Source: Eubacteriales bacterium
GTDB taxonomy: Bacteria > Bacillota > Clostridia > Oscillospirales > CAG-272
Direction of reading: 5' to 3'
DNA: 64,000 bases
Assembly: GCA_045580835.1 (NCBI GenBank)
Contig: JAZNOM010000091.1
Coordinates: 1,552-65,551, forward strand
In this document: positions 1 through 64,000 of the stretch, piece by piece
Layout of the letters: every line of letters starts with the position of its first letter
Numbering within the stretch: position 1 is the stretch's first letter
Position numbers and translations under genes: made by a program
The notes under the pieces: generated by a model
Seen by the model: only the letters and a program-made list of their open reading frames with translations
Database searches by the model: none
What the model was told of the DNA's origin: nothing

Positions 1-498
1 ATCCCCTCCGAGGAAGTGTTTGTTTCGCCGATGCGCGGCAAGGCGGAGGGCATTGTCTACTCCACAAAGCCGCTTTCCTACAACGGTCAGCTTATTGAAA
101 ACTTCTCCATTCGCTTTGAGGGCGGTAAAGCTGTTGAAGTAAAGGCAGAGAAGAACGAGGAGCTGCTTCGCACCATGATAAACATGGATGATGGTGCAGC
201 TTATCTCGGCGAGGTTGCGCTTGTGCCTTATTCGTCACCGATAAACAAGCTTGGCTTCCTCTTCTACAATACACTTTTTGACGAAAACGCATCCTGCCAC
301 TTAGCCCTCGGCGCAGGCTACACCAACACCCTCCGCGACTATGACAAGTACACCAAGGAAGAGCATAAGGAAATGGGCGTAAACGACTCGATTATTCACG
401 AGGACTTTATGATTGGCTCGGAGGATCTTTGCGTAGTTGCTACCACACGCGACGGCAAGCAGGTAGAAATCTTCAAAAACGGCGAGTGGGCATTTTAA
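1..498 (-). other. placeholder-free note: see + strand CDS
   Basis: No feature on the minus strand here; the 66-aa antisense ORF at 92-292 is considered spurious. Confidence 0.05.
1..498 (+). CDS. Aminopeptidase, M29 (AmpS/PepS) family, 5'-truncated by the window edge
   Basis: Frame is open from base 1 (IPSEEVF...). M29 motifs GEVALV, NTLFDENASCHLALG and NDSIIHEDFMIG are present. Confidence 0.9.
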   Translation: MPSEEVFVSPMRGKAEGIVYSTKPLSYNGQLIENFSIRFEGGKAVEVKAEKNEELLRTMINMDDGAAYLGEVALVPYSSPINKLGFLFYNTLFDENASCHLALGAGYTNTLRDYDKYTKEEHKEMGVNDSIIHEDFMIGSEDLCVVATTRDGKQVEIFKNGEWAF

Positions 499-510
499 TA
501 TAATTAAATA

Positions 511-678
511 AGGTAAATTGAAGTTTATCTAATCACTTCAAAATGCAAGCATTTTGAAGTGGAGCAAAACCGTTCGCTCGCGCCGTGCTCGACCGCACGC
601 GGTTTTTAAGGAGTAAAAAAGCCGGCGCATGTCCGTCTTTTTTACGAGGATTCTAGTATTATAAACTTTAATTTATCT
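511..678. mobile_element. MITE-like multi-hairpin element between convergent genes
   Basis: Terminal inverted repeat AGGTAAATTGAAGTTTAT (511-528) vs ATAAACTTTAATTTATCT (661-678), 16/18 match. It encloses three hairpins, e.g. CACTTCAAAATGC-AA-GCATTTTGAAGTG. Confidence 0.5.
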
Positions 679-1654
679 TCATATATCCATTCTTCACCCA
701 ACCAAGCTTGCGGAAGGTGAGGTCAAACGCAAGGGTGAGCAGTGCAGGCAGCACAAAGTGCATCAGCAATACGATTATTGCGGTGTTTACAGATGCGCCC
801 ATTGCACCAAACGCGCCAAACTGACCTACAAGACCGGACGTGCCCATACCTGCGCCGGTGGATGTGTTTGTCATGCCGAGCAATGCAGTGGATATGGGAC
901 CTAAAATTGCCGATGCAAGAGTGGGCGCAAGCCAGATTTGCGGACGTTTTAAAATGTTGGGGAACTGGAGCATGGAAGTGCCGATGCCCTGCGAGAGTGC
1001 GCCGCCAAAGCCGTTTTCGCGAAAGCTTGCCGCCGCAAAGCCTATCATCTGGCAACAACAGCCGACACATGCGGCACCTGCCGCAATGCCGTCAATGCCA
1101 ATCGAAATGCAGATAGCCGCCGAGGAGATCGGCGCGGTGAGCGCCATGCCGATTACAACGGAAACGATAATTCCCATGGGGATGGGCTGCATGGCGGTTG
1201 CAGTGTTGATAAAGTCTCCGAGCCATTGCATAAACTCGTTTATGTAAGGACCTACAAAGATACCCACAAAGCCGCCTGAAAGAATTGTCAGCGCGGGGGT
1301 AAGAATAATATCAAGCTTGGTTTTGCCGCATACAAGGCTGCCAATCTCCACGCCGATAACCGCGGCAATGTACGCGCCGATAGGGCCGCCGAGTGCGTAG
1401 CCGAGGGCGCCCGTAACAGTGCTTGTGAAAAGCACGAGCGATTTTGCGCCAAGCGAATAAGCAATTGCAACGCCGATTGCGCTTCCGATAACGGGACTTG
1501 ATGCACCGATTTGTCCCGTGAATTTTGCCAGAAATGACAGAGCGGGAATGCTTGAAAGCTGATTGAAAATCGTGCCAATAATAAGTGAGGCGAAAAGACC
1601 TTGCGCCATTGCGCCCATCGCCTTTATAAAATAGCGGTCAAAAAAGTTTTTCAA
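668..1654 (-). CDS. PTS EIIC-like / PfoR-family membrane protein
   Basis: Hydrophobic 328 aa with MA.GLFASLIIG, TAPISSAAI, QGIGTSMLQFPNI and GAGMGTSGLVG. TTG start preceded by AAGGAG. Confidence 0.8.
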   Translation of the reverse strand: MKNFFDRYFIKAMGAMAQGLFASLIIGTIFNQLSSIPALSFLAKFTGQIGASSPVIGSAIGVAIAYSLGAKSLVLFTSTVTGALGYALGGPIGAYIAAVIGVEIGSLVCGKTKLDIILTPALTILSGGFVGIFVGPYINEFMQWLGDFINTATAMQPIPMGIIVSVVIGMALTAPISSAAICISIGIDGIAAGAACVGCCCQMIGFAAASFRENGFGGALSQGIGTSMLQFPNILKRPQIWLAPTLASAILGPISTALLGMTNTSTGAGMGTSGLVGQFGAFGAMGASVNTAIIVLLMHFVLPALLTLAFDLTFRKLGWVKNGYMKIN

Positions 1655-1756
1655 GTTTTTTCTCCTTTTTTGAAATATTGTGGTTTATTTTAGCACAACG
1701 TACTTGAAAATTCAATAGTAATTAGTTAAACTATATACATAAACGGAGGACTTTTT

Positions 1757-2788
1757 ATGGATTTGCAATCGACTTATGACTTTAGCAGTGCAAAGAAGGC
1801 GTTTTCGCGCATAGGCATTGCGCTTGTTATGTTTTTTATATCTACATTCGCGGCGCAGCTTTTATTTGAGGCGGTATGTGTGTTGTTGTTTCCCGATTTT
1901 TTAAAAAACGGAATCACGCCGCAAATGGCGGTGATTATTTCTTCGGCAACGATGTACCTTGTAGGTGTTCCCGTATTTTATCTTTGTGTGCGCTCGCTCG
2001 ATACCTTTGAGGGGGATAGCGCAAAATGCTCGGTTAAAACGCTTTTCGTTGCTTTTGTTATTTCTTATGCGCTTACCTATCTCGGTCAGATGCTCGGCGA
2101 TGCGGCAACAGCGTTTATCTACAATACAATGAATATCAAGCTTGTTTCCGAGACGATTGAGATTATCAGACGGATTTCGTGGGTGGATGCGCTTGTCTTT
2201 TCGGTAATTATCGGACCGTTTTTTGAGGAGCTTATGTTCCGCAAGCTTATTATTGACCGCACGCGCGGATATGGCGAAAAGCTTGCGGTGATTTTTTCGG
2301 CGCTTATGTTTGCCTTTTTCCACATGAGCGTTCAGCAGTTCTTTTATACGTTTTTTGTAGGTCTGCTTTACGGATATCTCTATATAAGAAAAGGGAAACT
2401 TATATATTGTTGGGGGCTTCACGCTGCGTTTAATTTCTTTGGCGCTGTTGTGCCATTGCTTTTTACCGAGTTTGTGCCGGGCTATGACAAATTTCTTGAG
2501 CTTGCCATGGATGAAAGTGCATTTGAAGAACTTTATGCAATGGTTGAGGCAAATCCCGTTGCCTACGGTGCGGTAGCTTGCTACAGCTTTTTGACGATAG
2601 TAATGTCATTTGTGGGTATTTTCTGGTTCGCAAAGCGTTATCGCACCATGCGCTTCGAGCGCGCGGCGTTTGAACTGCCAAATGACAGCGAGGCATCAAC
2701 CGCGTTTGTAAATGTCGGTGTAATTTTGTTTATTGCCTTTGTAATAGCATACCCGTTTTTAGGTGTAGTATTGTCTGCATTTATATAA
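1757..2788 (+). CDS. CPBP (CAAX protease/Abi) family intramembrane metalloprotease
   Basis: Motifs EELMFR, FAFFH and LHAAFN; multiple TM helices; GGAGG RBS. Confidence 0.88.
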   Translation: MDLQSTYDFSSAKKAFSRIGIALVMFFISTFAAQLLFEAVCVLLFPDFLKNGITPQMAVIISSATMYLVGVPVFYLCVRSLDTFEGDSAKCSVKTLFVAFVISYALTYLGQMLGDAATAFIYNTMNIKLVSETIEIIRRISWVDALVFSVIIGPFFEELMFRKLIIDRTRGYGEKLAVIFSALMFAFFHMSVQQFFYTFFVGLLYGYLYIRKGKLIYCWGLHAAFNFFGAVVPLLFTEFVPGYDKFLELAMDESAFEELYAMVEANPVAYGAVACYSFLTIVMSFVGIFWFAKRYRTMRFERAAFELPNDSEASTAFVNVGVILFIAFVIAYPFLGVVLSAFI

Positions 2789-2791
2789 TAA

Positions 2792-2815
2792 AAGCGCTTG
2801 GAAAACCAAGCGCTT
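2792..2815 (+). terminator. Hairpin after CPBP gene
   Basis: AAGCGCTTGG-AAAA-CCAAGCGCTT. Confidence 0.6.
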
Positions 2816-3055
2816 CAGAGTGCTGACAAACACGTCAGATCGCAAGCAAGAAATAAAAGCGAAGGGAATAAATAGAAATAATTTTTCACTTTGTGTAAAA
2901 AACAAAATGCGGCAAGGGCTTTTTAAGCCCTTGCCGTTACTTGCTTTTTCGGATTTTTATCTCTACCGTACACATGTACGCCGACGAAACAAAAATCCAA
3001 AATCTGCCTGCGTTTCTCATCCTCTGTTCAGCCTGATGACTTTGTCATCAGGCTG
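2816..3055. mobile_element. 240-bp non-autonomous element (MITE) with IS1182-like ends
   Basis: Left end CAGAGTGCTGACAAA and right end TTTGTCATCAGGCTG (12/15 inverted match). It has internal hairpins and sits between two terminators. Confidence 0.5.
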
Positions 3056-3079
3056 AAAACCGCTCTTTCGAGCGGTTTT
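3056..3079 (-). terminator. Rho-independent terminator of malic enzyme operon
   Basis: AAAACCGCTC-TTTC-GAGCGGTTTT. Confidence 0.7.
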
Positions 3080-3094
3080 CATTATGTATACAGT

Positions 3095-4267
3095 TTAGAT
3101 TCTTGCAACGCCGCCGTCTTTTGCAGCCTTTACAACCGCTTCGGCAACTACCTTTGCAACATCCTTATTGAGCGCAGAGGGGATAATGTTATCCTCGCGA
3201 AGCTCGCTCTCGGGAATAAGGGATGCAATTGCATAAGAGGTTGCAACCTTCATCTCCTCGGTAATCTGGGAAGCACGGCAGTCAAGCGCACCGCGGAAGA
3301 TACCGGGGAATGCAAGTACGTTGTTGATCTGGTTGGGGAAGTCGCTGCGTCCGGTGCCGACAACTCTTGCACCTGCGGCAAGTGCTTCGTCAGGCATGAT
3401 TTCGGGGGTGGGGTTAGCCATGGGGAATACGATAGCATCCTTTGCCATGGAAGCAACCATTTCCTTGGAAACGATGCCGGGTGCGCTTACACCGATAAAC
3501 ACATCTGCGCCCTTCATTACTTCTGCAAGGTTGCCCTTTTCCATCTGACGGTTGGTAACCTTTGCTATATCTTCCTGTGCGGGGTTGTTCTCTTCCTTAC
3601 CCTCATAAATTGCGCCAAAGCGGTCAACCATAACGAGGTTCTTAAGACCGAGGTTGAGAAGGTGACGGCCGATAGAAATACCTGCACTGCCTGCGCCGTT
3701 GATAACTACCTTAATCTCATCAATCTTCTTGCCAACTACCTTGAGGGCGTTGATAAGAGCGGCTGCACATACGATAGCGGTGCCGTGCTGGTCATCGTGG
3801 AACACGGGAATATCGCAGATTTCCTTAAGTCTTTTTTCGATTTCAAAGCAACGGGGAGCAGAAATGTCCTCGAGGTTGATACCGCCGAAAGAACCGGAAA
3901 TGAGATAAATTGTGCGAACGATTTCGTCTACATCCTTGGAGCGAACGCAAATCGGAAACGCGTCAACGTCTGCAAATTCCTTAAAGAGTGCGCACTTACC
4001 CTCCATAACGGGCATACCTGCCTCAGGACCGATATCGCCGAGACCAAGCACTGCAGTACCGTCGGTGATAACTGCAACAAGGTTGGAGCGGCGGGTAAGC
4101 TCAAATGATTTCCAATAGTCCTTCTGAATTTCAAGACAAGGCTGTGCAACACCGGGGGTGTACGCTACAGACAAATCGTGACGGTCATTTACCTTTGCGC
4201 GGGAAATAACCTCAATCTTGCCTTTCCAGTCATAGTGAGCCTGCAAAGATTCCTGTTTGATATCCAT
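3095..4267 (-). CDS. NAD(P)-dependent malic enzyme
   Basis: [43 protein letters not shown] and [11 protein letters not shown]. Confidence 0.96.
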
Positions 4268-4294
4268 GATAATACCTTCCTTTTATATGTTAAA

Positions 4295-5014
4295 TTAGTT
4301 TTTTGCAAGTGTATTTTTTACATGCTTTTTGATGCGCATTACATCCTTAAGCATTTTTATGCTGTCCGAAAGCATGTTTACCTTCGACTCCGATTCGCGA
4401 TGATTGATAATCTTTACGGGAATCTCGTTTATCTTAAAACCGAGTCTTGTGGCAAACATAATAGCTTCAAAGTCAAACGCAAAGCTATCAGTTTGGCACT
4501 TTGAGAAAACCGCTTCTGCCGCTTTGGCAGAAAACGCTTTAAAGCCACATTGTGAGTCGGAGAGCTTGAAGCCGCCAACGAGACAAAGCAGTTTAATATA
4601 AGTCTTTGAAACTATCTTTCGCAGCAAAGTATATCCCTCGTAGCCGTCCTTATGGATGTTTCGCGAGCCAATCATAACGTCGCAATTTGCCGCGGTGAAA
4701 TTATCATAGAGTGTGCGGATGATATCCGTGCCGTATGCAATATCACAGTCGGTAAAAAGGCGGATATCGCCCTTTGCAGCAAGCATGCCATGACGCACGG
4801 CGCAGCCCTTGCCGCGATTTTCACCATAGCTTACAAGGCGAATTTTTGGCAAAGTGCAGCTATCCACAATTGCTTTGGAGTTGTCCTTTGAGCCGTCATC
4901 TACAAAGATTATCTCATAGTCGTCAAACGCGCCCGACATATACTCATGCAGCGTTTTTAATGTATCGGGGAGAATCTTCTCCTCATTGTACATCGGAATA
5001 ATTAGACTAAACAT
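4295..5014 (-). CDS. GT2 polyprenyl/dolichyl-phosphate glycosyltransferase
   Basis: SLIIPMYNE, VDDGSKD, NRGKG, FTDCD and DSQCGFKAF. ATG at 5014 overlaps the upstream stop. Confidence 0.88.
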   Translation of the reverse strand: MFSLIIPMYNEEKILPDTLKTLHEYMSGAFDDYEIIFVDDGSKDNSKAIVDSCTLPKIRLVSYGENRGKGCAVRHGMLAAKGDIRLFTDCDIAYGTDIIRTLYDNFTAANCDVMIGSRNIHKDGYEGYTLLRKIVSKTYIKLLCLVGGFKLSDSQCGFKAFSAKAAEAVFSKCQTDSFAFDFEAIMFATRLGFKINEIPVKIINHRESESKVNMLSDSIKMLKDVMRIKKHVKNTLAKN

Positions 5015-5855
5015 TATTTTTTTCGTATACGCGCACTTCAAAATCAAGAAGCGTATGCAGCCTTTCCATACTTTTAAGTTTCTCTATGCTCTCTTTTTTG
5101 GTACGGTAAAAATAAGGAGTCATTGTGAAAAGAGGATATATATCTTCGCCGATTATCTTGGCTTCATATTTAACAGAGAGCGTTTTTACAAGTTCCATTT
5201 TCTTTGGATAATCGCGGCGCTCGTCATTTTGTGTCACAACGTCGTAAAGAACGCTTTTAAGTCCGTGCAAATGATCCCTGCCTGCCGCGGCAACTATAAG
5301 TCTGCCGCCGTTTTTAAGCACGCGTGAATACTCTTCTTCAACGCATGGAGCGAAAACATTAATCACGCAGTCGCAGGACTCATCTGCAAGCGGCAAACTG
5401 TAAACACTTGCGGCGGTATAAAGCAGTTTTTCCTGCATTTCCTTTTGCTTTGCACTTTTTGCAGCGAGTTCCAGCGCGTACTTTGAAAGGTCAACGCCGA
5501 GTGCCGCCGAAAACTTATCTGCCGCACGCTCGGTATAATATCCCTCGCCGCATCCTGCGTCACAAAGAACCTCGCCGCATCCTGCTTCGGCTGCAACCGT
5601 ATCTGCAAGCGGGAGGTAATACCCTTTTCGTAAAAAAGCCTGCCTTGCCTTTGCCATCTCTTTGTCATCGCCGCTTGTGGAGGCGTGCGTATTGAGGTTG
5701 ACATATCCGCTTTTGGCTATGTCAAAATTGTGGCGGCGCATACCGCCGCATACGAGTGAGTTGCCCGAAAACACAAGCTTTTCGCCGCAAAGCGGACACA
5801 TGAGTGCGCTATTTAATTCAAACTTGTGCACACCCGTCACCGCCTGTTTTCGCAT
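5007..5855 (-). CDS. RlmA-like rRNA methyltransferase (Zn finger + SAM domain)
   Basis: CPLC...C...H-NFDIAKSGYVNL, DAGCGEGYY and MTPY. Start codon uncertain. Confidence 0.85.
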   Translation of the reverse strand: MRKQAVTGVHKFELNSALMCPLCGEKLVFSGNSLVCGGMRRHNFDIAKSGYVNLNTHASTSGDDKEMAKARQAFLRKGYYLPLADTVAAEAGCGEVLCDAGCGEGYYTERAADKFSAALGVDLSKYALELAAKSAKQKEMQEKLLYTAASVYSLPLADESCDCVINVFAPCVEEEYSRVLKNGGRLIVAAAGRDHLHGLKSVLYDVVTQNDERRDYPKKMELVKTLSVKYEAKIIGEDIYPLFTMTPYFYRTKKESIEKLKSMERLHTLLDFEVRVYEKNNV

Positions 5856-5940
5856 ATTTTCCCATTATGATTTATTATACATCTTCATTTTATCAAACGC
5901 AAGAGTTTTTGACAAATATAACATTCAAAATATGATAGTT

Positions 5941-5995
5941 CATTACATTATTGTTGAAATGTAATGTTGATTTTGCGAAATGTCGGTGATATAAT
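5941..5995 (+). promoter_or_regulatory. SigA promoter of sulP with an adjacent palindromic operator
   Basis: TTGATT-N17-TATAAT (5967-5995, TG extension). A perfect IR CATTACATT-N8-AATGTAATG at 5941-5966 abuts the -35. Confidence 0.6.
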
Positions 5996-6054
5996 TATAA
6001 AGTTGCAAAGTGCAATTACTTCCTGCAACAAATCTTTATATTTGAGGCAATGAT

Positions 6055-7641
6055 ATGAAAAAGAATCGTTCTCTCGTAAGTCAGTTTTTTGACATGCTCA
6101 AAAATGAATTTAAAGGCTATAACGGAAAATCCCTGCTCTCCGACATTATCGCAGGCATTACCGTTGGTGCAGTAGCACTACCGCTTGCACTTGCCTTTGG
6201 TGCTGCAAGCGTAGGAAATGCCGACGCTTCTATCGGTATTGTAGCCGGTATGATAACGGCTATTATCGCCGGAGTTGTAAGCGGTCTGCTCGGCGGCGGA
6301 AGTTTTCAGATTTCGGGACCTACGGGCGCAATGACCGTAATCCTCGGAGCCGTAGTTGCGGGTAAGCACGGACTTACCGGCATGTTTGCCGCAAGTTTGC
6401 TTGCAGGTATAATCCTACTCATCGCAGGCGTACTTCACTTCGGCAAAATCATTAAATTCATACCAAAGCCGGTAGTTACAGGCTTTACGTCAGGTATTGC
6501 TGTTGTCATAGCCCTTGGTCAGCTTGGCAATTTCTTCGGTGTCAAGCTTGCAGGTGAAACCACAATTGACAAGGTTGTTTACTTTTTCACCGACTGCCTT
6601 GACAAAATTGCCCTCCCCGCAATGATATGCTCCGTTGCCGTAGTTTTGCTTATGGCAGTGTATCCTAAAAAGGCGGCAAAATACATACCCGCAAGCCTTG
6701 CCGCGATAATCGTTATCACTGTTATTACAGCACTCTTCAAAATCCCCGTAGAAAGCATCGGCGCGATACCGCGCACGTTTATCAACTCCGAACACCTTTC
6801 CTTCAGCGACATAAACCTTGAACTTATAGGAGACGTTGCAGGCTCTGCAATTACAATTGCACTTTTAGGCATGGTTGAAAGTCTGCTTTGCGGCGCTTGT
6901 GCGGCAAATATGAAAAAGGAAAGCTTCAACTCAAATATTGAACTTGTCGCGCAAGGTGTAAGCAACATTTTCATTCCTTTCCTCGGCGGTGTTCCTTCTA
7001 CTGCGGCAATAGCACGTACTAGCGTTGCGGTAAAAAGCGGCGGCAAAACCCGTCTTGCCAGCCTCTTTCATTCAGTATTCCTCATCGCATGCATGTTCAT
7101 TCTCTCCGGTGCAATCGGTCTTGTTCCGTATGCGGCTCTTGCCGGCGTGCTTGTAATGACGGCGGTGCGTATGAATGAATTTGACGCTATTAAACTCTAT
7201 TTTAAAAACAAAATGTGGGGTCCTATCGCGCAGTTCCTCATCACAATGATTGCAACTGTACTGCTTGACCTTACATACGCAATCGTTATCGGCGTTGTTC
7301 TTTCGTTTGCAATATACGGAGCAGACATGTTAAAGCTCGGTAAAAAGTGCGAAAAACTTACCGTATGCAAAGAACTTGCAGACGGCAATGCAACCGTTAA
7401 TGTCAGCGGTGTTTGCTTTTTTGCAAACTCGGACAAGCTGCTTGGCATAGTATCGGAATTAAGAGAAGCAAAATCGGTTGAATTTGACCTCGGTGCTTTG
7501 GTATATGCAGACTTCACCGCTTGCGAGTCACTTGCGGAAGCTTGCGAAAGTTTAGAAGCCGACGGCATCGCGGTTACATTTAGAAATGTTCCTGAAAGCA
7601 CTGTCAAAACCCTTAAACGCATTGGCGTAAATATAATATAG
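6055..7641 (+). CDS. SulP/SLC26 anion transporter with C-terminal STAS domain
   Basis: DIIAGITVGAVALPLALAFG, ISGPTGA, GFTSG, ELVAQG and AIART; STAS-like C terminus. Confidence 0.92.
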   Translation: MKKNRSLVSQFFDMLKNEFKGYNGKSLLSDIIAGITVGAVALPLALAFGAASVGNADASIGIVAGMITAIIAGVVSGLLGGGSFQISGPTGAMTVILGAVVAGKHGLTGMFAASLLAGIILLIAGVLHFGKIIKFIPKPVVTGFTSGIAVVIALGQLGNFFGVKLAGETTIDKVVYFFTDCLDKIALPAMICSVAVVLLMAVYPKKAAKYIPASLAAIIVITVITALFKIPVESIGAIPRTFINSEHLSFSDINLELIGDVAGSAITIALLGMVESLLCGACAANMKKESFNSNIELVAQGVSNIFIPFLGGVPSTAAIARTSVAVKSGGKTRLASLFHSVFLIACMFILSGAIGLVPYAALAGVLVMTAVRMNEFDAIKLYFKNKMWGPIAQFLITMIATVLLDLTYAIVIGVVLSFAIYGADMLKLGKKCEKLTVCKELADGNATVNVSGVCFFANSDKLLGIVSELREAKSVEFDLGALVYADFTACESLAEACESLEADGIAVTFRNVPESTVKTLKRIGVNII

Positions 7642-7642
7642 T

Positions 7643-7668
7643 AAAACCGCGGCAAATGCCGCGGTTTT
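7643..7668. terminator. Bidirectional terminator
   Basis: AAAACCGCGGC-AAAT-GCCGCGGTTTT between convergent genes. Confidence 0.75.
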
Positions 7669-7678
7669 ATTATATAAA

Positions 7679-8557
7679 TCAACCAAGGAGATATGCATCT
7701 ATACCTCTTTTGATTATTTCTTCAAGTGTGTCGTTAAGATAGAAGTTTAGCTCGGTATCAAGCAGTTCATTTTCCACTCCGCGATATGCTTTTTTGCCAA
7801 GGCGCACATGAATCAGGTCAACGCTTATCTCCACAATACGGGCTTCATCGTTTTCGCCCACCTCGCATATCCCTGCCAATACAGTATATCTGTACCCTTC
7901 GTTTGGGCGCGACGTGCTAGTTATTTTACTTGTTGTATATAAATACTTTGTACGTATCTCAAGATTATATAGCGCAGCGCGTTCTGTATACGGTGCAATT
8001 ATCTCGCGCACCTTTGCGCGAACCTCGCGCTCCATTGGTACGATTTCATCGGTAAGGTGCGCCTTTATCTCACGGTTTTCTTTTTCATTGCGGCGGTGCC
8101 ACCACTTTTTTATACCCTCGCCGAAATAGCCTGTCACTTCACCGTCCCAATATCTTTCGATGTATCGCTTCGTGCGGCGCGTTTTACGTATAAATCCCTC
8201 CATGTAAAAACGCGGTTTCCCCTCGGGAACACCGTCAATTTGAAAAAACGGAAATATTATGTCTAAACGGTGAAGATAGCCATGGTAAGTTTCTACTTCA
8301 ACAGAACGGATATTTTTCCATAAATATCTGTTTTTCGGTGCAAACAGATAATATATACTTACGCCTTCACTGTCAAAAATGTACCCGCACGGAGTTGTTA
8401 TACAACTGAAAACGACAAGAGCTACCGCAATTACAAGCATAACAATAACGCCGCCTATATCATTTTCATCAAAGAAAACATCAGCGCAAAATATGCTGAA
8501 TGCTACGGCAAGTATATATGCTACAAACATTCGGTCTATGGCAAAATGTTTTTTCAT
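7679..8557 (-). CDS. Hypothetical membrane protein (two N-terminal TM helices, possible PH-like domain)
   Basis: ~292-aa ORF with its own promoter TTGACA-N17-TATCAT (~8589-8617). No recognised family. Confidence 0.65.
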   Translation of the reverse strand: MKKHFAIDRMFVAYILAVAFSIFCADVFFDENDIGGVIVMLVIAVALVVFSCITTPCGYIFDSEGVSIYYLFAPKNRYLWKNIRSVEVETYHGYLHRLDIIFPFFQIDGVPEGKPRFYMEGFIRKTRRTKRYIERYWDGEVTGYFGEGIKKWWHRRNEKENREIKAHLTDEIVPMEREVRAKVREIIAPYTERAALYNLEIRTKYLYTTSKITSTSRPNEGYRYTVLAGICEVGENDEARIVEISVDLIHVRLGKKAYRGVENELLDTELNFYLNDTLEEIIKRGIDAYLLG

Positions 8558-8665
8558 GATATCACCCACTCGATATACTGTTGTATATATGATAGCAGAT
8601 TATTCTTTCTTTGTCAATAACGATAAACGGTGGTAGGGGACGGCACCAGCGGTGGTGGGATACGC

Positions 8666-8693
8666 AAAAAGAGAGCCTTTCGGCTCTCTTTTT
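8666..8693 (-). terminator. Terminator of ECF-LRR operon
   Basis: AAAAAGAGAGCC-TTTC-GGCTCTCTTTTT. Confidence 0.75.
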
Positions 8694-11200
8694 TAACCTA
8701 TATATTCAACATTTAAGCCCTGTGCCTTAGCATGTGACTCAACATAAGTGCCTGCAGCACATTTTACTGCGGCAAGCTTGTCACAACCCGAGAAAATATA
8801 GTTACCCACAGTGGGGTTGCCGTATACAGTAACCTCGGTAAGCTCATAGCAGGAACGGAATGCATAATCGCCGATGCTTGTAATTCCTTCATGCAATACA
8901 ATTTTTTCAAGTGCGGTAGCCTGCATAAAGAAATAAGCAGGAATTTCAGTTACGCTTTCGGGCACTGTGTATGAAACAAGCAGTAATGGGAAGGCAACAA
9001 GTTTGGTCATATCCTTATTGTACACAACACCGTTTTCGTCAGTTGTAAAATACTTGTTTTCCGCATCAACGGTGATAGTTTCAAGCTTGCTGCATTCATG
9101 GAATACAAGCTCGCCTATTTCCATTACGTTTTTAGGGAAATTAAACTCCGAATAACCGCTTGTAGCAAAGGCGTAAGTTTCGATAACCTTTACGCTTTCG
9201 GGAATTTCAACGCTTGTAAGTAAAGGCATGTTTGCAAAAGCATGCTCCTTAATAACCTCAACACCGTTTGAAATAACAAGACTTTCTACTGAGTGGCAGA
9301 ATTTAAACGCGCTTGACGAAACAACCTTGACGCTGCTTGGGATAACAATGCTCTTCAGAGCTTCGCAAGAATAAAACGCCATCTCACCGATATGCGTTAC
9401 GCTCTCGGGAATGTTGATACTCTCTACATTGTAGCATGAGCTGAAAGCGCTCTTACCGATATACTCTACGCCCTCGGGAAGCGTAATGCTTTTAACAAAT
9501 TTATGATGATAAAACGCCTCTTCGCCGATAGCGCGCACGGGATAGCCTTCAAGAGTGTCGGGAACAACGATGTCGCTATCAGAACCGTAATAGTCAAGAA
9601 TCATTATCTTGCCATTTGCAACGCCTATTCTGAAGTCGCCGCTTGTAAGCTCGTTTTCAAACTTTACGTCGTCCCAAACGGTAACTTCGGGAACGATAAC
9701 CTCGGGTTCGCTCGCGTCGGTATCCTCAGAGGTAGAAAGCCTTTCGATATACTTCACCGCGATGCCGTGCGCATTTGCATATTCCTCTGCGGCGGTGCTT
9801 GCAGGACACTTGATATATTCAAGGTCATAGCAGCCGTCAAATGATTTTTCCTCAATGCTTATAACATTTTCGTGAATTTCGATACTCTTAAGTCGGAAAT
9901 GGCCGCCAAAAACGCCTTTGGTGATTGCAACAACGGGATAGCCGTCGATTTCAAGCGGAACAACCGCCTCTGTTTCGTCGGTAATGCCTACATAGTTATA
10001 GTCAACGAGAGTTGCCTTGCCGTCTTCGACTGTATACGAATACTTGCCGACACGGAAACCGGGAGATTTTAATGAAGTTCCCTGCCCCTCAAAAATTTCC
10101 GGATACTTCATAAATCTCGAATACTCCCAGCCGCTTGGATAAACGTCCCCATTTTGCACGTCAATAATCGGACAATCGGTATTTGTGGAATACACATTGA
10201 ACTCGTGACGGATTTCGCTTAAGATCTCATCTTCGTTTTCGGATACTGCTTGATCCGCATTATATTCATTCTTTGCAAACATCTTTACATTGCCGTTTTC
10301 GTCAAGTGAAAAGATGTTGTAGTAGAAAAGCGGCGAGCCCTGTCTGTAATAAAAACCTGCACAAAGGATATATTCGTCAAGATTTTCGGTATAGAGATTG
10401 TAATAGCAAAGCCCGTTTGTGGTGCTGTCGGAATAGCCCTCATAGATAAGCTTTGGTGTACCCTTATCAAGAGTGTACACATCAAACTCGCACGCGTAGC
10501 CGTCCTGCTTTACCGCAAACATCTCAACATAACCGTCATGCGTTACATCGGCAAAGGAGTAAAATGTGCCGTCATTCTGGTCAAATTTTGACACAAAAAC
10601 GCCCATTACCTCACCGTTGGTCATCTTTTGCGAGCCAACTGCGGCAAAAACATCGCCGCCGACAATATCAAAATATGCTTCATTGACAGTCATGCCGAAA
10701 TATGCATTTGAATCAATGTTAAACTGCGCAATACGCTGACCGTTTTTGTGAGTCAGCGAGAAAAGAGTCACCGGCAGGTCCGCGCTTGTAACGGCTATCG
10801 GCTCACCGTCGGCAGGAAGCCAGTTTTCGACTGTAAAATAGTACACGTCTGCACCGTCGGCAGTCTGCTTTTCCCACTTACCTGCATATGTAATCATTCC
10901 ATAATACAAGTTGCAGTAAAAGGTAAATGTTCCGTCATCATAAACATTGATTTCGGGAACATATGCGCTGTTGTTAACGCCAAGTCCGTAAATCTCATTT
11001 TGCAAAAGTCTAATCAAAAGCTCCTTTTCGGGCTTTGTTTCAACTACCGTAGTTGTTTCTTCTGCAGTTACCTCTGTTTCTTCCGTTGTAACTACCTCTT
11101 CGGTCGTTTCTTCATCATCCCAATTGACATCGCCGTTATCGCAAGCAACAAATGCAAGACAAAGAAGTGCCGCAAGCAATATACTTAAAAATTTCTTCAT
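8693..11200 (-). CDS. Lipoprotein with T/E-rich stalk and BspA-type leucine-rich repeats (LRR_5)
   Basis: Start MKKFLSILLAALLCLAFVA-C (lipobox) with AAGGAG RBS. Repeats such as SITLPEGVEYIGKSAFSSC and SINIPESVTHIGEMAFYSC. Confidence 0.85.
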   Translation of the reverse strand: MKKFLSILLAALLCLAFVACDNGDVNWDDEETTEEVVTTEETEVTAEETTTVVETKPEKELLIRLLQNEIYGLGVNNSAYVPEINVYDDGTFTFYCNLYYGMITYAGKWEKQTADGADVYYFTVENWLPADGEPIAVTSADLPVTLFSLTHKNGQRIAQFNIDSNAYFGMTVNEAYFDIVGGDVFAAVGSQKMTNGEVMGVFVSKFDQNDGTFYSFADVTHDGYVEMFAVKQDGYACEFDVYTLDKGTPKLIYEGYSDSTTNGLCYYNLYTENLDEYILCAGFYYRQGSPLFYYNIFSLDENGNVKMFAKNEYNADQAVSENEDEILSEIRHEFNVYSTNTDCPIIDVQNGDVYPSGWEYSRFMKYPEIFEGQGTSLKSPGFRVGKYSYTVEDGKATLVDYNYVGITDETEAVVPLEIDGYPVVAITKGVFGGHFRLKSIEIHENVISIEEKSFDGCYDLEYIKCPASTAAEEYANAHGIAVKYIERLSTSEDTDASEPEVIVPEVTVWDDVKFENELTSGDFRIGVANGKIMILDYYGSDSDIVVPDTLEGYPVRAIGEEAFYHHKFVKSITLPEGVEYIGKSAFSSCYNVESINIPESVTHIGEMAFYSCEALKSIVIPSSVKVVSSSAFKFCHSVESLVISNGVEVIKEHAFANMPLLTSVEIPESVKVIETYAFATSGYSEFNFPKNVMEIGELVFHECSKLETITVDAENKYFTTDENGVVYNKDMTKLVAFPLLLVSYTVPESVTEIPAYFFMQATALEKIVLHEGITSIGDYAFRSCYELTEVTVYGNPTVGNYIFSGCDKLAAVKCAAGTYVESHAKAQGLNVEYIG

Positions 11201-11210
11201 GCTTTTCTCC

Positions 11211-13835
11211 TTACTTGATAATTTCATATGCAACGTTATTCTCTTTAGCGTAACTCTCGGTATACGAGCCCTCACGGCACTTAATGCCCTCAAAGTTATA
11301 ACCAACGGTAAATGCCTGCTCGCCGATTACCTTTACACTGTCAGGCAGTTCAACACTTTCAAGGTTGTCACACCATAAAAAAGCATTTTCACCGATTTCG
11401 GTGACACCGTTTGGAACAACGATATTTTTGATGCTGTCGCACTCTGCAAATGCGCCGCCTCTTATCTTGGTTACGCCGGACGGAATTGTAAATTCGCTCG
11501 TATTGTAAGGCACATAGATAAGTTCAGAAGAATCCCTCGTATAAAGCGCGCCTTGGTCATCAAGTTTAAAGTTTCCGCCAAGCTCCAATTCAAGCTTGAG
11601 TTCATAGCAAGCCACAAACGGCGACATCTCACCGATGCTTTCTACGCTCTTGGGTATTGTAAATCTTTCAAGCGACTCGCAGTAGCAAAAAGCACTTGCA
11701 CCGATATGTTTTACTCCGTTTGGAAGTACAATTTCTTTTAAGCTATCACATTTACCAAACGCGCCATCGCCGATGCGCTCAAGCTTTTTTGGAAGAGATA
11801 TGTTTTCAAGCGAATAGCACTCATAAAACGCGCCGTCGCCGATGCTTGTAACGCCGTTTGGAATTTCAACATTTACAAGCAAGTCGCAATCGCTGAAAAG
11901 CTCGTTTGAAATTTCGGTAATTCCGCTCGGAAGTTTAACACTTTTAAGACCGTAGCACTCGCTGAACGCGCCCTCGTCAATAAAGGTTACGCTTTCGGGG
12001 ATTGAAATACTTTCAAGTGCATTGCAGCCGTTAAACGCGCCTGAGCCGATACTTTCAAGAGAGTTTGGAAGAGTGATATCTGCTAAAGCTTCACAATCCC
12101 AGAACACAGACGACTCTATGGATTTAATGCCGTTTGGCATCTCAATACCTTCAAGCTTTTCACACCATGCAAATGCGCTGTGTTCGATTTCCTTCAAACT
12201 GTTTGGCAGGTCAATGCTCTTTAAATTTCCGCAATGCTTAAACGCCTGAACACCAATTCTTTCAATGCCTTCGGGAACGATAACGCTTTCAAAGTCAGAG
12301 TACGCAAGTCCGACGTACTGCACGTTATTTTCATAGTCCCATACGCTGTCGATTGCAGTAACCTTGTAGCCGTCAATCTCACTCGGAATTACAACGTTTA
12401 CACCGTAGCCGATATAATCGGCGATTGTCGCTTCATTGCCCTGCGTTGCGATTATATAGTCGCCGCTTGTGATAAAGGCGTCATATTCGGATGCTAAATC
12501 TACCTCTTCGCCGTCGTGGAAATAGCTGTTAAATGAATCAAGCGAAACGTTTACAATATCGTCACCCTGATACATAAAGGAAATCTGATAATCAACCTCT
12601 TCATTTGTGTAAAGCTCGAAATTATGCTCACCCTCGCTTGAATGCACAAGCTCAAAGCCGTTCTTTTCAAGAATATCGCGCGCCTCTTTGACAGAGCTGC
12701 TTATATTCAAACCCATGCAGTTTACAACCTCGCCGAGAATCTGAATGCTATAAACCGTCTGGTCGCCGTTTTCATCGGTTATATACTGAAAAATTATATA
12801 ATCGTACTTGTCGCCGTACCTAAACTTATAGCTGATGTACTCCTCGCCTGGCTCATAAGATTCTTTTTCATATCCATCGCCAAAGCAAGCGATAACCTCT
12901 TCGAGCGGCATATCAACAAATACGCCAAGGTCAACCTTTGCGTAAGCAGCTGCCGTGTCACTGTCAAGCGCTGCATACTCATTTGCAAAATCGTTTGAAG
13001 GCTTGTCACCCTTAACTGCATTTGAAATGCCAAAGCCTGCGCCAACAGCTACGGCAACCGCAACTGCGCCCGCAACAGCCTTTGCTGCTATCGGCATTGC
13101 CGCAATTTTTGCAAGAATTCCGCCGCTTGCTGCCGTTGTAGCAGCCGCGGTAGCAGCACCTGCTGCACTTGCGGTAACGCTTGTAAGAATAGCCGCCGAC
13201 GCCGCACTTGAAAGCGAATAATCCTCTGCCACCTTTTGCAAAATGAGTCCGAGAACGGGGATAGCATGCAGCTTTGTTCCCTTCTTTTCCAAATCTTCCA
13301 CCTGCTCTTTTATCTGCCGTCTGGCATAATTCAAACGACTTTTAACGGTGTTTTCGCTGACCTGCAAAAGCTCGGCAATGCGTGAAACAGGAAGCTCGTT
13401 GTAGTAATAAAGAATCACCGCAACACGCTGCGCATCGGGAAGAGAGTCTACAATTGCCATGATAAGACGGCATGTTTCTTTGTTATCGGCATATGCATGC
13501 GGGATAAAATCCTCGTCAAGCTCGGGGAGATTTAAAAGCATTTCATCTGCTTCATCTGTGCCGAGCGCCGAAGGCTTGTGCGATGCAAGATAGTTTTTGC
13601 AAACATTTACGGTAATCTGACGAAGCCAGCCGATAAACGCCTCCGGCACCTTAAGCGTGCCGAGTTTTTCAATTGCTTTGATGTACACATCCTGCACGAT
13701 ATCCTCGGCTGCGGTTTCGTTACCGGTAATTTTCAGTGCGTTGAAGTATACCATCTTCTGCGTCTGTTCAAAAAGGACTGCAAATGCCTTTGTATCTCCC
13801 TTTTGTGCTTTGATTACTACATCTTTAAGTTCCAT
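11211..13835 (-). CDS. ECF sigma factor fused to a TM helix and an extracellular BspA-type LRR domain
   Basis: Sigma r2 AEDIVQDVYIKA...FIGWLRQITVN and r4 LPDAQRVAVILYYY...IAELLQVSENTVKSRLNYAR. These are followed by an Ala-rich linker, the TM AVAGAVAVAVAVGAGFGI, and about a dozen LRR_5 units. GGAGG RBS before ATG 13835. Confidence 0.9.
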   Translation of the reverse strand: MELKDVVIKAQKGDTKAFAVLFEQTQKMVYFNALKITGNETAAEDIVQDVYIKAIEKLGTLKVPEAFIGWLRQITVNVCKNYLASHKPSALGTDEADEMLLNLPELDEDFIPHAYADNKETCRLIMAIVDSLPDAQRVAVILYYYNELPVSRIAELLQVSENTVKSRLNYARRQIKEQVEDLEKKGTKLHAIPVLGLILQKVAEDYSLSSAASAAILTSVTASAAGAATAAATTAASGGILAKIAAMPIAAKAVAGAVAVAVAVGAGFGISNAVKGDKPSNDFANEYAALDSDTAAAYAKVDLGVFVDMPLEEVIACFGDGYEKESYEPGEEYISYKFRYGDKYDYIIFQYITDENGDQTVYSIQILGEVVNCMGLNISSSVKEARDILEKNGFELVHSSEGEHNFELYTNEEVDYQISFMYQGDDIVNVSLDSFNSYFHDGEEVDLASEYDAFITSGDYIIATQGNEATIADYIGYGVNVVIPSEIDGYKVTAIDSVWDYENNVQYVGLAYSDFESVIVPEGIERIGVQAFKHCGNLKSIDLPNSLKEIEHSAFAWCEKLEGIEMPNGIKSIESSVFWDCEALADITLPNSLESIGSGAFNGCNALESISIPESVTFIDEGAFSECYGLKSVKLPSGITEISNELFSDCDLLVNVEIPNGVTSIGDGAFYECYSLENISLPKKLERIGDGAFGKCDSLKEIVLPNGVKHIGASAFCYCESLERFTIPKSVESIGEMSPFVACYELKLELELGGNFKLDDQGALYTRDSSELIYVPYNTSEFTIPSGVTKIRGGAFAECDSIKNIVVPNGVTEIGENAFLWCDNLESVELPDSVKVIGEQAFTVGYNFEGIKCREGSYTESYAKENNVAYEIIK

Positions 13836-13868
13836 TTTCAACCTCCAAAAGTCGTTTTCTATTAACAA

Positions 13869-13895
13869 AGACAAATAAAAAATGCTTTAGGTTTT
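13869..13895 (-). promoter_or_regulatory. Putative ECF-type (autoregulatory) promoter
   Basis: Minus strand AAACC-N16-TGTCT about 35 nt upstream of the ATG, downstream of a terminator. It resembles the AAC/(C/T)GT ECF pattern. Confidence 0.55.
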
Positions 13896-13919
13896 ATAAT
13901 TTTAAAATTTTTCAAAAAA

Positions 13920-13947
13920 TTTATCTGCATGTAGCCATGCAGATAAA
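13920..13947 (-). terminator. Terminator after FAD oxidoreductase
   Basis: TTTATCTGCATG-TAGC-CATGCAGATAAA. Confidence 0.6.
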
Positions 13948-13952
13948 TCTGA

Positions 13953-15134
13953 TTATAATTTTTCGTCAAAATGTATGCGGAAATTGTTTTTGCGGAGTAT
14001 CCCCTGCAAAGTCGGCACATCCACCTTGCGCGCCGCTATATTTTCATCAATAGCGAGTACCGCCGCGCGTGCCGCGACCTCGCCCGTTTGGCATGCAACG
14101 GGGATTACTCTTGTTGCATCCCATGCGCCGCCGTGCGCAGAAATTACTCTGCCCGCGGCAAACATATTGGTATATTCGGGGGAATAGAGCGTGCCGTAAG
14201 GGATTTCAAACCAATATCCCTTTTTGCCAAAATAAGGACAAGTTCCGACAGAATCCGCGTGGGGCTTGTAAAGGTCATCCATGGTCATCTCATACTCGCC
14301 CACGATATGGCGAATCATTCGGAACTGCGGCATCATCGGCAGTGCAACGATTTCCTGCGCACACGGCTCATTTTGCTTGATTTCATCAAGCAAAAGCTGT
14401 TGACCTTTAATAATATAGTTGTTTACCTCGTCACCTGTAACACCGGCATAATGCGGGAAGCCCTCAGGGTGTCCCTTGCCCGTCATACCGCTGCCGCTTA
14501 CGTGCCAGCCGCGCACCTTAAGCATGTTGTACTCCTTGTTCGGTGCAAAGTCAACGATATGAGAATAGTAGGACATATAGTTTTCACCGTCGCGGCATTC
14601 TGCGCCTGCGCGGCTGAACATTATGCAGTTGCCGCTTGCATCAATCAGTGCGCGACAGGAGTAAAACTCGGTACCGCCTACCGTTTCAACTGCAACGCCC
14701 TTTACGGTTTTGCCGTCCATCTCGGGATATGTAACAAGCGCGTCATAGCGAATATCCGCGCCCGCTTCAAGCAGCATTTCCTGCAAAACGAGTGACATTA
14801 CGGTTGGAGAAAAGTGAGTTACAAATCTATCCGCGGTGTCCTGCTCCCACACTCCCTCTTTTTGCCAACATTCGGGCAAGCGATGCATGCAGTATCTGAT
14901 AGTTCTGCGGAGTATTTCCTCGGAAATACCGGAAATAAGCTTTTTGCCCTCGGCATTGCAAAGCGGCTCCCACCAGTTGATAAGACCTATAGTCGCAAGA
15001 CCGCCAAGCGCCGCCGCCTTTTCAAGCAGAAGTGTCTTTTTGCCTGCGCGTGCCGCCGCAACGGCTGCAGCCACACCTGCAACACCGCCGCCGACAACCA
15101 CTATGTCATAATCCTTTTTTAAAACATAATTCAT
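13953..15134 (-). CDS. FAD-dependent oxidoreductase
   Basis: DIVVVGGGVAG...LLLEK...LGGLAT, IDASG, IPYGTL, AAGRVIS and QTGEVAA. Confidence 0.88.
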   Translation of the reverse strand: MNYVLKKDYDIVVVGGGVAGVAAAVAAARAGKKTLLLEKAAALGGLATIGLINWWEPLCNAEGKKLISGISEEILRRTIRYCMHRLPECWQKEGVWEQDTADRFVTHFSPTVMSLVLQEMLLEAGADIRYDALVTYPEMDGKTVKGVAVETVGGTEFYSCRALIDASGNCIMFSRAGAECRDGENYMSYYSHIVDFAPNKEYNMLKVRGWHVSGSGMTGKGHPEGFPHYAGVTGDEVNNYIIKGQQLLLDEIKQNEPCAQEIVALPMMPQFRMIRHIVGEYEMTMDDLYKPHADSVGTCPYFGKKGYWFEIPYGTLYSPEYTNMFAAGRVISAHGGAWDATRVIPVACQTGEVAARAAVLAIDENIAARKVDVPTLQGILRKNNFRIHFDEKL

Positions 15135-15136
15135 AA

Positions 15137-16585
15137 TTACTTCTCCGTCGGAACAAAGTTAAAAACTATCATTGAGCGCATATGGTAATAACGGTAACGA
15201 AGTCCGTATGACGTTGAGTTTTCGAATAAAACATCATCGCCCTCTGCACGCACCTGACCTGCTGAATCGTATATCTTAAAGCGATATTTTTCAGGATTTG
15301 TTTCGTCAGGATTTACACACTCGGTAACAACGATATGGTGCGAGCCGTTGTAGGAATTCTCCATAGAAACGATAACCCCTTCGGGATGCTCGTCAAGCGC
15401 TTCCTTGAGTTTCTTTTTGGTTACACCGTAGGTACGCACCGCCTCAAGCGGCTGACCGTACAGAGTAAATGACTCGGCTATTTGCTTGATGTTTATCATA
15501 ATCGGATTGTTATAAAGCGTGCCCTTGGACGAGGTAAGTCCGCGATTGCCCGAGTTTGCAAGCGCAACCGTATACGGGTCAGCCTCAAGATTTCCATCCG
15601 CCTCAAAGCGGAAATCATAGCCGCCCTCATAGCGCGCGCCGAGGTTATGCAACACCATTGCAACCGAAGTCAACGCACAGCCGGTATCCATCCAGTCGAG
15701 TCCGCGGTTATAGCCGTTAATGATAAAACGCTTGTGTGAACCCGAATAGAAATACACGTTGGCAAGCTCGCCGCCGTGCCAGCCGCCCTTTGTAGCAAGA
15801 TGCTGCGAATACCATGTAAAGGCATCCTCGTCAACGATTTTCACATCAATGCTTCGGCTTTCATCACCTATAGTAGCGGTGACAGTTACGGTGCCTGCTT
15901 TAAGCGCGCAAAAACTGCCGTCATCATCAATCATAAGCATGGTATCATCGCTCGACGACCACTTTGCAAGACCTGCCATATAAGCAGGCTTTGTAACCGC
16001 GTATACGGAGCTTACACCGTAAAGTTTTACCTCATCGGCAACGGTTTTAAGTTCAAAAGAAGAAAGCGCAACGGGAGAAATATCCCAAAGCTGACTGGAC
16101 GCGCCGCCATATTCCTCGCCTTCTACAAGAGTCATTCTGTAAAGCGTACTGCGGTTGGTTGTTCCGAGAACAACTTCACCGCTTGAAATCACATAACCGC
16201 CTTCTGTGCCGCTGATTTTAAAACAAGAGTTATCGCCGATTTCAGCCGACTTTGAAACACGCTCGCCGATTGTACTTTGCATGCAAAACGCATATTCGCC
16301 CGCCTCGCTTTGCGGATATAAAAGATATGTACCGTCATCCTGCTTGACAAGAAGAATATTTTCGCCCTCCTCGCCGTTTTGCATATCGGTATATGCAAAA
16401 CCGCCTGCGGCATATTTTCTGTCAAAAGCATTCAGATACTCTCCGCTCGCTATGTTTTTAATTGTGTAAACGCCGCTTGCAGGCCCCTCTCCCACAGGAA
16501 TAGAAACCTCTGTATCCGCCGCGATGCCAAACGAAAGGCATAAAAGCAACAGAATCGCAGCTAATAAAAAAATATATTTTTTCAA
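15137..16585 (-). CDS. Secreted protein: ricin-like lectin domain + Ig-like (Big_2) + C39-like cysteine peptidase
   Basis: Signal peptide from TTG 16585. GVYTIKNIASGEYL...SQLW (ricin), WSSSD...AGTVTVTATI (Big_2), and WYSQH...GCALTSVAM...SHHIVV...IYDS (C39-like Q/C/H/D). Confidence 0.7.
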   Translation of the reverse strand: MKKYIFLLAAILLLLCLSFGIAADTEVSIPVGEGPASGVYTIKNIASGEYLNAFDRKYAAGGFAYTDMQNGEEGENILLVKQDDGTYLLYPQSEAGEYAFCMQSTIGERVSKSAEIGDNSCFKISGTEGGYVISSGEVVLGTTNRSTLYRMTLVEGEEYGGASSQLWDISPVALSSFELKTVADEVKLYGVSSVYAVTKPAYMAGLAKWSSSDDTMLMIDDDGSFCALKAGTVTVTATIGDESRSIDVKIVDEDAFTWYSQHLATKGGWHGGELANVYFYSGSHKRFIINGYNRGLDWMDTGCALTSVAMVLHNLGARYEGGYDFRFEADGNLEADPYTVALANSGNRGLTSSKGTLYNNPIMINIKQIAESFTLYGQPLEAVRTYGVTKKKLKEALDEHPEGVIVSMENSYNGSHHIVVTECVNPDETNPEKYRFKIYDSAGQVRAEGDDVLFENSTSYGLRYRYYHMRSMIVFNFVPTEK

Positions 16586-16658
16586 AGATTTATCCTCGCA
16601 TAAAAAAATACCCATAGTTACAAAACCATGGGTATTTTATCATATTAATATATAAATG

Positions 16659-17156
16659 TCAACTTTTACGGTTAAGCCAAACTTTCGCAATCACAAGCAC
16701 AAACACCACGCCAAAAAGCACACCGGCACTGTCCAGCACAACATCGCTAAACATAGCTCCGCGCCCCGGCACAAATGCCTGATGAAACTCGTCGCTCGCG
16801 GCGTAAAGCGCTCCTCGAATCCACGATAAAAGCAAGTGACCAACCCACGCTCTATAGTTATAGAGCGAAACAAATGCAAAAAATGCTCCAAGCACAGCAT
16901 AAATGCCAAAATGCGTGATTTTGCGAACAATATGGTCAACATCCAAAAGAACTTCTGTCTTTTCTGCCGTGCCAAGCTCTTCAAAATCAGCAACAAGAAT
17001 CGGCGCAAGCAGTTCGGCTATACTGCCGCTCTGCTCTGCGGAAACCGAAGCAGGCATGGAAGACATGACAAAAATAAACAAGCACCATGCAACCGCAAGA
17101 ATCACCGCAAATGCATACACTTTTCGCGAAGTATAAAGTCTTATTGTTTTTGGCAT
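16659..17156 (-). CDS. VanZ family membrane protein
   Basis: IFVMSS..A..S...S, VRKITHFGIY, YAASDEFHQAFVPGR and DVVLD. Confidence 0.9.
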   Translation of the reverse strand: MPKTIRLYTSRKVYAFAVILAVAWCLFIFVMSSMPASVSAEQSGSIAELLAPILVADFEELGTAEKTEVLLDVDHIVRKITHFGIYAVLGAFFAFVSLYNYRAWVGHLLLSWIRGALYAASDEFHQAFVPGRGAMFSDVVLDSAGVLFGVVFVLVIAKVWLNRKS

Positions 17157-18274
17157 CTTTGATTATATCCGTCCTCGTAAATCTTTTCCACCTTGCCTGT
17201 CATAATCTTGCCGGTCAGGCGGCAGATGTATTTGGAGTATGCAAACTTTGACATTTCTTCAAGCTTCTTGGGATTTGCCATGATTTTTTCAATACTGTCT
17301 GCAAGGTTTGGCGCGCTCTTTTGCGGAATGATATATCCGTTCTTATCATTTTCGATAATATACGAGTTGCCGCCGTAATTTGTGGCAATGGCAGGCTTCG
17401 CAAGGCTCATGGCTTCGATAAGTGCCATGCTTGTAGCCTCAGTGCCAAACGAGCAGTTGATTATAACATCCATTACCTCAATATACGGCGCCACATCACC
17501 GACAAAGCCTGCAAAAATAACGCTGTCTGAAAGTCCAAGTTCCTCGGTTTTTGCCTTGAGCATTCCCTCGGTTGTACCCGTGCCGATAATAAGCACCTTG
17601 AGGTTCTCACATCCGCGGTCACGCATGATTTTCGCTGCCTCGATAAGATAAATGTGTCCCTTTACCTCCTCAAGACGCGCGGACATGCCTACCACAAAAT
17701 CGCCCTCTTTTATTCCGAGAGCCGCGCGAAGTTCATCCGCTTCATCCGCGCTCACCTCTCGAAGCGGCTCTGCGCCGTTGATAACAACCTCAATCTTCTT
17801 GGGATTCGCACCCATTGCGGTAAGGTTTTCCTTGGTGGACTCCGAAACTGCAATCATCTGCGTAGAAAGCGTGTTGTTAATGAATCCGCACACATTGCGA
17901 AGCGGAAAGCGCGTAAGTATCGGGCGTGGTGCAAAGGTTGAGTGTCTTGTGTGAATACGCACCTTTACTCCTGCCAAAAATGCTGCTATGCGAGCAGAAA
18001 ACGCCGCGTGTGTATGGACTATGTCCGGCTTTTCTGCCTTAAAAATCTTTGTATACTCGCTTATTGCGCCAAGGTCGAGCGACTTGTCCGCGCCTCCCTC
18101 GGTGCAAATGTAGGTAAAGCCAAGCGAGTCGATACGCGGTATAAGCTTACTGCCGTAAGGAAGCACTACTTTTACATCAAAGCGACTGCGGTCAATGTTG
18201 CGAAGCGTGGTAAGCAGCACCGTGCCTGCACCGCCGATATTTGTATCGCTTATAACATGAATTACTTTTATCAT
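17141..18274 (-). CDS. GT4 glycosyltransferase
   Basis: IGGAG, PDIVHTH, RLEEVKG and EATSMALIEAM. Confidence 0.9.
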   Translation of the reverse strand: MIKVIHVISDTNIGGAGTVLLTTLRNIDRSRFDVKVVLPYGSKLIPRIDSLGFTYICTEGGADKSLDLGAISEYTKIFKAEKPDIVHTHAAFSARIAAFLAGVKVRIHTRHSTFAPRPILTRFPLRNVCGFINNTLSTQMIAVSESTKENLTAMGANPKKIEVVINGAEPLREVSADEADELRAALGIKEGDFVVGMSARLEEVKGHIYLIEAAKIMRDRGCENLKVLIIGTGTTEGMLKAKTEELGLSDSVIFAGFVGDVAPYIEVMDVIINCSFGTEATSMALIEAMSLAKPAIATNYGGNSYIIENDKNGYIIPQKSAPNLADSIEKIMANPKKLEEMSKFAYSKYICRLTGKIMTGKVEKIYEDGYNQRCQKQ

Positions 18275-19797
18275 TGTTTATTTCTCCTTGAAAGTGCGCG
18301 TATTTCGGTAGGCGAAAGCAGTAGTAAAGCCATGCCGTAAACGGCAATTCCCACACCACCTACCAAAATCACGCGAAGGATATCAATATCTGTATTTAAA
18401 CTTGCGTTGACAAGGTATACACAACCGCTCATTGCCGCAGTTGCAATGACGGATTTTACAATGTCCAGAAAGTCTTTGTACGAAAACAGAGCGCCGTCTC
18501 TCGAAAGCAAAATATAGTTCAGTGCGGCACAAATCGCAATGGTTATCGAAGATGCAACCGCAATACCGATAAAGCCTACGGCATCCACCAAAACGGTTAC
18601 GATAATAATATTTGCCACGATTGCAAGCATTGAAGCAAGCATCGGCGCTTTAACCTTTTGCTTTGCGAAAAAGAGTTTTGTAAGAACCTCGTTTGCTGAC
18701 ATGAACGGTATTCCGAGCGCGAGATATTTAAGCACCGATGCGGTCATTTCAGCATCGTATGCGGTAAACTCACCGCGCATGTAAATTGCGCGCGTGATAG
18801 GCTCTGCGAGGAAGAATATACCTGCAGCAAGCGGTATCATAAGGTAGAGCAGAATCTTAACCGATGAAGCCGCAAACGTGCGTGCGCCGTCGCTATCGCC
18901 CTCCGCCTCTGCGCGCGACAGACGCGGAAACAAAAGATTGGTTGCGACAAACGAGAACACGCCTACAATGATAATGTAAAGGCGGTTTGCGTAGTTGACC
19001 ATGGTTATGCCGCTGTCCCCTTCAAAACCCGATGCAAAACGGGTGTTGATAACATTGCACACAGGCTGAAGCCATGAGCAAACGAGAATAGGCAATGCCA
19101 TTTTCATTGAGCGGATGATATGTTCGTCTTTGAAATTAAGCGTTGGCTTAAATCTAAAGCCCAGCTTGTGCGCAGACGGTGCCTGAATTGCCGCCTGCAA
19201 AAACCAGCCGATTACAAGTGCTACAGAAAGCCCCCACACATCAAAGCGGTCGCTTAACGTGTAGAAATAAAGCACCATAACAAGGTTTGAAACAAGGCTC
19301 ATTATCGCCGGAAGCGTGTACTTTTCAAAAGATTGCAGTATTCCTACATAACAGTATGCAATTCCCGTAAAAATTATCATCGGGAACATAATTCGGCTGA
19401 GTTCGGTGGCAAATTCCTTTACCGTGTCTGACACATCGGGGGCAAGGAAAGACACAAGCGGATATGAAAAAAGCATGCCGAGCACCGAGATTATAAGCGT
19501 TATAACAAGGATAAGATTAAAGTAGCGGTTTGCAAATGAAAATGCTTTTTCTTTGCCCTCTTTAACCATAAGCTCGTTGAAAATCGGAATAAATGCCGCA
19601 GTTACAACGCCGCCCAGTGCAAAATCAAAAAGCGTTATCGGGAGTCGGCTTGCCGCCTCATACGCGGCAGCACTGACACCCGTACCAAAAGTGGAGGCAA
19701 GCAGCATATCGCGAAGCAGTCCAAGCGCCTTGGAAAGCAGCGTTACAAACACCATAAGCAGCGCCGTAGATGCAATTTTCTTTGTCGCGTTTGCCAT
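18271..19797 (-). CDS. murJ: Lipid II / polysaccharide flippase MurJ (MviN)
   Basis: SKALGLLRD, AFIPIF, YANRL, IYMRGEF; ~14 TM helices. Confidence 0.92.
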   Translation of the reverse strand: MANATKKIASTALLMVFVTLLSKALGLLRDMLLASTFGTGVSAAAYEAASRLPITLFDFALGGVVTAAFIPIFNELMVKEGKEKAFSFANRYFNLILVITLIISVLGMLFSYPLVSFLAPDVSDTVKEFATELSRIMFPMIIFTGIAYCYVGILQSFEKYTLPAIMSLVSNLVMVLYFYTLSDRFDVWGLSVALVIGWFLQAAIQAPSAHKLGFRFKPTLNFKDEHIIRSMKMALPILVCSWLQPVCNVINTRFASGFEGDSGITMVNYANRLYIIIVGVFSFVATNLLFPRLSRAEAEGDSDGARTFAASSVKILLYLMIPLAAGIFFLAEPITRAIYMRGEFTAYDAEMTASVLKYLALGIPFMSANEVLTKLFFAKQKVKAPMLASMLAIVANIIIVTVLVDAVGFIGIAVASSITIAICAALNYILLSRDGALFSYKDFLDIVKSVIATAAMSGCVYLVNASLNTDIDILRVILVGGVGIAVYGMALLLLSPTEIRALSRRNKQ

Positions 19798-19855
19798 AGT
19801 ATACCTCCTTTTGTAAAGTCTTAAAAGTAATTATATGCGAGTGTAAAGTCAGTGG

Positions 19856-20118
19856 CTAAAAATCATTCTTTTTTTGAATTGCATCAAGTTGTTCTTGAGT
19901 TAACTCAACATATCTATTGTCCGCATACATTGTTTTTGTTGTATCAGCTATTGCTTTAGATATTCTTTCTACATCAATTTCGTTATGAAATAGCGGTTCA
20001 TAGTTGGAATTTTGTGCAACCATTATAAACGAATCACCTTCCCAATCAATAGCGAAAGATGTCTTGATTTTTGTTCCATCAGTTACATCAAAAAATTCCT
20101 GTCGTCATTATTCAACAC
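19856..20118 (-). pseudogene. Frameshifted/truncated small gene (third cassette)
   Basis: 82 open codons (…EFFDVTDGTKIKTSFAIDWEGDSF…QKKNDF*) end at TAG 19856. The RBS GAGGTG and GTG at 20118 are out of frame with them. Confidence 0.5.
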
Positions 20119-20130
20119 GTGCACCTCTAT

Positions 20131-20150
20131 AATCCGTGACCGGGTTGGAT
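20131..20150. repeat. Cassette-boundary repeat, copy 1
   Basis: AATCCGTGACCGGGTTGGAT, 3 nt past the stop of the 20154-20585 gene. Confidence 0.8.
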
Positions 20151-20153
20151 TAA

Positions 20154-20585
20154 TCAATGTCCTCGCATATCGAAGATAGAACAAGGAGATTCTTTAGAGA
20201 ATTCTAAAATATAACAATTTTGATTACTGTTAAACGTTTCTTCGTTAAAGTTTAAATTCATTATTTCCATGACCAAGGTACTATGACCATTTTTCTCAAC
20301 ATCATGTACCGAACTAATATTTACAATTTCATTTTTAATATCGGTTTCGGTCAAACTTGTTTCGACCAAAATGGCAACATATAAATCGGTATGATTTCCC
20401 TTCCCACTACTGTTGCCGCAAGCGTTGACTACTTGCAAAATGTTTATTCCCGATACATCCTCTATGCCATCTACAATTTCTTCTCTATAAACGGAACAAG
20501 CAACATCATTTATCCAATAAGGCAAACAAAGAAGCATACCAACAACTAGCACGCTCAAAACGCTTATAATTAGTTTTTTCTTCAT
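20154..20585 (-). CDS. Hypothetical membrane-anchored/secreted protein (cassette 2)
   Basis: 143 aa with N-terminal hydrophobic helix, GGGGGA RBS, AT-rich. Confidence 0.7.
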   Translation of the reverse strand: MKKKLIISVLSVLVVGMLLCLPYWINDVACSVYREEIVDGIEDVSGINILQVVNACGNSSGKGNHTDLYVAILVETSLTETDIKNEIVNISSVHDVEKNGHSTLVMEIMNLNFNEETFNSNQNCYILEFSKESPCSIFDMRGH

Positions 20586-20677
20586 TTATGTATTCCCCCA
20601 ATCTTAAGAGCTGAAAGAATCGCACAATTGATTCGATATAAGCCACCAAGCAGATTTAGCAAAATTCAACTTTTAAA

Positions 20678-20697
20678 AATCCGTGACCGTGTTGGAT
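20678..20697. repeat. Cassette-boundary repeat, copy 2
   Basis: AATCCGTGACCGTGTTGGAT (19/20 identical to copy 1), 9 nt past the stop of the 20707-21126 gene. Confidence 0.8.
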
Positions 20698-20706
20698 GTG
20701 ATTTAT

Positions 20707-21126
20707 TCACCTCATAACGTATAAATCAATGTCTATATGAGTTCTAGTTTCATGACAAAAATCGATAATCTCCAAGTCTGGACCTAATGCAGGCGTAGAA
20801 TTATATGAATATATTTCAGGTACAATCTCTATATAGTATTCAACATCGAATTTCGCTTTGATTTGCTTTAATACTTCGATTTTAGGCAAGAGCGCAGAGA
20901 TTGTTTGCTTAATTTGTCTTTCAGTTTCTACATCATAATCTTCGCACTTACCGTAATCCCAACTATCAAATCCATATTGAGTTCCATTTTTTCTCAAATC
21001 TGTGCTTCTCCAAGACTTAAACGGTTTCAACCCTAGCATCTCGGTAATAACATCAGGTTCAAATGTACCACGTATTGAAAAATATGTATAACACGTATTC
21101 TCTTTTTTACGTAGTTTCTTAAACAT
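20707..21126 (-). CDS. DUF4279-like protein (cassette 1)
   Basis: YFSIRG.FEPDVITEMLGLKP...SW...IIDF...IDIDLY pattern; GAGGTG RBS. Confidence 0.75.
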   Translation of the reverse strand: MFKKLRKKENTCYTYFSIRGTFEPDVITEMLGLKPFKSWRSTDLRKNGTQYGFDSWDYGKCEDYDVETERQIKQTISALLPKIEVLKQIKAKFDVEYYIEIVPEIYSYNSTPALGPDLEIIDFCHETRTHIDIDLYVMR

Positions 21127-21164
21127 TTAGGAATCACCTCAAGAACTCAAATAAATTATAAAAC

Positions 21165-21193
21165 ATTATATCATAAAACTTACCAAAAGGCAA
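21165..21193 (-). promoter_or_regulatory. SigA promoter reading into the cassette array (and possibly murJ)
   Basis: TTGCCT-N17-TATAAT with TG extension. Confidence 0.7.
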
Positions 21194-21250
21194 CACCGCG
21201 CGCTTTCAAACTTTTGTGCAAAATATTTTCAAAAATTTGTGTTTTTCTAC

Positions 21251-21279
21251 TTGACTTAACAAAAAATCTGTGATATACT
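21251..21279 (+). promoter_or_regulatory. SigA promoter of tRNA-Pro
   Basis: TTGACT-N17-TATACT with TG extension. Confidence 0.75.
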
Positions 21280-21295
21280 TTACAGGTGCTTAAAT

Positions 21296-21371
21296 CTGGG
21301 TGTGGCGCAGTTGGTAGCGCGCTACCTTGGGGTGGTAGAGGCCGCAAGTTCAAGTCTTGTCACTCAGACCA
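21296..21371 (+). tRNA. tRNA-Pro (anticodon GGG)
   Basis: Acceptor CTGGGTG/CACTCAG-A-CCA, D arm GCGC/GCGC, anticodon arm CTACC-TTGGGGT-GGTAG, T arm GCAAG-TTCAAGT-CTTGT; 76 nt. Confidence 0.97.
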
Positions 21372-21372
21372 A

Positions 21373-21411
21373 GTAAAAGAGGAACACTTTTGTGTTCCTC
21401 TTTTACTTTTT
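21373..21411 (+). terminator. tRNA terminator
   Basis: GTAAAAGAGGAACAC-TTTT-GTGTTCCTCTTTTAC followed by T run. Confidence 0.8.
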
Positions 21412-21420
21412 CTTGGGATA

Positions 21421-21624
21421 GATAAACTTGAACTCGCGGTCATCGACCATGCCACGTGCCACGTAGTGGCTACTTGGGGTGGTAGGGTGAGCGAGCAAAA
21501 ACGATTGAGTATCGTTTTTGCGAAGCGTGTCACGAAAATAAGAAGTTGTCATCGCCGAGCGTATCGAGGCGATGTACAACGACTATATTTTCGGAAGGGC
21601 CGCGCATACATCAAGTCTTGTCAC
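21421..21624. other. Structured tRNA-Pro-derived element (antisense T-arm copy + split tRNA 3' copy + hairpins)
   Basis: 21426-21441 is antisense to the tRNA variable/T arm. 21469-21485 copies the anticodon arm (1-nt deletion). 21598-21603 and 21611-21624 copy the variable loop and T arm/acceptor. Confidence 0.65.
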
Positions 21625-21727
21625 ATGACTAAAACTATTCACCAAAATTGAATAATACAAGCAATATTGTAATTAAATCCGTTTATTCACATATACTTTT
21701 ACAAATTCTATTACGAAAGGCGGATTT

Positions 21728-22231
21728 ATGAAACGTTCAATTTCTCTTTGGCAATTCTTTGGTTTTCTTTTTACCTCGGTACTTGGAACACTGCTTCATT
21801 TTCTCTATGAGTGGAGCGGCGAAAGTGCACTTGTTGCACCGTTTGCAGCAGTAAACGAGTCTACATGGGAGCATATGAAAATCCTATTCTTCCCAATGCT
21901 TATTTTTGCAATTATAGAAAGCCGACTGTTTAAAGAATATCAGAATTTTTGGTGCGTCAAACTGAAAGGTATTTTGCTTGGGCTTTTGCTGATTCCCGTA
22001 ATTTTTTACACATATAACGGCGCTATCGGAATCTCGCCCGACTTTGTAAACATAGCAATCTTTTACGTAGTTGCGGCAATTTCATATGTTTATGAAACAA
22101 AACGGTTTAAATCAGGCTCGCAAAACTGCAATCAAGCGGCGGCAATCGGCACGCTTTGCATTATCGTGCTTTTGTTTGCAATTTTCACGTTTGTTCCGCC
22201 TGCGCTGCCGCTATTCATATCTCCCGTATAA
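21728..22231 (+). CDS. DUF6512-like membrane protein
   Basis: GTLLHFLYEWSG, VNESTWEHMKILFFP; five TM helices. Confidence 0.75.
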   Translation: MKRSISLWQFFGFLFTSVLGTLLHFLYEWSGESALVAPFAAVNESTWEHMKILFFPMLIFAIIESRLFKEYQNFWCVKLKGILLGLLLIPVIFYTYNGAIGISPDFVNIAIFYVVAAISYVYETKRFKSGSQNCNQAAAIGTLCIIVLLFAIFTFVPPALPLFISPV

Positions 22232-22373
22232 AGGTATTCGCTTTGCGAATACCTTTTTTGTATCTAAAATGCACAAAAATATATATTTTATAAACCTTTT
22301 GGTTGGTTCATATTGCCTTTTATAAATAAAATATGTTATATTTATTTCAGTAAACCAAAAAGGAGAAACAACA

Positions 22374-24626
22374 ATGAAAAAAGTTTTAACTCTGTTGCTT
22401 GTTTTAATGTGTTTGTCAATCACAGTTTTTGCAAAAGAAACCGTGATTTACGAAAACGACTTTTCAAGCAGTGACTTGTCCGACTTTACAATGCACGGCA
22501 CAATGGAAGTGGTAAACGGTACTCTTAAAGCCATTGGCAGCGGTTCTTCCGCTTACGTCGCCTACGAACTGCCAAAGCAGTATCAAGGCATGGACTACAT
22601 TGTTGAAGTTGACTATATCGGTCACAACAACATGGGCGGTCTGCTTGTGGGCGCAACAAGCGATAAGCTTACCAAAGAACCTTCGTATTTTTCAGGCTAT
22701 ACTGCAACCACAGGTTCAAGCGGCGAAAAAGTATACATTGCATACTTCAGTGAAACCGGCTGGGGTGGCAACTTTGCCCCCGGAACAAATCCGGTTAAAA
22801 ATATGGATCTTCACCTTTCGGTAAAGGTTTATAAGGGTGCAATGACCTTCCGCGTAACTACTCTCGACGGCTCAAAGCTTATTCAAGAGTTCAGATATGA
22901 GCCCGGCGACCATGAAAATGACATTTACGACACACTTACCTCTACCACCGGTATCCGCCAGTACTATGCGGATGCAGGTCACTTTGACAATTTCAAAGTA
23001 ACAATCATTGAAGATGATGTTCTCCCCGCAATGAAAGATTCTGTTAAACTCGGCGATACTGCGTTCAAGGCAAACGGTCTTACCGTAAAAGACGGTGTTG
23101 TAAGCGGCAACGGCGCAATGCTCTCCGAAAAGGCGCTCACCGGTGAATACAGAATAGATTTCTCCATTGCCAACAAAAACATCTCACGTTTCTACTTCGG
23201 CATGCAGGATGAAAAGAACGGCTATGCAGTAGAACTTGATGAAAAAGAACAGGAAATCACTCTCTTTGCAATCAAAGACGGCGTTTTCTCAATCCTCTCC
23301 AAGAGAGCTTTCATAATCCGTGAAGGATACTGCGACTTTACAATCGACGTTCACGACGGCATTGCATCCGTTTTTTATAACAACTTCTTCCTTGATGAAG
23401 ACACAATGCCCAAGGTTGAGTTTTACCTTGACAATCTCGACGGCAAGTTCGGTCTTTGGCTAAGCGGCGGCTCTACGCAGCTTTTGAACGTTGGCAAGAG
23501 TGAGGTTGAGCTTCCCGACGAATACTTTATCAACCCCGTAAACTCCGGCGCTGACCCCGACGTACTCTACTATAACGGCACATATTACCTCTACGTTTAC
23601 GAAAACAGCGGATTTAATTATTTCCGTCTTTACACATCCCCCGACCTTGTACACTTTACAAAGAGAAACTACATCTTTACATGGGACCCCATTAATTACA
23701 GCAACGTAAACAGCAACACTCCTTGGAGCCCCAATGTATTCTACAACGAGAGTGACGGTCTCTTCTACCTTACATTTGCGGCTGAACAGAACGGTCTTAA
23801 CGACACAAGACGCATATATTATGCACATTCCGATTCTCCCTTTGGTCCTTTCGTTCATGACGGTCCGCTTACCCCCATCAACCCTGATGTCTATGAGATT
23901 GACGGACATGCTTTCACCGGTTACGACGGAAAGACCTATATGTCCTTCTCCCGCTATGACGAGGGCGGCACCATCTGGTTTGAAGAAGTAATTATCAAGG
24001 ACGGCACCATTACAGCAAAGCCTGAAACTGCAACTAGAGTTGTTGTTTCCGACCGCGAATGGGATAATGACGGTGCGCTTCGCCTTTGCGAAGGCGGCTT
24101 TGTCTGGAAGCATGACGGCTACTACTACCTCATTTACGCAACCGGCTCATACTCGCGTCACTACGGCGAAGCTGTTGCAGTTTCCAAGAACCCGCTTGGT
24201 CCTTACGAAAAGTATGACTATAACCCCATACTCAACTGGAACTACATCATCGACGGCCCCGGCGATGCGCTTATCATTCCCTCTCCCGACGGCGAGGAGC
24301 TTTATATGGTACACCACCGCCACAGAGTTCCCGATAACGGCGGCAAAACTCGCGACACTTGTATCGCGCTTATGGAATTTGTGGAAGACCCTGACGGTGG
24401 ACCCGACATTCTTGTTGTAAACGGTCCTTCAAGCACTCCGCAGAAGATGCCCTCCAACAAGTACCGCTTTGACGTTAACCGTGACGGTAAAGTTACAATT
24501 GCAGATGCTTTGGTTGTACTTAAGCAAGTTCATTCCTCTGCAGATTACAGCGGCTTCTACGACGTAGATGCAAACGGCTCTATCGGTATGGGCGACGTTT
24601 CCGCTATACTTGAAAAAATAAAGTAA
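22374..24626 (+). CDS. Secreted GH43 glycoside hydrolase with two N-terminal beta-sandwich modules and C-terminal dockerin
   Basis: Signal peptide; GH43 motifs ADPDV, WSP, IDGH and EGG; dockerin DVNRDGKVTIADAL...DVDANGSIGMGDV. Confidence 0.88.
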   Translation: MKKVLTLLLVLMCLSITVFAKETVIYENDFSSSDLSDFTMHGTMEVVNGTLKAIGSGSSAYVAYELPKQYQGMDYIVEVDYIGHNNMGGLLVGATSDKLTKEPSYFSGYTATTGSSGEKVYIAYFSETGWGGNFAPGTNPVKNMDLHLSVKVYKGAMTFRVTTLDGSKLIQEFRYEPGDHENDIYDTLTSTTGIRQYYADAGHFDNFKVTIIEDDVLPAMKDSVKLGDTAFKANGLTVKDGVVSGNGAMLSEKALTGEYRIDFSIANKNISRFYFGMQDEKNGYAVELDEKEQEITLFAIKDGVFSILSKRAFIIREGYCDFTIDVHDGIASVFYNNFFLDEDTMPKVEFYLDNLDGKFGLWLSGGSTQLLNVGKSEVELPDEYFINPVNSGADPDVLYYNGTYYLYVYENSGFNYFRLYTSPDLVHFTKRNYIFTWDPINYSNVNSNTPWSPNVFYNESDGLFYLTFAAEQNGLNDTRRIYYAHSDSPFGPFVHDGPLTPINPDVYEIDGHAFTGYDGKTYMSFSRYDEGGTIWFEEVIIKDGTITAKPETATRVVVSDREWDNDGALRLCEGGFVWKHDGYYYLIYATGSYSRHYGEAVAVSKNPLGPYEKYDYNPILNWNYIIDGPGDALIIPSPDGEELYMVHHRHRVPDNGGKTRDTCIALMEFVEDPDGGPDILVVNGPSSTPQKMPSNKYRFDVNRDGKVTIADALVVLKQVHSSADYSGFYDVDANGSIGMGDVSAILEKIK

Positions 24627-24644
24627 AGGAGAGGAGAAATAACA

Positions 24645-26798
24645 ATGAAAAGAATAATTTGTCTTACTCTCGCGGTATTACTTGCATTGTCCGCTATGTC
24701 AATCGTGACATTCGCAAGCGATGACGTTGTGTATATCTCGTACAACAAGGGTAATAACGCAAACAACGGCCTTACCGATGCGACTCCCAAAAAGAGCCTC
24801 GGTCTGGCAAACGGCAACGGTGCATTTGGTGTTATCTCGGGCGGCGGCACAATGGTAATCAGTGAAAAGCTTTACTTTGGCGACAACTACACATGGCAGG
24901 CAAGCGGTGCCACCACTATCACTGCAAACTACGGCGGAAAAGATTACAAAAACGCAACCCCTGCTACTAATCCCGCAAGCGGTGTTTTGAAAATCAAGCC
25001 GGGTTGCACTCTCACGGTAAAGAGCGACCTTACGCTTGATGACATGATTCTCTTCTCCGAGGGCACAAAAGACACCATCGTAGTTACAAACGGCGCAACT
25101 CTCACAATCACCGATACGGTTCTCACTTTGTCAAAGAGTACGTACAATTTCAACATCGTAGTTGAAAGCGGTGCAAAGGCAGTAATAAACGGCGGCACAT
25201 ACTCTTCGATAACGGGCGACGGTGACATTACAACCGGCAAAAATGTAACTGTCAGCAAGCAATCTCTTATGGAAGACAGCGGAACTTATGCGTACATTTC
25301 CTACAATACAGGCAAAAACGCAAATGACGGTCTTTCTGATTCAACTCCAAAACAAGGTCTTGGCGCCGTAGACGGTGACGGCGTTGTAGGTATCCTTAAA
25401 AAAGGCGGTACCCTCGTAATCAGTGGAAAAATGTATGTAGGCTCAAGCTACACATGGAACACAAAGGGCAAAGTTACTATTACCGCAAACTTCGGCGGCA
25501 AGGACTACAAGAATACAGAGCCTTCAAACAACCCAGCAAGCGGCGTTATGAAGTTGAAACCCGGCTCGACTTTCACAGTAGCAAGTGACATCACGCTTGA
25601 TAACATGATTCTCTTCCAGGAGAATGCACAGTGCACGATAGTTGTCGCAAGCGGTGCTACATTCACGGTTAACGAAAATGTTATTACGATGTCAAACAAA
25701 GACCATTTCATGAATGTTATTGTTGCAAAGGGCGGTAAAGCAGTTATTAACGGCGGTACATTCTCATCTGTCAGCGGTGACGGTGAAATCATACTCGGCG
25801 AAAAAGCAACCGTTTTGGGCAAAGCCGAGGAAGTCGTTAAAGAAGAGGCTCCGAAGCGCGAACCAATCGTATGCTTTGTAGACTATAACAACGGCAACAA
25901 CGCAAACAAGGGCGAAAGCGCAGATAAAGCCGTAAAGACATACAGCGATGGCGTATTCAAGCGCATGGCAGTCGGCGGCACTGTTGTTGTAAGCGGCAAA
26001 TCGTCAATCGGCGGTAACTACTCCATGCCCCTGCTTGTAAAACCCGTTACATTTACATCGGTTTACGGCGGTGTTGACTACCGCGGAAACGCCGAATCGC
26101 AGTTCTGCCTTGCTGACAACACAACCCTTACAATTTCAAGCGATGTTAAATTTGAAAACATTTGTCTTCTCAGAGAAATAGGTGCAAATACAATAAAGGT
26201 AACAAACGGTGCGACACTCACCGTTGCAGATACCGTTTCCTTTAAGTCACTTGCGGCTGACGGCAAGCATTACAGCCTTGTGGTTGAAAAGGGTGCTACC
26301 GCAATCCTTTCGGCAGAAGCACAAAAGCAGTTTGCAATAAGCGGCGAGGGCACAATTTTCACCTACACCGACGGTTACAGTGAATTCTTCAACAAACATC
26401 TTGGTGCAAGCACTATTGTTGAGCTTACCATCGGCAATGCAACCGCGTTTGTTAATGGCAAAGCTCATACTCTTGACGCAGCACCTATTAACCGAAACAA
26501 TCGTACAATGCTCCCCGTAAGATTCCTTGCAAACGCGTTTGGCGTTTCAAACGACGGCATCAAGTGGGATGCGGCTACCCGCACCGCTACTCTTACAAAT
26601 TCAAGCGTTACTATCGTTATTACGATTGATGCAAAATCCATGACCGTAAACGGTCAGCCAGTCGCACTCGACTCCCCTGCAATTATCGAAAAGAACCGCA
26701 CATATCTTCCCGTTCGTGCAATTGCAAACGCACTCGGCGTTTCAAATGACAACATCGTATGGGACGGTGCAACAAGCACTGCGACTCTTGTTAAATAA
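24645..26798 (+). CDS. Secreted surface protein: three ~190-aa repeats + copper-amine-oxidase N-terminal (stalk) domain
   Basis: Repeats start YISYNKGNNANNG, YISYNTGKNANDG and FVDYNNGNNANKG. C terminus has RTMLPVRFLA...WD and RTYLPVRAIA...WD. Confidence 0.8.
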   Translation: MKRIICLTLAVLLALSAMSIVTFASDDVVYISYNKGNNANNGLTDATPKKSLGLANGNGAFGVISGGGTMVISEKLYFGDNYTWQASGATTITANYGGKDYKNATPATNPASGVLKIKPGCTLTVKSDLTLDDMILFSEGTKDTIVVTNGATLTITDTVLTLSKSTYNFNIVVESGAKAVINGGTYSSITGDGDITTGKNVTVSKQSLMEDSGTYAYISYNTGKNANDGLSDSTPKQGLGAVDGDGVVGILKKGGTLVISGKMYVGSSYTWNTKGKVTITANFGGKDYKNTEPSNNPASGVMKLKPGSTFTVASDITLDNMILFQENAQCTIVVASGATFTVNENVITMSNKDHFMNVIVAKGGKAVINGGTFSSVSGDGEIILGEKATVLGKAEEVVKEEAPKREPIVCFVDYNNGNNANKGESADKAVKTYSDGVFKRMAVGGTVVVSGKSSIGGNYSMPLLVKPVTFTSVYGGVDYRGNAESQFCLADNTTLTISSDVKFENICLLREIGANTIKVTNGATLTVADTVSFKSLAADGKHYSLVVEKGATAILSAEAQKQFAISGEGTIFTYTDGYSEFFNKHLGASTIVELTIGNATAFVNGKAHTLDAAPINRNNRTMLPVRFLANAFGVSNDGIKWDAATRTATLTNSSVTIVITIDAKSMTVNGQPVALDSPAIIEKNRTYLPVRAIANALGVSNDNIVWDGATSTATLVK

Positions 26799-26811
26799 GT
26801 TGACTAAACAA

Positions 26812-26841
26812 AAAAACAACCGCCATATGGCGGTTGTTTTT
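26812..26841. terminator. Bidirectional terminator
   Basis: AAAAACAACCGCC-ATAT-GGCGGTTGTTTTT. Confidence 0.8.
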
Positions 26842-26844
26842 TGC

Positions 26845-28341
26845 TTATTTATTAACTGTATCAATAAACTTTTGGAATGCGGCTCTGCCCTCTTCGGTGC
26901 ACTTATACACGCCTGCGTGTACAAGAACCTCGGCAAATACGCGTCCGATTTCTCTTTCAACAACTGCGTCGATATTGTCGGCGGTAACCTTTTCCTTTGC
27001 AAGGAAAGCGTTTGCCCAATCGGCATGCTTTGAAAGCGTTTCGTTTTCATAGAGATTTTCGCCTGCAAGGATTGCCTTCTTAAGCATATCCATTTCAGTC
27101 TTGAGTCTTGCAGGAAGAACTGCAAGTCCCATTACCTCGATAAGACCGATATTCTCCTTTTTGATGTGGTGAAGCTCGGCATGAGGATGATATACGCCAA
27201 AAGGATGTTCCTCAGTGGTGATGTTATTGCGGAGTACAAGGTCAAGCTCGTACTTGTCACCACGGCGACGCGCAATGGGAGTGATAGTGTTGTGAGGCTC
27301 TCCATCTGTTTCGGCAAACACAAACGCATCCTCATCGGTATAGCCGCGCCATGCGATAAGAATTTTATCCGCAAGCTCTACGAGTCTGTCCTTATCCACA
27401 CCCGAAAGACGGATAGTGGAAAGCGGCCACTTAACAATGCCTGCCTCAATATCGTCAAAGCCCTTGAAACTGAGTTGCTTCTCAATAGGAGCCTTGGTCA
27501 TTGCAAACTCGTACTTACCGCCCTGGAAGTGGTCGTGGCTGAGAATTGAGCCACCGACAATCGGAAGGTCGGCATTTGAGCCGAGGAAGTAGTGCGGGAA
27601 GAGTGTTACAAAATCAAGCAGTTTGCCAAATGCGGCACGGTCAATCTTCATGGGAGTATGCTCGCCGTTGAAAGCAATGCAATGCTCGTTGTAATAAACA
27701 TATGGAGAATACTGCATGTACCACTGCGAATTGTTAATAATAATCGGAATGGTGCGGTGATTCTGACGCGCAGCAGCGTTAAGATGACCTGCATAGCCCT
27801 CGTTTTCATGGCAAAGCGCACACTTGGGATAGGAGCTCTTTACAGCGTTTCTCGCAGCGGCGATAGCCTTGGGGTCCTTTTCGGGTTTTGAGAGGTTTAC
27901 GGTGATATCAAGGTCGCCGAACTCGCTTGCGTAAACCCAACGGAGGTCTTTCTTTACGCGGTATGTACGAATATAGTCGGTGTCGCGGCTTAATTTGTAG
28001 TAATAATCGGTTGCAGCCTCGGGCGACTCTGCGTAAAGCGCGGTAAACATATCAATAACTTCGCGCGGTGCAGGAGTGAGAAGTCCCATAAGCTTGGTAT
28101 CAAAAAGGTCGCGGTATGCAACGCTATTTTCCTCGATAAGTCCGTTTTCTGCGGCATAATCAAGAAGCTCGCCGAGAGTTTCTTCGATATCTACGTCGCT
28201 ATACTCGGTTTCAGGCTCGATATATTCTGTGAGATTAAGCGCTTCGAGAATTCTGTTGGTTGCCCATGCGTGGTCAACGGGAGTGATGAGGAATTTTTCC
28301 TCGGCATAGGTAACGAGTTTCTTTATACTGTCGAAAATCAT
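26845..28341 (-). CDS. galT: Galactose-1-phosphate uridylyltransferase (type II)
   Basis: NLSKPEKDP, YSPYVYYNEH, SNADLPIVGGSILSHDHFQGG and HHIKKENIGLIEVMG. Confidence 0.96.
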   Translation of the reverse strand: MIFDSIKKLVTYAEEKFLITPVDHAWATNRILEALNLTEYIEPETEYSDVDIEETLGELLDYAAENGLIEENSVAYRDLFDTKLMGLLTPAPREVIDMFTALYAESPEAATDYYYKLSRDTDYIRTYRVKKDLRWVYASEFGDLDITVNLSKPEKDPKAIAAARNAVKSSYPKCALCHENEGYAGHLNAAARQNHRTIPIIINNSQWYMQYSPYVYYNEHCIAFNGEHTPMKIDRAAFGKLLDFVTLFPHYFLGSNADLPIVGGSILSHDHFQGGKYEFAMTKAPIEKQLSFKGFDDIEAGIVKWPLSTIRLSGVDKDRLVELADKILIAWRGYTDEDAFVFAETDGEPHNTITPIARRRGDKYELDLVLRNNITTEEHPFGVYHPHAELHHIKKENIGLIEVMGLAVLPARLKTEMDMLKKAILAGENLYENETLSKHADWANAFLAKEKVTADNIDAVVEREIGRVFAEVLVHAGVYKCTEEGRAAFQKFIDTVNK

Positions 28342-28353
28342 GATATTCCTCTT

Positions 28354-29373
28354 TTAGTTGAACTTATAAACTGTTGCGTGGAAGTATTCTTCGCCGGGGT
28401 TAAGTCTTGCTTCTCCCTTTGTCGGGCTGTCAGGCTCGTACTGTGTTTCAAACGCAACGGACATGTTCTGTCTTCTCTCTACACCCTTGAAAGGACAACC
28501 GCCTGCACCGATTGCAGAATAAATCTGCATGCAGGGTTTGGTGGTGAGAATTGTCATGGTGCGCTCTTCGGTGCGGCAGGTAGCCGCAACGTTCATTTCG
28601 ATATCTGCAAAGGTTTCCTTTACCTTGCCGTTGAGCACAAAGTTATTGTCGTAGCCTACGATGCCAAGACCGGTATTTTCATGGTCACGGCCGAGAGGCT
28701 TTTCAGTGCGGAAGTCAAACGCGGTTCCGGTAACGTCAAGGCGCTTGCCTGTAGGCAAAAGTGTCTTTGCATCAACATCGGTAACCTCATCACAGTTAAT
28801 CTGTACCAAGTGGTCGCGATTATCACCGTTTGCGATGCCGTGGAGGTTGAAATATGCATGATTAGTGAGGTTAATATATGTGGGTTTATCGGTAGTTGCG
28901 TGATACTTGATAACAAGTGCGTTATCGCGGATTGCATATACAACCTTAACCTTGAGAGTTCCGGGGTAACCCTCGTCACCGTCGGGAGAAGTCATGGTGC
29001 AAACGAGTTTGGGCGCGCCGCACTTTTTGCAGGTGGTTTCCTCAATATCCCAAACATACTTGTCAAAGCCTACCTTACCGCCGTGGAGGTGAGCCTCTCC
29101 GTTGTTGCGTGCAATGGGATAATCAACGCCGTCAAGAGTAATCTTGCCACCGCTGATACGGTTTGCGTATCTGCCTACGATTGCGCCGTGATAGCCGCCG
29201 TTCTTTCTGTAATCGTCAAGATTGTCGTAGCCGCAAACAAGGTCATCACCCTTGTGAACGAGCTTCTGAAGAGTTGCACCATAGCTGATGATAGTTGCGC
29301 TTACGTCGCCGTCTGCAATAGTGTAAGCGTATACTTCTCTGCCATCGGGCATTTTACCGAAAAGAGTTTTCAT
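28354..29373 (-). CDS. galM: Aldose 1-epimerase
   Basis: GRYANRI, HLHGG, GYPG, NLTNHAYFNL, YDNNF and FETQ. Confidence 0.94.
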   Translation of the reverse strand: MKTLFGKMPDGREVYAYTIADGDVSATIISYGATLQKLVHKGDDLVCGYDNLDDYRKNGGYHGAIVGRYANRISGGKITLDGVDYPIARNNGEAHLHGGKVGFDKYVWDIEETTCKKCGAPKLVCTMTSPDGDEGYPGTLKVKVVYAIRDNALVIKYHATTDKPTYINLTNHAYFNLHGIANGDNRDHLVQINCDEVTDVDAKTLLPTGKRLDVTGTAFDFRTEKPLGRDHENTGLGIVGYDNNFVLNGKVKETFADIEMNVAATCRTEERTMTILTTKPCMQIYSAIGAGGCPFKGVERRQNMSVAFETQYEPDSPTKGEARLNPGEEYFHATVYKFN

Positions 29374-29458
29374 GATATATCCTCCAAAGTTTATTATTTA
29401 CTAATATAATAATAGTATAGGTTTAATTTAAAGTCAATGTAGAAAACACTTGTGTTTT

Positions 29459-30586
29459 TTACACTTTTTTTGCACCCACCGCAAGCACTGACGCAATACT
29501 TTTTGCAGTGCGGCGAAGATTGTCTTTTGCATCTGCCTTTACGTCGTCAAAAGTGCAGAAATCCGTGACGGTTGAGAAAACCGCATCAGCACCAAGCGCA
29601 TCGGTATTACCCGCACTTCCGGCAACAACAATTACCGGAACTTCACGGCGTTTTGCAACACTTATCACACCGTTTACGGCTTTTCCTTTTGAACTTTGCT
29701 CGTCTGCTCTGCCCTCACCGGTGATAACCGCATCTGCATCTTCAAGCGCGTTTTCAAAGCCGATTCGGGTTAAAATCTCGTCAATTCCGCCGCGGATTGT
29801 CGCGCCTAAAAATGCAACTGCACCTGCACCAAATCCGCCTGCGGCACCGCCGCCCTCGAGATTTGACAAGTCTATACCGAGGTCGCGCAAAATTACATCC
29901 TGCATGTGGATAGCGTTTGCTTCAAGCAATTCAACTGCCTTTTCGGATGCACCCTTTTGAGGTGCAAACATTCTTGCAGCACCGCTCTCGCCAGTGAGGG
30001 TGGATTTTACATCGCAAAGGCAAATAAATTCCACTTCGCGGATATTTGCAGGCACTAAAGACGTGTCAATTGCCACAACCTCGTCAAGAGTACCACCGAG
30101 CGGAAGCGTATCTTCTCCATTTGCATCTATGAAACGTACGCCGAGTGCCGCCGCCGCACCACAGCCGAGGTCATTTGTCGCACTGCCGCCAAGGCAAAGC
30201 AGTATGCGCTTCACTCCAAGTCCTGCCGCTACGCTTATCATCTGTCCGACGCCGTATGTGGTGGTGAGAAGCGGATTTTTTCGCCCCTCGGCAAAATGCA
30301 GTCCTGCCGCCTGTGCCATTTCTACAATGGCGGTTTCGCCTGCTTCAACTATGCCGATTTTGACCTGAACATCCTCGAAAAAGCAGTTCTTTACGGTTGT
30401 TACGACATAGCCGCCGCCAAGTGCGTCTACAAAGCAGTCGGTACTGCCCTCTCCGCCGTCGGCAATGGGCATTTTTATTACCTGTGAAGTGGGAAGCTTT
30501 TCGGAAAGCGCATCGGCAATAATCTCTGTCGCCTCGCTTGCGCTGATAGTTCCCTTAAATGAATCTGTTGCTACTATAATTTTCAT
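29459..30586 (-). CDS. Glycerate kinase (GlxK/GarK class)
   Basis: DSFKG, ADGGEG, LGGSATND.G, FAPQKGA, GAAGG and ITGEG. Confidence 0.93.
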   Translation of the reverse strand: MKIIVATDSFKGTISASEATEIIADALSEKLPTSQVIKMPIADGGEGSTDCFVDALGGGYVVTTVKNCFFEDVQVKIGIVEAGETAIVEMAQAAGLHFAEGRKNPLLTTTYGVGQMISVAAGLGVKRILLCLGGSATNDLGCGAAAALGVRFIDANGEDTLPLGGTLDEVVAIDTSLVPANIREVEFICLCDVKSTLTGESGAARMFAPQKGASEKAVELLEANAIHMQDVILRDLGIDLSNLEGGGAAGGFGAGAVAFLGATIRGGIDEILTRIGFENALEDADAVITGEGRADEQSSKGKAVNGVISVAKRREVPVIVVAGSAGNTDALGADAVFSTVTDFCTFDDVKADAKDNLRRTAKSIASVLAVGAKKV

Positions 30587-30593
30587 GTGAAAT

Positions 30594-30725
30594 CGTCAGA
30601 ACCTGCCCCGGAAAGGTTCCGACACCTCCAAACCTTTCTGTAAAAATTTATTATTTGCAGCCATGGCTACTGAAAAAACATTTTACAGTTTTTCTTTGGT
30701 TCTTTCTTCTTAAGAAAGAACGCCC
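30594..30725. repeat. 132-bp dispersed structured repeat, copy A
   Basis: Blocks of 44, 12 and 45 nt are identical to copy B at 53561-53692, with the same spacing. Confidence 0.9.
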
Positions 30726-30733
30726 CTCGTCCC

Positions 30734-32011
30734 TTACTTTGTCACCATTACCGAAACGCCGTCGGGGATAGCGGTGATTTTGGCGTTACTGTCGCCTAAA
30801 ATCTCTTCGGCTTTTGCCATTGCTTCACCAAGCGATTTTGCAGGTATCATGTGATAACCTTTAACAAGCTCATCAGGAGCGGTTGAAACGTAGATTACAC
30901 TTGCACGCATCAAAATTCTAGACAAAATCTGTGTCATCCACTGGTCGCCTACCGTTTCATTTCTGCCGCGAGTCATAACCTCGTCGTAAATTTCCCTTGG
31001 AGTTTTATCAACGTTCATACATCTGTAAAACTCATCACCGCCGGTGCCGTCATTCGCCGCAGCAAGCATTATTATAACGCCGCCCTGTCTTACCGCCGCT
31101 TCTGCCGCGGTCATTCCCTTTACCGACTGATAAATATTCTGGTCAAGCGGATAACCGCCGTTTGTGGATATAACAATATCGCTCTCTGTTGCTTTCGCAC
31201 CGCAATACTGCGAAAGAAACGCGCAACCAGCCTCATGCGCACGCTCTACATCGCCTGCGACCGCGTAAACCACCTTTTTCTCCTCATTGATAACAACATT
31301 TACGATATACGCAAGCTTTGCCGCACGTGCCGCCCAAACCATATCAAGATGAATGGGGTTATTCTCGATAATGCCTGTACGAGCGTATTCACTGTGGATA
31401 AACTCGGCGCAGTGATTTGCAAGCACGGTAGCTTTTGAGCAAACACCGGGGAGTACGCTCTTGCGTCCACCCGAATAGCCTGCAAAGAAATGCGGCTCGA
31501 TAAAGCCCTCGGACACAAGCAGGTCTGCCTCAACAGCAAGGCGGTTTACGATACACTCGCCGCCAGACGGAAGTGTGCCGATGTTTACAAGCATGTCGCT
31601 TTCTTCACAATCGTGAACATATATTTTTTCATTTGCAACGATTTCCTCGCCGAACTTTGAAACAAGTTCTTCTCGTGTTGTTTCTCGGTGGCAACCGGTT
31701 GCGATAAGAATGGTTATATCAGCGTTTGGATTACCCTCGCGTATTTCGGAAAGCATAAAAGGAATTATCACCTTTGAAGGAACGGGGCGAGTGTGGTCGC
31801 TTGCGATAATAACAACCTTATTTTTGCCCTTGGCAAGAGCAGAAAGTTTGTCCGAGCCGTAGGGATTTGCCATTGCCGCCTTCACAAGGTTTTCCTCGGT
31901 ATCCTTTGCCTTATACGAGTGAAGTGACGATGTAAGAATACCGTTAAGTCTTGTATCGTCAATATCATATGAAATCCTTTCTTTGCCGAAAGGAAAAACA
32001 ACATTTGCCAT
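30734..32011 (-). CDS. larA: Nickel-pincer-dependent lactate racemase family protein
   Basis: SDHTRPVP, ATGCHR, EPHFFAGYSGGRKS, NH and YQSVKG. Confidence 0.9.
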   Translation of the reverse strand: MANVVFPFGKERISYDIDDTRLNGILTSSLHSYKAKDTEENLVKAAMANPYGSDKLSALAKGKNKVVIIASDHTRPVPSKVIIPFMLSEIREGNPNADITILIATGCHRETTREELVSKFGEEIVANEKIYVHDCEESDMLVNIGTLPSGGECIVNRLAVEADLLVSEGFIEPHFFAGYSGGRKSVLPGVCSKATVLANHCAEFIHSEYARTGIIENNPIHLDMVWAARAAKLAYIVNVVINEEKKVVYAVAGDVERAHEAGCAFLSQYCGAKATESDIVISTNGGYPLDQNIYQSVKGMTAAEAAVRQGGVIIMLAAANDGTGGDEFYRCMNVDKTPREIYDEVMTRGRNETVGDQWMTQILSRILMRASVIYVSTAPDELVKGYHMIPAKSLGEAMAKAEEILGDSNAKITAIPDGVSVMVTK

Positions 32012-32096
32012 AGTTGTCCTCCGATAGTATTTATATTAATATTAGTATAGTTTATTTTACGAAAAATGTAAAGATTAAAACGTAAAAAAGGGCAAG

Positions 32097-33761
32097 TTAA
32101 AACTTGCCCTTTATAATTTCAACAACATCGTCAATATCAACCTTTTCGTCACCGTTAACATCTGCCGCCACAGCATCCGCAAGTGTACATGCGTCATTGC
32201 CAAGATGCTTTGTAATGCAAAGCGCATCTAAAATATCGGTTTTGCCGTCTGCATTAACATCACCGCTACCGAAAAGAGTCATTGCCATAACCGCATAATA
32301 GCCGCCGTTATCGAAAAAAGTGATTTTGCCGTCTTTTACGGTTATATCCATCAGAGTTATTTTACCGTCTGCAAGGCGGTATACATATGGTGCAGCACCT
32401 TTAAGTGCCGCAGGTGCCGTAATCGTAACCTTGCCGCCCTTTGCATCGGCATATACCGCAACGAATGCATTTTCACCCACGAGTGCTTTCACGCGATAGA
32501 ACATTTCTGCTTCATCGGCAGTTCCAAACACCTCGGCATGGCGAATTGCTATATTTGCACCGCCTCGGTTTTCGTCTTTGTCCTTGGTATATCCCGCAGT
32601 GCCTGCAAGATAAAGATTGTTGCCGCTGCAATATGCTACATTCCAAATCTGATAGCCGTTTTCAACAGTTTCAAAAACGCCCTCAAGCTTTGTAAATCCT
32701 TTTGCCGCGCCTGCGCCGCGCACGGGAGCAAGCACAGTATCAGCAGTGAGCGGAGCGTTTGAAATTATCGCGTTTTGTATTCTCGAATACTCGCCCTTTG
32801 CACCAATGGGATTTAGTGAATCCGTTTCGGAATGACAGGTGATAACAACTCTGCCGTCGGGCAAAGCCGCTATTGACGGTGCCGCGCACACATGACCGCT
32901 TTTAAGCTCTGCCGGTGCGTATACGGGAACAGGGTCAGACCACGTTCTTCCGTCCTTGGAAAGCGAAAGACCTACGACAAACACACAGTGATACTTATCG
33001 TTCACCCATTTTGCAAAATCCTGCGCTTCAACCACCATTGCAAAGCTTCCGTCAATAAGCTTTGCCGCCATCGGCATACCGTCACGCGATTTGATATGCG
33101 AGCGGTAAATCGCTACCTTTGGCTCCTTATCCCATTCGCCTTTTGAGATACTGTAAGTGAGATAGCAAATACGCTGCTGCGCGTGCGTTATGCTTTCTAC
33201 ATTAAGGTCATCGGCATAATAACACGCAATCGTATCATCGTCTATCTGCATAAAAAACGGCTCCCAAAATCCATGCGTGCCGCTCTTTGTGGTCTGCTCG
33301 ACAAGTATCTGCTCGCCGTCAAAGGTCTTGCCGCCGTCACTTGATGTCATAAGACGAATGGATGTATAAAACTCACTGCCCTTTGTATAGTCGGACATGC
33401 GCGTATGCGAACGGTATCCGAGAAAAACAGTGCCGTCATCAAGTACATACGGCTGAAAATTTGCACGTGAAAGGCTGTGAAGCTTACCTGACTTTGTTTT
33501 GACAGTTTCCGCAGCATTCTCGGTAAGCGGTTTTGCAATTTTTATCCATGTATGCCCATTGTCGACACTGTAAGAAATGCGACCGTTATCTGCCGTCATA
33601 AGCAACGTGCCGTCGGCAAGCGTGGCAAATCGCGGATAGCCATTCATACCGTAGTTGTGGGTTTCCTCGCCCCATTTAACAGTAGCATCATCGGTTAAAG
33701 CGTGTGAATTAATATTAAACATAAGCATAAGCAAGCACACCAATATGCAGATTTTTCTCAT
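32097..33761 (-). CDS. Secreted sialidase-fold (GH93-like) glycosidase with dockerin
   Basis: Signal peptide; YPR, Asp boxes SVDNGHTW/SSDGGKTF/SKDGRTW, GFWEPF, RDGMP and VVE; dockerin GDVNADGKTDILDAL...DVNGDEKVDIDD. Confidence 0.78.
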   Translation of the reverse strand: MRKICILVCLLMLMFNINSHALTDDATVKWGEETHNYGMNGYPRFATLADGTLLMTADNGRISYSVDNGHTWIKIAKPLTENAAETVKTKSGKLHSLSRANFQPYVLDDGTVFLGYRSHTRMSDYTKGSEFYTSIRLMTSSDGGKTFDGEQILVEQTTKSGTHGFWEPFFMQIDDDTIACYYADDLNVESITHAQQRICYLTYSISKGEWDKEPKVAIYRSHIKSRDGMPMAAKLIDGSFAMVVEAQDFAKWVNDKYHCVFVVGLSLSKDGRTWSDPVPVYAPAELKSGHVCAAPSIAALPDGRVVITCHSETDSLNPIGAKGEYSRIQNAIISNAPLTADTVLAPVRGAGAAKGFTKLEGVFETVENGYQIWNVAYCSGNNLYLAGTAGYTKDKDENRGGANIAIRHAEVFGTADEAEMFYRVKALVGENAFVAVYADAKGGKVTITAPAALKGAAPYVYRLADGKITLMDITVKDGKITFFDNGGYYAVMAMTLFGSGDVNADGKTDILDALCITKHLGNDACTLADAVAADVNGDEKVDIDDVVEIIKGKF

Positions 33762-33781
33762 ATTTCCCTCTCAATGTTTTA

Positions 33782-33809
33782 AAAAAGCAAGCCTTGCGGC
33801 TTGCTTTTT
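33782..33809 (-). terminator. Hairpin/terminator between the paralogs
   Basis: AAAAAGCAAGCC-TTGC-GGCTTGCTTTTT. Confidence 0.7.
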
Positions 33810-33810
33810 A

Positions 33811-35580
33811 TTAGTCAAGAATTACTTTGATGACTTCCATTGCATCATGAACATCAATGCTGAGAGAGCCGTTCATATCGCATGCCGCAACATCGGTGCC
33901 GTCCACTGACGAAACCGCTTGTCTGACAATGCGGATAACATCCTTAAGAGAAACTTCGCCGTCATCGTTTGCATCACCGTAAGTAACAAGAGCCGTATCG
34001 GAAACCGCGTAATAGCCGCCATCGTCAGTAAATGTGATGTAGCCGTCTGCTACGGTAACATCCATTTCGGTAAGGTATACGCCATTGTCCATACGGTATA
34101 CATGAACGCTATTCGCGGTAGCACCGGCAGGAACACCAAGAGTTACAGTACCGTTTTCAGCAGTGCCGTAAACGGTAGCAAGAACATTATCACCTGCGCG
34201 AGCGGTTACATCGTCATGGCTTGATGCTTCATTTGCATTTGCAAAAGCAGTGAGGTGGCGAATACGGATATGTTGATTTGTACGAGTAGCGGTTTCTGTA
34301 TTTGTGCCGGCGGTACCGAAAAGGTAGACATCGTTACCGCAATTGAATGCAGCATTCCAAACGGAATACTCATTATCGGCAAAGTCAAACACATTTTCAA
34401 GTCTTGTAAAGCCTTCAGCAGCGCCGTCCTCCTTAGGATTTTCGGGATCGATTGCTTTAAGAATGGTATTCCCGGTGATCGGCGCGTTGGAAATAGCAAT
34501 ACCCATTGCACGCTCGTATGTATCATCAATTTTGTCGGTAATTTCTTTACTATATGTATTATTATAACTATCATCAGTTTGGCAGGTAATGATCACTCTG
34601 CCATCGGGAAGTGTTGCAATAGATGGTGCTGCACAAAGTTTTCCTGCTGCAAGGTCAAAAGGACCGAATACGGGAACGGGGTCAGACCATGTTCTGCCAT
34701 CTTCGGAGAGTGAAAGACCGACTACAAAAGTAGAATCGGTTCCGTTACCCAACCAGCTTGAAAAATCCTGCGCCTCGACTACCATTGCAAACGTACCGTC
34801 GGAAAGCGTGGTTGCCATAGGCATACCGTCACGGGTACTCATACCATTAGAGCCGCCGCGGTAAATCGCAGTGCGAACAGTTTTATCCCATGTTTTAGTA
34901 GGAATATCATAAGTTACATACGCAATTCTCTGCTGCGCATGCTTATTATTGTTGGTTCCGGTTTTGTGAATATTCAAATCATCCGCATAGTAGCAAGCGA
35001 TAGTGTTTTCATCAATCTGAAGGAAGAACGGTTCCCAGAAGCCGTGACCTGTAGCGCCGTTATTATCGGGAATAAGGTTTACATCCTCTACAAGAATCTC
35101 CTCACTGTCCTTGTTGTATGTAAGACCGCCATCAGTAGAAGTTATTACACGAATGGAGGTATAAAAAGGATCACCCTTGGTGTATCCCGAAGCACTGGTA
35201 TTGGTGTGGAAACGGTAGCCGAGGAAAACAGTTCCGTCTTCTAAAACAAAGGGCTGGAAGTTAGCTCTTGTAATAGTTGAGAATGTGTATTCGGTACCAT
35301 CTTTGGTATATGTAGCAGAAGTAGAAATATTCTTAACAATTCTGTCGGTAAGTTTTGTCCAAGTGTGTCCTTTGTCCGTGCTTGTAAAGCCTACACCTCC
35401 GTCGGTGGTGAGAAGCAATGTGCCGTCAGCACGCTGCGCCATACGGGGGTAGCCGCTTGATTTTGTCATCTTAACTTCGGCATCCCAACGCATAACATCA
35501 GTATCCTCTACTGCAAAAGCCGAAAAGCCGAGACATGACAAAAGCATAATCAAGCTTAAAACAAATGAAAGTTTACGCAT
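33811..35580 (-). CDS. Secreted sialidase-fold (GH93-like) glycosidase with dockerin, paralog of the next gene
   Basis: Same motifs (YPR, STDKGHTW, STDGGLTY, GFWEPF, RDGMP); dockerin GDANDDGEVSLKDV...DMNGSLSIDVHDA. Confidence 0.78.
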   Translation of the reverse strand: MRKLSFVLSLIMLLSCLGFSAFAVEDTDVMRWDAEVKMTKSSGYPRMAQRADGTLLLTTDGGVGFTSTDKGHTWTKLTDRIVKNISTSATYTKDGTEYTFSTITRANFQPFVLEDGTVFLGYRFHTNTSASGYTKGDPFYTSIRVITSTDGGLTYNKDSEEILVEDVNLIPDNNGATGHGFWEPFFLQIDENTIACYYADDLNIHKTGTNNNKHAQQRIAYVTYDIPTKTWDKTVRTAIYRGGSNGMSTRDGMPMATTLSDGTFAMVVEAQDFSSWLGNGTDSTFVVGLSLSEDGRTWSDPVPVFGPFDLAAGKLCAAPSIATLPDGRVIITCQTDDSYNNTYSKEITDKIDDTYERAMGIAISNAPITGNTILKAIDPENPKEDGAAEGFTRLENVFDFADNEYSVWNAAFNCGNDVYLFGTAGTNTETATRTNQHIRIRHLTAFANANEASSHDDVTARAGDNVLATVYGTAENGTVTLGVPAGATANSVHVYRMDNGVYLTEMDVTVADGYITFTDDGGYYAVSDTALVTYGDANDDGEVSLKDVIRIVRQAVSSVDGTDVAACDMNGSLSIDVHDAMEVIKVILD

Positions 35581-35621
35581 AAAATTATCTCCTTTACAAG
35601 ATTACAAAATTATACATACTG

Positions 35622-35650
35622 ATTATAACACTCAAAAAGTCAAGTGGCAA
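35622..35650 (-). promoter_or_regulatory. SigA promoter
   Basis: TTGCCA-N17-TATAAT with TG extension. Confidence 0.7.
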
Positions 35651-35728
35651 GCCATTTAGCAAAACATCTAAATTTTTTACACAAAAGCAAGTAAATATGT
35701 CAATTTATAACATATTTGCTTGAAAAGT

Positions 35729-37129
35729 TTATTTCTTATTAGCTTTACGCTTTTTCTCGTAATTCTTGAGAATATCTCTCGCTTCGCCAAAGAGCGGGAA
35801 GAGCGCCATAGCATTGAAGATAGTCATAAGCGCGATGCCGATATCGCCGATTGTCCAAACAAGTTTATAAGACGCGAGACCGCCGATAAAGAGCATTGCA
35901 AGTGCAAAAATCTTAAATATAGTCTGCGGAAGCATCTTGTCGCCGAAAAGATAAGACACATTTGAACGAGCATAAAAAAGCACTCCGATAAACGTAGAGA
36001 ATGCGAAAAGCCAAAGCGTGATTGCAATGAATATACCGCCGAATGTTCCGAGGTGATACACCATAGCATTATAAAGCAGAGTCATACCGCTGAGTCCTGC
36101 AGTGATGCTTTCGGGAACGAGCAGTACGACAAAAGCGGTGCAGCTGCAAATAATAATGGTATCAATGTACACACCGAGCGACTGGGTGAGACCGATTTTT
36201 GCAGGGTCATCGGTTTCGGCAGTGGCAGCCGCGCAGGGAGCCGAGCCGGAGCCAGCTTCGTTTGAGAAAAGTCCGCGCTGAACACCCATCATAATAGCGG
36301 TTCCGAGTGTACCGCCGGCAAACTCTCGAAGTCCGAACGCCTCGGCAAAAATTCTGCCGAACACACCGGGGACAAGCGCAAAATTCTTAACGAGAATTAT
36401 AATTGTAATAACGAAATAGCAAGCCGCCATAATAGGTACTACGATGTCAAGCACCTTAACGGTTGCTTTTTTGCGAAGCACGATAACGGCAGAAACTGCA
36501 ACGAGAACAACGATTGTATAAATAGGCTTGATACTGAAAGCATTATAGAATACCTCGGTTACGGAATTGCCTACAACCTGGCTGATGCCGCTCCAGCAAA
36601 TAAGTCCAGAAATTGCAAACAAAACCGCAATTATCGAATACTTAAGCTTACGCTGTGCAATTCTTTCCGCAAGTGCGTGAATGTAATATGCAGGTCCACC
36701 CTTATAACCGCCGTAAAGAGGGTCTTCTCTCTTATATTTCTGTGCCAGAACAGACTCAACAAACGAAGATGAAGAACCGACAAGTGCGGTAACCCACATC
36801 CAGAACACTGCGCCTGCTCCGCCTACGGTAATTGCGGCAACAACGCCTGCAAGATTACCCATGCCTACGCGCGTAGCGGTGGACACAACAAGTGCCTGCC
36901 AGCCGGAAAGCGCCTGCTTATCATTTTTCTTTTCGTTGCTTGTGACAGTCTTTATCATATCGGGGAAAAGACGCACGGGGAAGAACTTAAGTCCCACAGT
37001 GAAATAAATTCCCATAAATATGAGGAGGATTACAAGTACCGAAAGCTCAATTGTAACATTTCCAAGCGGTATCTTCAATGCAGGTCCGCTGAAGATGTTG
37101 TTAACAAAATTAACGATTTTTTCAAACAT
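35729..37129 (-). CDS. Alanine/glycine:cation symporter (AGCS family)
   Basis: RVGMGNLAGV, GGAGAVFWMW, GGPAYYI, RGLFSNEAGSGS and GVYIDT. Start could be 37138. Confidence 0.92.
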   Translation of the reverse strand: MFEKIVNFVNNIFSGPALKIPLGNVTIELSVLVILLIFMGIYFTVGLKFFPVRLFPDMIKTVTSNEKKNDKQALSGWQALVVSTATRVGMGNLAGVVAAITVGGAGAVFWMWVTALVGSSSSFVESVLAQKYKREDPLYGGYKGGPAYYIHALAERIAQRKLKYSIIAVLFAISGLICWSGISQVVGNSVTEVFYNAFSIKPIYTIVVLVAVSAVIVLRKKATVKVLDIVVPIMAACYFVITIIILVKNFALVPGVFGRIFAEAFGLREFAGGTLGTAIMMGVQRGLFSNEAGSGSAPCAAATAETDDPAKIGLTQSLGVYIDTIIICSCTAFVVLLVPESITAGLSGMTLLYNAMVYHLGTFGGIFIAITLWLFAFSTFIGVLFYARSNVSYLFGDKMLPQTIFKIFALAMLFIGGLASYKLVWTIGDIGIALMTIFNAMALFPLFGEARDILKNYEKKRKANKK

Positions 37130-37454
37130 ATCATCCATATCCTTTTTATGTATTTTGGGCGGTATGCCACTGACCATTGTACCATAGATTTCCAAAAAAG
37201 CAACCTTTTTGAATTTTTTTGTGCAACATTGTCATTTTTACAAGTTTTAGTAAAAAAACTCCGCGATATCCCCATATCAAAGGACATTCTTTAAGAAAAA
37301 TTCCGTATAAAGCATGCAAATTCGCCTTTTTTAGCATGTTTTATACATAAAAACAAACGGATGGTGAAATATTTTCAATTTTTTACAGCATTTTATATCT
37401 TTTTATGATATAATATATATGTTATAATATAATGTAAACTAATAGGAGTTCAAC

Positions 37455-37910
37455 ATGGCACAGGATTATAAGATTATCAACATCTACATTGATAAAAACA
37501 AAGCCCTGTACGGTGCGCCGTTCGGTCCGTCTGAAAAATACGGCAAGCGCCCCATTGACCGCTTGTTTTTATTGATGCCCGGTTACTCGGATGAAATGCT
37601 TTGCGACTTTGTCAACCGTCTGTTTGACAAGTGCGACAGCGAGGATGCGCGTGACGATATGCCGCCAAGCATTCAAACCTATCTTAAAGCTCGCTCATAC
37701 AGTGAGGCTATCAAAAATCTCGGTTTGCTTGTAGGCTTTTACGCAGAGGGAGAAGGCTTTGCCTTTACCCCAACCGAAAACGTTGCAAAAAAAGGATTTG
37801 TAATGCTTGACAACAAAGTTTTTGAGCTTCGCCCCAACTGCACAAGAAAAGAAATGGCAAATGCTTTAAACAAGGCTCTCAAGAGTGTTCATGTCGGTCA
37901 GGTTGAGTAA
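37455..37910 (+). CDS. Hypothetical protein, possibly CdiI/DUF1436-like immunity fold
   Basis: 151 aa with AGGAG RBS. The C-terminal pattern SYSEAIK...FTPT...KGF...L.PN.T..EMANAL.KAL recalls CdiI-type proteins. Confidence 0.55.
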   Translation: MAQDYKIINIYIDKNKALYGAPFGPSEKYGKRPIDRLFLLMPGYSDEMLCDFVNRLFDKCDSEDARDDMPPSIQTYLKARSYSEAIKNLGLLVGFYAEGEGFAFTPTENVAKKGFVMLDNKVFELRPNCTRKEMANALNKALKSVHVGQVE

Positions 37911-37967
37911 ATCAGAGCACCATTATTCAAAATAATATTTATATATAAAATCGTGGAGGTAAGGATT

Positions 37968-39155
37968 ATGAATCAGAAGAGAAAAGAATGTGTCGCCATG
38001 CTGCTTGCAGGCGGCCAAGGCTCTCGCTTGTACGCACTAACCAAGTCCACCGCAAAGCCCGCGGTAACCTTTGGCGGTAAGTACCGCATTATAGACTTCC
38101 CCCTCTCAAACTGCATCAATTCGGGTATTGACACCGTAGGCGTTCTTACCCAGTATCAGCCGCTCGTGCTCAATGATTACGTAGGTAACGGTCTTCCCTG
38201 GGATCTCGACCGTACATACGGCGGCGTAAAGATTCTCCCCCCGTATCAGGGACAGAAAAAGGCTGACTGGTATAAAGGTACTGCAAACGCAATTTACCAG
38301 AATCTTGCGTTTATCAATCAGTATGACCCCGAATACGTTATCATCCTTTCAGGCGACCACATTTACCGTATGGATTATGACGCAATGCTTCGCTATCACA
38401 AGAAAAAGGACGCTGCCTGCACTATCGCAGTGCTTGAAGTTCCGATTGAAGAAGCAAGCCGCTTCGGTATTCTGACAACTCATGAAGACGGTCAGATTTA
38501 CAAGTTTACCGAAAAGCCCAAGGAACCCGATTCAACCAAGGCTTCTATGGGTATCTATATCTTTAACAAGAAGGCACTTGAACAGTACCTCATCGCAGAC
38601 GAGGCAGATGAAAACTCTTCCAACGACTTTGGCAAGAACATCATCCCCAACATGCTGAATGCAGGTGAAAGAATGTTTGCGTTCCCGTTTGAGGGCTATT
38701 GGAAAGACGTTGGAACTATCGACTCGCTTTGGCAGGCAAACATGGACCTCCTCGGTGAGAATCCTGAGTTCTCCATGAATGAAGAGTCCAAGGGCAGAAT
38801 TTTCTCCCGTACCACAGTTTCTCCTCCGCAGTATGTAGGCAAGGGCGCGATGATTCTCAACTCTATCATCACCGACGGCTGTAAGATTCACGGCACTGTT
38901 ATTAACTCCGTGCTTTCAAGCGGTGTTACCGTTGAAGCCGGCGCAGTTGTAAAAGACAGCGTTATCATGGCAAACACCTATATCGGCAAGGATGCAACCG
39001 TTGATTACTCCATCCTCGATGAAAACATTACTGTTGAAACAGGCGCAAAAGTAGGCGAGCCTAAAGAAAGTGCTAAAGGCATTGCCGTTATCGGAAACGG
39101 TCTTAAGGTTGCGGCAGGTACAACCGTTGAAGCCGGCGCGATGATTCAGGAATAA
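37968..39155 (+). CDS. glgC: Glucose-1-phosphate adenylyltransferase
   Basis: [35 protein letters not shown] and YWKDVGT. Confidence 0.97.
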
Positions 39156-39168
39156 GGAGGATTTGACG

Positions 39169-40302
39169 ATGAATGCAATTGGATTGATTTTTTCTAACAT
39201 ACATGACTATGTAGTACCCGAACTCACACGTCACCGTGCTATCGCTTCTATCCCCTTTGGCGGCAGATACCGCATGATCGACTTTGAGCTTTCAAACATG
39301 GTTAACTCCGATATCACAAAGGTCGGCGTTATCACAAACTACAATTACCAGTCGCTGATGGACCACATCGGCACCGGTAAGGACTGGGACCTTGCTCGCC
39401 GCAGTGGCGGTATTAAGCTTCTCCCTCCCTTTATTTCTTCTTATGACTCTGCAAAGGGCGAGGCACTTCACACTGCCCGTCTTGAACTTCTCAAGGGCGC
39501 TCTCAATTTTATCGAACGCTCTAAAGAAGAGTATGTCGTTATGACCGACTGTGACCGCGTTTGCACAATCGACTATCAGAAGATAATGGACCGTCACATT
39601 GAGTCACGTGCAGACATCACCATAGTTACTCACCGCAAAAAGGTAACCGACGAGGGTATCGGCAAGGAAATCCTTATTGACGCAGACATGCTTGGCAGAA
39701 TTGAAGATATTTCTGAGCACACCGCTGCTGACGACGGATATCACAACGTTTCAATGAACATCTTTGTTATGAAGCGTTTGTACCTCCTCAACATCATCCG
39801 CGACGCTATGGCTCACGGATATAAGAGCTTCTACCACGATATCATCAGCAAGAACACCATGCACTCCGAGTATTACATCTACAATTTCGAGGGCTATTCC
39901 GCTACTGTAAACTCACTTGCTTCGTTCTTCGCTTCAAACATGGACCTCCTCAAGAGCGAGGTTCGCGCAGAGCTTTTTGAAACTCAATATCACCCCGTTT
40001 ATACAAAGGTACGCAGCTCTGCTCCTACCAAATACCGTGCGGGCGCAATGGTTTCAAACTCGCTTATCGCTGACGGCTGTATCATCGAGGGCACTGTTGA
40101 AAACTCCATTATTTTCCGTGGAGTTACGGTTGCTCGCGGCACGGTTATCAAAAATTCTATCATTATGCAGGACTCCATCATCGGCAAGGACGTTGCACTC
40201 AACTGCGTAATTGCGGACAAGAACACCGTTATCCGTGACGGCAGAAAGCTCTCCGGACACGAAACACTCCCCTTCTTTATTGACAAAGGAGTTATAATAT
40301 GA
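39169..40302 (+). CDS. glgD: Glucose-1-phosphate adenylyltransferase subunit GlgD
   Basis: LT.HR.IASIPFGGRYRMIDF, GKDWDL.R; follows glgC. Confidence 0.94.
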   Translation: MNAIGLIFSNIHDYVVPELTRHRAIASIPFGGRYRMIDFELSNMVNSDITKVGVITNYNYQSLMDHIGTGKDWDLARRSGGIKLLPPFISSYDSAKGEALHTARLELLKGALNFIERSKEEYVVMTDCDRVCTIDYQKIMDRHIESRADITIVTHRKKVTDEGIGKEILIDADMLGRIEDISEHTAADDGYHNVSMNIFVMKRLYLLNIIRDAMAHGYKSFYHDIISKNTMHSEYYIYNFEGYSATVNSLASFFASNMDLLKSEVRAELFETQYHPVYTKVRSSAPTKYRAGAMVSNSLIADGCIIEGTVENSIIFRGVTVARGTVIKNSIIMQDSIIGKDVALNCVIADKNTVIRDGRKLSGHETLPFFIDKGVII

Positions 40303-41741
40303 GAAAGATACTTTTTGTAGGTGCTGAAGCACTTCCCTTTGCTGCTACCGGCGGCCTTGGCGATGTAATGGGTTCACTCCCCGCAGAAATTCAAAAGGCA
40401 GGCGGCGAAAACGTTGACGTTCGCGTAATCATGCCCCTTTACAAAGCAGTGTCCAACGAGTGGCGTGCACAGATGGAAACAGTATATGAAAGTTCCGTTT
40501 ACCTAGGTTGGCGACAGCTTTACGTTGGTATCCGCAAGCTTGCGTACAAGGGTGTTACCTACTACTTTGTTGACAACGAGCAGTATTTCGGCAGAGAGGG
40601 CAAACTCTACGGTCACTACGATGACGCAGAGAGATATGCATACTTCTGCGAAGCGGTACTTAGCTGCCTTCCCTACATCGACTTTGTTCCCGATGTGCTT
40701 CACGCACACGACTGGCAGGCGGCACTTGCCGTAGTTTACCTCAAAGTAAAATATCAGCACGATTGGCGTTATGATAGAGTAAGAAGCGTATTTACAATCC
40801 ATAATATAGAGTACCAGGGCAAATACGACCCGTATATTCTCGGCAGCACCTTTGGTCTTGGCAACGAGCACCTAGGTCTTATGTGCTACGACGGCTGCAT
40901 CAACCTTATGAAAGCAGCTATCGAAGTATCCGACCTTGTTTCAACCGTCAGCCCGAAGTACGCAACCGAAATTATGGATCCGACCTACGCTCACGGACTT
41001 CATTATCAGCTTATCAAGGAGCATCTCAAAGTGCGCGGCATCTTAAACGGTATTGACTACGATTTGTACAATCCCGAAACCGATACCGTTATTGCTTCTC
41101 CGTTCACTTCGAGAGCGCTTTCGAAGAAAGCTGCAAACAAAAAGGAACTCCAGAAAGAACTCGGACTCCCCGTGCGCGATGACGTTCCGATGCTTGCGCT
41201 TATTTCCCGTCTTGTTTCCCATAAGGGACTTGACCTTTTCACCCCTATTGCCGACAAACTGCTTGAAGATGACATTCAGATAGTAGTGCTTGGAATGGGC
41301 GATGAATCGTATGAGAGCTTTATGCGTGACCTTGAAGCGCGTCATCCCGATAAAATGCGTGCGCTTATCCTCTACAACCGTGATACCTCAAAGAAGATTT
41401 ACGCAGCGTGCGACATCTTCCTTATGCCTTCCAAGAGCGAGCCCTGCGGTCTTTCGCAGATGATAGCTTCAAGATACGGTGCTATACCGGTAGTTCGTGA
41501 GACCGGCGGTCTTTACGACTCTATCAAGCCCTACTACGAAGCTGACGGCGAAATATACGGCAACGGCTTTACCTTTGCAAATTACTACCACGGCGAGCTT
41601 TACGAGCGTACCAATGCCGCTATAGAGCTTTGGCGCGACAAGGCTGCCCGCAAAAAGCTTGTAACCAAGATTATGAAAACCGACTTTTCTTGGGGCGCAT
41701 CAGCAAAGAAATACATTGAAATGTATAATGAGCTTTTCTAA
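40299..41741 (+). CDS. glgA: Glycogen synthase
   Basis: TGGLGDV, HAHDWQ, FTIHNIEYQG, EPCGLSQM and RETGGL. Confidence 0.96.
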   Translation: MRKILFVGAEALPFAATGGLGDVMGSLPAEIQKAGGENVDVRVIMPLYKAVSNEWRAQMETVYESSVYLGWRQLYVGIRKLAYKGVTYYFVDNEQYFGREGKLYGHYDDAERYAYFCEAVLSCLPYIDFVPDVLHAHDWQAALAVVYLKVKYQHDWRYDRVRSVFTIHNIEYQGKYDPYILGSTFGLGNEHLGLMCYDGCINLMKAAIEVSDLVSTVSPKYATEIMDPTYAHGLHYQLIKEHLKVRGILNGIDYDLYNPETDTVIASPFTSRALSKKAANKKELQKELGLPVRDDVPMLALISRLVSHKGLDLFTPIADKLLEDDIQIVVLGMGDESYESFMRDLEARHPDKMRALILYNRDTSKKIYAACDIFLMPSKSEPCGLSQMIASRYGAIPVVRETGGLYDSIKPYYEADGEIYGNGFTFANYYHGELYERTNAAIELWRDKAARKKLVTKIMKTDFSWGASAKKYIEMYNELF

Positions 41742-41751
41742 AATACTATCA

Positions 41752-41779
41752 GGAATTGCCGCTTTTCGCGGCAATTCCT
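41752..41779 (+). terminator. Intergenic hairpin after glgA
   Basis: GGAATTGCCGC-TTTTC-GCGGCAATTCC. Confidence 0.55.
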
Positions 41780-41826
41780 AAAGTTATTTATATAGTTTTT
41801 ACAATTAACAAGGAGATACCCAAAAA

Positions 41827-44262
41827 ATGAGTACCAAACCCGCAGAAATCAAGGCTGTAGCCGAAAAACTTGAGCTTAAGCTTTCGCGCTATTTCGGTTG
41901 CACACCTAAAGACGCTTCGCCCGAGCAGATGTACAAGGCGACAGCAATGACCGTTAAGGACATCCTTACCGAAAAACGCAAGACCTTTAAAGACAAGGTA
42001 AATAACGCAGAAGGCAAACGCGTATATTACATGTGCATGGAATTCCTTCTCGGCCGTTCACTGAAGACTAACCTCCACAACCTCGGCGTAGTTGACGCGT
42101 ACAAAGGTGCGCTAAAAAAACTCGGCTTTGATATCGAAAGTCTGTACGAGCTTGAGCCTGACGCAGGCCTCGGCAACGGCGGTCTCGGCCGTCTTGCTGC
42201 TTGCTTTATGGACTCACTCGCTTCGCTTGATTACCCGGCTACAGGCTTTTCAATCTGCTATGAATACGGACTTTTCAAGCAAAAGATTATCGACGGCTAT
42301 CAGCTCGAGCTTCCTGACATCTGGCTCCCCGGCGGTGACGTGTGGCTTGTTCCCCGTACCGACCGTACTTTCAAGGTTAAGTTCGGCGGTCAGATTACCG
42401 AAAAATGGGTTAACGGCACCTGCGAAATCGGCTATGAAAATTACGACGAAATCGAGGCTGTTCCCTACGACATGATGATTTCAGGTGCTGACAGTGAGGG
42501 CGTTGGCAGACTCCGCCTTTGGAAAGCGCGCGACATTGTCAACTTCAACATGTCACTCTTCACACAGGGTCAGTATGCACAGGCGCTTGCAGACAGCACC
42601 AATGCAGAAACCATTTCCAAGGTGCTTTACCCCTCCGATAACCACGTTGAAGGTAAGCTCCTCCGTCTTAAGCAGCAGTACTTCCTCGTAAGTGCGTCCG
42701 TACAGAGTATTCTCCGCGACCACATGGCGGTTTACGGCACACTCGAAAACCTCCCCGACAAGGTTGCAATTCACATTAACGACACTCACCCCGCTCTCTG
42801 TATCCCCGAACTTATGCGCATCCTTGTTGATGACCACCGCTTTGATTGGGATAAGGCATGGAACATCGTTTGCCGCACCGTTTCCTATACAAACCACACC
42901 GTTCTTCCCGAGGCACTTGAAACCTGGGATGAGCAGCTTTTTGCGCTCACTCTCCCCCGTATGCACATGATCATCAAGGAAATCAACGAGCGTTTCTGCA
43001 AAGAAGCTTGGGAAAAGCTCCCTGCTAACTGGGATAAGATTTCCGGTCTTGCAATTTTGGCAAACGGCAGAGTAAGAATGGCAAACCTCGCCGTTATCGG
43101 CTCTCACCACATCAACGGCGTTTCCAAGATTCACTCCGATATTCTTGTAAACTCTGTATTCAAGGACTTCTACCGTCTGTATCCCGAGCGTTTCACTAAT
43201 GTTACAAACGGTATTGCTCATCGCCGTTGGCTCTGCTACTCCAACCCCGGTCTTACCTCTCTCATTGACGAGTGCATCGGTGAGGACTATAAGAAGAACC
43301 CGAGAGCGCTTAACAACTTCCGCAAGTTTGAAAACGACGATACGGTTCTTGCGCGTCTCGCAGAAATCAAGCACGACAACAAGGTTGCTTTTGCAAACAA
43401 GCTTAAGAGTGCGACCGGTCAGATTATCAACCCCAACTCTATCTTTGACGTTCAGATCAAGCGACTTCACGAGTACAAGCGTCAGCTTCTCACCGCGCTC
43501 AACATCATCAACACCTATCTTGAACTCAAAGAAAATCCGAACCTTGACATTATTCCGCAGACCTACCTCTTCGGCGCAAAGGCTGCTCCCGGCTACGCTA
43601 TGGCAAAGCAGATTATCAAGCTTATCTGCTACATCTCCAAGGAGATTGAAGCAGACCCCATCATCCGCGAAAAGCTCCGCGTTGTATTCCTTGAAAACTA
43701 CAGCGTAAGCATGGCTGAAGCACTTGTTCCCTCTGCCGAAATCAGCGAACAGATTTCGCTTGCAGGCAAGGAAGCAAGCGGTACCGGTTGCATGAAGCTT
43801 ATGATTAACGGTGCGCTCACCATCGGTACTTTGGACGGTGCAAATATCGAAATGCGCAAGGAAGCAGGCGAAGACAATATGTTCATCTTCGGTCTTGACT
43901 GCGACGGCGTTGACGATCTTTGGACCAAGGGCTATCACTCTCAGGATTACTACCACGCAAGTGCCGCTCTCAAGCGCACTATCGACCGTCTCTATCAGGG
44001 ATTTGCGGGTGAAAGCTTCGGCGACATCGCAAACTACCTCATTTCCGCAGGCGGCGTAGCTGACCCGTATATGTGTCTTGCAGACTTTGAGTCATACAAG
44101 GCAGAGCATGACCGCGCAATCTCCATTTATCCTAACCAGAAACTCTGGAACAAGATGTCCATTAACAATATCGCAGGTGCAGGCGAATTTGCCGCTGACC
44201 GCAGTATTGACGAATACGCAGAGCGTATTTGGAATCTTAAGAGAATGGTTAAGGGCGAATAA
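41827..44262 (+). CDS. glgP: Glycogen phosphorylase
   Basis: GLGNGGLGRLAAC, INDTHP, YTNHT, KRLHEYKRQ and EASGTGCMK. Confidence 0.97.
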   Translation: MSTKPAEIKAVAEKLELKLSRYFGCTPKDASPEQMYKATAMTVKDILTEKRKTFKDKVNNAEGKRVYYMCMEFLLGRSLKTNLHNLGVVDAYKGALKKLGFDIESLYELEPDAGLGNGGLGRLAACFMDSLASLDYPATGFSICYEYGLFKQKIIDGYQLELPDIWLPGGDVWLVPRTDRTFKVKFGGQITEKWVNGTCEIGYENYDEIEAVPYDMMISGADSEGVGRLRLWKARDIVNFNMSLFTQGQYAQALADSTNAETISKVLYPSDNHVEGKLLRLKQQYFLVSASVQSILRDHMAVYGTLENLPDKVAIHINDTHPALCIPELMRILVDDHRFDWDKAWNIVCRTVSYTNHTVLPEALETWDEQLFALTLPRMHMIIKEINERFCKEAWEKLPANWDKISGLAILANGRVRMANLAVIGSHHINGVSKIHSDILVNSVFKDFYRLYPERFTNVTNGIAHRRWLCYSNPGLTSLIDECIGEDYKKNPRALNNFRKFENDDTVLARLAEIKHDNKVAFANKLKSATGQIINPNSIFDVQIKRLHEYKRQLLTALNIINTYLELKENPNLDIIPQTYLFGAKAAPGYAMAKQIIKLICYISKEIEADPIIREKLRVVFLENYSVSMAEALVPSAEISEQISLAGKEASGTGCMKLMINGALTIGTLDGANIEMRKEAGEDNMFIFGLDCDGVDDLWTKGYHSQDYYHASAALKRTIDRLYQGFAGESFGDIANYLISAGGVADPYMCLADFESYKAEHDRAISIYPNQKLWNKMSINNIAGAGEFAADRSIDEYAERIWNLKRMVKGE

Positions 44263-44270
44263 AGTTAGTC

Positions 44271-44299
44271 TTATGCGTGCCGCAAAGCGGCACGCATAA
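44271..44299 (+). terminator. Hairpin after glgP
   Basis: TTATGCGTGCCGC-AAA-GCGGCACGCATAA. Confidence 0.6.
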
Positions 44300-44324
44300 A
44301 ATACATTTACACAATGAGGAACTT

Positions 44325-46193
44325 ATGCAAATAGCTATTGTCAAGACCGTGGACGGCAAGGATTGCTCCTTTAGCAGCGCTTTTGCAGCAAACGTAACGC
44401 CGAAAATAACTTTGCGCATTCCAAGGGCACTCAAGCTCGTTGACCCGTCTATGGTAATTTGCCGCGACGGTCAAAGGGATAAATCAATTCTTCCAATATA
44501 CGAGGGGCTTGACGGTGACGATGATATCTTCACCTTTACACTTGATTTAAAAAAGATGTGCGAAGACGAAGACGACGGACTCTTTTACTACGAGTTCCGC
44601 TTTGCCGAAAACGGCAAAACCTTATACACATCAAGTATTAATAATGTAGACTTTTATCTTTACGAGCACCCTGCGCGCCGTTTTATTCTTTTGGTTTACG
44701 AGCCTGATTTTAAAACTCCCGAAAACTATTACGGCACCACAATGTACCATGTTTTCGTTGACCGCTTTGCAAAGAGTGAAAAGAAGCTGCCCGTGCGCGA
44801 TGACGCCATTTTGCGTGAAGATTGGGACACCGGCATTCCCGAATTTGCACCCTACCCCGGCGCACCGCTTAAAAACAATCAGTTCTTCGGCGGCAGTCTT
44901 TGGGGCGTTATCGAAAAGCTTGACTATCTTGAAAGCCTTTCGGTAAACTGCTTGTACTTAAGCCCGATTTTCAAGGCGTATTCAAACCACAAGTACGACA
45001 CAGGCAACTATCTCGAAATTGACGAAATGTTTGGCGGCAAGGAGGCTTTTGACGCGCTGCTTTCCGAATGTAAAAAGCGCGGAATTAAGGTTATCCTTGA
45101 CGGCGTATTCAACCACACCGGCGACAACAGCCTTTACTTTAACCGATACGGAAATTACCCTTCTCTCGGCGCTTATCAAAGCGAAAAGTCGCCGTATTCG
45201 GATTGGTATCATTTTCTCCGTTTCCCAAACAAGTACGATTGTTGGTGGGGCATTGAAATTCTGCCTCGACTTAATCATTCGTCGCGCGAATGCAGAAACT
45301 ATTTTGTGGGCAAAAACGGTGTTTGCGAGAACTACATAAATGAAGGTATAAACGGCTGGCGGCTTGACGTTGCCGACGAGCTTTCGGATGTATTTCTCGA
45401 CTCACTCCGCGATGTTGTAAAAAAGGCTAATCCCGACGCTATCGTTATCGGAGAGGTTTGGGAAAACGCCGCTGAAAAAGTCGCCTACGGCACACGCCGC
45501 CGATACTTACGCGGCAAGCAGCTTGACAGCGTAATGAATTATCCCACAAAAAATGCGATAATCAACTTTATCAAGAGCGGCGACTGTACAATGCTTTACA
45601 ACACTGTAACCGAGCTTTATTCATGCTATCCGAAAGCGGTTTGCGACTGCCTTATGAATCTGCTTGGCACTCATGATACAGAGCGCATACTTACCGCACT
45701 TGTCGGCAGAAACGCAGAAGGGTTTTCAAACGAGGAGCTTTCCAAGGTGCGTTTGAACGATGACGAGAAAAAGTACGGTATTGCAATGCTGAAAATGGCA
45801 AGCGCGATTCAGTATACGCTTTACGGCTTTCCCTCTGTTTTCTACGGTGATGAAGCAGGTATGGAGGGTTATCGCGACCCGTTCTGCCGCATGCCGTTCC
45901 CTTGGGGCAGAGAGTGCCAAGAGCTTACCGAACATTATAAGGCGCTCGGCAAAATAAGAAAAGAGTACAGTGTTTATGCGGGCGGCGACTTTAAAGTTGT
46001 GTCGCATGACGGCGGGCTTTTTGCATTTGTGCGCAAAAACGAAAAGGAAAAGATGCTTACCGTGTGCAGCCGCGTTTCTTTCCCTGTAAAATATGAGATT
46101 GACGGAAAATGGCGCGATGCAGTTAGCGGTGACAAAGGCGAGGGCGCTGTTATGCTTGAGCCCAACACATTCCGCATTTTAGAGCTACTTTAA
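44325..46193 (+). CDS. GH13 neopullulanase/amylopullulanase-type enzyme (probable glycogen debranching role)
   Basis: SNHKYD, DGVFNH, GWRLDVA, GEVW, THD and YGDE; ATG 44325 after GAGGA. Confidence 0.9.
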   Translation: MQIAIVKTVDGKDCSFSSAFAANVTPKITLRIPRALKLVDPSMVICRDGQRDKSILPIYEGLDGDDDIFTFTLDLKKMCEDEDDGLFYYEFRFAENGKTLYTSSINNVDFYLYEHPARRFILLVYEPDFKTPENYYGTTMYHVFVDRFAKSEKKLPVRDDAILREDWDTGIPEFAPYPGAPLKNNQFFGGSLWGVIEKLDYLESLSVNCLYLSPIFKAYSNHKYDTGNYLEIDEMFGGKEAFDALLSECKKRGIKVILDGVFNHTGDNSLYFNRYGNYPSLGAYQSEKSPYSDWYHFLRFPNKYDCWWGIEILPRLNHSSRECRNYFVGKNGVCENYINEGINGWRLDVADELSDVFLDSLRDVVKKANPDAIVIGEVWENAAEKVAYGTRRRYLRGKQLDSVMNYPTKNAIINFIKSGDCTMLYNTVTELYSCYPKAVCDCLMNLLGTHDTERILTALVGRNAEGFSNEELSKVRLNDDEKKYGIAMLKMASAIQYTLYGFPSVFYGDEAGMEGYRDPFCRMPFPWGRECQELTEHYKALGKIRKEYSVYAGGDFKVVSHDGGLFAFVRKNEKEKMLTVCSRVSFPVKYEIDGKWRDAVSGDKGEGAVMLEPNTFRILELL

Positions 46194-46202
46194 GGAGCAA
46201 AA

Positions 46203-47648
46203 ATGAGCAAAAGACAAAATTTCACCATGCTTTGTGACTACTACGAGCTTACAATGGCTAACGGCTATTTTAAAGCTGGCATGGCAGACGGCATAACGTA
46301 TTTTGACATGTTTTTCCGCGATGTTCCCGACGGCGGCGGATTTGCGATTTGCGCAGGTCTTGAACAGTTTATCGAGTACATCAAGGATTTGAAATTTACC
46401 GATGAGGATATCGAATACTTGCGCTCAAAAGGTGTTTTTGACGAGAAATTTCTCGAAAGTTTAAAAACTTTCAAGTTTACCGGCGACATCTACGCAATTC
46501 CCGAGGGTACTCCTATTTTCCCAGGTGAGCCTATCGTAACGGTACGCGCACCGGCTGCAGAGGCACAGTTTATAGAAACATATCTCCTACTCGCAATTAA
46601 TCACCAATCACTTATCGCAACCAAAGCTAATCGCATTGTGCGCGCGGCAAAAGGGCGCGCAGTTGCCGAATTCGGCTCGCGCCGCGCGCAGGGCGCTGAC
46701 GGTGCCTATCTCGGCGCAAGAGCCGCTTATATCGGCGGTGTAAATGCAACCGCATGCACAATTTCCGACCGCGACTTCGGCATACCTGCAACGGGCACAA
46801 TGGCGCACGCATGGGTGCAGATGTTTGACAGCGAATACGAAGCGTTTAAGACATACTGCGAAATCTATCCTACAAACGCAACTCTGCTCGTTGACACCTA
46901 CAACACGCTTAAAAGCGGCGTCCCCAATGCAATCAAGGTTTTCAAAGAGGTGCTTTTGCCTAAAGGCATCACAAAATGCGCAATTCGCCTTGACTCGGGC
47001 GATATTGCGTATATTTCCAAAAAGGCGCGTCAAATGCTTGACGAGGCAGGACTCACCGAGTGCAAAATCGTTGCCTCAAACTCGCTTGACGAGGAAATCA
47101 TCCTCGCACTTATCCGTCAGGGCGCAGAAATCGACTCATTCGGCGTTGGCGAGCGCTTGATTACCTCAAAAAGCACACCCGTTTTCGGCGGCGTGTACAA
47201 GCTTTGTGCAAGAGAAATGCCTGACGGCTCTATAGTGCCGAAAATCAAGATTAGTGAAAACGCGGCAAAGATTACAAATCCGCATTACAAAAAGGTTTAT
47301 CGTCTTTATGACAAAGAAAACGGCAAGGCAATCGCTGATTACATCGCGCTTTACGATGAGATTATTGACGAAAATCAGCCGCTTGAGCTTTTTGACCCCG
47401 AGCATACCTGGAAACGTAAGACTATCACTAATTTCTCTGTACGTGAGCTTCAGGTGCCTATTTTCAAGGACGGCGAATGTGTTTACACTTCCCCGTCTAC
47501 GGCAGAAATCAGAGACTATTGCTTAAAGGAAGTCGATACGCTCTGGGACGAGGTCAAGCGTTTCCAAAATCCGCACAACTACTACGTTGACCTTTCGCAA
47601 AAGCTCTGGGACATCAAGCAGGATTTATTAAGAAAAGCAAGTAAATAA
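46203..47648 (+). CDS. pncB: Nicotinate phosphoribosyltransferase
   Basis: DYYELTM, EFGSRRAQG, GTMAH, LVDTY, RLDSGD and GVYKL. Confidence 0.95.
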   Translation: MSKRQNFTMLCDYYELTMANGYFKAGMADGITYFDMFFRDVPDGGGFAICAGLEQFIEYIKDLKFTDEDIEYLRSKGVFDEKFLESLKTFKFTGDIYAIPEGTPIFPGEPIVTVRAPAAEAQFIETYLLLAINHQSLIATKANRIVRAAKGRAVAEFGSRRAQGADGAYLGARAAYIGGVNATACTISDRDFGIPATGTMAHAWVQMFDSEYEAFKTYCEIYPTNATLLVDTYNTLKSGVPNAIKVFKEVLLPKGITKCAIRLDSGDIAYISKKARQMLDEAGLTECKIVASNSLDEEIILALIRQGAEIDSFGVGERLITSKSTPVFGGVYKLCAREMPDGSIVPKIKISENAAKITNPHYKKVYRLYDKENGKAIADYIALYDEIIDENQPLELFDPEHTWKRKTITNFSVRELQVPIFKDGECVYTSPSTAEIRDYCLKEVDTLWDEVKRFQNPHNYYVDLSQKLWDIKQDLLRKASK

Positions 47649-47654
47649 AAAAAC

Positions 47655-47708
47655 GCAGGGGAAAACTTTTTGTAAAAAGTTTTCCCCTGCACCCTTTTCA
47701 AAAACTTT
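47655..47708. repeat. REP-like hairpin module acting as terminator between convergent genes
   Basis: GCAGGGGAAAACTTTTT-GT-AAAAAGTTTTCCCCTGC plus tail ACCCTTTTCAAAAACTTT, same layout as the left end of the 132-bp repeat. Confidence 0.55.
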
Positions 47709-47738
47709 AAATCTATCGCATCCTGGTAAATAAAAATG

Positions 47739-50543
47739 TTACTTCTCTCTATTTCCCATTACCTTTTGGTAGAGTTCATACTGCTCTTGGGTGCAATTGC
47801 TGTAATAATAGATTTCTTTCACCTCGGAGCCATTTGTAACACGTTCAAGTCTGCCGACATCATCATAGTGATATCTATCGCGGTTATAATCAAGGTCATC
47901 GTGCTCTCTAAAACTTCTTACTACTTCTGCATCTCCTCGCGCCACACGGTAGTATGAAAAGTTTCCATCTTTGTCGCGCTCTAACCATACCTCGCAGGCA
48001 AATTCAAGCTCTCCCGTGTCGGAAGCCTTATAATACGTATCCGTGCGGATTCTTCCGCCGGCACTGTAGTTCACCTTGACTTCGATTTCCCTTTTGTATT
48101 CCTTTACTCCTAAATCGTATCTTTCAAAAGTCGCGCCTTTTATCCTACCGTCTTCGTAAAACTCATATGTGCGAACCTCTTCATACTCTCCGAGGTCCTC
48201 TATATCAGAGTTATATATATCCGCCGAGCGCAAAAGTTTGCCGTTTGGCAAGTATTCTTTAATGTTTATCTCGTACCACTGTCGCGGTGCCCACTTCTCG
48301 CTTTTAAGCGTTCCGTCGGGATAATATGTGCGAACAGTTTCTCCTCCGGTACAATGTGTTTCATACCCGTTTTCATCATAGAAATATTCGGTTTCACGGA
48401 CATCTTCACCGTCGTACGTAGCAATTGTTTTTATTTTTTTGCCTTCATCATCATAAAAATACTCGACAACTTCATCGGTATGCATTACATCTCTTGGATC
48501 TGCACCGCTATGCCATGATTCTTTTACAAGCAAACCTTGCTCATTGTATTCCAATTTGCGCCAAGAACCGGCAAACTCCCCGACATAGTATTCCCAGTAT
48601 TGTGATTTGCCATCGGTATATGTTTCTTTAAACGTCAACTCACCGAAAGAATTATAGTGTTCTTCCTTGGCAAGCAAACCGTTTTCATCGTAGGTATAAA
48701 ATATTTTTGAAGAAAAAATACCGCGGTCATCATAATACATGGTTTTATACTTTAAACCGTTACTATTGTAATAATCTTCGACGTTACCATCATAGGTTAC
48801 AAGCATTCCGCCGTCGTCGGTGAACTCATATTTTGTAACGATGCCGCCTATTTCTTTCGATGTGACATACCAAGGAATTACAATTTGAGGAGGAGTTGCA
48901 GTGTCAAAATCAAGTAATGTCAAATCTTCTTTTGCAAAAGTGAAAACGTATTCGCCGTATTCTTTATATTCATACTCAAACTTATCACTTGATATTAGTT
49001 CAAAATATACGGTAATGAATTTGTCGTCACTGTGAGCTGTCATATTTTTGTAGGTATACGGTGTTATCCAAACTCCAATTCCGTATGGTGTATAGTAGCC
49101 TCCCTTATCCTCATCGAAAACAGTTTCGTAGTAGCTTGATTTTTCCCAATTGTGAACACGGAAAAGACGCGTATTTATAAAGTCGCCATCTTCCTTTGAA
49201 ATTTCATAAAAGCTTCCATCATCCGAAAGTGACACCATACTACTGTAGGGGTGATTGTTATCGTCATGGTAAAGAGTGAGCGATGAAATGAAGCGAAGCA
49301 TATCCAAAGGAGAACATTCATAGTCGCTTGCCGCCCATTCATCCAAGTCCATAACATGATGTATAATATGCTCGGCAATCATTTTTGCATCGCGTTCTTT
49401 GATTTCTTCGGGGGTAAGTTCTACAACTTTGGGCTGTGCAATTACAATCTTATCACCATACACAAACATGTTGCCGCCGAAATGATCTGCATAAACAATT
49501 TTGCCAAGTTCTTTTTGAAAATCTGCACTGTAGAAGGTAACTTGGTTTTCATCGCAGTATCTTATATCGAAAATCTCAAGCCATACGGAACCTTCAAAGA
49601 TATAGTTGCAATCACTCTTTAATTCAAACGCGCCGTCCGTTTCCTCGCGTGAAGCTATAAGAGTTCCTTGTCCGCTCGCATCATGCTTATATATTTCCCA
49701 TACAATGTAGTCCTTTTCAACGGTAGTGAAAAATCCGCCATCGAAAAATGCGTAGGGGTACTGCCCTTCAAGCACCTCAATTTTCTCGTCCGTTTCTACA
49801 TTGTATATTCCAAATCCGGATGTCCATTCATATCCCGAAATATGATAAACAAATCGGGTATTATCAATAAATTTTTGAGGATAATAGCCGCAGTGAGAAG
49901 CAAGATCGCCGCTTCGGTCATTGGATAAGACGCGCTTAACGCTTCCATCGGGATATTTTACATCAATACCGCCATCGGTTCCGTCTTTGTAGGTGGGATA
50001 TGCGGCATATTTGCCGTCGGGCGAGGTTAAATATTCATATGTAAACGAACGTTCTTCCCTTTTTGTAACTTCATGAGAAAACACTCCGTTTTCCTCGGTT
50101 ATAATCATATGAGAATCGTCATCATACTCCGATGCAATCATTACAAATTTGCCGTCCCAATATTCATAGGTAAAAATACTATAGAAAACATCTATCGGCT
50201 CATCATAAACAAACTCGCAAGTTTCAAGGTCTAAAACAGATATGTTATCATAGCGTCCGGTATCATCAACATACCTTAAGAATACAACATATCTGTCATT
50301 ATATCGGTGCGAGGAGTATGATTCTCCCTCACGCACAGGAAGATACACTGTTTCATACGGCATATCCATTGGTGCGGCATCAGCGGTAGTTTCCACGGTG
50401 GTTTCATCAGTGATTTCAGCCACGGTGGTTGTTTCCACAGGCGCACTTTCGGTAATTTGCGCGGTTGTATTATCGGTTTGTACATTAAAATCACACGCAC
50501 AAAGCACAAGCGAAAGCGAAAGTAAGAATAAAAGTTTTTTCAT
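47739..50543 (-). CDS. Large lipoprotein with T/E-rich stalk, propeller-like region and C-terminal YD/MORN-like repeats
   Basis: Lipobox LCA-C; repeats YTYDENG, EYNEQG, YFYDDEG, YFYDENG, YYPDG and YHYDDVG. Confidence 0.75.
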   Translation of the reverse strand: MKKLLFLLSLSLVLCACDFNVQTDNTTAQITESAPVETTTVAEITDETTVETTADAAPMDMPYETVYLPVREGESYSSHRYNDRYVVFLRYVDDTGRYDNISVLDLETCEFVYDEPIDVFYSIFTYEYWDGKFVMIASEYDDDSHMIITEENGVFSHEVTKREERSFTYEYLTSPDGKYAAYPTYKDGTDGGIDVKYPDGSVKRVLSNDRSGDLASHCGYYPQKFIDNTRFVYHISGYEWTSGFGIYNVETDEKIEVLEGQYPYAFFDGGFFTTVEKDYIVWEIYKHDASGQGTLIASREETDGAFELKSDCNYIFEGSVWLEIFDIRYCDENQVTFYSADFQKELGKIVYADHFGGNMFVYGDKIVIAQPKVVELTPEEIKERDAKMIAEHIIHHVMDLDEWAASDYECSPLDMLRFISSLTLYHDDNNHPYSSMVSLSDDGSFYEISKEDGDFINTRLFRVHNWEKSSYYETVFDEDKGGYYTPYGIGVWITPYTYKNMTAHSDDKFITVYFELISSDKFEYEYKEYGEYVFTFAKEDLTLLDFDTATPPQIVIPWYVTSKEIGGIVTKYEFTDDGGMLVTYDGNVEDYYNSNGLKYKTMYYDDRGIFSSKIFYTYDENGLLAKEEHYNSFGELTFKETYTDGKSQYWEYYVGEFAGSWRKLEYNEQGLLVKESWHSGADPRDVMHTDEVVEYFYDDEGKKIKTIATYDGEDVRETEYFYDENGYETHCTGGETVRTYYPDGTLKSEKWAPRQWYEINIKEYLPNGKLLRSADIYNSDIEDLGEYEEVRTYEFYEDGRIKGATFERYDLGVKEYKREIEVKVNYSAGGRIRTDTYYKASDTGELEFACEVWLERDKDGNFSYYRVARGDAEVVRSFREHDDLDYNRDRYHYDDVGRLERVTNGSEVKEIYYYSNCTQEQYELYQKVMGNREK

Positions 50544-51388
50544 AATGCCTCCTTGAATTGGTTAATTCTTCTATTAACCTTTACAATATAAGCCACAAAC
50601 AATGCAAATATAGGGATTAAAAATAGTAACGAATTTAAATCTGCCCAAGAAAAGCCCCACATTACCAAGTCGTATACAATCGATACCGTTTTGATGCCGA
50701 TAATGCATGCCGAAAGCGACGAAATTACCGTTAGCAATATGCGCGAAAGTACATTTATTCTGCCGTCTTTATCCCTCTGCAGTTGCTCAAACAACCATAA
50801 AACTATAAACGACAAACTGTAAACTACAAGCCAAAGTACATCGTTTGATAAGTCAATACCTTCAAAGAAAAAGACTACCGTTCGTATTATTCCGACAAAT
50901 GAAACTACAAGAGCAGTATTCCCTACCGCAGGCGTCGCCCTGAACTTTACTCTGCAAGAAAAAACAAAGAAAACAGGCACTAAAAATAACAACATCACAA
51001 ACGGAATTTCACCGTATTCATTACACCAACGCCACGCTATATCAAGCGGATACATACCAAAAAGAATAAAAACTAAAAACAAAATTGGTGTAATGTATAC
51101 TGTTATTATAGCTTCGCAAATCCGCTTTGACGCAAAATATATTCTGTCACTTCCACGTGTGCGGAGTCGGATGGATACAAACGGTATTGCTATCATAAAA
51201 ACTATAATAGCAACAGGAACGATAAAGTCATATAAAAACTGCCATTCAGCAATAGCTTCACCGAATAAAAAAATTGCAATTGCATATACAATCACATCAA
51301 AAACAGGGCGCAGAATAAGCCTTACAAAAAGCGCCAGCGATGCCATAACAATGCATGCTACAGCAGTAATCGGAAACCTACGCTGCAT
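50540..51388 (-). CDS. Hypothetical polytopic membrane protein
   Basis: About eight hydrophobic segments; GGAGGTG RBS; overlaps the next start by 4 nt. Confidence 0.7.
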   Translation of the reverse strand: MQRRFPITAVACIVMASLALFVRLILRPVFDVIVYAIAIFLFGEAIAEWQFLYDFIVPVAIIVFMIAIPFVSIRLRTRGSDRIYFASKRICEAIITVYITPILFLVFILFGMYPLDIAWRWCNEYGEIPFVMLLFLVPVFFVFSCRVKFRATPAVGNTALVVSFVGIIRTVVFFFEGIDLSNDVLWLVVYSLSFIVLWLFEQLQRDKDGRINVLSRILLTVISSLSACIIGIKTVSIVYDLVMWGFSWADLNSLLFLIPIFALFVAYIVKVNRRINQFKEAL

Positions 51389-51421
51389 AGATTCCACCTC
51401 CGATGGTATTCATCTGTATAT

Positions 51422-51450
51422 ATTATAGCATATGTATCTTCCACAGTCAA
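51422..51450 (-). promoter_or_regulatory. SigA promoter
   Basis: TTGACT-N17-TATAAT with TG extension. Confidence 0.75.
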
Positions 51451-51453
51451 CAA

Positions 51454-51479
51454 AAAAAGTCCGCTTGCGCGGACTTTTT
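51454..51479 (-). terminator. glgB terminator
   Basis: AAAAAGTCCGC-TTGC-GCGGACTTTTT. Confidence 0.75.
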
Positions 51480-51480
51480 A

Positions 51481-53472
51481 TTATTTCTTTTTCTTTACAA
51501 GGCAGACTGCAGTGCGTGACGGAAGATACATCTTAAAGCCGTACTTCTTTTTATCAACCTTTTCGGCGGTGTATGTGATATCGGTTGCAATACGGTTAAA
51601 TCCGCCGAACTTTTCATCATCAGTGGAAAGCACGGGAACATACTCGCCGGCGGAAGGAGTATTTACAAAATAGCCGTCATAGGAATTATACGGACTGAAA
51701 TTGAATGCAAAAACTGCGCCGTTTCGCTCGTAAATAAGCACCTGCGCCCGCTCGTCAATGAACAAAGCTTTCGCATCCTTATTAAAAATCTTCTTATCCT
51801 TTGACAAAGCAAGCATTGCCTTGTCAAACTCCTCAAGCCATTCATATTTGAGCAGCTTATCGTCTGCAAGATGCCACTGGCGGCGGCAATAGTAATGACT
51901 CCAACCGTTGCCCTCGCGCGGGAAGTCAATCCACTCGGGATGACCAAACTCATTGCCCATAAAGTTAAGATATCCCTCGCCCGCAAGTGACATTGTAATA
52001 AAACGAATCATTTTATGAAGCGCAATACCGCGGTCAACAACCGCACTTGCCTCGCTGAGTTTTGACATGTGGGTATACATTGCACTGTCGCAAAGCCAGA
52101 AAATTATTGTTTTATCGCCGACAAGCGCTTGATCATGCGACTCTGCATAGCCTATTGTCTTTTCCATTGGACGGTGACTTGAAAGCTCATTCCAGATCTG
52201 CCACATGTTCCAATGCTCGTCACTTGTAGTCTTAAGCAGCTTTATCCACATATCCGGCACGCCCATGGAAAGGCGAAAGTCAAAGCCAATGCCGCCGTCT
52301 GCGATAGGCAAACACATACCGGGCATACCAGACATATCCTCGGCAATTGTAACCGCATTTGGGTTAACCTCGCGTATAAGCTCGTTTGCAAGTTGAAGAT
52401 AGGTAATAGCCTCGGTTTCAGTATTGAGTGAGAAATACTTTGAATAGTCGGTAAACGCAGTTCCAAGGCCGTGGTCATAATAAATCATTGAGGTTACACC
52501 GTCAAAGCGGAAACCGTCAAAATGATACTCATTCATCCAGAATTTGAGGTTTGAAAGCAGAAAATGTATAACCTCGTTTTTGTTATAGTTAAAGAGCCTT
52601 GTTCCCCACGCGGGATGGTCGCCGCGCTGACCTACATGAAAGAACTGATAATCTGTACCGTCAAACTGATTGATACCCTCGGCGGTATTTCTAACCGCGT
52701 GAGAATGAATAACATCAAGCAGCACCGCAATGCCCATTTCGTGCGCGGTGTCGATAAGTTCCTTCAAATCGGCGGGCATACCAAATCTTGATGAAGCTGC
52801 AAAGAATGAAGAAACCTGATATCCGAATGAGCCATAATACGGGTGCTCCATTATCGCCATTATCTGAATGGCGTTGTAGCCTAGCCCCTTGATACGCGGG
52901 AGTATCTTTTCGGTAAACTCCTTGTATGTGCCGACCTTTTCTTCCTCCTGCGCCATACCGATGTGGCACTCGTAGATATAGAGGTTTTTTGCAGGCTTAA
53001 AGGTCTTTTTCTTCCATTTATACGGCTTTTCGTCTAGGATTTCGCACGACCAGACACGAGTTACAGGGTCTTGTACCACTCTGCGTGCGTAAAGCGGAAT
53101 TCGTTCTAAAAACTGCCCGTCCTTTTCTACAACGGTTTTTACCTTACAGCCGCCGTAAAGGCTACGATTTCCCGAAAGGTATATTTCATGCACACCGTTT
53201 CCAATATTCGTGAGTTTAAGCTCGGTTGGATTCCAGCCGTTCATTTCACCCATGATGTAAACAGCGTCAGCGCCGGGCGCCCATTCGCGATAATACCAGC
53301 CGTTTTTATCCTTGTGGAAGCCGAAATACTCATGCGCGTTGGCGAAGTCCGAAAGAGAGGTCCCCTTGCCGAGTATTTCTTTTTTCTTGCGGTTGTAATT
53401 TGCAACCCGAAGTTCAATATCCGATTCAAAAGGTTTCAAATATGGGTCATATTCTAAAATCTTATAGCTCAT
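51481..53472 (-). CDS. glgB: 1,4-alpha-glucan branching enzyme (GH13_8 type)
   Basis: YREWAPGA, IYECHIGMA, MEHPYYGSFGYQV, GFRFDGVTSM, AEDMSG, ESHDQALVGDKT and FMGNEFGHPEW. Confidence 0.95.
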   Translation of the reverse strand: MSYKILEYDPYLKPFESDIELRVANYNRKKKEILGKGTSLSDFANAHEYFGFHKDKNGWYYREWAPGADAVYIMGEMNGWNPTELKLTNIGNGVHEIYLSGNRSLYGGCKVKTVVEKDGQFLERIPLYARRVVQDPVTRVWSCEILDEKPYKWKKKTFKPAKNLYIYECHIGMAQEEEKVGTYKEFTEKILPRIKGLGYNAIQIMAIMEHPYYGSFGYQVSSFFAASSRFGMPADLKELIDTAHEMGIAVLLDVIHSHAVRNTAEGINQFDGTDYQFFHVGQRGDHPAWGTRLFNYNKNEVIHFLLSNLKFWMNEYHFDGFRFDGVTSMIYYDHGLGTAFTDYSKYFSLNTETEAITYLQLANELIREVNPNAVTIAEDMSGMPGMCLPIADGGIGFDFRLSMGVPDMWIKLLKTTSDEHWNMWQIWNELSSHRPMEKTIGYAESHDQALVGDKTIIFWLCDSAMYTHMSKLSEASAVVDRGIALHKMIRFITMSLAGEGYLNFMGNEFGHPEWIDFPREGNGWSHYYCRRQWHLADDKLLKYEWLEEFDKAMLALSKDKKIFNKDAKALFIDERAQVLIYERNGAVFAFNFSPYNSYDGYFVNTPSAGEYVPVLSTDDEKFGGFNRIATDITYTAEKVDKKKYGFKMYLPSRTAVCLVKKKK

Positions 53473-53560
53473 GCGGGTAACCTCCATTGCTGTTATAAAT
53501 ATATTATAACATAAGTTGAGAAGGATTTGCGTATTTTTTGTAAAATATAATTAAGAAAAA

Positions 53561-53692
53561 CGTCAGAACCTGCCCCGGAAAGGTTCCGACACCTCCAAAC
53601 CTTTTTATAAAGAATTATCCTCCGAAGCCATGGCTACACATATAACTTTTTACAGTTTTTCTTTGGTTCTTTCTTCTTAAGAAAGAACGCCC
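53561..53692. repeat. 132-bp dispersed structured repeat, copy B
   Basis: See copy A at 30594-30725. Confidence 0.9.
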
Positions 53693-53706
53693 TCGCTTCT
53701 TTACGC

Positions 53707-53737
53707 AAAAAAGGCACTGCCCAAGCAGTGCCTTTTT
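53707..53737 (-). terminator. Hydrogenase operon terminator
   Basis: AAAAAGGCACTGC-CCAA-GCAGTGCCTTTTT. Confidence 0.8.
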
Positions 53738-53745
53738 GTGTTTAA

Positions 53746-55482
53746 TTAAAGTCCGCGCTTAACGTAAGTGGTGTGGAGAATCTCATGAGCCTTGTGGCTA
53801 TTGGGCTCGCCGAAGAATTCTTCGTAAAGCTTCTTAACCGCGCTGTTCTCGTGAGACTTTCTAAGGTCCATATTCTTATCAGCGGTATAGAGAACTGCTG
53901 CTCTCTTTGCGCGAAGGTCAACATTGTTGCGAACCTTTGCAGGCTGATAAGGCTGACCGCCGCCGTTTACGCAACCGCCGGGACATGCCATAACTTCGAT
54001 AAAGTGAACGTCTTCCTCACCGTTCTGAACTCTGGTAAGAAGTTCCTTTGCGTTAGCAGTGCCGCTAACAACAGCAACCTTGAGTTCCATGTCGCCGAGC
54101 TTGTAAGAAGCGCGCTTGATACCGGCGGTACCGCGAACGTCCTCAAACTCAAGCTTTTCGAGAGGCTTGCCCTCGATAACTTCAGCAGCAGTACGGAGAG
54201 CAGCCTCCATAACACCACCGGTAGCACCGAAGATTGCGCCTGCGCCCGAACCGATATCGAACGGAACGTCGAACTTTTCGTCAGCAAGGCCGCGGAAGTC
54301 GATACCTGCAACCTCAATCATCTTTGCAAGCTCGCGAGTGGTGATAGCAACGTCAACGTCGGGAACACCTGCTGCAGCCTGGTTAGGACGACCAACCTCA
54401 AACTTCTTTGCGGTACAAGGAATTACAGATACAAAGAAGATATTTTTGGGGTCAATACCCATCTTCTGTGCATAGTAGGTCTTGTAGGTTGCGCCGAACA
54501 TCTGCTGAGGAGACTTACAAGTAGAGAGGTTCTCTGTCATTTCAGGGAAGTAATGCTCACAGTACTTGATCCAACCGGGAGAGCAAGAGGTAATCATGGG
54601 GAGTGCGCCGCCATTCTTAACTCTGCCGAGGAACTCGGTAGCCTCTTCCATAATGGTAAGGTCAGCAGTGAGGTTCATATCGTATACACCGTCAAAGCCG
54701 AGGCGCTTCATAGCAGCAACCATCTGACCTTCGGTGTCGGTGCCGGGCTCATAGCCGAAGCACTCGCCGATCTGTGCACGAACGGAAGGAGCAGCACAGA
54801 TTGCAACGTGCATATCGGGGTTAGCGATAGCGTCAAATACCTTTGCAGTATCGTCTCTTTCATAAAGAGCACCTGTAGGACAAGCAACTACGCACTGGCC
54901 GCAGTTGATACAGGAAGTGTCAGCAAGGTTAAGACCGAAAGCAGAACCGATAGAGGTATCAAAGCCACGGTCATTTGCGCCGATAACACCGATGCCCTGC
55001 ATAGCCTTACAAGCAGCTACGCAACGACGGCAAAGGATACACTTGTTATTATCACGAATGATGGATACAGAAGAATCGTCGATAGGATACTCGGTTCTCT
55101 CGCCGCCGAAGTGATGCTCGTCAACACCGTACTCGTTGCAGAGCTTCTGAAGCTCACAAGTAGTGCTGCGTACGCAGGAGAGACAGTCCTTCTTATGGTT
55201 GGAAAGAAGAAGCTCGAGGTTCATCTTTCTGGAGTCGCGAATCTTCTTGGAGTTGGTGGTAATTTCCATACCCTCATTTACAGGGTATACGCAAGCGGTA
55301 ACAAGTCCGCGAGCGCCCTTTACCTCAACAAGGCAAAGACGGCATGCGCCGATTTCGTTAATATCCTTGAGATAGCAAAGTGTCGGGATATCAATGCCGG
55401 CATAGCGACAAGCTTCAAGAACAGTCATGCCCTTTTCAACTGCATAGTCTCTGCCGTTAATTTTAATGTTTACAGTTTCCAT
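53746..55482 (-). CDS. hydA: [FeFe]-hydrogenase catalytic subunit, group A (bifurcating/NAD(P)-linked)
   Basis: H-cluster motifs TSCSPGW, PCTAKKFE and EVMACPGGCVNGGGQP; N-terminal Fe-S domains. Confidence 0.96.
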   Translation of the reverse strand: METVNIKINGRDYAVEKGMTVLEACRYAGIDIPTLCYLKDINEIGACRLCLVEVKGARGLVTACVYPVNEGMEITTNSKKIRDSRKMNLELLLSNHKKDCLSCVRSTTCELQKLCNEYGVDEHHFGGERTEYPIDDSSVSIIRDNNKCILCRRCVAACKAMQGIGVIGANDRGFDTSIGSAFGLNLADTSCINCGQCVVACPTGALYERDDTAKVFDAIANPDMHVAICAAPSVRAQIGECFGYEPGTDTEGQMVAAMKRLGFDGVYDMNLTADLTIMEEATEFLGRVKNGGALPMITSCSPGWIKYCEHYFPEMTENLSTCKSPQQMFGATYKTYYAQKMGIDPKNIFFVSVIPCTAKKFEVGRPNQAAAGVPDVDVAITTRELAKMIEVAGIDFRGLADEKFDVPFDIGSGAGAIFGATGGVMEAALRTAAEVIEGKPLEKLEFEDVRGTAGIKRASYKLGDMELKVAVVSGTANAKELLTRVQNGEEDVHFIEVMACPGGCVNGGGQPYQPAKVRNNVDLRAKRAAVLYTADKNMDLRKSHENSAVKKLYEEFFGEPNSHKAHEILHTTYVKRGL

Positions 55483-55503
55483 TATTTCTCTTTCTCCTTT
55501 CAC

Positions 55504-57315
55504 TTATTTCTTCTCAATTGCCTTGGGTCTGCAGTTACTCATACATACGCCGCACTTCACGCACTTAGCTGCATCAATGGTAAAGGATGCGAGCTTGTGG
55601 CCGGGAGCGATGTAATCGGTTCTTTCAATAGCGTTAACAGGACAGTTCTTTGCACAGAGACCACAGCCGATACACTTATCCTTGTCGATAGTGAAGCTGA
55701 GAAGGCTCTTACATACGCCTGCAGGACACTTCTTGTCCACAACGTGAGCAATGTACTCATCGCGGAAGTACTGAAGTGTAGAAAGAACAGGGTTAGGAGC
55801 AGTCTGTCCGAGACCGCAGAGAGAACCTGCCTTGATGTACTGTGCAAGCTCTTCAAGTCTGTCGATATCTTCAAGTTCGCCCTTACCTGCGATAATCTTG
55901 TCAAGGATTTCAAGCATACGCTTGGTACCGATACGGCAAGGAGTACACTTACCGCAGGACTCGTCAACTGTGAAGTCGAGGAAGAATCTTGCGATGTCAA
56001 CCATACAGTTGTCCTCGTCCATAACGATAAGTCCGCCGGAGCCCATCATGGAGCCGAGAGCGATAAGGTTGTCGTAGTCGATAGGAGTGTCGATAAGGTG
56101 AGCAGGGATACAACCGCCGGAAGGACCACCGGTCTGTGCAGCCTTGAACTTCTTACCGTTAGGAATACCGCCGCCGATCTCCTCGATAACTTCGCGGAGA
56201 GTGGTACCCATAGGAATTTCTACAAGGCCGGTGTTGGTAATCTTACCGCCGAGAGCGAATACCTTTGTACCCTTGGACTTTTCGGTACCCATGGAAGGAA
56301 ACCAGTCAGAACGGTTAAGGATAATCTGAGGAATGTTTGCATAGGTTTCTACGTTGTTAAGAACGGTAGGCTTGTTGAAAAGACCCTTTTCTGCAGGGAA
56401 CGGAGGACGGGGACGAGGCTCGCCGCGGTTACCCTCGATAGAAGTCATAAGTGCAGTCTCTTCGCCGCAAACGAATGCACCTGCGCCGAGACGGATAAAC
56501 ATATCAAATTCAAAGCCGGTGCCGAAGATATCCTTGCCAAGGAGGCCGTATTCACGAGCCTGATCAATAGCAATCTGGAGACGCTGTACAGCGATAGGAT
56601 ACTCTGCACGAACGTATACGTAACCCTCGGTAGCACCGATAGCATAGCCTGCGATAGCCATTGCTTCGATAAGTGCATGGGGGTCACCTTCAAGAATGGA
56701 ACGGTCCATGAACGCGCCGGGGTCACCCTCGTCTGCGTTACATGCAACATACTTCTGACCGCCCTGAACGAGCTTGCGAGCGAGGTCCCACTTTCTGCCG
56801 GTGGGGAATCCGCCGCCGCCGCGTCCGCGGAGACCGGAATCAAGAACGGTCTGGATAACGCTTTCGGGAGTCATCTCTGTGAGAGCCTTACCGAGCGCTG
56901 CATAACCGTCTCTTGCAATATACTCTTCGATGTTTTCAGGGTTGATAACACCGCAGTTACGAAGCGCAACGCGCTTCTGCTTGCTGTAGAACTTGGTTTC
57001 TGCAAGAGAAGAAACTGCTTCCTTCTCGCCTGCCTCGTGATACTCAAGGCGAGCTACGGGACGGCCCTTAAGAAGGTGCTCGTCAACGATCTCGGGAATA
57101 TCCTCAGGCTTAACCATGCTGTAGAATGTGCCGTCGGGGTATACGATCATAACCGGACCGAGAGCACAAAGACCGAAACAACCTGTGATAACGATTTTTA
57201 CTTCTTCGGTGAGGCCCTTTGCTGCGAGCTCTTTTTCAAGAGTCTCTTTGAGAGCCAAACTTCCGGAGGAAGTACAACCGGTACCGCCGCAAATCAATAC
57301 ATGTGTGCGAATCAT
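55504..57315 (-). CDS. hydB: NuoF-like flavin/NADH-binding hydrogenase subunit
   Basis: GLRGRGGGGFPTG, NADEGDPGAFMDR, GAGAFVCGEETAL, ESCGKCTPCR; two C-terminal 4Fe-4S motifs. Confidence 0.96.
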   Translation of the reverse strand: MIRTHVLICGGTGCTSSGSLALKETLEKELAAKGLTEEVKIVITGCFGLCALGPVMIVYPDGTFYSMVKPEDIPEIVDEHLLKGRPVARLEYHEAGEKEAVSSLAETKFYSKQKRVALRNCGVINPENIEEYIARDGYAALGKALTEMTPESVIQTVLDSGLRGRGGGGFPTGRKWDLARKLVQGGQKYVACNADEGDPGAFMDRSILEGDPHALIEAMAIAGYAIGATEGYVYVRAEYPIAVQRLQIAIDQAREYGLLGKDIFGTGFEFDMFIRLGAGAFVCGEETALMTSIEGNRGEPRPRPPFPAEKGLFNKPTVLNNVETYANIPQIILNRSDWFPSMGTEKSKGTKVFALGGKITNTGLVEIPMGTTLREVIEEIGGGIPNGKKFKAAQTGGPSGGCIPAHLIDTPIDYDNLIALGSMMGSGGLIVMDEDNCMVDIARFFLDFTVDESCGKCTPCRIGTKRMLEILDKIIAGKGELEDIDRLEELAQYIKAGSLCGLGQTAPNPVLSTLQYFRDEYIAHVVDKKCPAGVCKSLLSFTIDKDKCIGCGLCAKNCPVNAIERTDYIAPGHKLASFTIDAAKCVKCGVCMSNCRPKAIEKK

Positions 57316-57333
57316 TTTATTTCCTCCGTTTAA

Positions 57334-57699
57334 TTATTTATTACCGATAACATAATCGGTTACAACCTTGCCGCCCTTGATGTGCTCTTCAACAACGCGC
57401 TTTGCCTTGTCTGCATCCATCTTAACGTATGTAACCTTTTCCTTGCCGTCTTCGAATACTTCTACAACGGGCTCGTACTGGCAAATACCGATACAACCGG
57501 TCTGGGTAACGGTCACCTTTTCGGAAAGACCTGCCGCGTTAACCGCCTCAACGAAAGCGGAGAGTACGGGGCGTGCGCCTGCTGCGATACCGCAGGTAGC
57601 CATACCAACAACTACTCTTACATCACCGCTGCCTTCACGCATAGCAACCTTATCCTGCATTTTTGCCTTAATTGCTGCAAGTTCTGCTAAAGATTTCAT
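57334..57699 (-). CDS. Thioredoxin-like 2Fe-2S subunit (HydD/HndB type)
   Basis: VGMATCGIAAGA and TGCIGICQYEP. Confidence 0.9.
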   Translation of the reverse strand: MKSLAELAAIKAKMQDKVAMREGSGDVRVVVGMATCGIAAGARPVLSAFVEAVNAAGLSEKVTVTQTGCIGICQYEPVVEVFEDGKEKVTYVKMDADKAKRVVEEHIKGGKVVTDYVIGNK

Positions 57700-57716
57700 G
57701 GTTTACACCTCCAAAA

Positions 57717-58271
57717 TTATTCAGATAAATCATATTGTTCGCTTAAAAATCCGCGTACCCACTGCAAAATCTCCGGCTCGCCAAGCGAAATGTCGCCAAG
57801 CACCGCACGAAGCTCTTTTGTGTCCATCTCCACGTTAAATCGGGGAGTTTTATGCACATAAAGATAATCAACCTCGGGATGCCCTTGTAAAAGCACCTCA
57901 ATGGTGGATATCATGTCACCGACCGGCGTCATGTCTATGTGCTTTGTGTCAAAGGTGGCACACACCGTGGTGCCATGCTCGTCAGGATAATTCTTTTCAT
58001 CCTTTGAAACAATGTTAAGCGCACCGCCCGTCTGCTCGCATGCAAGCTTTAGAAGCGGAATGCCCATACCAACCTTTCTTGTGGTACGCGTTGTATAAAA
58101 CGGATCCATTACCGTGCGCAACGTTTCTTCGCTCATACCGCAACCGTCGTCGGTGATAGTGAGCGTAAGCCAGCCGTCATCGTTTTCGATAAGCGAAATG
58201 ATGATATTTTTTGCGCGCGCCGTAATAGAGTTCTGAGTGATATCGAGAATATTCAGCGATAACTCTTTCAT
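57717..58271 (-). CDS. Stand-alone HATPase (histidine-kinase-like ATPase)
   Basis: DITQNS, DDGCGM, DPFYTTRTTRKVGMGIPL and GTTV. Confidence 0.88.
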   Translation of the reverse strand: MKELSLNILDITQNSITARAKNIIISLIENDDGWLTLTITDDGCGMSEETLRTVMDPFYTTRTTRKVGMGIPLLKLACEQTGGALNIVSKDEKNYPDEHGTTVCATFDTKHIDMTPVGDMISTIEVLLQGHPEVDYLYVHKTPRFNVEMDTKELRAVLGDISLGEPEILQWVRGFLSEQYDLSE

Positions 58272-58277
58272 AAAGAA

Positions 58278-58772
58278 TTATTTGTACTCTGCGATAATGT
58301 TAGGAACATCTTTTGTAGTAAGTCTGCCGTAAACGTTGCCGTTAACAGTCAAAACGGGTGCAAGACCACAAGCACCGATGCAACGGGTAGCCTCAAGAGA
58401 CCACTTGCCGTCGGGGGATGTGCCGCCGCCTACAAGACCGAGTTCTTCGCCAAACTTTTCATAAATATCGCCGCTGCCCTTAACGTAGCAAGCAGTACCA
58501 AGACATACTGCTACTGCAACCTCACCCTTGGGGTTGAGTGCAAACTGAGAGTAGAATGTAGCGATACCGAAAATCTCCTCAACGGGCTTGCCGGTGTGCT
58601 TTGCAATAATCTGCATTACCTCTACGGGAAGATAACCGTAGACATCCTGCGCCTGCTGAAGAATAGGCATCATTGCGCCTCTCTCATTCTTGTGAGCGTC
58701 GATAATTTCGAGGAGCTTTGCTTCCTGCTCTTTTGTGCCGCGAAATTCGACCTGAGTCAATTGCTTTTTCAT
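58278..58772 (-). CDS. hydC: NuoE-like 2Fe-2S hydrogenase subunit
   Basis: ATFYSQF, CLGTAC and RCIGACGLAP. Confidence 0.94.
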   Translation of the reverse strand: MKKQLTQVEFRGTKEQEAKLLEIIDAHKNERGAMMPILQQAQDVYGYLPVEVMQIIAKHTGKPVEEIFGIATFYSQFALNPKGEVAVAVCLGTACYVKGSGDIYEKFGEELGLVGGGTSPDGKWSLEATRCIGACGLAPVLTVNGNVYGRLTTKDVPNIIAEYK

Positions 58773-58992
58773 AGTTCGAACCTACCTCCTGTGATTTCAT
58801 TAAATAAATTTATTTCAATTTTATTTAATCCGTTCCTTGCGCGATGGCAACGCGAAAAAAGCGTACTACCCCGCATACAAAAACATTATACTATACTTTT
58901 TTAAAAAAATCTATAGTTTCAGTGATTTTTTTCTGAAAAATGTCGAAAATTTAACGAAGTTTTTTTGTGCGAAGTAAATAAAAAGCACCATA

Positions 58993-59108
58993 TGTCATCC
59001 TGAGGAGCGAAGCTACGAAGGATCTGCATCCCGCAAGGGATGTCTAAAAGAAGAAAAACCTTGCCCAAAGCAAGGTTTTCAGATTCTTCGCATGCGCTCA
59101 GAATGACA
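58993..59108. repeat. REP-like palindromic element (TGTCATCCTGAG...CTCAGAATGACA) enclosing two hairpins
   Basis: Outer IR 11/12; inner IR CGAAGGATCTG/CAGATTCTTCG 10/11; internal hairpins CATCCC-GCAA-GGGATG and AAAACCTTGC-CCAAA-GCAAGGTTTT. Confidence 0.75.
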
Positions 59109-59110
59109 AG

Positions 59111-59848
59111 TTAGTGTTTTCTTAAATATTCAAAAAATGCTTTTCTTACGGCATCTTCGTCCGACGGGTCTGCATCAAGCTCGATGAAGTTCACCGCTTC
59201 GTTTATGCTTGTTACGCGGTGCGCATCCGAATCGACAAGCACAAGTGCGTTTTTTACTTCTGCATACTTTTCGCGGTATTCATCCACATTTGCACTATCG
59301 TTGAACTCGACTGCGGTAAATCCGGGTTCGGGCGGAACATCTCCAAGCACGGCGATAATACCGTTTGAAGTGCGGTCAATGTGTGCAGGAAAAACAAATG
59401 CGCCATGTTCCCTGGCAAGTGCTACGCCCTCATCAAGCGAAAGTGTAGTCGATGTGATTAGCAGGATTTCTTCAGTGCCTGTGACCTCGTCATCCTCGTT
59501 CATATAATACTGACCGCCGAACATCGCAACGTCATTTTTAAACGGCATCATGTAGTTGTCCTTTACCGTATGCCAGAACTTCATCGCGTTGTCATATTCC
59601 TCAAAAAGGCAGACAATATGCACACTTTCTGCGGTTTCAAGTTCCATTCCTGCTATCGGCACAACGCCGTATGCGTGGCACGCTGCAAAAAACGCAGGGA
59701 GATTTCCGCAGGAATTGTGGTCGGTGAGCGCGGCAATATTGAGTCCGTTGAGCGCGGCAATACCTGCCATTGTAACAGGTGTCATATCATCATCTGCACA
59801 CGGCGAAAGGCAGGAATGCATATGTAGGTCATAGTAAAATTTTGGCAT
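59111..59848 (-). CDS. PHP-domain phosphoesterase
   Basis: DLHMHSCLSPC, LTDHN, GMELE, PAH and SDAH. Confidence 0.92.
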   Translation of the reverse strand: MPKFYYDLHMHSCLSPCADDDMTPVTMAGIAALNGLNIAALTDHNSCGNLPAFFAACHAYGVVPIAGMELETAESVHIVCLFEEYDNAMKFWHTVKDNYMMPFKNDVAMFGGQYYMNEDDEVTGTEEILLITSTTLSLDEGVALAREHGAFVFPAHIDRTSNGIIAVLGDVPPEPGFTAVEFNDSANVDEYREKYAEVKNALVLVDSDAHRVTSINEAVNFIELDADPSDEDAVRKAFFEYLRKH

Positions 59849-59891
59849 ATGTATTCCCTCCTTTCAATAGATTCTTTAACAATCATACGCA

Positions 59892-60341
59892 CTAATCCGT
59901 TTCTTGCGTGTTGTCTGCATTACGAGTAAACACCAATTCATCATATTTTCCGGAAAACACTGTATCAGAGTCTTTGTCCACTTTAATTACTAACTTATCC
60001 GGAGCAAAAGTACATTCGCCGGAAAATTCAGGAACCTCATAAAAAATTGAATTTGAAGTTTTTTCAGTAATCTGAAAAAAAACTTGGTTGGTTTGATGAA
60101 TAAAACACAGTCTGAATTTGATAGGGCGATCATTAATTATAACTTCGCCTTTCGGAAAATCGAATTCTTCGGATTCAACATCTACCTCGACCCACGCTTT
60201 AGGATCCTCACAAACCCATTTAGCAGAACCATAATCCCAAGGCCGTTTTCCATGGTAAGGGTCGAAATTGCAACTAATAAAAGACAAACAAAGAAATGCA
60301 CAAGCAAGAGCAAATATTCTGCGCAATACTATCACCACCAT
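59892..60341 (-). CDS. Small AT-rich lipoprotein, apparently inserted in the operon
   Basis: Hydrophobic N terminus ending FIS-C; composition more AT-rich than flanking genes. Confidence 0.6.
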   Translation of the reverse strand: MVVIVLRRIFALACAFLCLSFISCNFDPYHGKRPWDYGSAKWVCEDPKAWVEVDVESEEFDFPKGEVIINDRPIKFRLCFIHQTNQVFFQITEKTSNSIFYEVPEFSGECTFAPDKLVIKVDKDSDTVFSGKYDELVFTRNADNTQETD

Positions 60342-60365
60342 TCACAAGACTCGCTGCGCTCGCAT

Positions 60366-60391
60366 ATCCTTCGCATTCGCTCAGGATGACA
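60366..60391. repeat. Half copy of the 58993-59108 element
   Basis: ATCCTTCGCATTCGCTCAGGATGACA vs ATTCTTCGCATGCGCTCAGAATGACA (23/26). Confidence 0.75.
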
Positions 60392-60401
60392 GATAGTTTA
60401 G

Positions 60402-60728
60402 TTATATCATTCTCGCAAGCTCTACGCAGTTTTCATATATACCTTTATCGCTGACAAGCAGGTTTACGTCCTGCTCGGAGGCGCGGGCGATTACATCCTC
60501 GCCGATTTCCGCGCCCTCGCAGACAACGATTGCCGCTACATCGCGGAGCATTGCAACCGCTACGATATTGACATTGGACATAATTGTAAACCATGCGGCG
60601 TCACTCGGTGCTTTACCCATTACCCAACTGAGAAGGTCGCCTGCATAACCGCCGGTCACTTCCCTATCGCCGTCGGGCATGGAAAGCACCTTTAAATTTA
60701 GTTTTTCTGCAAATTCTTTTACTGTCAT
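60402..60728 (-). CDS. DRTGG-domain protein
   Basis: MTVKE..., GGYAGDLLSWVM and SNVNIVAVA; AAAGGA RBS. Confidence 0.85.
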   Translation of the reverse strand: MTVKEFAEKLNLKVLSMPDGDREVTGGYAGDLLSWVMGKAPSDAAWFTIMSNVNIVAVAMLRDVAAIVVCEGAEIGEDVIARASEQDVNLLVSDKGIYENCVELARMI

Positions 60729-60837
60729 TTTACGACCATTCCTTTCTGTGTCGCGTGAGTTTTGTCGGTTTCGGTGCATACCGAAATTTGCGCCCACATT
60801 TTGGCGCAAAAGGTACAAAACTCACAGTCTGAAAGAT

Positions 60838-62154
60838 TTATCTTTCAGACTTGTCCTCCGAGGGATTATAGGTTTCATGCACTATCTTGCCGAGATGGTC
60901 ATAGATAGAATGAATCTGTCGGCGCATTTCGATGATACAATCGTCCTCATGCGCCTCGCCACGCACGATATCCTCGGCAAGCGCTGCGCACGTTGGTGCG
61001 CCGCATGAGCCGCAGTCAATCTGCGGGAAGCACTTGGCTATGGTCTGTATCTTCTGCATCTTGCGCATAGCCTCGGCGCGGTCGGGATCAAGTTTTAAAA
61101 CGGGGTTATATTCGACCTTTGCATCCCAGAGCATGGAATCTGTATCATCAGTTTCAATGCGCGTCTTTGTAACCGGCAAATAGCGACGCATAATATGTAG
61201 TCTTGCGCGCGCAATATACGGGTTTTCTACATTGAGAGCACCGCCTACGCAACCGCCGTTGCATGAATTAAGCTCAATAAACTCAAGGCCAGCAAAGTTC
61301 TCTTTTTCAATCTCATCAAGCACCTTGATGACATTTTCAATTCCGTCAGCAGCAAGATATTTATCATTGAGAAGCGCAGAGCTTTCGCCGCCGGTGCCTG
61401 CCCAGCTTACGCCGATTCTGCCGGTCTTTGAGTCGCTTTCAGGAAACTGAATCTTATTCATCGCACCAACGAGCTTAAAATAAATATCACGAATCGCAAG
61501 GACACCGTCTATTTTACTTTTTTCTGTGCCAAGCGGATTTCTCACATAGCTAACCTTTGCAGGGCAAGGTGAGATAAACAGCGCACAAATATCCTCTTCT
61601 TTGAGTTCGGGGTGCTTTTTCATTGCCTCCTCTTTTGCCATGCGTGCGGCTATTTCAACCGGCGGCAAAATGGGAAGCACATTGTCAAGCAGATACGGAA
61701 AACGCACGCTGATAAGGCGCACTACCGAAGGGCATGCCGAACTTATCACAGGTTTTGGAGTGTCCTCACGCTTTAAATATTCTCTTGTAAACTCGGAAAC
61801 GATTTCTGCCGCACGGGCAACCTCAAAAACATCGTCAAAGCCGCATTCAAGCAATCCCGAAACAACATAGTCAAGGTCATCAAGACGGTCAAACTGACCG
61901 TAGAGTGCAGGTGCAGGGAGTGCGATTTTCCATTTGTAATCCTTAAAATCGTCAAGGCGGTCAAAGTCCGCCGTTTTTGCCTGATACGGGCAAACTCTGA
62001 TACATTCGCCGCAATCTATACACCGTTCCGCACGAATAACGGCATGGCCGTTTCGTATTCGTATGGCTTCGGTGGGGCAACGCTTAAGGCAATAAGTGCA
62101 GCCCTTACATTTATCCACATCGAGTAAAACCGAGTGGTTGATTTTTTCTGTCAT
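60838..62154 (-). CDS. Divergent [FeFe]-hydrogenase-domain Fe-S protein (sensory/regulatory, HfsB/group C-D type)
   Basis: Two N-terminal 4Fe-4S motifs; altered H-cluster motifs SSACP, SPCPAK and ELNSCNGGCVGG; C-terminal DCGSCGAPTC. Confidence 0.88.
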   Translation of the reverse strand: MTEKINHSVLLDVDKCKGCTYCLKRCPTEAIRIRNGHAVIRAERCIDCGECIRVCPYQAKTADFDRLDDFKDYKWKIALPAPALYGQFDRLDDLDYVVSGLLECGFDDVFEVARAAEIVSEFTREYLKREDTPKPVISSACPSVVRLISVRFPYLLDNVLPILPPVEIAARMAKEEAMKKHPELKEEDICALFISPCPAKVSYVRNPLGTEKSKIDGVLAIRDIYFKLVGAMNKIQFPESDSKTGRIGVSWAGTGGESSALLNDKYLAADGIENVIKVLDEIEKENFAGLEFIELNSCNGGCVGGALNVENPYIARARLHIMRRYLPVTKTRIETDDTDSMLWDAKVEYNPVLKLDPDRAEAMRKMQKIQTIAKCFPQIDCGSCGAPTCAALAEDIVRGEAHEDDCIIEMRRQIHSIYDHLGKIVHETYNPSEDKSER

Positions 62155-62190
62155 TTCAAACTCCTTCCGCCGCGAGCGGCGCAAACAGTG

Positions 62191-62613
62191 TTAGGTATTG
62201 ACACGCATAGTTATAGTAGTTCCCTCTCCGATAACCGTGTCAATCTTCATATCATCGGTATGCTTTTTCATGTTTGGAAGTCCCATGCCTGCACCAAATC
62301 CAAGCGAACGGATATTATCCGGCGCAGTTGAAAATCCCTCCTGCATTGCTTTTGCAACATCGGGGATTCCGGGACCTTTATCAGCCAAAACTATCTCTAT
62401 GTATTCGGGATATACAATGATGTCGGCATCGCCGCCGTCGGCATGTATAACCATATTTATTTCGCCCTCGTACATCGCAATCGCAACGCGTCGAATGATG
62501 TCGGGGTCATAGCCAAGCTGGCGAAGTGCCTTTTTAGCCTGCACAGACGCATTACCCGCAGAGGTAAAATCCTCGCCGTTTACATCATAATGAAGTTTTA
62601 ACGGTGTACTCAT
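62191..62613 (-). CDS. Anti-sigma-factor-type Ser/Thr kinase (RsbT/SpoIIAB-like HATPase)
   Basis: YEGEINMVIHA, DKGPGI, GFST and GAGMGLPN. Confidence 0.9.
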   Translation of the reverse strand: MSTPLKLHYDVNGEDFTSAGNASVQAKKALRQLGYDPDIIRRVAIAMYEGEINMVIHADGGDADIIVYPEYIEIVLADKGPGIPDVAKAMQEGFSTAPDNIRSLGFGAGMGLPNMKKHTDDMKIDTVIGEGTTITMRVNT

Positions 62614-62625
62614 TTTGCACCTCCG

Positions 62626-62979
62626 TCAAGTATGAAGCGAGCCGCCGACAAGTCCGTTTGCATAAAGCTTGCCGCACGCGGGATACATTCTTTCATCGCT
62701 TGCAAGCACCACGATGTCGTTATCTCTCGCAAAATCAATAATATCCTCCGAAGGGTTCTTGCCACGTACAAACACAACGCAGCGCATATCCATCATCGCT
62801 GCTGTGCGTACAACCTGCAAGTTTACAAGTCCGGTGAGCAGCACCGCCTGGTCTTTTACAAAAGCAAGCACATCGCTCATCATGTCACTTCCGCAGGCGG
62901 AGTGAACCTCGTTTTCAAGCAGCTCCTCACCGCAAAGCACCTTTGCATTGAGAAGCTCAACAATTTTAGACATTTTCAT
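62626..62979 (-). CDS. DRTGG-domain protein
   Basis: GSDMMSDVLAF, LLTGL, VRTA.MMD and FVRGK. Confidence 0.87.
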   Translation of the reverse strand: MKMSKIVELLNAKVLCGEELLENEVHSACGSDMMSDVLAFVKDQAVLLTGLVNLQVVRTAAMMDMRCVVFVRGKNPSEDIIDFARDNDIVVLASDERMYPACGKLYANGLVGGSLHT

Positions 62980-63058
62980 AGGAGTAAATTCCTTTCAAGC
63001 GGTATATATATCATTATACAACATTGTTAGATTTTTTTCCATAGTTTTTGTAAAAAAC

Positions 63059-63085
63059 AAAAAGCACCGCTTGCGCGGTGCTTTT
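63059..63085 (-). terminator. gap terminator
   Basis: AAAAGCACCGC-TTGC-GCGGTGCTTTT. Confidence 0.8.
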
Positions 63086-63096
63086 CATGTTTTAAA

Positions 63097-64000
63097 TTAA
63101 ACTCTTTCAGCGAAGTACTTGATAGTACGTACCATCTGGCTGGTGTAGGAGTTTTCGTTGTCGTACCAAGCAACAACCTGTACCTGATAGGTGTCGTCGT
63201 CGATCTTTGCAACCATGGTCTGGGTAGCATCGAAGAGAGAACCGTAGGTCATGCCGATGATGTCGGAAGAAACGATTGCTTCTTCGTTGTAGCCATAAGA
63301 ATCGGAAGCTGCTGCCTTCATAGCTGCGTTGATGCCTTCAACAGTAACGTCCTTGCCCTTAACTACTGCAACGAGAATGGTGGTGGAACCGGTGCAGGTA
63401 GGAACACGCTGAGCAGAGCCGATAAGCTTGCCGTTGAGTTCGGGAATAACAAGACCGATTGCCTTTGCAGCGCCGGTGGAGTTAGGAACGATGTTCTGTG
63501 CGCCTGCACGTGCACGGCGGAGGTCACCCTTTCTGTGAGGACCGTCGAGAATCATCTGGTCGCCGGTGTATGCGTGAACGGTGGTCATGATACCGCTCTG
63601 AATAGGAGCATAGTCGTTGAGAGCCTTTGCCATAGGAGCAAGGCAGTTGGTGGTGCAGGATGCTGCAGAGATGATATTGTCATCAGCAGTGAGAGTGTTC
63701 TCGTTTACGCTGTAAACGATAGTGGGAAGATCCTTACCTGCGGGAGCAGAGATAACAACCTTCTTTGCACCTGCGTCAATGTGAGCCTGAGACTTTTCCT
63801 TGGAGCAGTAGAAACCGGTGCACTCAAGAACAACGTCTACATCGAGTTCGCCCCAAGGAAGATCCTTTGCGTCCTTCTCTGCGTAGATCTTGAGAGTCTT
63901 GCCGTCTACTGTGATGGTGCCTGCTTCGTCGTCAGAAGTTACAGTGTGAAGATTCTGACCAACTGCGCCGCAGTAACCGCCCTGTGCGGTGTCGTACTTA
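63097..64000 (-). CDS. gap: Type I glyceraldehyde-3-phosphate dehydrogenase, 5'-truncated by the window edge
   Basis: [37 protein letters not shown] and WYDNE; the frame continues upstream of the listed ORF to the window end. Confidence 0.97.

Follow-up and report, generated by a model that had tools for sequence, protein, structure and literature searches.

The 64,000-nucleotide stretch of DNA analysed here (the window) carries an operon of two genes from an uncultured Clostridia bacterium of the ruminant gut. Giving the reading an even chance of being right, we propose that the operon encodes an ECF sigma factor tethered to an LRR sensor, together with a surface LRR_5 lipoprotein, and that the sigma factor is released by cleavage and then activates its promoter. 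ECF sigma factors with transmembrane (TM) C-terminal extensions are a known and little-studied kind; what is new here is a split LRR sensor without a recognisable anti-sigma domain.

Results

Architecture of the two proteins

The genes, the parts of their products and the elements around them are listed below in the order of transcription.

13917..13950 (-), terminator hairpin of the upstream FAD-oxidoreductase gene, with a U-run; -19.5 kcal/mol, z -6.3
13869..13895 (-), candidate ECF-type promoter, from the sequence: AAAACC (13895-13890), N16, TGTCT (13873-13869)
11211..13835 (-), sigma-TM-LRR gene (P0001, 874 aa); ATG start, RBS GGAGG at 13842-13846, 6 nt upstream
13305..13775 (-), ECF sigma core, region 2 and region 4; Pfam, NCBIfam and PDB alignments
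13221..13289 (-), post-sigma-4 tail, residues 183-205: E..EKKGTKLH followed by an amphipathic segment in which a Pro is conserved; family signature
13122..13220 (-), low-complexity Ala/Thr/Ser/Gly linker, residues 206-238; composition
13011..13121 (-), juxtamembrane motif (GGILAKIAAMPIAAK), then a single predicted Ala/Val/Gly-rich TM helix, residues ~239-275; hydropathy
12516..12968 (-), juxtamembrane ectodomain without known fold, residues ~290-440, common to a narrow subfamily; alignment
11214..12470 (-), BspA-type LRR_5 ectodomain, residues 456-874, with the C-terminal cap YAKENNV; Pfam
8693..11200 (-), LRR_5 lipoprotein gene (P0002, 835 aa); AAGGAG upstream, start 10 nt past the P0001 stop
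10061..11026 (-), N-half of P0002, residues 59-380: two modules (YxPxIxVYxDGTFxF..., FADVTHDG...) after a Thr/Glu-rich linker
8696..10060 (-), two LRR_5 blocks of P0002, residues 381-490 and 518-835, a cap motif at the end of each; Pfam, BLASTP
8666..8693 (-), operon-end terminator hairpin with a U-run; -18.7 kcal/mol, z -6.1

In the sigma part of P0001, Pfam recognises Sigma70_r2 at residues 21-87 (E 9e-11) and Sigma70_r4_2 at residues 124-174 (E 8e-13; region 4 is taken to residue 177) and nothing else, regions 1 and 3 being absent, which is the pattern of group 4 (ECF) sigma-70 factors. The NCBIfam model TIGR02937 (sigma70-ECF) gives 89.6 bits against a cut-off of 42.9; no NCBIfam equivalog rises above its cut-off, the best being PRK12513 with 102.9 against 206. 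Residues 3-182 align end to end with the solved structures of SigW (5wuq, E 5.5e-17) and sigma-E in the PDB. Six residues of the sigma part (D45, Q48, W70, K165, S166 and R167) are invariant in an alignment of 80 family members, and such invariance among 80 diverged members argues for what is probably a working sigma factor. In the same number of sequences, E183, K188 and L189 of the tail and K252 of the juxtamembrane/TM segment are conserved at 90% or above. The linker runs for 36 residues to the first hydrophobic window and is 81% A/T/S/G, and the sole hydrophobic region of the protein, residues ~244-275, reaches a Kyte-Doolittle peak of 2.03; the helix contains many Ala/Gly small-residue motifs. 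The membrane and lipoprotein calls are based on hydropathy and conservation, from which we infer the topology, and on hydropathy and family conservation the one P0001 chain is predicted to cross the membrane and to have its C-terminal part outside the cytoplasm.

Outside the predicted membrane span, the juxtamembrane domain finds nothing credible in Pfam at E up to 5, no match among PDB sequences and only three phmmer matches among 1.84 billion representatives; the Atlas gives weak leads of at most 0.80, one of which is DUF4309/YjgB at 0.79. The distal ectodomain is covered by three stretches of LRR_5 (PF13306; E 1.7e-88, 293 bits against a cut-off of 27.7), and P0002 by four (Pfam; E 4e-63, 211 bits against the same 27.7), with no Pfam match for the modules of the P0002 N-half. 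P0001 and P0002 have paralogous LRR parts (27% identical, E 2e-41, BLASTP), whose alignment superposes the cap motifs YAKENNV, YANAHGI and HAKAQGL. The N-terminus of P0002 is MKKFLSILLAALLCLAFVAC, and its signal peptide, which ends in LAFVAC, is the only hydrophobic segment of the protein. The signal peptide of a lipoprotein ends in a lipobox with an invariant Cys; a lipobox L[AV]LVAC with the Cys kept is found in four orthologues of P0002 (97, 86, 78 and 68% identity), as would be expected of a predicted lipoprotein.

The sequence-only reading had described an 874-aa polypeptide that joins an ECF sigma factor, an Ala/Thr-rich linker, a TM helix and an LRR part, and 10 nt downstream a lipoprotein with two LRR blocks and shared caps. 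The first description is borne out by Pfam, TIGR02937, hydropathy and the alignment to SigW and sigma-E, and the second by the coordinates, the LRR_5 matches and BLASTP.

Integrity of the gene pair

A stop or frameshift between the sigma and LRR parts, the weak point which that reading had named for itself, was looked for and none was found. A 9326-nt contig of run X1, at ~97% identity, spans 8600-13308, from which it differs by 136 substitutions and an in-frame insertion of 9 nt, and bridges both genes without a frame-breaking indel, from the lipoprotein through the LRR part, the juxtamembrane domain, the helix and the linker into sigma region 4. In a source genome that is a metagenome bin broken into 143 contigs, at 89% completeness, an assembly or frameshift artefact joining a sigma gene to an LRR gene might be suspected; against this, orthologues of P0001 from other assemblies are full length and have the same order of parts (P0003, 81%; P0004, 73%), the X1 contig crosses the fusion in frame, and dozens of diverged family members are of like design. 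The orthologues and the X1 contig rule the artefact out, and we attach practically no probability to it.

An order-wide family of sigma-TM fusions

Judged by homology and domain order, P0001 is one member of an order-wide Clostridia family and is not unusual there, the family being present in 22 of 401 genomes, 20 of 178 genera and 10 of the 30 families sampled in the order. Among the 120 matches listed, 110 carry sigma domains, 17 of these also LRR_5. LRR_5 ectodomains are present in the relatives L026, L028 and L029, and the gene after L027 encodes an LRR_5 protein of 1305 aa. A hydrophobic segment follows sigma-4 in 109 of the 110 sigma fusions at a threshold of 1.6; where the sigma-4 motif is recognisable (100 fusions), 94 contain a window that reaches 1.9 or more, and an EKKGxKL-like tail is seen in 93. 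The linker is variable in length (median 52 aa, 75% A/T/S/G), and the hydrophobic segment and its flanking motif are fixed in position across the family while the ectodomains vary.

These features bear on a reading in which the sigma part is a relic or an anchor of a surface LRR adhesin, or in which the hydrophobic stretch is no helix but the soluble low-complexity linker of a wholly cytoplasmic protein. The helix is only moderately hydrophobic, being made of Ala, Val and Gly, which would suit such a reading. However, the invariance of the sigma residues across the diverged members and the full-length alignments to solved ECF sigma factors speak against it, as do the fixed position of the hydrophobic segment beside varying ectodomains and the presence of paralogous LRR and of N-half modules on P0002, behind a signal peptide and lipobox. 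We consider this reading very improbable, and keep to that of a membrane-tethered sigma factor.

The absence of a separate anti-sigma gene, noted earlier, holds: no Pfam anti-sigma domain is found in P0001 or in the flanking ORF 7679-8569. Within the family, neither Pfam nor NCBIfam matches an anti-sigma domain in P0001 or 10 relatives at E up to 5, and neither a FecR_N nor a zinc-finger ZAS domain was found between sigma-4 and the helix of these proteins, i.e. they do not have the arrangement of a sigma/anti-sigma hybrid. In P0001 this interval comprises about 70 residues only, about half of them low-complexity. The stand-alone ECFs of the same bacterial family have zinc-finger anti-sigma partners and do not carry the EKKGTKL tail. 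An origin of the fusion from a neighbouring pair of sigma factor and zinc-finger anti-sigma factor was considered and rejected, as the stand-alone ECFs are only 30-39% identical and are without the tail. In the literature searched, which took in a part of the ECF classification supplement, neither this Clostridia family nor a sigma-LRR fusion was found described.

A split ectodomain

In G404, of the same genus, the syntenic locus has the upstream FAD-oxidoreductase and Big_2-protein genes in common with the window, and it contains a single 793-aa gene of the order sigma-TM-mid-linker-modA-modB and no lipoprotein gene. Residues 505-740 of this fusion match residues 56-303 of P0002 (E 1e-20). 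As the modules of the P0002 N-half are thus found inside the G404 sigma fusion, the comparison shows, as far as homology goes, that P0001 and P0002 are a split and rearranged ectodomain relative to the one-piece G404 protein. The distal ectodomain of a further fusion (L013/G409) is homologous to the P0002 N-half (E 9e-28), and P0002-N-like modules are present in 10 of the sigma fusions collected. By the logic of gene fusion, the occurrence of the P0002 N-half as part of the sensor ectodomain in sister genomes suggests that the two parts act together.

The tie between sigma factor and lipoprotein has in this way become stronger than was first claimed, the more so as no fewer than three further assemblies have the sigma-LRR/lipoprotein pair. 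P0124 and P0003 each derive from a contig of 7946 nt, and P0125 and P0004 each from one of 12794 nt, and their co-location is judged from the equal size of these source contigs.

Operon boundaries and the candidate promoter

The hairpin at 13917-13950, which none of 200 shuffles matches in folding and which is also kept in the orthologous spacer of G404, insulates the operon at its 5' side. Past the operon-end hairpin at 8666-8693, the next gene has its own strong sigma-A promoter, scored at 8617-8589. Insulation by terminators, as first described, is upheld by these two hairpins (z -6.3 and -6.1), each of them with a U-run; a consensus terminator scanner listed neither.

The ECF-like promoter proposed at the outset stands in part. 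The motif is present, no sigma-70-type promoter was scored upstream of P0001 on the (-) strand, and the orthologous spacer of G404 has the same two boxes, letter for letter, with 9 of the 16 positions between them differing; its frequency, however, is that of chance. The own genome has three exact matches, which is the chance level, and none lies ahead of other LRR_5 genes. Across 401 genomes there are 12 matches, against 17 for the reversed control, and outside the own genome, G065 and possibly one lipoprotein gene of G329, they fall in coding or unrelated sequence. In G065, which belongs to another genus, a similar motif stands directly upstream of a large LRR_5 gene that adjoins a sigma-TM fusion. 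A looser form, AAC[CT]-N15-17-[CT]GTC, occurs within 220 nt upstream of 5 of 27 relatives, in 4 of these 170-211 nt away, and clear sigma-A promoters were recognised by eye in 5 (L026-L030) of nine relatives' upstream regions. None of the other class-A loci examined has a lipoprotein paired with it. Most examined relatives thus lie behind sigma-A promoters and have no paired lipoprotein, and therefore autoregulation and a co-receptor are not general in the family. The chance frequency of the motif genome-wide is in itself an observation against autoactivation.

The lipoprotein could also be an output of the system, i.e. a surface adhesin which is co-expressed with, and regulated by, a sensor that shares its binding module, and not a co-receptor. 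The position of both genes in one operon with a 10-nt gap, the paralogy of their LRR parts and the candidate promoter ahead of the large LRR_5 gene in G065 are all in keeping with such a role, for which there is a parallel: RsgI anti-sigma factors carry the same carbohydrate-binding modules as the enzymes that they control. Against it stands the N-half of the lipoprotein, which is part of the sensor ectodomain in sister genomes. We hold the output role to be rather doubtful; it is compatible with our main explanation, from which it differs only in the role of the lipoprotein.

Discussion

Proposed mechanism

The main explanation may be set out as a series of linked steps. The flexible Ala/Thr-rich linker and the one membrane helix would tether the ECF sigma factor to an extracytoplasmic domain, and the sigma domain would be held at the membrane until an event at the ectodomain. 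This trigger may be a ligand or a surface contact sensed by the LRR part, possibly jointly with the lipoprotein. A site-2 protease would then cut within or near the Gly/Ala-rich helix and free the sigma factor, which could direct RNA polymerase to AAAACC-N16-YGTCT promoters, that of its own operon included. Activation of the own operon would in turn yield more sensor and more LRR lipoprotein. M50 site-2 proteases are encoded in the own genome, and a control search matched 14 of 14 genomes; M50 proteases are universal. A precedent for release by proteolysis exists in IutY, to which may be added the model proposed for ECF52 (both in PMC8999054).

Two properties of P0001 run counter to release: there is no recognisable anti-sigma domain that would keep the tethered sigma factor inactive, and a linker of roughly 50-70 aa could permit activity while the protein is tethered.

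The sigma factor might instead work uncut and membrane-held, in the manner of ToxR or CadC, with the ectodomain modulating it via clustering or conformation, for which small-xxx-small motifs in the helix might serve. Membrane-integrated one-component regulators exist, and a long flexible linker would let the sigma factor reach RNA polymerase and nearby DNA. The linkers of the family are indeed long, low-complexity and variable, the helix is rich in Ala/Gly small-residue motifs, and no anti-sigma domain was found that would hold the sigma factor inactive. On the other side, site-2 proteases prefer Gly-rich, helix-destabilised membrane segments, and cleavage activates those known sigma fusions that were put to the test (IutY; PMC8999054). 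Regulation without cleavage seems unlikely to us.

Comparison with known systems

To our knowledge, the known transmembrane sigma fusions contain an anti-sigma domain, and how they work has been demonstrated for IutY only. This protein of Pseudomonas putida (ECF243) resembles P0001 in that one polypeptide joins an N-terminal ECF sigma factor, a single span and an extracytoplasmic C-terminal part (PMC8999054). It is a sigma/anti-sigma hybrid activated by Prc and RseP, for which regulated intramembrane proteolysis has been demonstrated (PMC8999054 and PMC5411451). As described there, it differs in having a FecR-type anti-sigma domain between sigma factor and membrane and in receiving its signal from an outer-membrane TonB receptor, whereas in P0001, which is of a Gram-positive lineage, no anti-sigma domain is recognisable and the ectodomain is of the LRR_5 type.

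ECF52, ECF53 and ECF48 of Actinobacteria (for example SCO4117 of Streptomyces coelicolor) share with P0001 a long C-terminal extension with one or two helices and a binding domain outside, and a proteolytic activation model has been proposed for them (PMC8999054). Their extension opens with an anti-sigma domain of the zinc-finger kind, and what lies outside is Pro-rich and carbohydrate-binding; P0001, in contrast, has no zinc finger and has a conserved tail and juxtamembrane motifs of its own. ECF57 and related planctomycete ECFs, which are known from genomic classification only, likewise have a large TM extension with repeat domains (PMC7826278), but their repeats are of the WD40 type, their helices number about two, and sigma-2/sigma-4 contain a pair of conserved Cys residues; these ECFs also belong to another phylum. 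Beyond the ECF core, no sequence relation between ECF57 and P0001 was seen.

Closer in lineage is the SigI-RsgI system of cellulolytic clostridia, which operates within Clostridia by a juxtamembrane cleavage followed by RseP. It consists of two proteins, however, the anti-sigma factor being a separate RsgI with RsgI_N and SEAL domains, and its sigma factor, SigI, does not belong to the ECF type; none of the RsgI_N, SEAL and SigI families is matched by P0001 or P0002 in Pfam. In SigI-RsgI, the regulated surface proteins carry the kind of module that also forms the outside sensor. BspA-type LRR_5 surface proteins (PF13306) are like both ectodomains of the present operon, and their known members are adhesins or surface proteins; in the literature searched, none was found described as joined to a sigma factor.

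Implications

A broader reading would make the family an anti-sigma-free class of transmembrane sigma factors, in which the EKKGxKL tail with its amphipathic helix and the AKIAAxPLxxK-helix form a new inhibition-and-release module, and in which the sensor halves reassemble on the surface, sense a host or particle ligand via LRR_5 and switch on LRR adhesin genes. We offer this as a speculation whose odds are poor. The locus connects BspA-type LRR surface proteins, an abundant class in gut anaerobes, with a regulator, and it belongs to a family of gut and rumen Clostridia that swaps its outside modules freely, even inside one genus. One species has a one-piece sensor and another a sensor split into a sigma-bound part and a lipoprotein, which amounts to a natural experiment, and through this difference within a single genus the control of the sigma factor by its ectodomain becomes directly testable.

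Sigma factor, membrane helix and LRR sensor in one polypeptide

The locus comprises a gene for a sigma-TM-LRR protein (P0001), the next gene, for an LRR_5 lipoprotein (P0002), and the following features:

11211-13835, minus strand: P0001 gene, 874 aa, ATG start, GGAGG 6 nt upstream
8693-11200, minus strand: P0002 gene, 835 aa, 10-nt gap after the P0001 gene
AAAACC at 13895-13890, 16 nt, TGTCT at 13873-13869, minus strand: ECF-type promoter candidate, a motif seen in the sequence-only reading
7679-8569, minus strand: ORF, 296 aa, with a near-consensus sigma-A promoter (TTGACA, 17 nt, TG-TATCAT)
15137-16615, minus strand: secreted protein, 492 aa, matching ricin-B-lectin and Big_2 weakly, with Cys in its C-terminal part

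In P0001, Pfam placed Sigma70_r2 at residues 21-87, Sigma70_r4_2 at residues 124-174 and LRR_5 in three stretches (E 1.7e-88). The solved structures of SigW and sigma-E align end to end with residues 3-182, and hydropathy reveals a single hydrophobic region at residues ~244-275. P0001 passed the cut-off of the NCBIfam sigma70-ECF superfamily and that of none of the NCBIfam equivalogs; it is the only long sigma fusion among the 10 sigma-70-type genes of its own genome. LRR_5 is the sole Pfam family matched by P0002, whose sole hydrophobic region is a signal peptide with a terminal lipobox. A hairpin with a U-run lies 3' of the upstream FAD-oxidoreductase gene and another lies 3' of P0002, both missed by the consensus terminator scanner. 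The next downstream gene (7679-8569) has a strong sigma-A promoter of its own; Pfam found no family in its product, which by eye has N-terminal hydrophobic stretches that could be membrane segments. The ORF, domain, hydropathy, hairpin and promoter-scan results therefore place in the sequence every item of the sequence-only reading: sigma domains, helix, LRR, lipoprotein, terminators and promoter motif.

A one-polypeptide fusion would be contradicted by a stop codon or frameshift separating sigma from LRR, and contigs of four public runs were compared with window 8600-13960. A 9326-nt contig of X1, a bovine gut metagenome run, spans 8600-13308, running from the lipoprotein gene through the LRR part, juxtamembrane domain, helix and linker into the last part of sigma region 4. 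It contains neither defect: 136 substitutions separate it from the window, and its one insertion, 9 nt long and in frame, lies in the P0002 Thr/Glu-rich linker. A second contig from the public runs spans 13279-13960. Two orthologues from other assemblies, P0003 (81% identity) and P0004 (73%), are full-length and of the same design. The objection of a stop or frameshift therefore fails, and the sigma-LRR fusion is real. At 11072-11075, the lipoprotein stalk is polymorphic in length: in strains of two public runs, the Thr/Glu-rich linker carries different in-frame insertions of 9 nt.

The lipoprotein as a split ectodomain

The LRR parts of P0001 and P0002 are paralogous (27% identity, E 2e-41) and their cap motifs align, and a search of a small local database aligned the N-terminal half of P0002 with the distal part of the ectodomain in 10 sigma fusions (E 3e-29 to 1e-7). 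A survey of 19 genomes of the genus turned up close P0001 relatives in two others only, G409 and G404. The G409 protein (locus L013) is 57-59% identical to P0001 over residues 45-475; where P0001 has its LRR, it continues instead with other modules, one part of which is P0002-N-like (E 9e-28). The G404 gene is syntenic, lying downstream of the same FAD-oxidoreductase and Big_2-protein genes (the latter 15137-16615 in the window), and encodes a single 793-aa protein with a sigma domain, helix, juxtamembrane domain, Glu/Thr/Pro-rich linker and two P0002-N-like modules; the stretch 505-740 of this protein aligns with residues 56-303 of P0002 (E 1e-20), and no lipoprotein gene follows. This syntenic one-piece gene is decisive: the P0001/P0002 pair derives from a single ancestral ectodomain by splitting and rearrangement. 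The sigma-bound half gained an LRR_5 block, and the distal half became a lipoprotein, keeping the acidic linker and gaining two LRR_5 blocks.

The contigs with the P0002 orthologues at 86% and 78% identity measure 7946 and 12794 nt, equal in size to those of P0003 and P0004, from which we infer that each of the latter stands beside its own P0002 orthologue. With these orthologue pairs and the X1 contig bridging both genes, the pair is kept together elsewhere, and divergence from the orthologues is evenly spread along both proteins. Since the modules are fused in one protein elsewhere, gene-fusion logic supports a joint function of P0001 and P0002. The proposed receptor/lipoprotein link thus holds as far as the conserved pair and the P0002 N-half within the G404 sigma protein carry it; mutual binding is a separate matter.

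A family with variable ectodomains

A homologue search returned 190 proteins at E 0.001. In the best 120 of these, 110 combine sigma domains with an extension (total about 480-1100 aa) and the remaining 10 are LRR-only proteins; LRR_5 also occurs in 17 of the 110 fusions, others having Big_2, RCC1 or nothing known. A hydrophobic segment lies beyond sigma-4 in 109 of the 110 (threshold 1.6). For the 100 fusions in which the sigma-4 pattern was recognised, a hydrophobic window of at least 1.9 is present in 94 (median start residue 264), an EKKGxKL-like tail in 93, and the linker has a median of 52 aa, 75% Ala/Thr/Ser/Gly. In the alignments, sigma-4 ends with TVKSRLNYAR..IK..VE..EKKGTKL(H/Y), followed by an amphipathic stretch with a conserved Pro, a variable low-complexity linker, G.xAKIAAxPLxxK and the helix (I/V)(I/V)AG..A.AV..GGG. 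Conservation reaches at least 90% at E183, K188, L189 and K252; in the sigma part, D45, Q48, W70, K165, S166 and R167 are invariant. With P0001 residues 1-455 as query and members counted when aligned through the helix, 22 of 401 genomes of the order have a member, spread over 20 of 178 genera and 10 of 30 taxonomic families. P0001 is a member of a large family.

Profile searches found no anti-sigma domain in P0001 or in ten relatives, with E values up to 5 allowed. ECFs that stand alone in the same bacterial family are paired with classical zinc-finger anti-sigma proteins and do not have the tail.

Of nine class-A relatives scanned from the bacterial family, three (L026, L028, L029) have LRR_5 ectodomains. 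Long sigma fusions of about 860-1090 aa with an ECF-like start, MY..DETLVMLTLAGEQ.., and no hydrophobic segment form a second class that is very common in this bacterial family (L032, L034-L040); in the two members scanned with Pfam, the extension matches DUF3108_like weakly. The members of this class are soluble sigma factors whose extensions run to some 700-900 aa. Related fusions L021, L022 and L024 share an element, CATCC(C/A)ATGCC....GGGCA, ~60-90 nt upstream that can form a hairpin and may be the preceding gene's terminator or a regulatory element.

Relatives' loci referred to in the text
L027:1498-3984 and L027:4255-8172: sigma-TM fusion, its ectodomain without known family, and LRR_5 gene of G065 (another genus)
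L025:1-3591: sigma-TM fusion of G076, class-3 lipase domain in the ~900-aa outside part
L037:1495-4665 and L038:1491-4130: examples of the second class

The candidate promoter

The consensus scanner found no sigma-70-type promoter before P0001. The orthologous G404 spacer has the boxes ATAAAACCT and TTGTCTTT unchanged and at the same distance, while 9 of the 16 intervening positions differ. In G065, AAAACC-N16-CGTCTTATTAAT stands just past the sigma fusion's terminator and precedes the LRR_5 gene by 183 nt; the three proteins have similar sigma-4.2 helices. A loose version of the motif occurs at most 220 nt upstream in 5 of 27 relatives, against 0 and 1 in controls, and lies 170-211 nt away in four of the five.

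Against the proposed ECF-like promoter, a more specific pattern gave 12 matches in 401 genomes versus 17 for its reversed control, nearly all remaining matches falling in coding or unrelated sequence. The exact motif has three matches in its own genome; for the other two, no ORF of 100 aa or more begins in the 250 nt that follow. The comparison thus lends fair support to an ECF-type promoter in the P0001 subfamily, with AAAACC-N16-TGTCT as a plausible cognate promoter. By eye, clear sigma-A promoters stand in the upstream regions of 5 of 9 relatives (L026-L030), and autoregulation is not a family-wide rule.

The G065 locus runs from a sigma-A-type promoter through the sigma-TM fusion, its own terminator and AAAACC-N16-CGTCT to a gene for a 1305-aa secreted LRR_5 protein, possibly a sensor/target pair in another genus. 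One other class-A relative has a lipase domain; a secreted downstream partner is otherwise not conserved at the class-A loci examined.

Proposed mechanism and significance

Taken across the relatives, the comparisons show that the sigma core is under purifying selection, that the membrane tether is conserved, that the outside modules can be swapped and that the sensor is split. We propose that the sigma domain would be inactive while at the membrane, and that an event at the ectodomain would lead to cleavage in the Gly/Ala-rich helix, freeing it. Because P0001 has no anti-sigma domain, the main rival is that sigma acts while tethered, via the long linker. Precedents for release of a membrane-bound sigma by cleavage are IutY, which is processed by Prc and then RseP, and the ECF52-type proteins, for which proteolytic activation has been proposed (both in PMC8999054). 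M50 proteases are encoded in the own genome, but are universal.

In the ECF classification, C-terminal extensions rank second in frequency among the regulatory types, with 19 groups (PMC7826278), and membrane-helix extensions are known in ECF263, ECF57, ECF52/53/48 and ECF243 (PMC7826278 and supplement; PMC8999054). Our literature search found no description of the Clostridia family, its tail motif or sigma-LRR_5 fusions; the classification, its supplement covered in part, may list a matching group. The main points of interest are an order-wide, anti-sigma-free design and a natural comparison of one-piece and split sensors within one genus.

Follow-up and report, generated by a model that had tools for sequence, protein, structure and literature searches.

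We read the low-GC segment at positions 19837 to 21164 of the window (the whole 64,000-nt stretch of DNA analyzed here), with about even confidence, as a strain-specific, horizontally acquired mini-islet of the orphan-immunity ("polyimmunity") type, in which a repeat at two gene ends is the scar of recombination at module junctions, rather than part of a capture system that is active or widespread. The instructive detail is its placement: foreign genes have settled downstream of a conserved housekeeping promoter and ahead of the essential gene that it serves, murJ, an arrangement that would confer constitutive expression on them while regenerating a -10 box for murJ. On present evidence, the locus adds another small islet to the orphan-immunity type, and nothing in it lacks an explanation except the bipartite junction sequence.

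A low-GC islet separates murJ from its promoter

The islet, oriented on the minus strand, was delimited by its GC contrast, its absence in relatives, and an empty-site contig. Its GC content is 33.7%, compared with 46.4% for murJ and 45.6% for the window, with values of 33.3% for ORF1, 33.6% for ORF2, and 31.6% for the ORF3 region. A 7-bp duplication, ATATAAT, marks both islet edges; the insert plus one copy of this sequence amounts to 1,335 bp at 34% GC and is carried by the source genome (G000) alone among the congeners examined. Downstream lies the native gene murJ, encoding the lipid II flippase (18271 to 19797, minus strand; Pfam MurJ, E 6e-88), which has an orthologue in 18 of the 19 genomes of the genus, the source genome included. 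The other flanking genes are a DUF6512 gene and tRNA-Pro(GGG) (21296 to 21371; ARAGORN and Rfam). The latter is on the plus strand, hence divergent from both the murJ promoter and the islet, which corrects the first-pass annotation.

The best promoter-like match in our scan (21165 to 21193, minus strand) adjoins the islet upstream and combines a -35 TTGCCT (21193 to 21188), a 17-nt spacer, and an extended -10 TGaTATAAT (-10 at 21170 to 21165). The same promoter stands approximately 30 to 40 nt from the murJ RBS in eight congeners (G004, G002, G010, G012, G013, G006, G017, and G014); the promoter upstream of the islet is murJ's own and conserved in the genus, and the islet lies between its -10 box and the murJ RBS. 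The left ATATAAT copy (21165 to 21171, minus strand) is the native -10 box, as judged by the single copy in relatives and in the empty-site contig. The right copy (19836 to 19830) is included in a further promoter-like site, TAGCCA-17-TATAAT (19830 to 19858, minus strand; sequence and promoter scan), directly before murJ. The first-pass annotation was right in placing the genes behind a housekeeping promoter, which proves to be murJ's own. Its statement that the genes lie under one promoter holds as to the presence of the TTGCCT-17-TATAAT promoter but is otherwise uncertain, because the second promoter-like site (19858 to 19830) adjoins murJ. Transcription of the islet would be constitutive from the strong murJ promoter, and murJ itself may be expressed either by read-through or from the -10 box regenerated at the right islet edge.

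The islet is missing at the murJ locus in every congener examined. The gap between tRNA-Pro and murJ spans 155 to 171 nt in 9 of the 13 congeners with both landmarks, as opposed to 1,498 nt in the source genome. DNA searches against 100 relatives matched no more than the initial 147 nt of the interval at the murJ locus and left ORF2, ORF3, and the repeat sites without a match anywhere. The 1.34-kb insert was also unmatched in the plasmid and phage collections. An empty site was found in a near-identical metagenome strain: contig 17 of run X3, which has 9 differences from the source over 279 nt and 1 difference over 149 nt, joins position 19812 to 21167 via 21 other letters. The sole gain/loss polymorphism seen is that of the entire 1.34-kb block, with breakpoints in the -10 box and in the leader, away from the repeat. 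Low GC and absence at the locus in the congeners examined bear out the earlier claim that the cargo is foreign. We also considered the whole insert as a transposon and rejected this candidate: the 7-bp duplication is present, and terminal inverted repeats were detected neither by eye nor by repeat search.

The islet encodes a DUF4279 protein, a predicted membrane-anchored protein, and a gene remnant

Three co-oriented, AT-rich small genes with immunity-like cargo had been annotated here. Co-orientation and AT richness hold for ORF1 and ORF2, but the third ORF is a 5′-truncated remnant and no simple frameshift; likewise, the immunity assignment applies to ORF1 at least, whereas ORF2 and ORF3 matched no recognized family in Pfam and further searches. 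ORF1 (139 aa; 20707 to 21126, minus strand) belongs to DUF4279 (Pfam PF14106, E 3e-19), a family equated in passages of PMC9424270 with FdL-Imm5 of polymorphic toxin systems and termed likely Rhs immunity in a passage of PMC13304343. Congener G002 has, at a different locus, a gene with 66% identity to ORF1. Distribution of DUF4279 is sporadic, with matches in 20 of 401 genomes of the family, the source genome included (one match reported per genome).

ORF2 (143 aa; 20154 to 20585, minus strand) represents a rare conserved family without a Pfam domain and is predicted to be membrane anchored, as suggested by homologue search, alignment, and an AlphaFold (AF2) model. The latter (pLDDT 90.1) features a long N-terminal helix spanning residues 2 to 42. 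A search of 5.8 billion proteins yielded 10 homologues with 45 to 62% identity. Foldseek retrieved no PDB fold at E ≤0.001 (best E 0.21), the protein atlas returned only unnamed clusters with scores of ≤0.84, and the viral contigs searched contained no ORF2 relatives. At seven other loci, the homologues are stand-alone genes in differing surroundings, and in four of these contexts an ordinary GC-rich hairpin is visible by eye 3′ of the homologue.

The ORF3 remnant (19856 to 20104, minus strand; homologues and tblastn) comprises the last 82 codons and the stop codon, whereas the first ~33 to 45 codons and any in-frame start are missing. The family, with 33 relatives at E ≤0.001, normally measures 114 to 124 aa, as in the full-length forms P0016, P0021, and G062:C45. 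The missing N-terminal part is absent from all frames of 19800 to 20720.

A bipartite repeat closes ORF1 and ORF2

Rereading of the minus strand confirmed the reported 19/20-identical site located 9 nt and 3 nt past the first two stop codons (TGA). The two 20-mers, ATCCAACACGGTCACGGATT (20697 to 20678) and ATCCAACCCGGTCACGGATT (20150 to 20131), lie 547 bp apart, and each is followed by the same heptamer, GTTGAAT. From sequence, motif scans, and repeat search, the junction site spans 34 nt in copy 1 (20664 to 20697, minus strand; 20-mer, 7 nt, and GTTGAAT at 20670 to 20664) and 41 nt in copy 2 (20110 to 20150, minus strand; 20-mer, 14 nt, and GTTGAAT at 20116 to 20110), giving the bipartite pattern ATCCAAC-N20/27-GTTGAAT. 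ATCCAAC fits RYYYAAC and GTTGAAT fits GTTRRRY, i.e., the attC core consensus, which a section of PMC3053210 gives together with an attC length of 57 to 141 bp; their order and orientation are as expected for attC relative to the genes. The first-pass annotation had described the site as far shorter than attC and devoid of this core; the length difference stands, but both heptamers are present.

Allowing for up to 3 mismatches, the window contains 2 matches to the repeat versus 0.02 expected, and none of 100 shuffles gave 2 or more, which all but excludes chance similarity of the 20-mers. A comparable shared heptamer arose in 15 of 20,000 shuffle simulations. An assembly artefact, in the form of a chimeric contig join in this metagenome-assembled genome, would be in keeping with a draft of 143 contigs and with the lack of a public contig that covers the islet from end to end. 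However, contigs from independent runs and studies bridge copy 1 (X1, X3, and X5), copy 2 (X2 and X3), and the ORF3-murJ junction (X1) in the same arrangement. We consider chance and artefact alike extremely improbable.

The 20-mers have arms of 4 to 6 bp around an 11-nt loop, and an inner inverted repeat is lacking in copy 1 and limited to 3 bp in copy 2. Single-strand DNA folds of the sites range from -1.1 to -4.9 kcal/mol, with 39 to 178 of 200 shuffles folding at least as well (z scores of 0.82, 0.20, 1.10, and -0.83). As RNA, the two copies share no predicted fold (z scores versus shuffles of -0.55 and 0.69). Neither copy gave a terminator-like match in the scan, in agreement with the earlier remark that this is not a typical terminator, and Rfam returned no match at the sites. 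We discarded a tRNA-fragment reading: ARAGORN and Rfam find only tRNA-Pro, and a T-stem is absent by eye.

Alternatively, the repeat may act in cis on the polycistronic transcript or on the DNA, as a signal for intercistronic processing or stability or as an operator bound by a protein, and may have been duplicated because every module came with, or gained, one common 3′ element. Such a role would suit the fixed place of both copies just past a stop codon. It also has a parallel in the same genome, where the 31 local noncoding repeats that we found include an ~75-nt element on contig C50 that is present three times, once in partial form, within the dnaN-recF-DUF370-gyrB operon. Furthermore, a related islet in G002, likewise led by a DUF4279 gene, carries a junction repeat of its own, AATGTCGAAWG (4 copies in the genome, 3 of them in the islet), which contains the RBS of each following gene and looks regulatory rather than recombinational. 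We nonetheless consider a cis-acting element unlikely, given the lack of a shared RNA fold, of folds that beat shuffles, and of terminator-like or Rfam matches. In addition, a genome-specific regulator should have more than two sites, and the genome has no more; this reading also leaves unexplained why ORF3 homology starts 6 nt past copy 2.

Searches for further copies and for a recombinase

The first-pass annotation had proposed that the sites bound an undescribed gene-capture system. A related explanation is that the sites work in recombination, as part of a rare cassette system akin to integrons or the Bacteroidales rAID clusters, in which a tyrosine recombinase encoded elsewhere moves ~550-bp immunity cassettes behind a host promoter via miniature attC-like sites. 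Several observations are consistent with it: the attC-like order and orientation of the two heptamers (per the part of PMC3053210 cited above), the occurrence of the exact ATCCAAC/GTTGAAT pair in the source genome at only these two sites, the parsing by eye of copy 2 as 7+5+7+3+7+5+7 (41 nt), and the opening of ORF3 homology 6 nt past a core-like heptamer. Low-GC, co-oriented immunity-type genes with a repeated intergenic sequence are, moreover, three rAID-1 descriptors in the relevant passages of bioRxiv 10.1101/471110, and the related islet in G002 has a junction repeat as well.

Searches for additional copies spoke against this explanation. With up to 4 mismatches, the source genome yielded 4 matches, of which 2 are the sites and the others have 3 and 4 mismatches. 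The 3-mismatch copy, on contig C30, was rejected as an att site: it falls inside a coding frame on the opposite strand, and by our estimate ~0.4 such matches are expected by chance. It belongs to a small integrated element adjacent to eno, at a distance of 1.6 kb from a tyrosine recombinase. All 10 matches with up to 2 mismatches in the 100 relatives were within open frames of at least 80 aa. Exact scans of ~185,000 species genomes returned 12 matches; metagenome contigs added 16 and viral contigs 1, every match being a single copy. Being exact-match only, these collection scans would miss a structure-conserved, sequence-variable site family. None of the first 28 of these 29 matches had GTTGAAT in the 40 nt downstream. 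One metagenome match (L061), single and without GTTGAAT, is probably intergenic, ~25 nt before the start of an oxidoreductase gene. A search for the arms alone, tolerating at most 1 mismatch in each, showed no enrichment (177 matches versus 138 for the reversed control), and the site is absent from the 19 loci with ORF1 homologues, the 7 with ORF2 homologues, and the 1 locus with a full-length ORF3 homologue. Junction repeats as a general feature of DUF4279 loci found no support, with direct repeats of at least 16 nt at 4 of 20 loci versus 82 of 593 random windows of the source genome. The motif scan proposed earlier therefore gave no comparable further copy of the 19-mer in the source genome, the 100 relatives, or the species, metagenome, and viral collections.

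Nor did recombinase searches identify a candidate that carries the site. The best match to the integron integrase model TIGR02249 in the source genome scored 45 bits against a cutoff of 265, and none of 101 genomes (the source genome and 100 relatives) exceeded this cutoff. The 69-kb contig of the window has no tyrosine-recombinase match; the five generic tyrosine-recombinase loci of the source genome, which count in favor of a cassette system, are on contigs C48 (two loci), C11, C30, and C71 only. The Y1-transposase (Y1_Tnp) loci, on C135 and C21, are devoid of motif copies even at up to 4 mismatches. The earlier suggestion of a trans-acting tyrosine recombinase or HUH/Y1 transposase thus found no recombinase or Y1 transposase bearing the site. 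It should be noted that the source genome is a draft of 143 contigs with 89% completeness, so the assembly may have missed a recombinase or additional copies. A joint between the two copies was found in none of the contigs of four runs; contigs drop rare variants, so this result is silent on absence.

Comparison of the promoter-murJ interval across strains revealed variation only of the whole 1.34-kb block, with breakpoints not at the repeat, and reading of the sequence revealed no third site at the right islet end. Gene capture at the sites fails the tests proposed for it, two of them run on limited data: the outcomes named beforehand as refuting, a motif found nowhere else and an interval varying at breakpoints unrelated to the repeat, are those that we obtained. 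Considering also that the sites are only 34 and 41 nt long, that copy 1 has no inner arm, and that neither site folds better than shuffles, we deem functional cassette recombination sites improbable. A rare, trans-working cassette system outside classical integron hosts, a counterpart of integrons and Bacteroidales rAID with miniature attC-like sites of 34 to 41 nt, stacking orphan immunity genes behind a host promoter (here that of murJ) and with the G002 repeat as a second instance, appears very improbable. If the sites were shown to recombine, integron-like stockpiling of immunity genes, so far known from integrons and Bacteroidales rAID, would extend to a new lineage with far smaller sites. 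With a single genome providing both copies and none found beyond it, the evidence is insufficient for such a claim.

The repeat as a proposed junction scar

We favor a scar of past recombination. The bipartite sequence closes modules 1 and 2, and the tblastn homology of ORF3 starts at 20104 or 20095, with the second GTTGAAT ending at 20110, i.e., 6 nt before. The repeat may be the footprint of the recombination that joined the modules, through short-site or short-homology joining, either here or in a donor. A recombination origin is supported by this ORF3 homology start and by the end heptamers matching the attC consensus. In turn, a 19/20 repeat with a shared heptamer at two gene ends represents more order than random illegitimate joining predicts, which counts against a scar, as does the attC-like orientation of the end heptamers relative to the genes. 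The junction repeat of the G002 islet hints at a recurrent process.

Comparison with known systems

Intrinsic terminators have a GC-rich stem and a T tract, unlike these sites, with their 4- to 6-bp stems, 11-nt loop, and no terminator-like scan match. Palindrome-associated elements (PATE) of the IS200/IS605 type share stable subterminal hairpins with a Y1 transposase copy. The islet resembles them in that its cargo is bounded by a short directly repeated sequence that has small inverted arms, and the genome has Y1 transposase genes; however, the 4- to 6-bp arms around the 11-nt loop are unstable here, and the Y1 loci (C135 and C21) lack the motif.

The islet resembles integron arrays, including attC clusters without integrase, in that its genes have no detected promoter of their own directly upstream and follow a single upstream promoter, and in that ORF1 and ORF2 are each closed by a site that starts with RYYYAAC and ends with GTTRRRY, as described in part of PMC3053210. 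It differs from them in the size of the sites (34 and 41 nt versus 57 to 141 bp for attC), in the absence of a stable fold, IntI, and attI, in a promoter that belongs to murJ and is not an element-owned Pc, and in a last "cassette" that consists of a truncated gene and is closed by no site. An attC site also contains two pairs of binding sites and an imperfect internal palindrome, and its single strand forms a stable hairpin with extrahelical bases, features at odds with the weak folds and the absent or 3-bp inner repeat seen here.

With rAID-1 clusters, the islet shares at least two codirectional genes of ≤41% GC, a criterion stated in part of bioRxiv 10.1101/471110. Conserved intergenic motifs are a rAID-1 trait, and here a local motif occurs in two copies. 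In contrast, the defining 5′ XerD-like tyrosine recombinase of rAID-1 is missing, as assessed with queries other than the rAID recombinase sequence, and the upstream neighbor is tRNA-Pro; rAID-1 clusters hold up to 31 genes, compared with two genes, a remnant, and only two repeat copies here.

Orphan immunity ("polyimmunity") islets offer the likeness on which our preferred reading draws. Like them, this islet consists of small, co-oriented, low-GC accessory genes of sporadic distribution, one of which belongs to a described immunity family, and no toxin adjoins it, the direct flanks being murJ, tRNA-Pro, and the DUF6512 gene. Unlike in those islets, only ORF1 has a recognized immunity domain, and with it a putative protective role, whereas ORF2 and ORF3 represent rare families; it is likewise unusual for such genes to sit within an essential gene's leader.

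Insertion of a low-GC islet in the murJ leader

The islet and its surroundings occupy the minus strand of the window, where a promoter (TTGCCT-17-TGaTATAAT, 21193-21165) is followed by ORF1 (21126-20707; DUF4279 match, E 3e-19), a first 20-mer (ATCCAACACGGTCACGGATT, 20697-20678), ORF2 (20585-20154), a second 20-mer (ATCCAACCCGGTCACGGATT, 20150-20131), a short open frame ending at 19856 (the ORF3 remnant), and murJ (19797-18271; MurJ match, E 6e-88). A tRNA-Pro(GGG) gene (21296-21371) lies on the strand opposite to the islet. The GC content of the block is 33.7%, versus 46.4% for murJ. The region 3′ of tRNA-Pro (window 21371-21459) contains a terminator with a 17-bp stem and, on the minus strand, a sub-threshold and probably chance match to the Streptococcus sRNA SpF25 (29 bits versus a gathering score of 48; E 0.095).

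A murJ orthologue is present in 18 of the 19 genus genomes (own included). In an upstream alignment with the closest relatives, G004 and G002, window segments 21400-21149 and 19809-19700 adjoin each other and the intervening ∼1.34 kb is absent. These two genomes, as well as G010, G012, G013, and G006, have a TTGCCT-type promoter ∼30 to 40 nt ahead of the murJ ribosome-binding site, an arrangement repeated in G017 and G014. Sequence comparison identifies the promoter ahead of the islet as murJ's own and the block as an insertion. Between tRNA-Pro and the start of murJ lie 1,498 nt in the genome under study (G000); among 13 other genomes with both landmarks in the retrieved locus, this distance measured 155 to 171 nt in nine, 267 to 366 nt in three, and 832 nt in G017, whose extra DNA is noncoding and upstream of the promoter. 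That spacer (L039, G017:C2, locus 132-963) includes two promoter-like blocks that resemble each other, TTGACA(T/A)TCTGCAAAGAATCG(A/G)G..., with a possibly structured region after each; they may represent small RNA genes. When the whole interval was searched as DNA against 100 relatives, this locus gave a match to the first 147 nt only, and the ORF1 part matched (64 to 70% identity) at other loci of four genomes, with no match to ORF2, ORF3, or the sites.

Public contigs from four metagenome runs of four studies were aligned to window 19000-22000. One 449-nt contig of run X3 joins 19534-19812 (9 differences), 21 other letters, and 21167-21315 (1 difference), and is thus an empty site from a strain that is very close. 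Contigs spanning copy 1 of the 20-mer (X1, X3, and X5), copy 2 (X2 and X3), or the ORF3-murJ junction (X1) always showed the arrangement of the window; the assembly is therefore sound. The first-pass annotation had predicted that strains would differ in the tRNA-Pro/murJ interval with breakpoints at the repeat. Among these contigs, the block varied only as a whole, being either present or missing, and the breakpoints fell in the −10 box and the leader rather than the repeat. As for its proposed circular form, no joint between the two copies was listed in the contigs of the four runs; contigs cannot show rare forms or exclude rare circles, and this negative is not evidence of absence.

The insert in G000 is flanked by ATATAAT on the left (21171-21165), which is the native −10 box, and on the right (19836-19830), where a leader resembling the native one follows. 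The right copy and a TAGCCA 17 nt upstream of it score together as promoter-like (TAGCCA-17-TATAAT, window 19830-19858), the insertion having regenerated such a site for murJ. The −35-like hexamer of this site and the ORF3-remnant stop codon overlap.

Bipartite sequences at the gene junctions

The two 20-mers are identical at 19 of 20 positions, spaced 547 bp apart, and start 9 nt (copy 1) and 3 nt (copy 2) past TGA stops. Allowing three mismatches, the window contains exactly two matches versus 0.02 expected, and none of 100 shuffles had two, which confirms the first-pass observation of a repeat pair beyond small-gene stops behind a promoter. A repeat search of the window recovered the same pair, and the sequences flanking the two copies did not align. 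The site extends beyond the 20-mer of the first-pass annotation: each 20-mer begins with ATCCAAC and is followed by GTTGAAT, at a spacing of 7 nt in copy 1 (20670-20664) and 14 nt in copy 2 (20116-20110); the exact pair ATCCAAC-N15-45-GTTGAAT occurs in two places in the genome, both of them these sites. Among 20,000 shuffles of the insert, 15 had two random 30-nt flanks sharing a heptamer within one mismatch of the first-arm complement.

A search of 1.84 billion representatives gave 33 relatives for the ORF3 frame (20104-19859; 82 codons) at E ≤ 0.001, and the family has no Pfam domain. Its full-length members are 114 to 124 aa long (protein relatives P0016 and P0021 and a 114-aa gene of G062, the latter in an AT-rich small-gene cluster). 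When five relatives were compared with 19800-20720 by tblastn, homology started at 20104-20095, equivalent to residues 34 to 46 of the three full-length relatives, and the N-terminal part was not detected in any frame of that interval; the start-bearing frame (GTG/TTG, 20118-20113) ends after 11 codons. These alignments show ORF3 to be truncated, with the cut at the second site. The start of homology, 6 nt past the GTTGAAT of copy 2, is the best evidence for a recombination junction at the site.

Integron attC sites are described as bounded by RYYYAAC (inverse-core) and GTTRRRY (core) sites (PMC3053210). ATCCAAC and GTTGAAT conform to this consensus, and their order with respect to the upstream gene is the expected one; the earlier statement that such cores are lacking is therefore wrong. 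Single-stranded DNA folding of the four site strands gave −1.1 to −4.9 kcal/mol, not better than shuffles, and the two copies take different RNA folds (z −0.55 and 0.69). Neither a terminator-like site in our scan nor an Rfam family coincided with either copy. It is very improbable that the sites work as miniature attC-like sites.

Search for a gene-capture system

The first-pass annotation had ascribed the repeats to an undescribed capture system. In the own genome (2.2 Mb, 143 contigs, 89% complete), four matches were found at ≤4 mismatches: the two sites, one 3-mismatch match within a coding frame on contig C30, and one 4-mismatch match. This part of C30 (C30:1-4800, outside the window) carries a small integrated element adjoining eno, which includes the only 3-mismatch 19-mer copy; from inspection by eye, we take its genes to encode a tyrosine recombinase, small regulators, and proteins of a P-loop assembly type and a replication type. 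The 100 relatives yielded ten matches at ≤2 mismatches in eight genomes, all with two mismatches and inside open frames of at least 80 aa. Exact scans returned 12 single matches in ∼185,000 species genomes, 16 in metagenome contigs, and 1 in viral contigs, from unrelated, mostly GC-rich hosts and essentially all within long frames; GTTGAAT followed within 40 nt downstream in 0 of 28 examined. By our own estimate, this count is about that expected by chance for 18 specified bases. Copies comparable to the pair were thus found neither in the own draft genome nor in the relatives or the collections.

The integron-integrase model scored at best 45 bits in the own genome versus a cut-off of 265, which no match in 101 genomes exceeded. 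The weak matches correspond to five ordinary tyrosine-recombinase loci, all of them on contigs other than the 69-kb one that holds the window, and the two Y1-transposase loci had no motif copy nearby in the own-genome scan (≤4 mismatches). No recombinase or Y1 transposase bearing the site was found in this incomplete genome. All four checks proposed for the capture system went against it, two of them on weak data, namely contigs that cannot exclude rare circles and an incomplete genome. Both outcomes that the first-pass annotation had named as refuting were observed: the motif has no comparable copies elsewhere, and the interval varies at breakpoints unrelated to the repeat.

Gene content and comparison with other loci

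The immunity families listed for polymorphic toxin systems include DUF4279 under the name FdL-Imm5 (PMC9424270), and one report proposes that, in Salmonella, it is the immunity partner of an Rhs-Ntox33 effector (PMC13304343). Homology thus argues for an immunity role of ORF1 only; the "immunity-like cargo" of the first reading has homology support for this gene (E 3e-19). Of 401 family genomes, 20 (own included) have a DUF4279 gene, and the 20-mer was absent from all 19 other loci. The ORF2 family is rare and conserved, with ten homologues (45 to 62% identity) among 5.8 billion proteins. At seven homologous loci (in G002, G461, G612, G553, and G598), the gene stands alone and its surroundings differ; the site is absent from all seven, and an ordinary GC-rich hairpin lies 3′ of the homologue in four of the contexts read. 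The ORF2 structure, predicted with high confidence (pLDDT 90.1), consists of a long N-terminal helix and then a small sheet domain, with invariant Cys and a GNSSGTGNHTDLYV-like motif; the fold had no PDB match at E ≤ 0.001 and no named atlas cluster.

At another locus, the congener G002 carries a homologous islet (L025, G002:C98:41737-45134, locus ∼1466-3100) between a cyclophilin gene and a convergent gene, in which a DUF4279 gene (66% identical) is accompanied by two other small genes and an 11-codon remnant. The islet has a junction sequence of its own: of four AATGTCGAAWG copies in this 2.4-Mb genome, three lie there, each ahead of a following gene whose ribosome-binding site it overlaps. 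Such islets could therefore be built in a recurrent way. The two small genes encode unrelated proteins of 144 and 145 aa, a terminator is also present, and the junction repeat reads TGTCGAA-N3-TGKCGAAAGGA ahead of each gene.

Two controls temper this suggestion. Exact local direct repeats of at least 16 nt were found at 4 of 20 DUF4279 loci versus 82 of 593 random 3.3-kb windows of the own genome, and the housekeeping dnaN-recF-DUF370-gyrB operon (C50:6600-8300, outside the window), used as a control, has a ∼75-nt intergenic element in three copies, the third partial. Repeated intergenic sequence alone is therefore no mark of gene capture. The C50 element contains the perfect hairpin GTACTTTCTTAAAAAGAAAGTAC and, after it, a conserved tail. 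Elsewhere, TTGCATCTAAACCTTAT, conserved over at least 17 nt (≤2 mismatches), precedes small accessory genes in G002 (L025:2445) and at G612 and G598 loci (L092:1383 and L100:1885), with a single 2-mismatch match in the own genome. Locus L113 (G056:C45) has a ∼180-nt repeated element (875, 1937-2120, and 3159-3340) with a bidirectional terminator hairpin, CCTCTTTTGTCTACCTGACAAAAGAGG, at its start, flanking a DUF4279 module and a neighboring nucleotidyltransferase gene pair; the hairpin core also flanks the DUF4279 gene of G167 (L120).

Comparison with known systems

The block is most likely a horizontally acquired mini-islet of the orphan-immunity type that resides within the leader of murJ and uses the promoter of that gene for its expression. 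Its modules would have been joined at a short bipartite sequence that persists as a local scar. Among described systems, orphan-immunity islets come closest, together with Bacteroidales rAID-1 and integrons by working principle. The defining features of rAID-1, in the accounts cited, are a XerD-like recombinase, short low-GC genes in one orientation, and repeated motifs between the genes (bioRxiv 10.1101/471110; PMC12247911), whereas this locus has no recombinase, and the length and fold of the site are outside the attC range. The locus belongs to neither rAID-1 nor integrons.

Follow-up and report, generated by a model that had tools for sequence, protein, structure and literature searches.

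Islands carried by tyrosine integrases duplicate the 3' part of the tRNA gene that they enter, restore an intact gene in front of themselves and bring their own terminator. REP/BIME elements are gene-less mosaics of palindromic modules, presumed to be mobilized in trans as single-stranded DNA, with a tetranucleotide at the junction. In the accessible part of its discussion, PMC11893778 names REP/BIME together with the RAYT (Y1) transposases. The tRNA-linked repeats (TLRs) of Escherichia coli are described in the available text of PMC8144298, which cites Rudd 1999, as non-coding sequences behind tRNA or rRNA genes, one to several per locus, whose end copies the 3' end of the upstream gene and whose function is largely unknown. 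Here we describe an element of about 220 nt behind the tRNA-Pro(GGG) gene of a 64,000-nt stretch (the window, whose numbering gives all positions below) in contig C91 of an Eubacteriales genome, G000.

The locus behind tRNA-Pro(GGG)

The locus is flanked by DUF4279 and DUF6512 genes, and its features are collected in Table 1; the names of cassette types ('C', A, B and so on) are labels coined in this analysis. The 226 nt from the end of the tRNA to the resumed sense copy are non-coding only, with no integrase or island cargo.

Table 1. Features of the tRNA-Pro(GGG) locus in window numbering
Feature	Positions	Strand	Basis
Sigma-70-like promoter of the tRNA gene	21251..21279	+	10/12 consensus positions, extended -10; consensus match only
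tRNA-Pro(GGG), intact	21296..21371	+	ARAGORN; Rfam RF00005, 62.3 bits
Intrinsic terminator, where the fold-back first turns	21371..21412	+	17-pair stem and T run
Antisense tRNA copy, worn, acceptor stem back to anticodon loop	21417..21456	-	Alignment to tRNA
Turn-around hairpin: 5-bp stem, C-GTA-G triloop	21458..21470	+	Sequence
Anticodon-arm sense copy, one C missing	21469..21485	+	13-mer exact
Cassette 'C': two-hairpin insert, 115 nt, at tRNA GAGG site	21485..21599	+	Family alignment, covariation, junction mapping
Cassette hairpin 1	21495..21521	+	11-bp perfect inverted repeat; 95% of cells paired over 44 copies
Cassette hairpin 2: basal stem conserved, internal loop purine-rich, upper stem varying freely	21534..21592	+	
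Resumption of the sense copy, with variable loop, a disrupted T loop, the exact 14-mer and a decayed acceptor/CCA end	21598..21632	+	

The antisense copy is identical to tRNA bases 21326-21365 in 30 of 41 columns, a level reached by none of 2000 shuffles, and its own tRNA is the best fit among all 38 tRNA and tmRNA genes of G000. Once the cassette is removed, 42 of 54 columns of the sense copy agree with the tRNA from the anticodon stem to the CCA, and no second terminator is left after the resumed part of the copy. G runs at the ends of cassette 'C' overlap the target. All the pieces named in an earlier note on this DNA are present. The 14 of 16 match of 21426-21441 to the variable loop and T arm stands, whereas its start, put at 50 nt after the tRNA, lies at 54 nt; the anticodon-arm repeat lacking one C was read correctly. 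The tRNA sequence resumes, as had been claimed, with an exact 14-mer (at 21350 and again at 21611), for which the rough chance expectation is 7e-5 in 300 nt. The two strong hairpins both fold, the stretch as a whole having a folding energy of -88.5 kcal/mol (z -7.8) that none of 200 shuffles equaled.

Because contigs from four DNA runs, belonging to four studies, span the cassette, it is real and not an assembly artefact. A single difference separates 21412-21632 from runs X1 and X3, and between strains the following intergenic stretch varies as little as the unit does, for which reason we rejected the strain data as a sign of selection on the unit. Over 21728-22100, the DUF6512 gene shows about 30 mostly third-position differences from the X1 and X3 strains, against 3 in the preceding 380 nt, and its allele was possibly imported. 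A weak minus-strand promoter match at 21732-21705 (9/12) was discarded as chance level.

By eye, the full layout also occurs at the tRNA-Pro(GGG) of L003, L060, L068, L128 and L129, where the arms match the local T-stem variant. The Pro(GGG) locus was assessable in 15 of 19 genomes of the genus, and inspection by eye gave whole units in 10, remnants in 2 and none in 3, with three cassette types among the units. Inspection by eye also showed units stacked one behind another in G002, G003 and G018, every one with a terminator of its own. Those of G002 include two unlike units in tandem, the second having a near-window terminator and another cassette, and a near-identical window terminator heads units with other cassettes in both G002 and G004. 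A newest-first order held in 5 of 6 stacked cases and was not significant (p 0.22). Four DNA runs contained no joints indicating circles or an empty/filled polymorphism, and movement is therefore slow or old.

In this genus tRNA-Pro(GGG) is also an island hotspot, with islands at L008, L010, L012 and L013. A 3-kb integrase island in the tRNA-Pro(GGG) of G013 has an exact 46-nt attR starting from the anticodon loop, after which an intact unit of the window layout follows, now 3 kb from the tRNA. The island itself (L146, G013:C10:96500-100600) carries only integrase-like, Rep-like and HTH-like frames, so labeled by reading their translations. Could the element be the decayed attR of an ordinary integrase island that has lost its cargo? 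Sense copies do begin at the anticodon or T loop, like the attR repeats of islands, the 46-nt attR of G013 among them. Such a remnant would have neither an antisense arm nor a shared cassette within the copy, however, and the G013 island possesses its own exact attR with the whole element intact after it. The suspicion that a plain decayed attR is insufficient is thereby upheld, and we find this origin hardly credible. The hotspot also bears on the idea that the host keeps dead tRNA copies and hairpins as a decoy or landing pad, drawing integrases or single-strand nucleases off the working tRNA. The near constancy of the unit between strains would fit this idea, but the equal invariance of the next intergenic stretch means that no selection has been shown, and in G003 and G013 islands nevertheless integrated into the real tRNA, with the unit ending up behind them. 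We regard a host-kept decoy as very improbable.

Fold-back copies and the cassette family

Of the 38 tRNA and tmRNA genes in G000, 27 are cluster-terminal with at least 150 nt downstream, and in 14 of these the downstream DNA repeats the gene's own 3' end in sense orientation, with a match above all 200 shuffles. The gene's own sequence ranked first for 13 of the 14 copies. Antisense arms are short and worn, and reached p 0.01 at only 4 of the 27 genes. A few types of interior are shared among the G000 units: Trp, Leu and Arg have one type in common, and a second is found at Ser, Glu, Arg and tmRNA. Arms that track the adjacent tRNA, in G000 as in the relatives above, combined with inner hairpins that are shared, support the earlier proposal of a miniature tRNA-targeting element with tRNA-derived ends.

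Mirror forms, in which a cassette breaks a copy of the 5' half, stand upstream of tRNAs in contigs C40, C33, C37 and C97 of G000. At C33, C37 and C97 they lie between the promoter and tRNA-Pro(TGG), tRNA-Ser(CGA) and tRNA-Pro(CGG), contain other cassette types and are in tandem at C37; from this position they are probably transcribed. Further arrangements were noted elsewhere in G000. By eye, a tRNA-Asn copy at C61:30050-30600 is interrupted throughout by hairpin cassettes, and after the 23S rRNA end at C24:64600-65243 only a terminator and the cassette of C61 are left. At C1:20650-21100, C34:1-400 and C34:4750-5250, tRNA-derived arms with no adjoining tRNA lie beside C-rich repeated ends, and these C1 and C34 units were probably displaced by integrated elements. 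Behind tRNA-Gln(TTG) and tRNA-Cys (C55 and C73) there are common long mosaic hairpin stretches with no detectable copy of the tRNA tail.

Antisense identity is highest over the T arm (0.70-0.76, versus 0.47-0.58 in controls) and falls to that of controls over the acceptor strand (0.50 versus 0.48). The pairing of this arm with the downstream copy, which had been suggested to close the whole element, is not borne out overall: in 38 rows, which include a few neighboring tRNA genes that are not units, the copy was the better match in 7 and the true tRNA in 29, with 2 ties, and a test for compensation between arm and copy accordingly failed. Clear compensatory insertions in the T loop were confined to some of the type-B units (L002, L004 and C71 of G000). 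The second terminator resembles the first of its locus in only 7 of 34 units, which is expected if units bring their own terminator.

G000 holds two copies of cassette 'C', both at tRNAs: that of the window and one at C40:9794-9905, within the 5'-half copy ahead of tRNA-Ser(TGA). An exact 20-nt motif located 51 loci in species genomes and a gapped motif located 17 in metagenomes. We aligned 44 copies, 42 of which came from the exact-motif search and have a 3' motif that is invariant by construction, and drew the structure by hand from the alignment and fold data. Paired cells amounted to 95%, against 39-52% with the structure slid, and the covariation score was 0.292, compared with 0.103 after shuffling that leaves kinship among the copies in (0 of 500 reached it) and 0.03-0.06 in slid controls. 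The covariance model, a check proposed in the earlier note, matched 24 of 101 genomes of the family and 3 of 151 genomes of the class, G000 being counted in both. Searching the order with an exact motif gave 7 of 400, 4 of them chance matches within genes. An archaeal-labeled match to the 20-nt motif (L065) lies inside a gene and was likewise set aside as chance.

Removal of partial, flankless and near-duplicate sequences reduced 125 profile matches to 74 distinct copies. A tRNA-derived flank was found in 57 of the 74 (Ser 30, Met 14, Pro 11, other 2), as compared with 2 of 74 control flanks. Left flanks could be mapped for 46 of the 74 at a looser threshold, and 37 of these start at GAGG or GGGG; the entry positions are 26 of Ser, 44 of Pro and 51 of initiator-type Met. 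All copies sit in dead partial tRNA copies or in unassigned flanks, and none in a called tRNA. Three cassette patterns had no match in viral contigs, where the type-A pattern had one, after a tmRNA-end fragment, and no cassette was found in plasmids and phages. No published description of cassette or unit came to light in a literature search that mostly did not reach subscription journals; the accessible main text of PMC8040213 has no such unit, and its supplementary motif tables may hold the cassette. The cassette is apparently one member of an undescribed family. The element recognized earlier is thus real and larger than had been described, but it is not a single entity: a scaffold produced by fold-back duplication has to be told apart from the cassette, which is mobile on its own.

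A scaffold of this kind might have arisen by replication accident and passive capture, with ODIRA-like switches of template at the terminator and at the arms of the tRNA, and with the hairpin repeats copied by ordinary recombination between tRNA loci, no dedicated enzyme being involved. The layout is an inverted triplication turning at short inverted repeats, as is the ODIRA product in the available text of PMC10766183, in some copies (L054, L049) the antisense arm is almost perfect as far as the CCA, and no enzyme was linked to the units (see below). An accident would nevertheless leave unexplained why a fixed 115-nt cassette occurs at GAGG or GGGG in three unrelated tRNA positions and why its hairpins covary strongly while their sequence changes freely, a combination that implies selection on the fold. 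On balance, we consider the replication accident unlikely.

Nucleic acid, enzyme and proposed mechanism

The 14 units of G000 contain C-GNA-G triloop stems 10 times on the tRNA strand and once on the other, with an expectation of 0.85 per strand. Mini-hairpins of this sort are much more stable as DNA than as RNA, according to the accessible part of PMC13037366. The loop of hairpin 1 has 3 nt in 31 of 44 copies and 4 nt in none, its triloops being mostly not GNA, and the tRNA terminators have 4-nt loops in 18 of 29 cases. The loop types lean toward DNA over RNA; folding energies do not separate the two. Reads from RNA runs X15, X16, X19 and X20 cover only the tRNA, and their flanks come from other organisms. 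The unit is probably mobile structured DNA rather than RNA.

A functional RNA, the other option of the earlier note, could take the form of a read-through or leader transcript whose antisense arm pairs with the T arm of the real tRNA and tunes its processing, or of a tRNA-like decoy. The predicted fold of the read-through transcript does pair 21426-21441 with the tRNA, the upstream copies stand between promoter and tRNA, and the available text of PMC8144298 gives three E. coli TLRs located after rRNA operons as expressed small RNAs. The antisense identity that peaks over the T arm, and fits the true tRNA over the copy, keeps a role as RNA in contention. Against it, the unit sits after a 17-pair terminator, and in G013 an island separates it from the tRNA by 3 kb; its presence and cassette type differ between congeners; its loops are triloops, not RNA tetraloops; and the Rfam scan asked for in the earlier note returned no model above gathering score over the element besides tRNA. 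We judge a functional RNA to be improbable.

No enzyme gene recurred within 2.5 kb of the 51 cassette loci, and among 132 tRNA loci there was no gene-bearing unit, one ordinary island excepted. G000 has two Y1 transposase matches, one with a stop, whose flanks are unrelated to the cassette; the RAYT-like gene of the genome has its own palindromes, unlike the cassette. It also has five tyrosine recombinases, one DUF559 gene and two stand-alone reverse transcriptases of 336 and 578 aa (L143 in C88 and L144 in C48), which by size and motifs we take to be retron-like and Abi-like. None of the Y1 transposases, reverse transcriptases or the DUF559 gene adjoins the cassette. The G000 assembly (89% complete) contains no single-domain small GIY-YIG gene, only a 633-aa GIY-YIG frame of UvrC size, and 11 other GIY-YIG loci that we inspected had no tRNA or cassette within 1.5 kb. 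Within the genus, small GIY-YIG frames occur patchily, being absent in the unit-bearing G000, G001 and G002 and present in G007, G011 and G016, all without a unit at Pro(GGG). Hairpin 2 of the window copy resembles hairpins by small GIY-YIG genes of congeners; with this likeness seen in only 1 of 74 cassettes and the published SRM pattern in none, we rejected hairpin 2 as an SRM at the level of the family. A separate 25-nt hairpin repeat, at 59082-59107 on the minus strand of the window and at about 13 other places in G000, resembles the repeats that flank small GIY-YIG genes in G008, G009 and G013 (L159, L160 and L162) and has no match to the published SRM pattern.

Any account of the unit has to cover its layout, the conserved fold of the cassette, the GAGG or GGGG sites in several tRNA types, and the exchange of cassettes and stacking of units at one locus. 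Our preferred reading, to which we give a probability of roughly 0.58, sees the unit as a non-autonomous insertion element, one that travels in the form of folded single-stranded DNA and depends on an enzyme encoded elsewhere. Folded, the repeating unit, made up of tRNA tail, terminator, antisense arm and cassette, would have the shape of a dumbbell, its stem resembling the double-stranded end of the tRNA gene. A single exchange of strands, or a switch of template, in the region of the T arm and acceptor would then, once replication resolves it, leave the tRNA intact at the front, with the old tail displaced to its rear as a dead sense copy. A new tRNA target would need arms re-copied from that target by snap-back synthesis. 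The fit of the antisense arm to the true tRNA over the downstream copy counts against a self-closing stem. As for the enzyme, a rough split gives equal shares, each of about a third, to a host or island tyrosine recombinase and to a small single-strand nuclease (Ssn-like GIY-YIG or HUH) acting with repair, and a slightly smaller share to other activities. The unit is most likely selfish or neutral DNA, surviving because the working copy of the tRNA is never broken. Possible, if doubtful, is a wider claim: an undescribed class of enzyme-less, target-programmed single-stranded DNA insertions in bacteria and archaea, having a folded cassette, a 4-nt site in tRNA genes, fold-back-copied arms, integron-like arrays and a dedicated enzyme acting in trans.

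With about half of the terminal tRNA genes of G000 carrying units, tRNA loci of gut Clostridia are being remodeled by something that annotation misses. If movement as folded single-stranded DNA with target-copied arms is true, it would be a new site-specific insertion chemistry that spares an essential gene, of consequence for how genomes evolve and possibly useful as a tool. Fixed ends, a 4-nt target, a covarying fold and 74 natural variants define the cassette, which offers a bait or substrate that makes the idea testable.

Comparison with known systems

The units share with ODIRA, as the accessible part of PMC10766183 presents it, the order sense-antisense-sense, turns at short inverted repeats and, in our model, a hairpin-capped intermediate, whereas ODIRA is there a process of yeast, on a kilobase scale and with no foreign cassette. 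Like integrase islands, they duplicate the 3' part of a tRNA, leave the gene intact in front and have their own terminator; unlike them, they measure about 220 nt, lack an integrase, possess an antisense arm and hold a cassette inside the duplicated part, and in G013 the unit is a separate object beside a true island. Gene-less palindromic modules with a tetranucleotide at the junction recall REP/BIME, from which the cassette differs in having only two copies in G000 and in being bound to tRNA-derived sequence.

The NTS/SRM sequences of Ssn are strand-specific hairpins acting as single-stranded DNA in the available text of PMC11893778, and to that extent they are comparable. That text has no mention of tRNA, however, and the SRM search sequence is absent from all 74 cassettes and from 21200-21700 of the window. 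The model for integron attC sites in the accessible part of PMC3458562, with a folded single strand and a double-stranded site, exchange of one strand, replicative resolution and stacking at one entry point, is the one that we would apply here. In contrast to integron cassettes, the units have no gene inside, no integrase beside them, a tRNA gene as target and a stem copied from each target; in keeping with this, neither an integron integrase nor an attI was seen beside the arrays, no recombinase recurring beside the cassette loci.

The E. coli tRNA-linked repeats come nearest to the units. Both are non-coding, end in a copy of the 3' end of the upstream gene, and lie in or behind tRNA or rRNA operons with one to five per locus. 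The last 18-19 bp of a TLR are identical to the tRNA 3' end; the unit of the window has 14 exact nt and a decayed CCA end, and the full identity is found in L009, L029 and L147. By description, the units are set apart from TLRs, as far as the available text of PMC8144298 portrays them, by the antisense arm, by a cassette that tRNAs of different types have in common at one fixed 4-nt site, and by the upstream 5'-half form. The units may nonetheless bear on the origin of the E. coli repeats.
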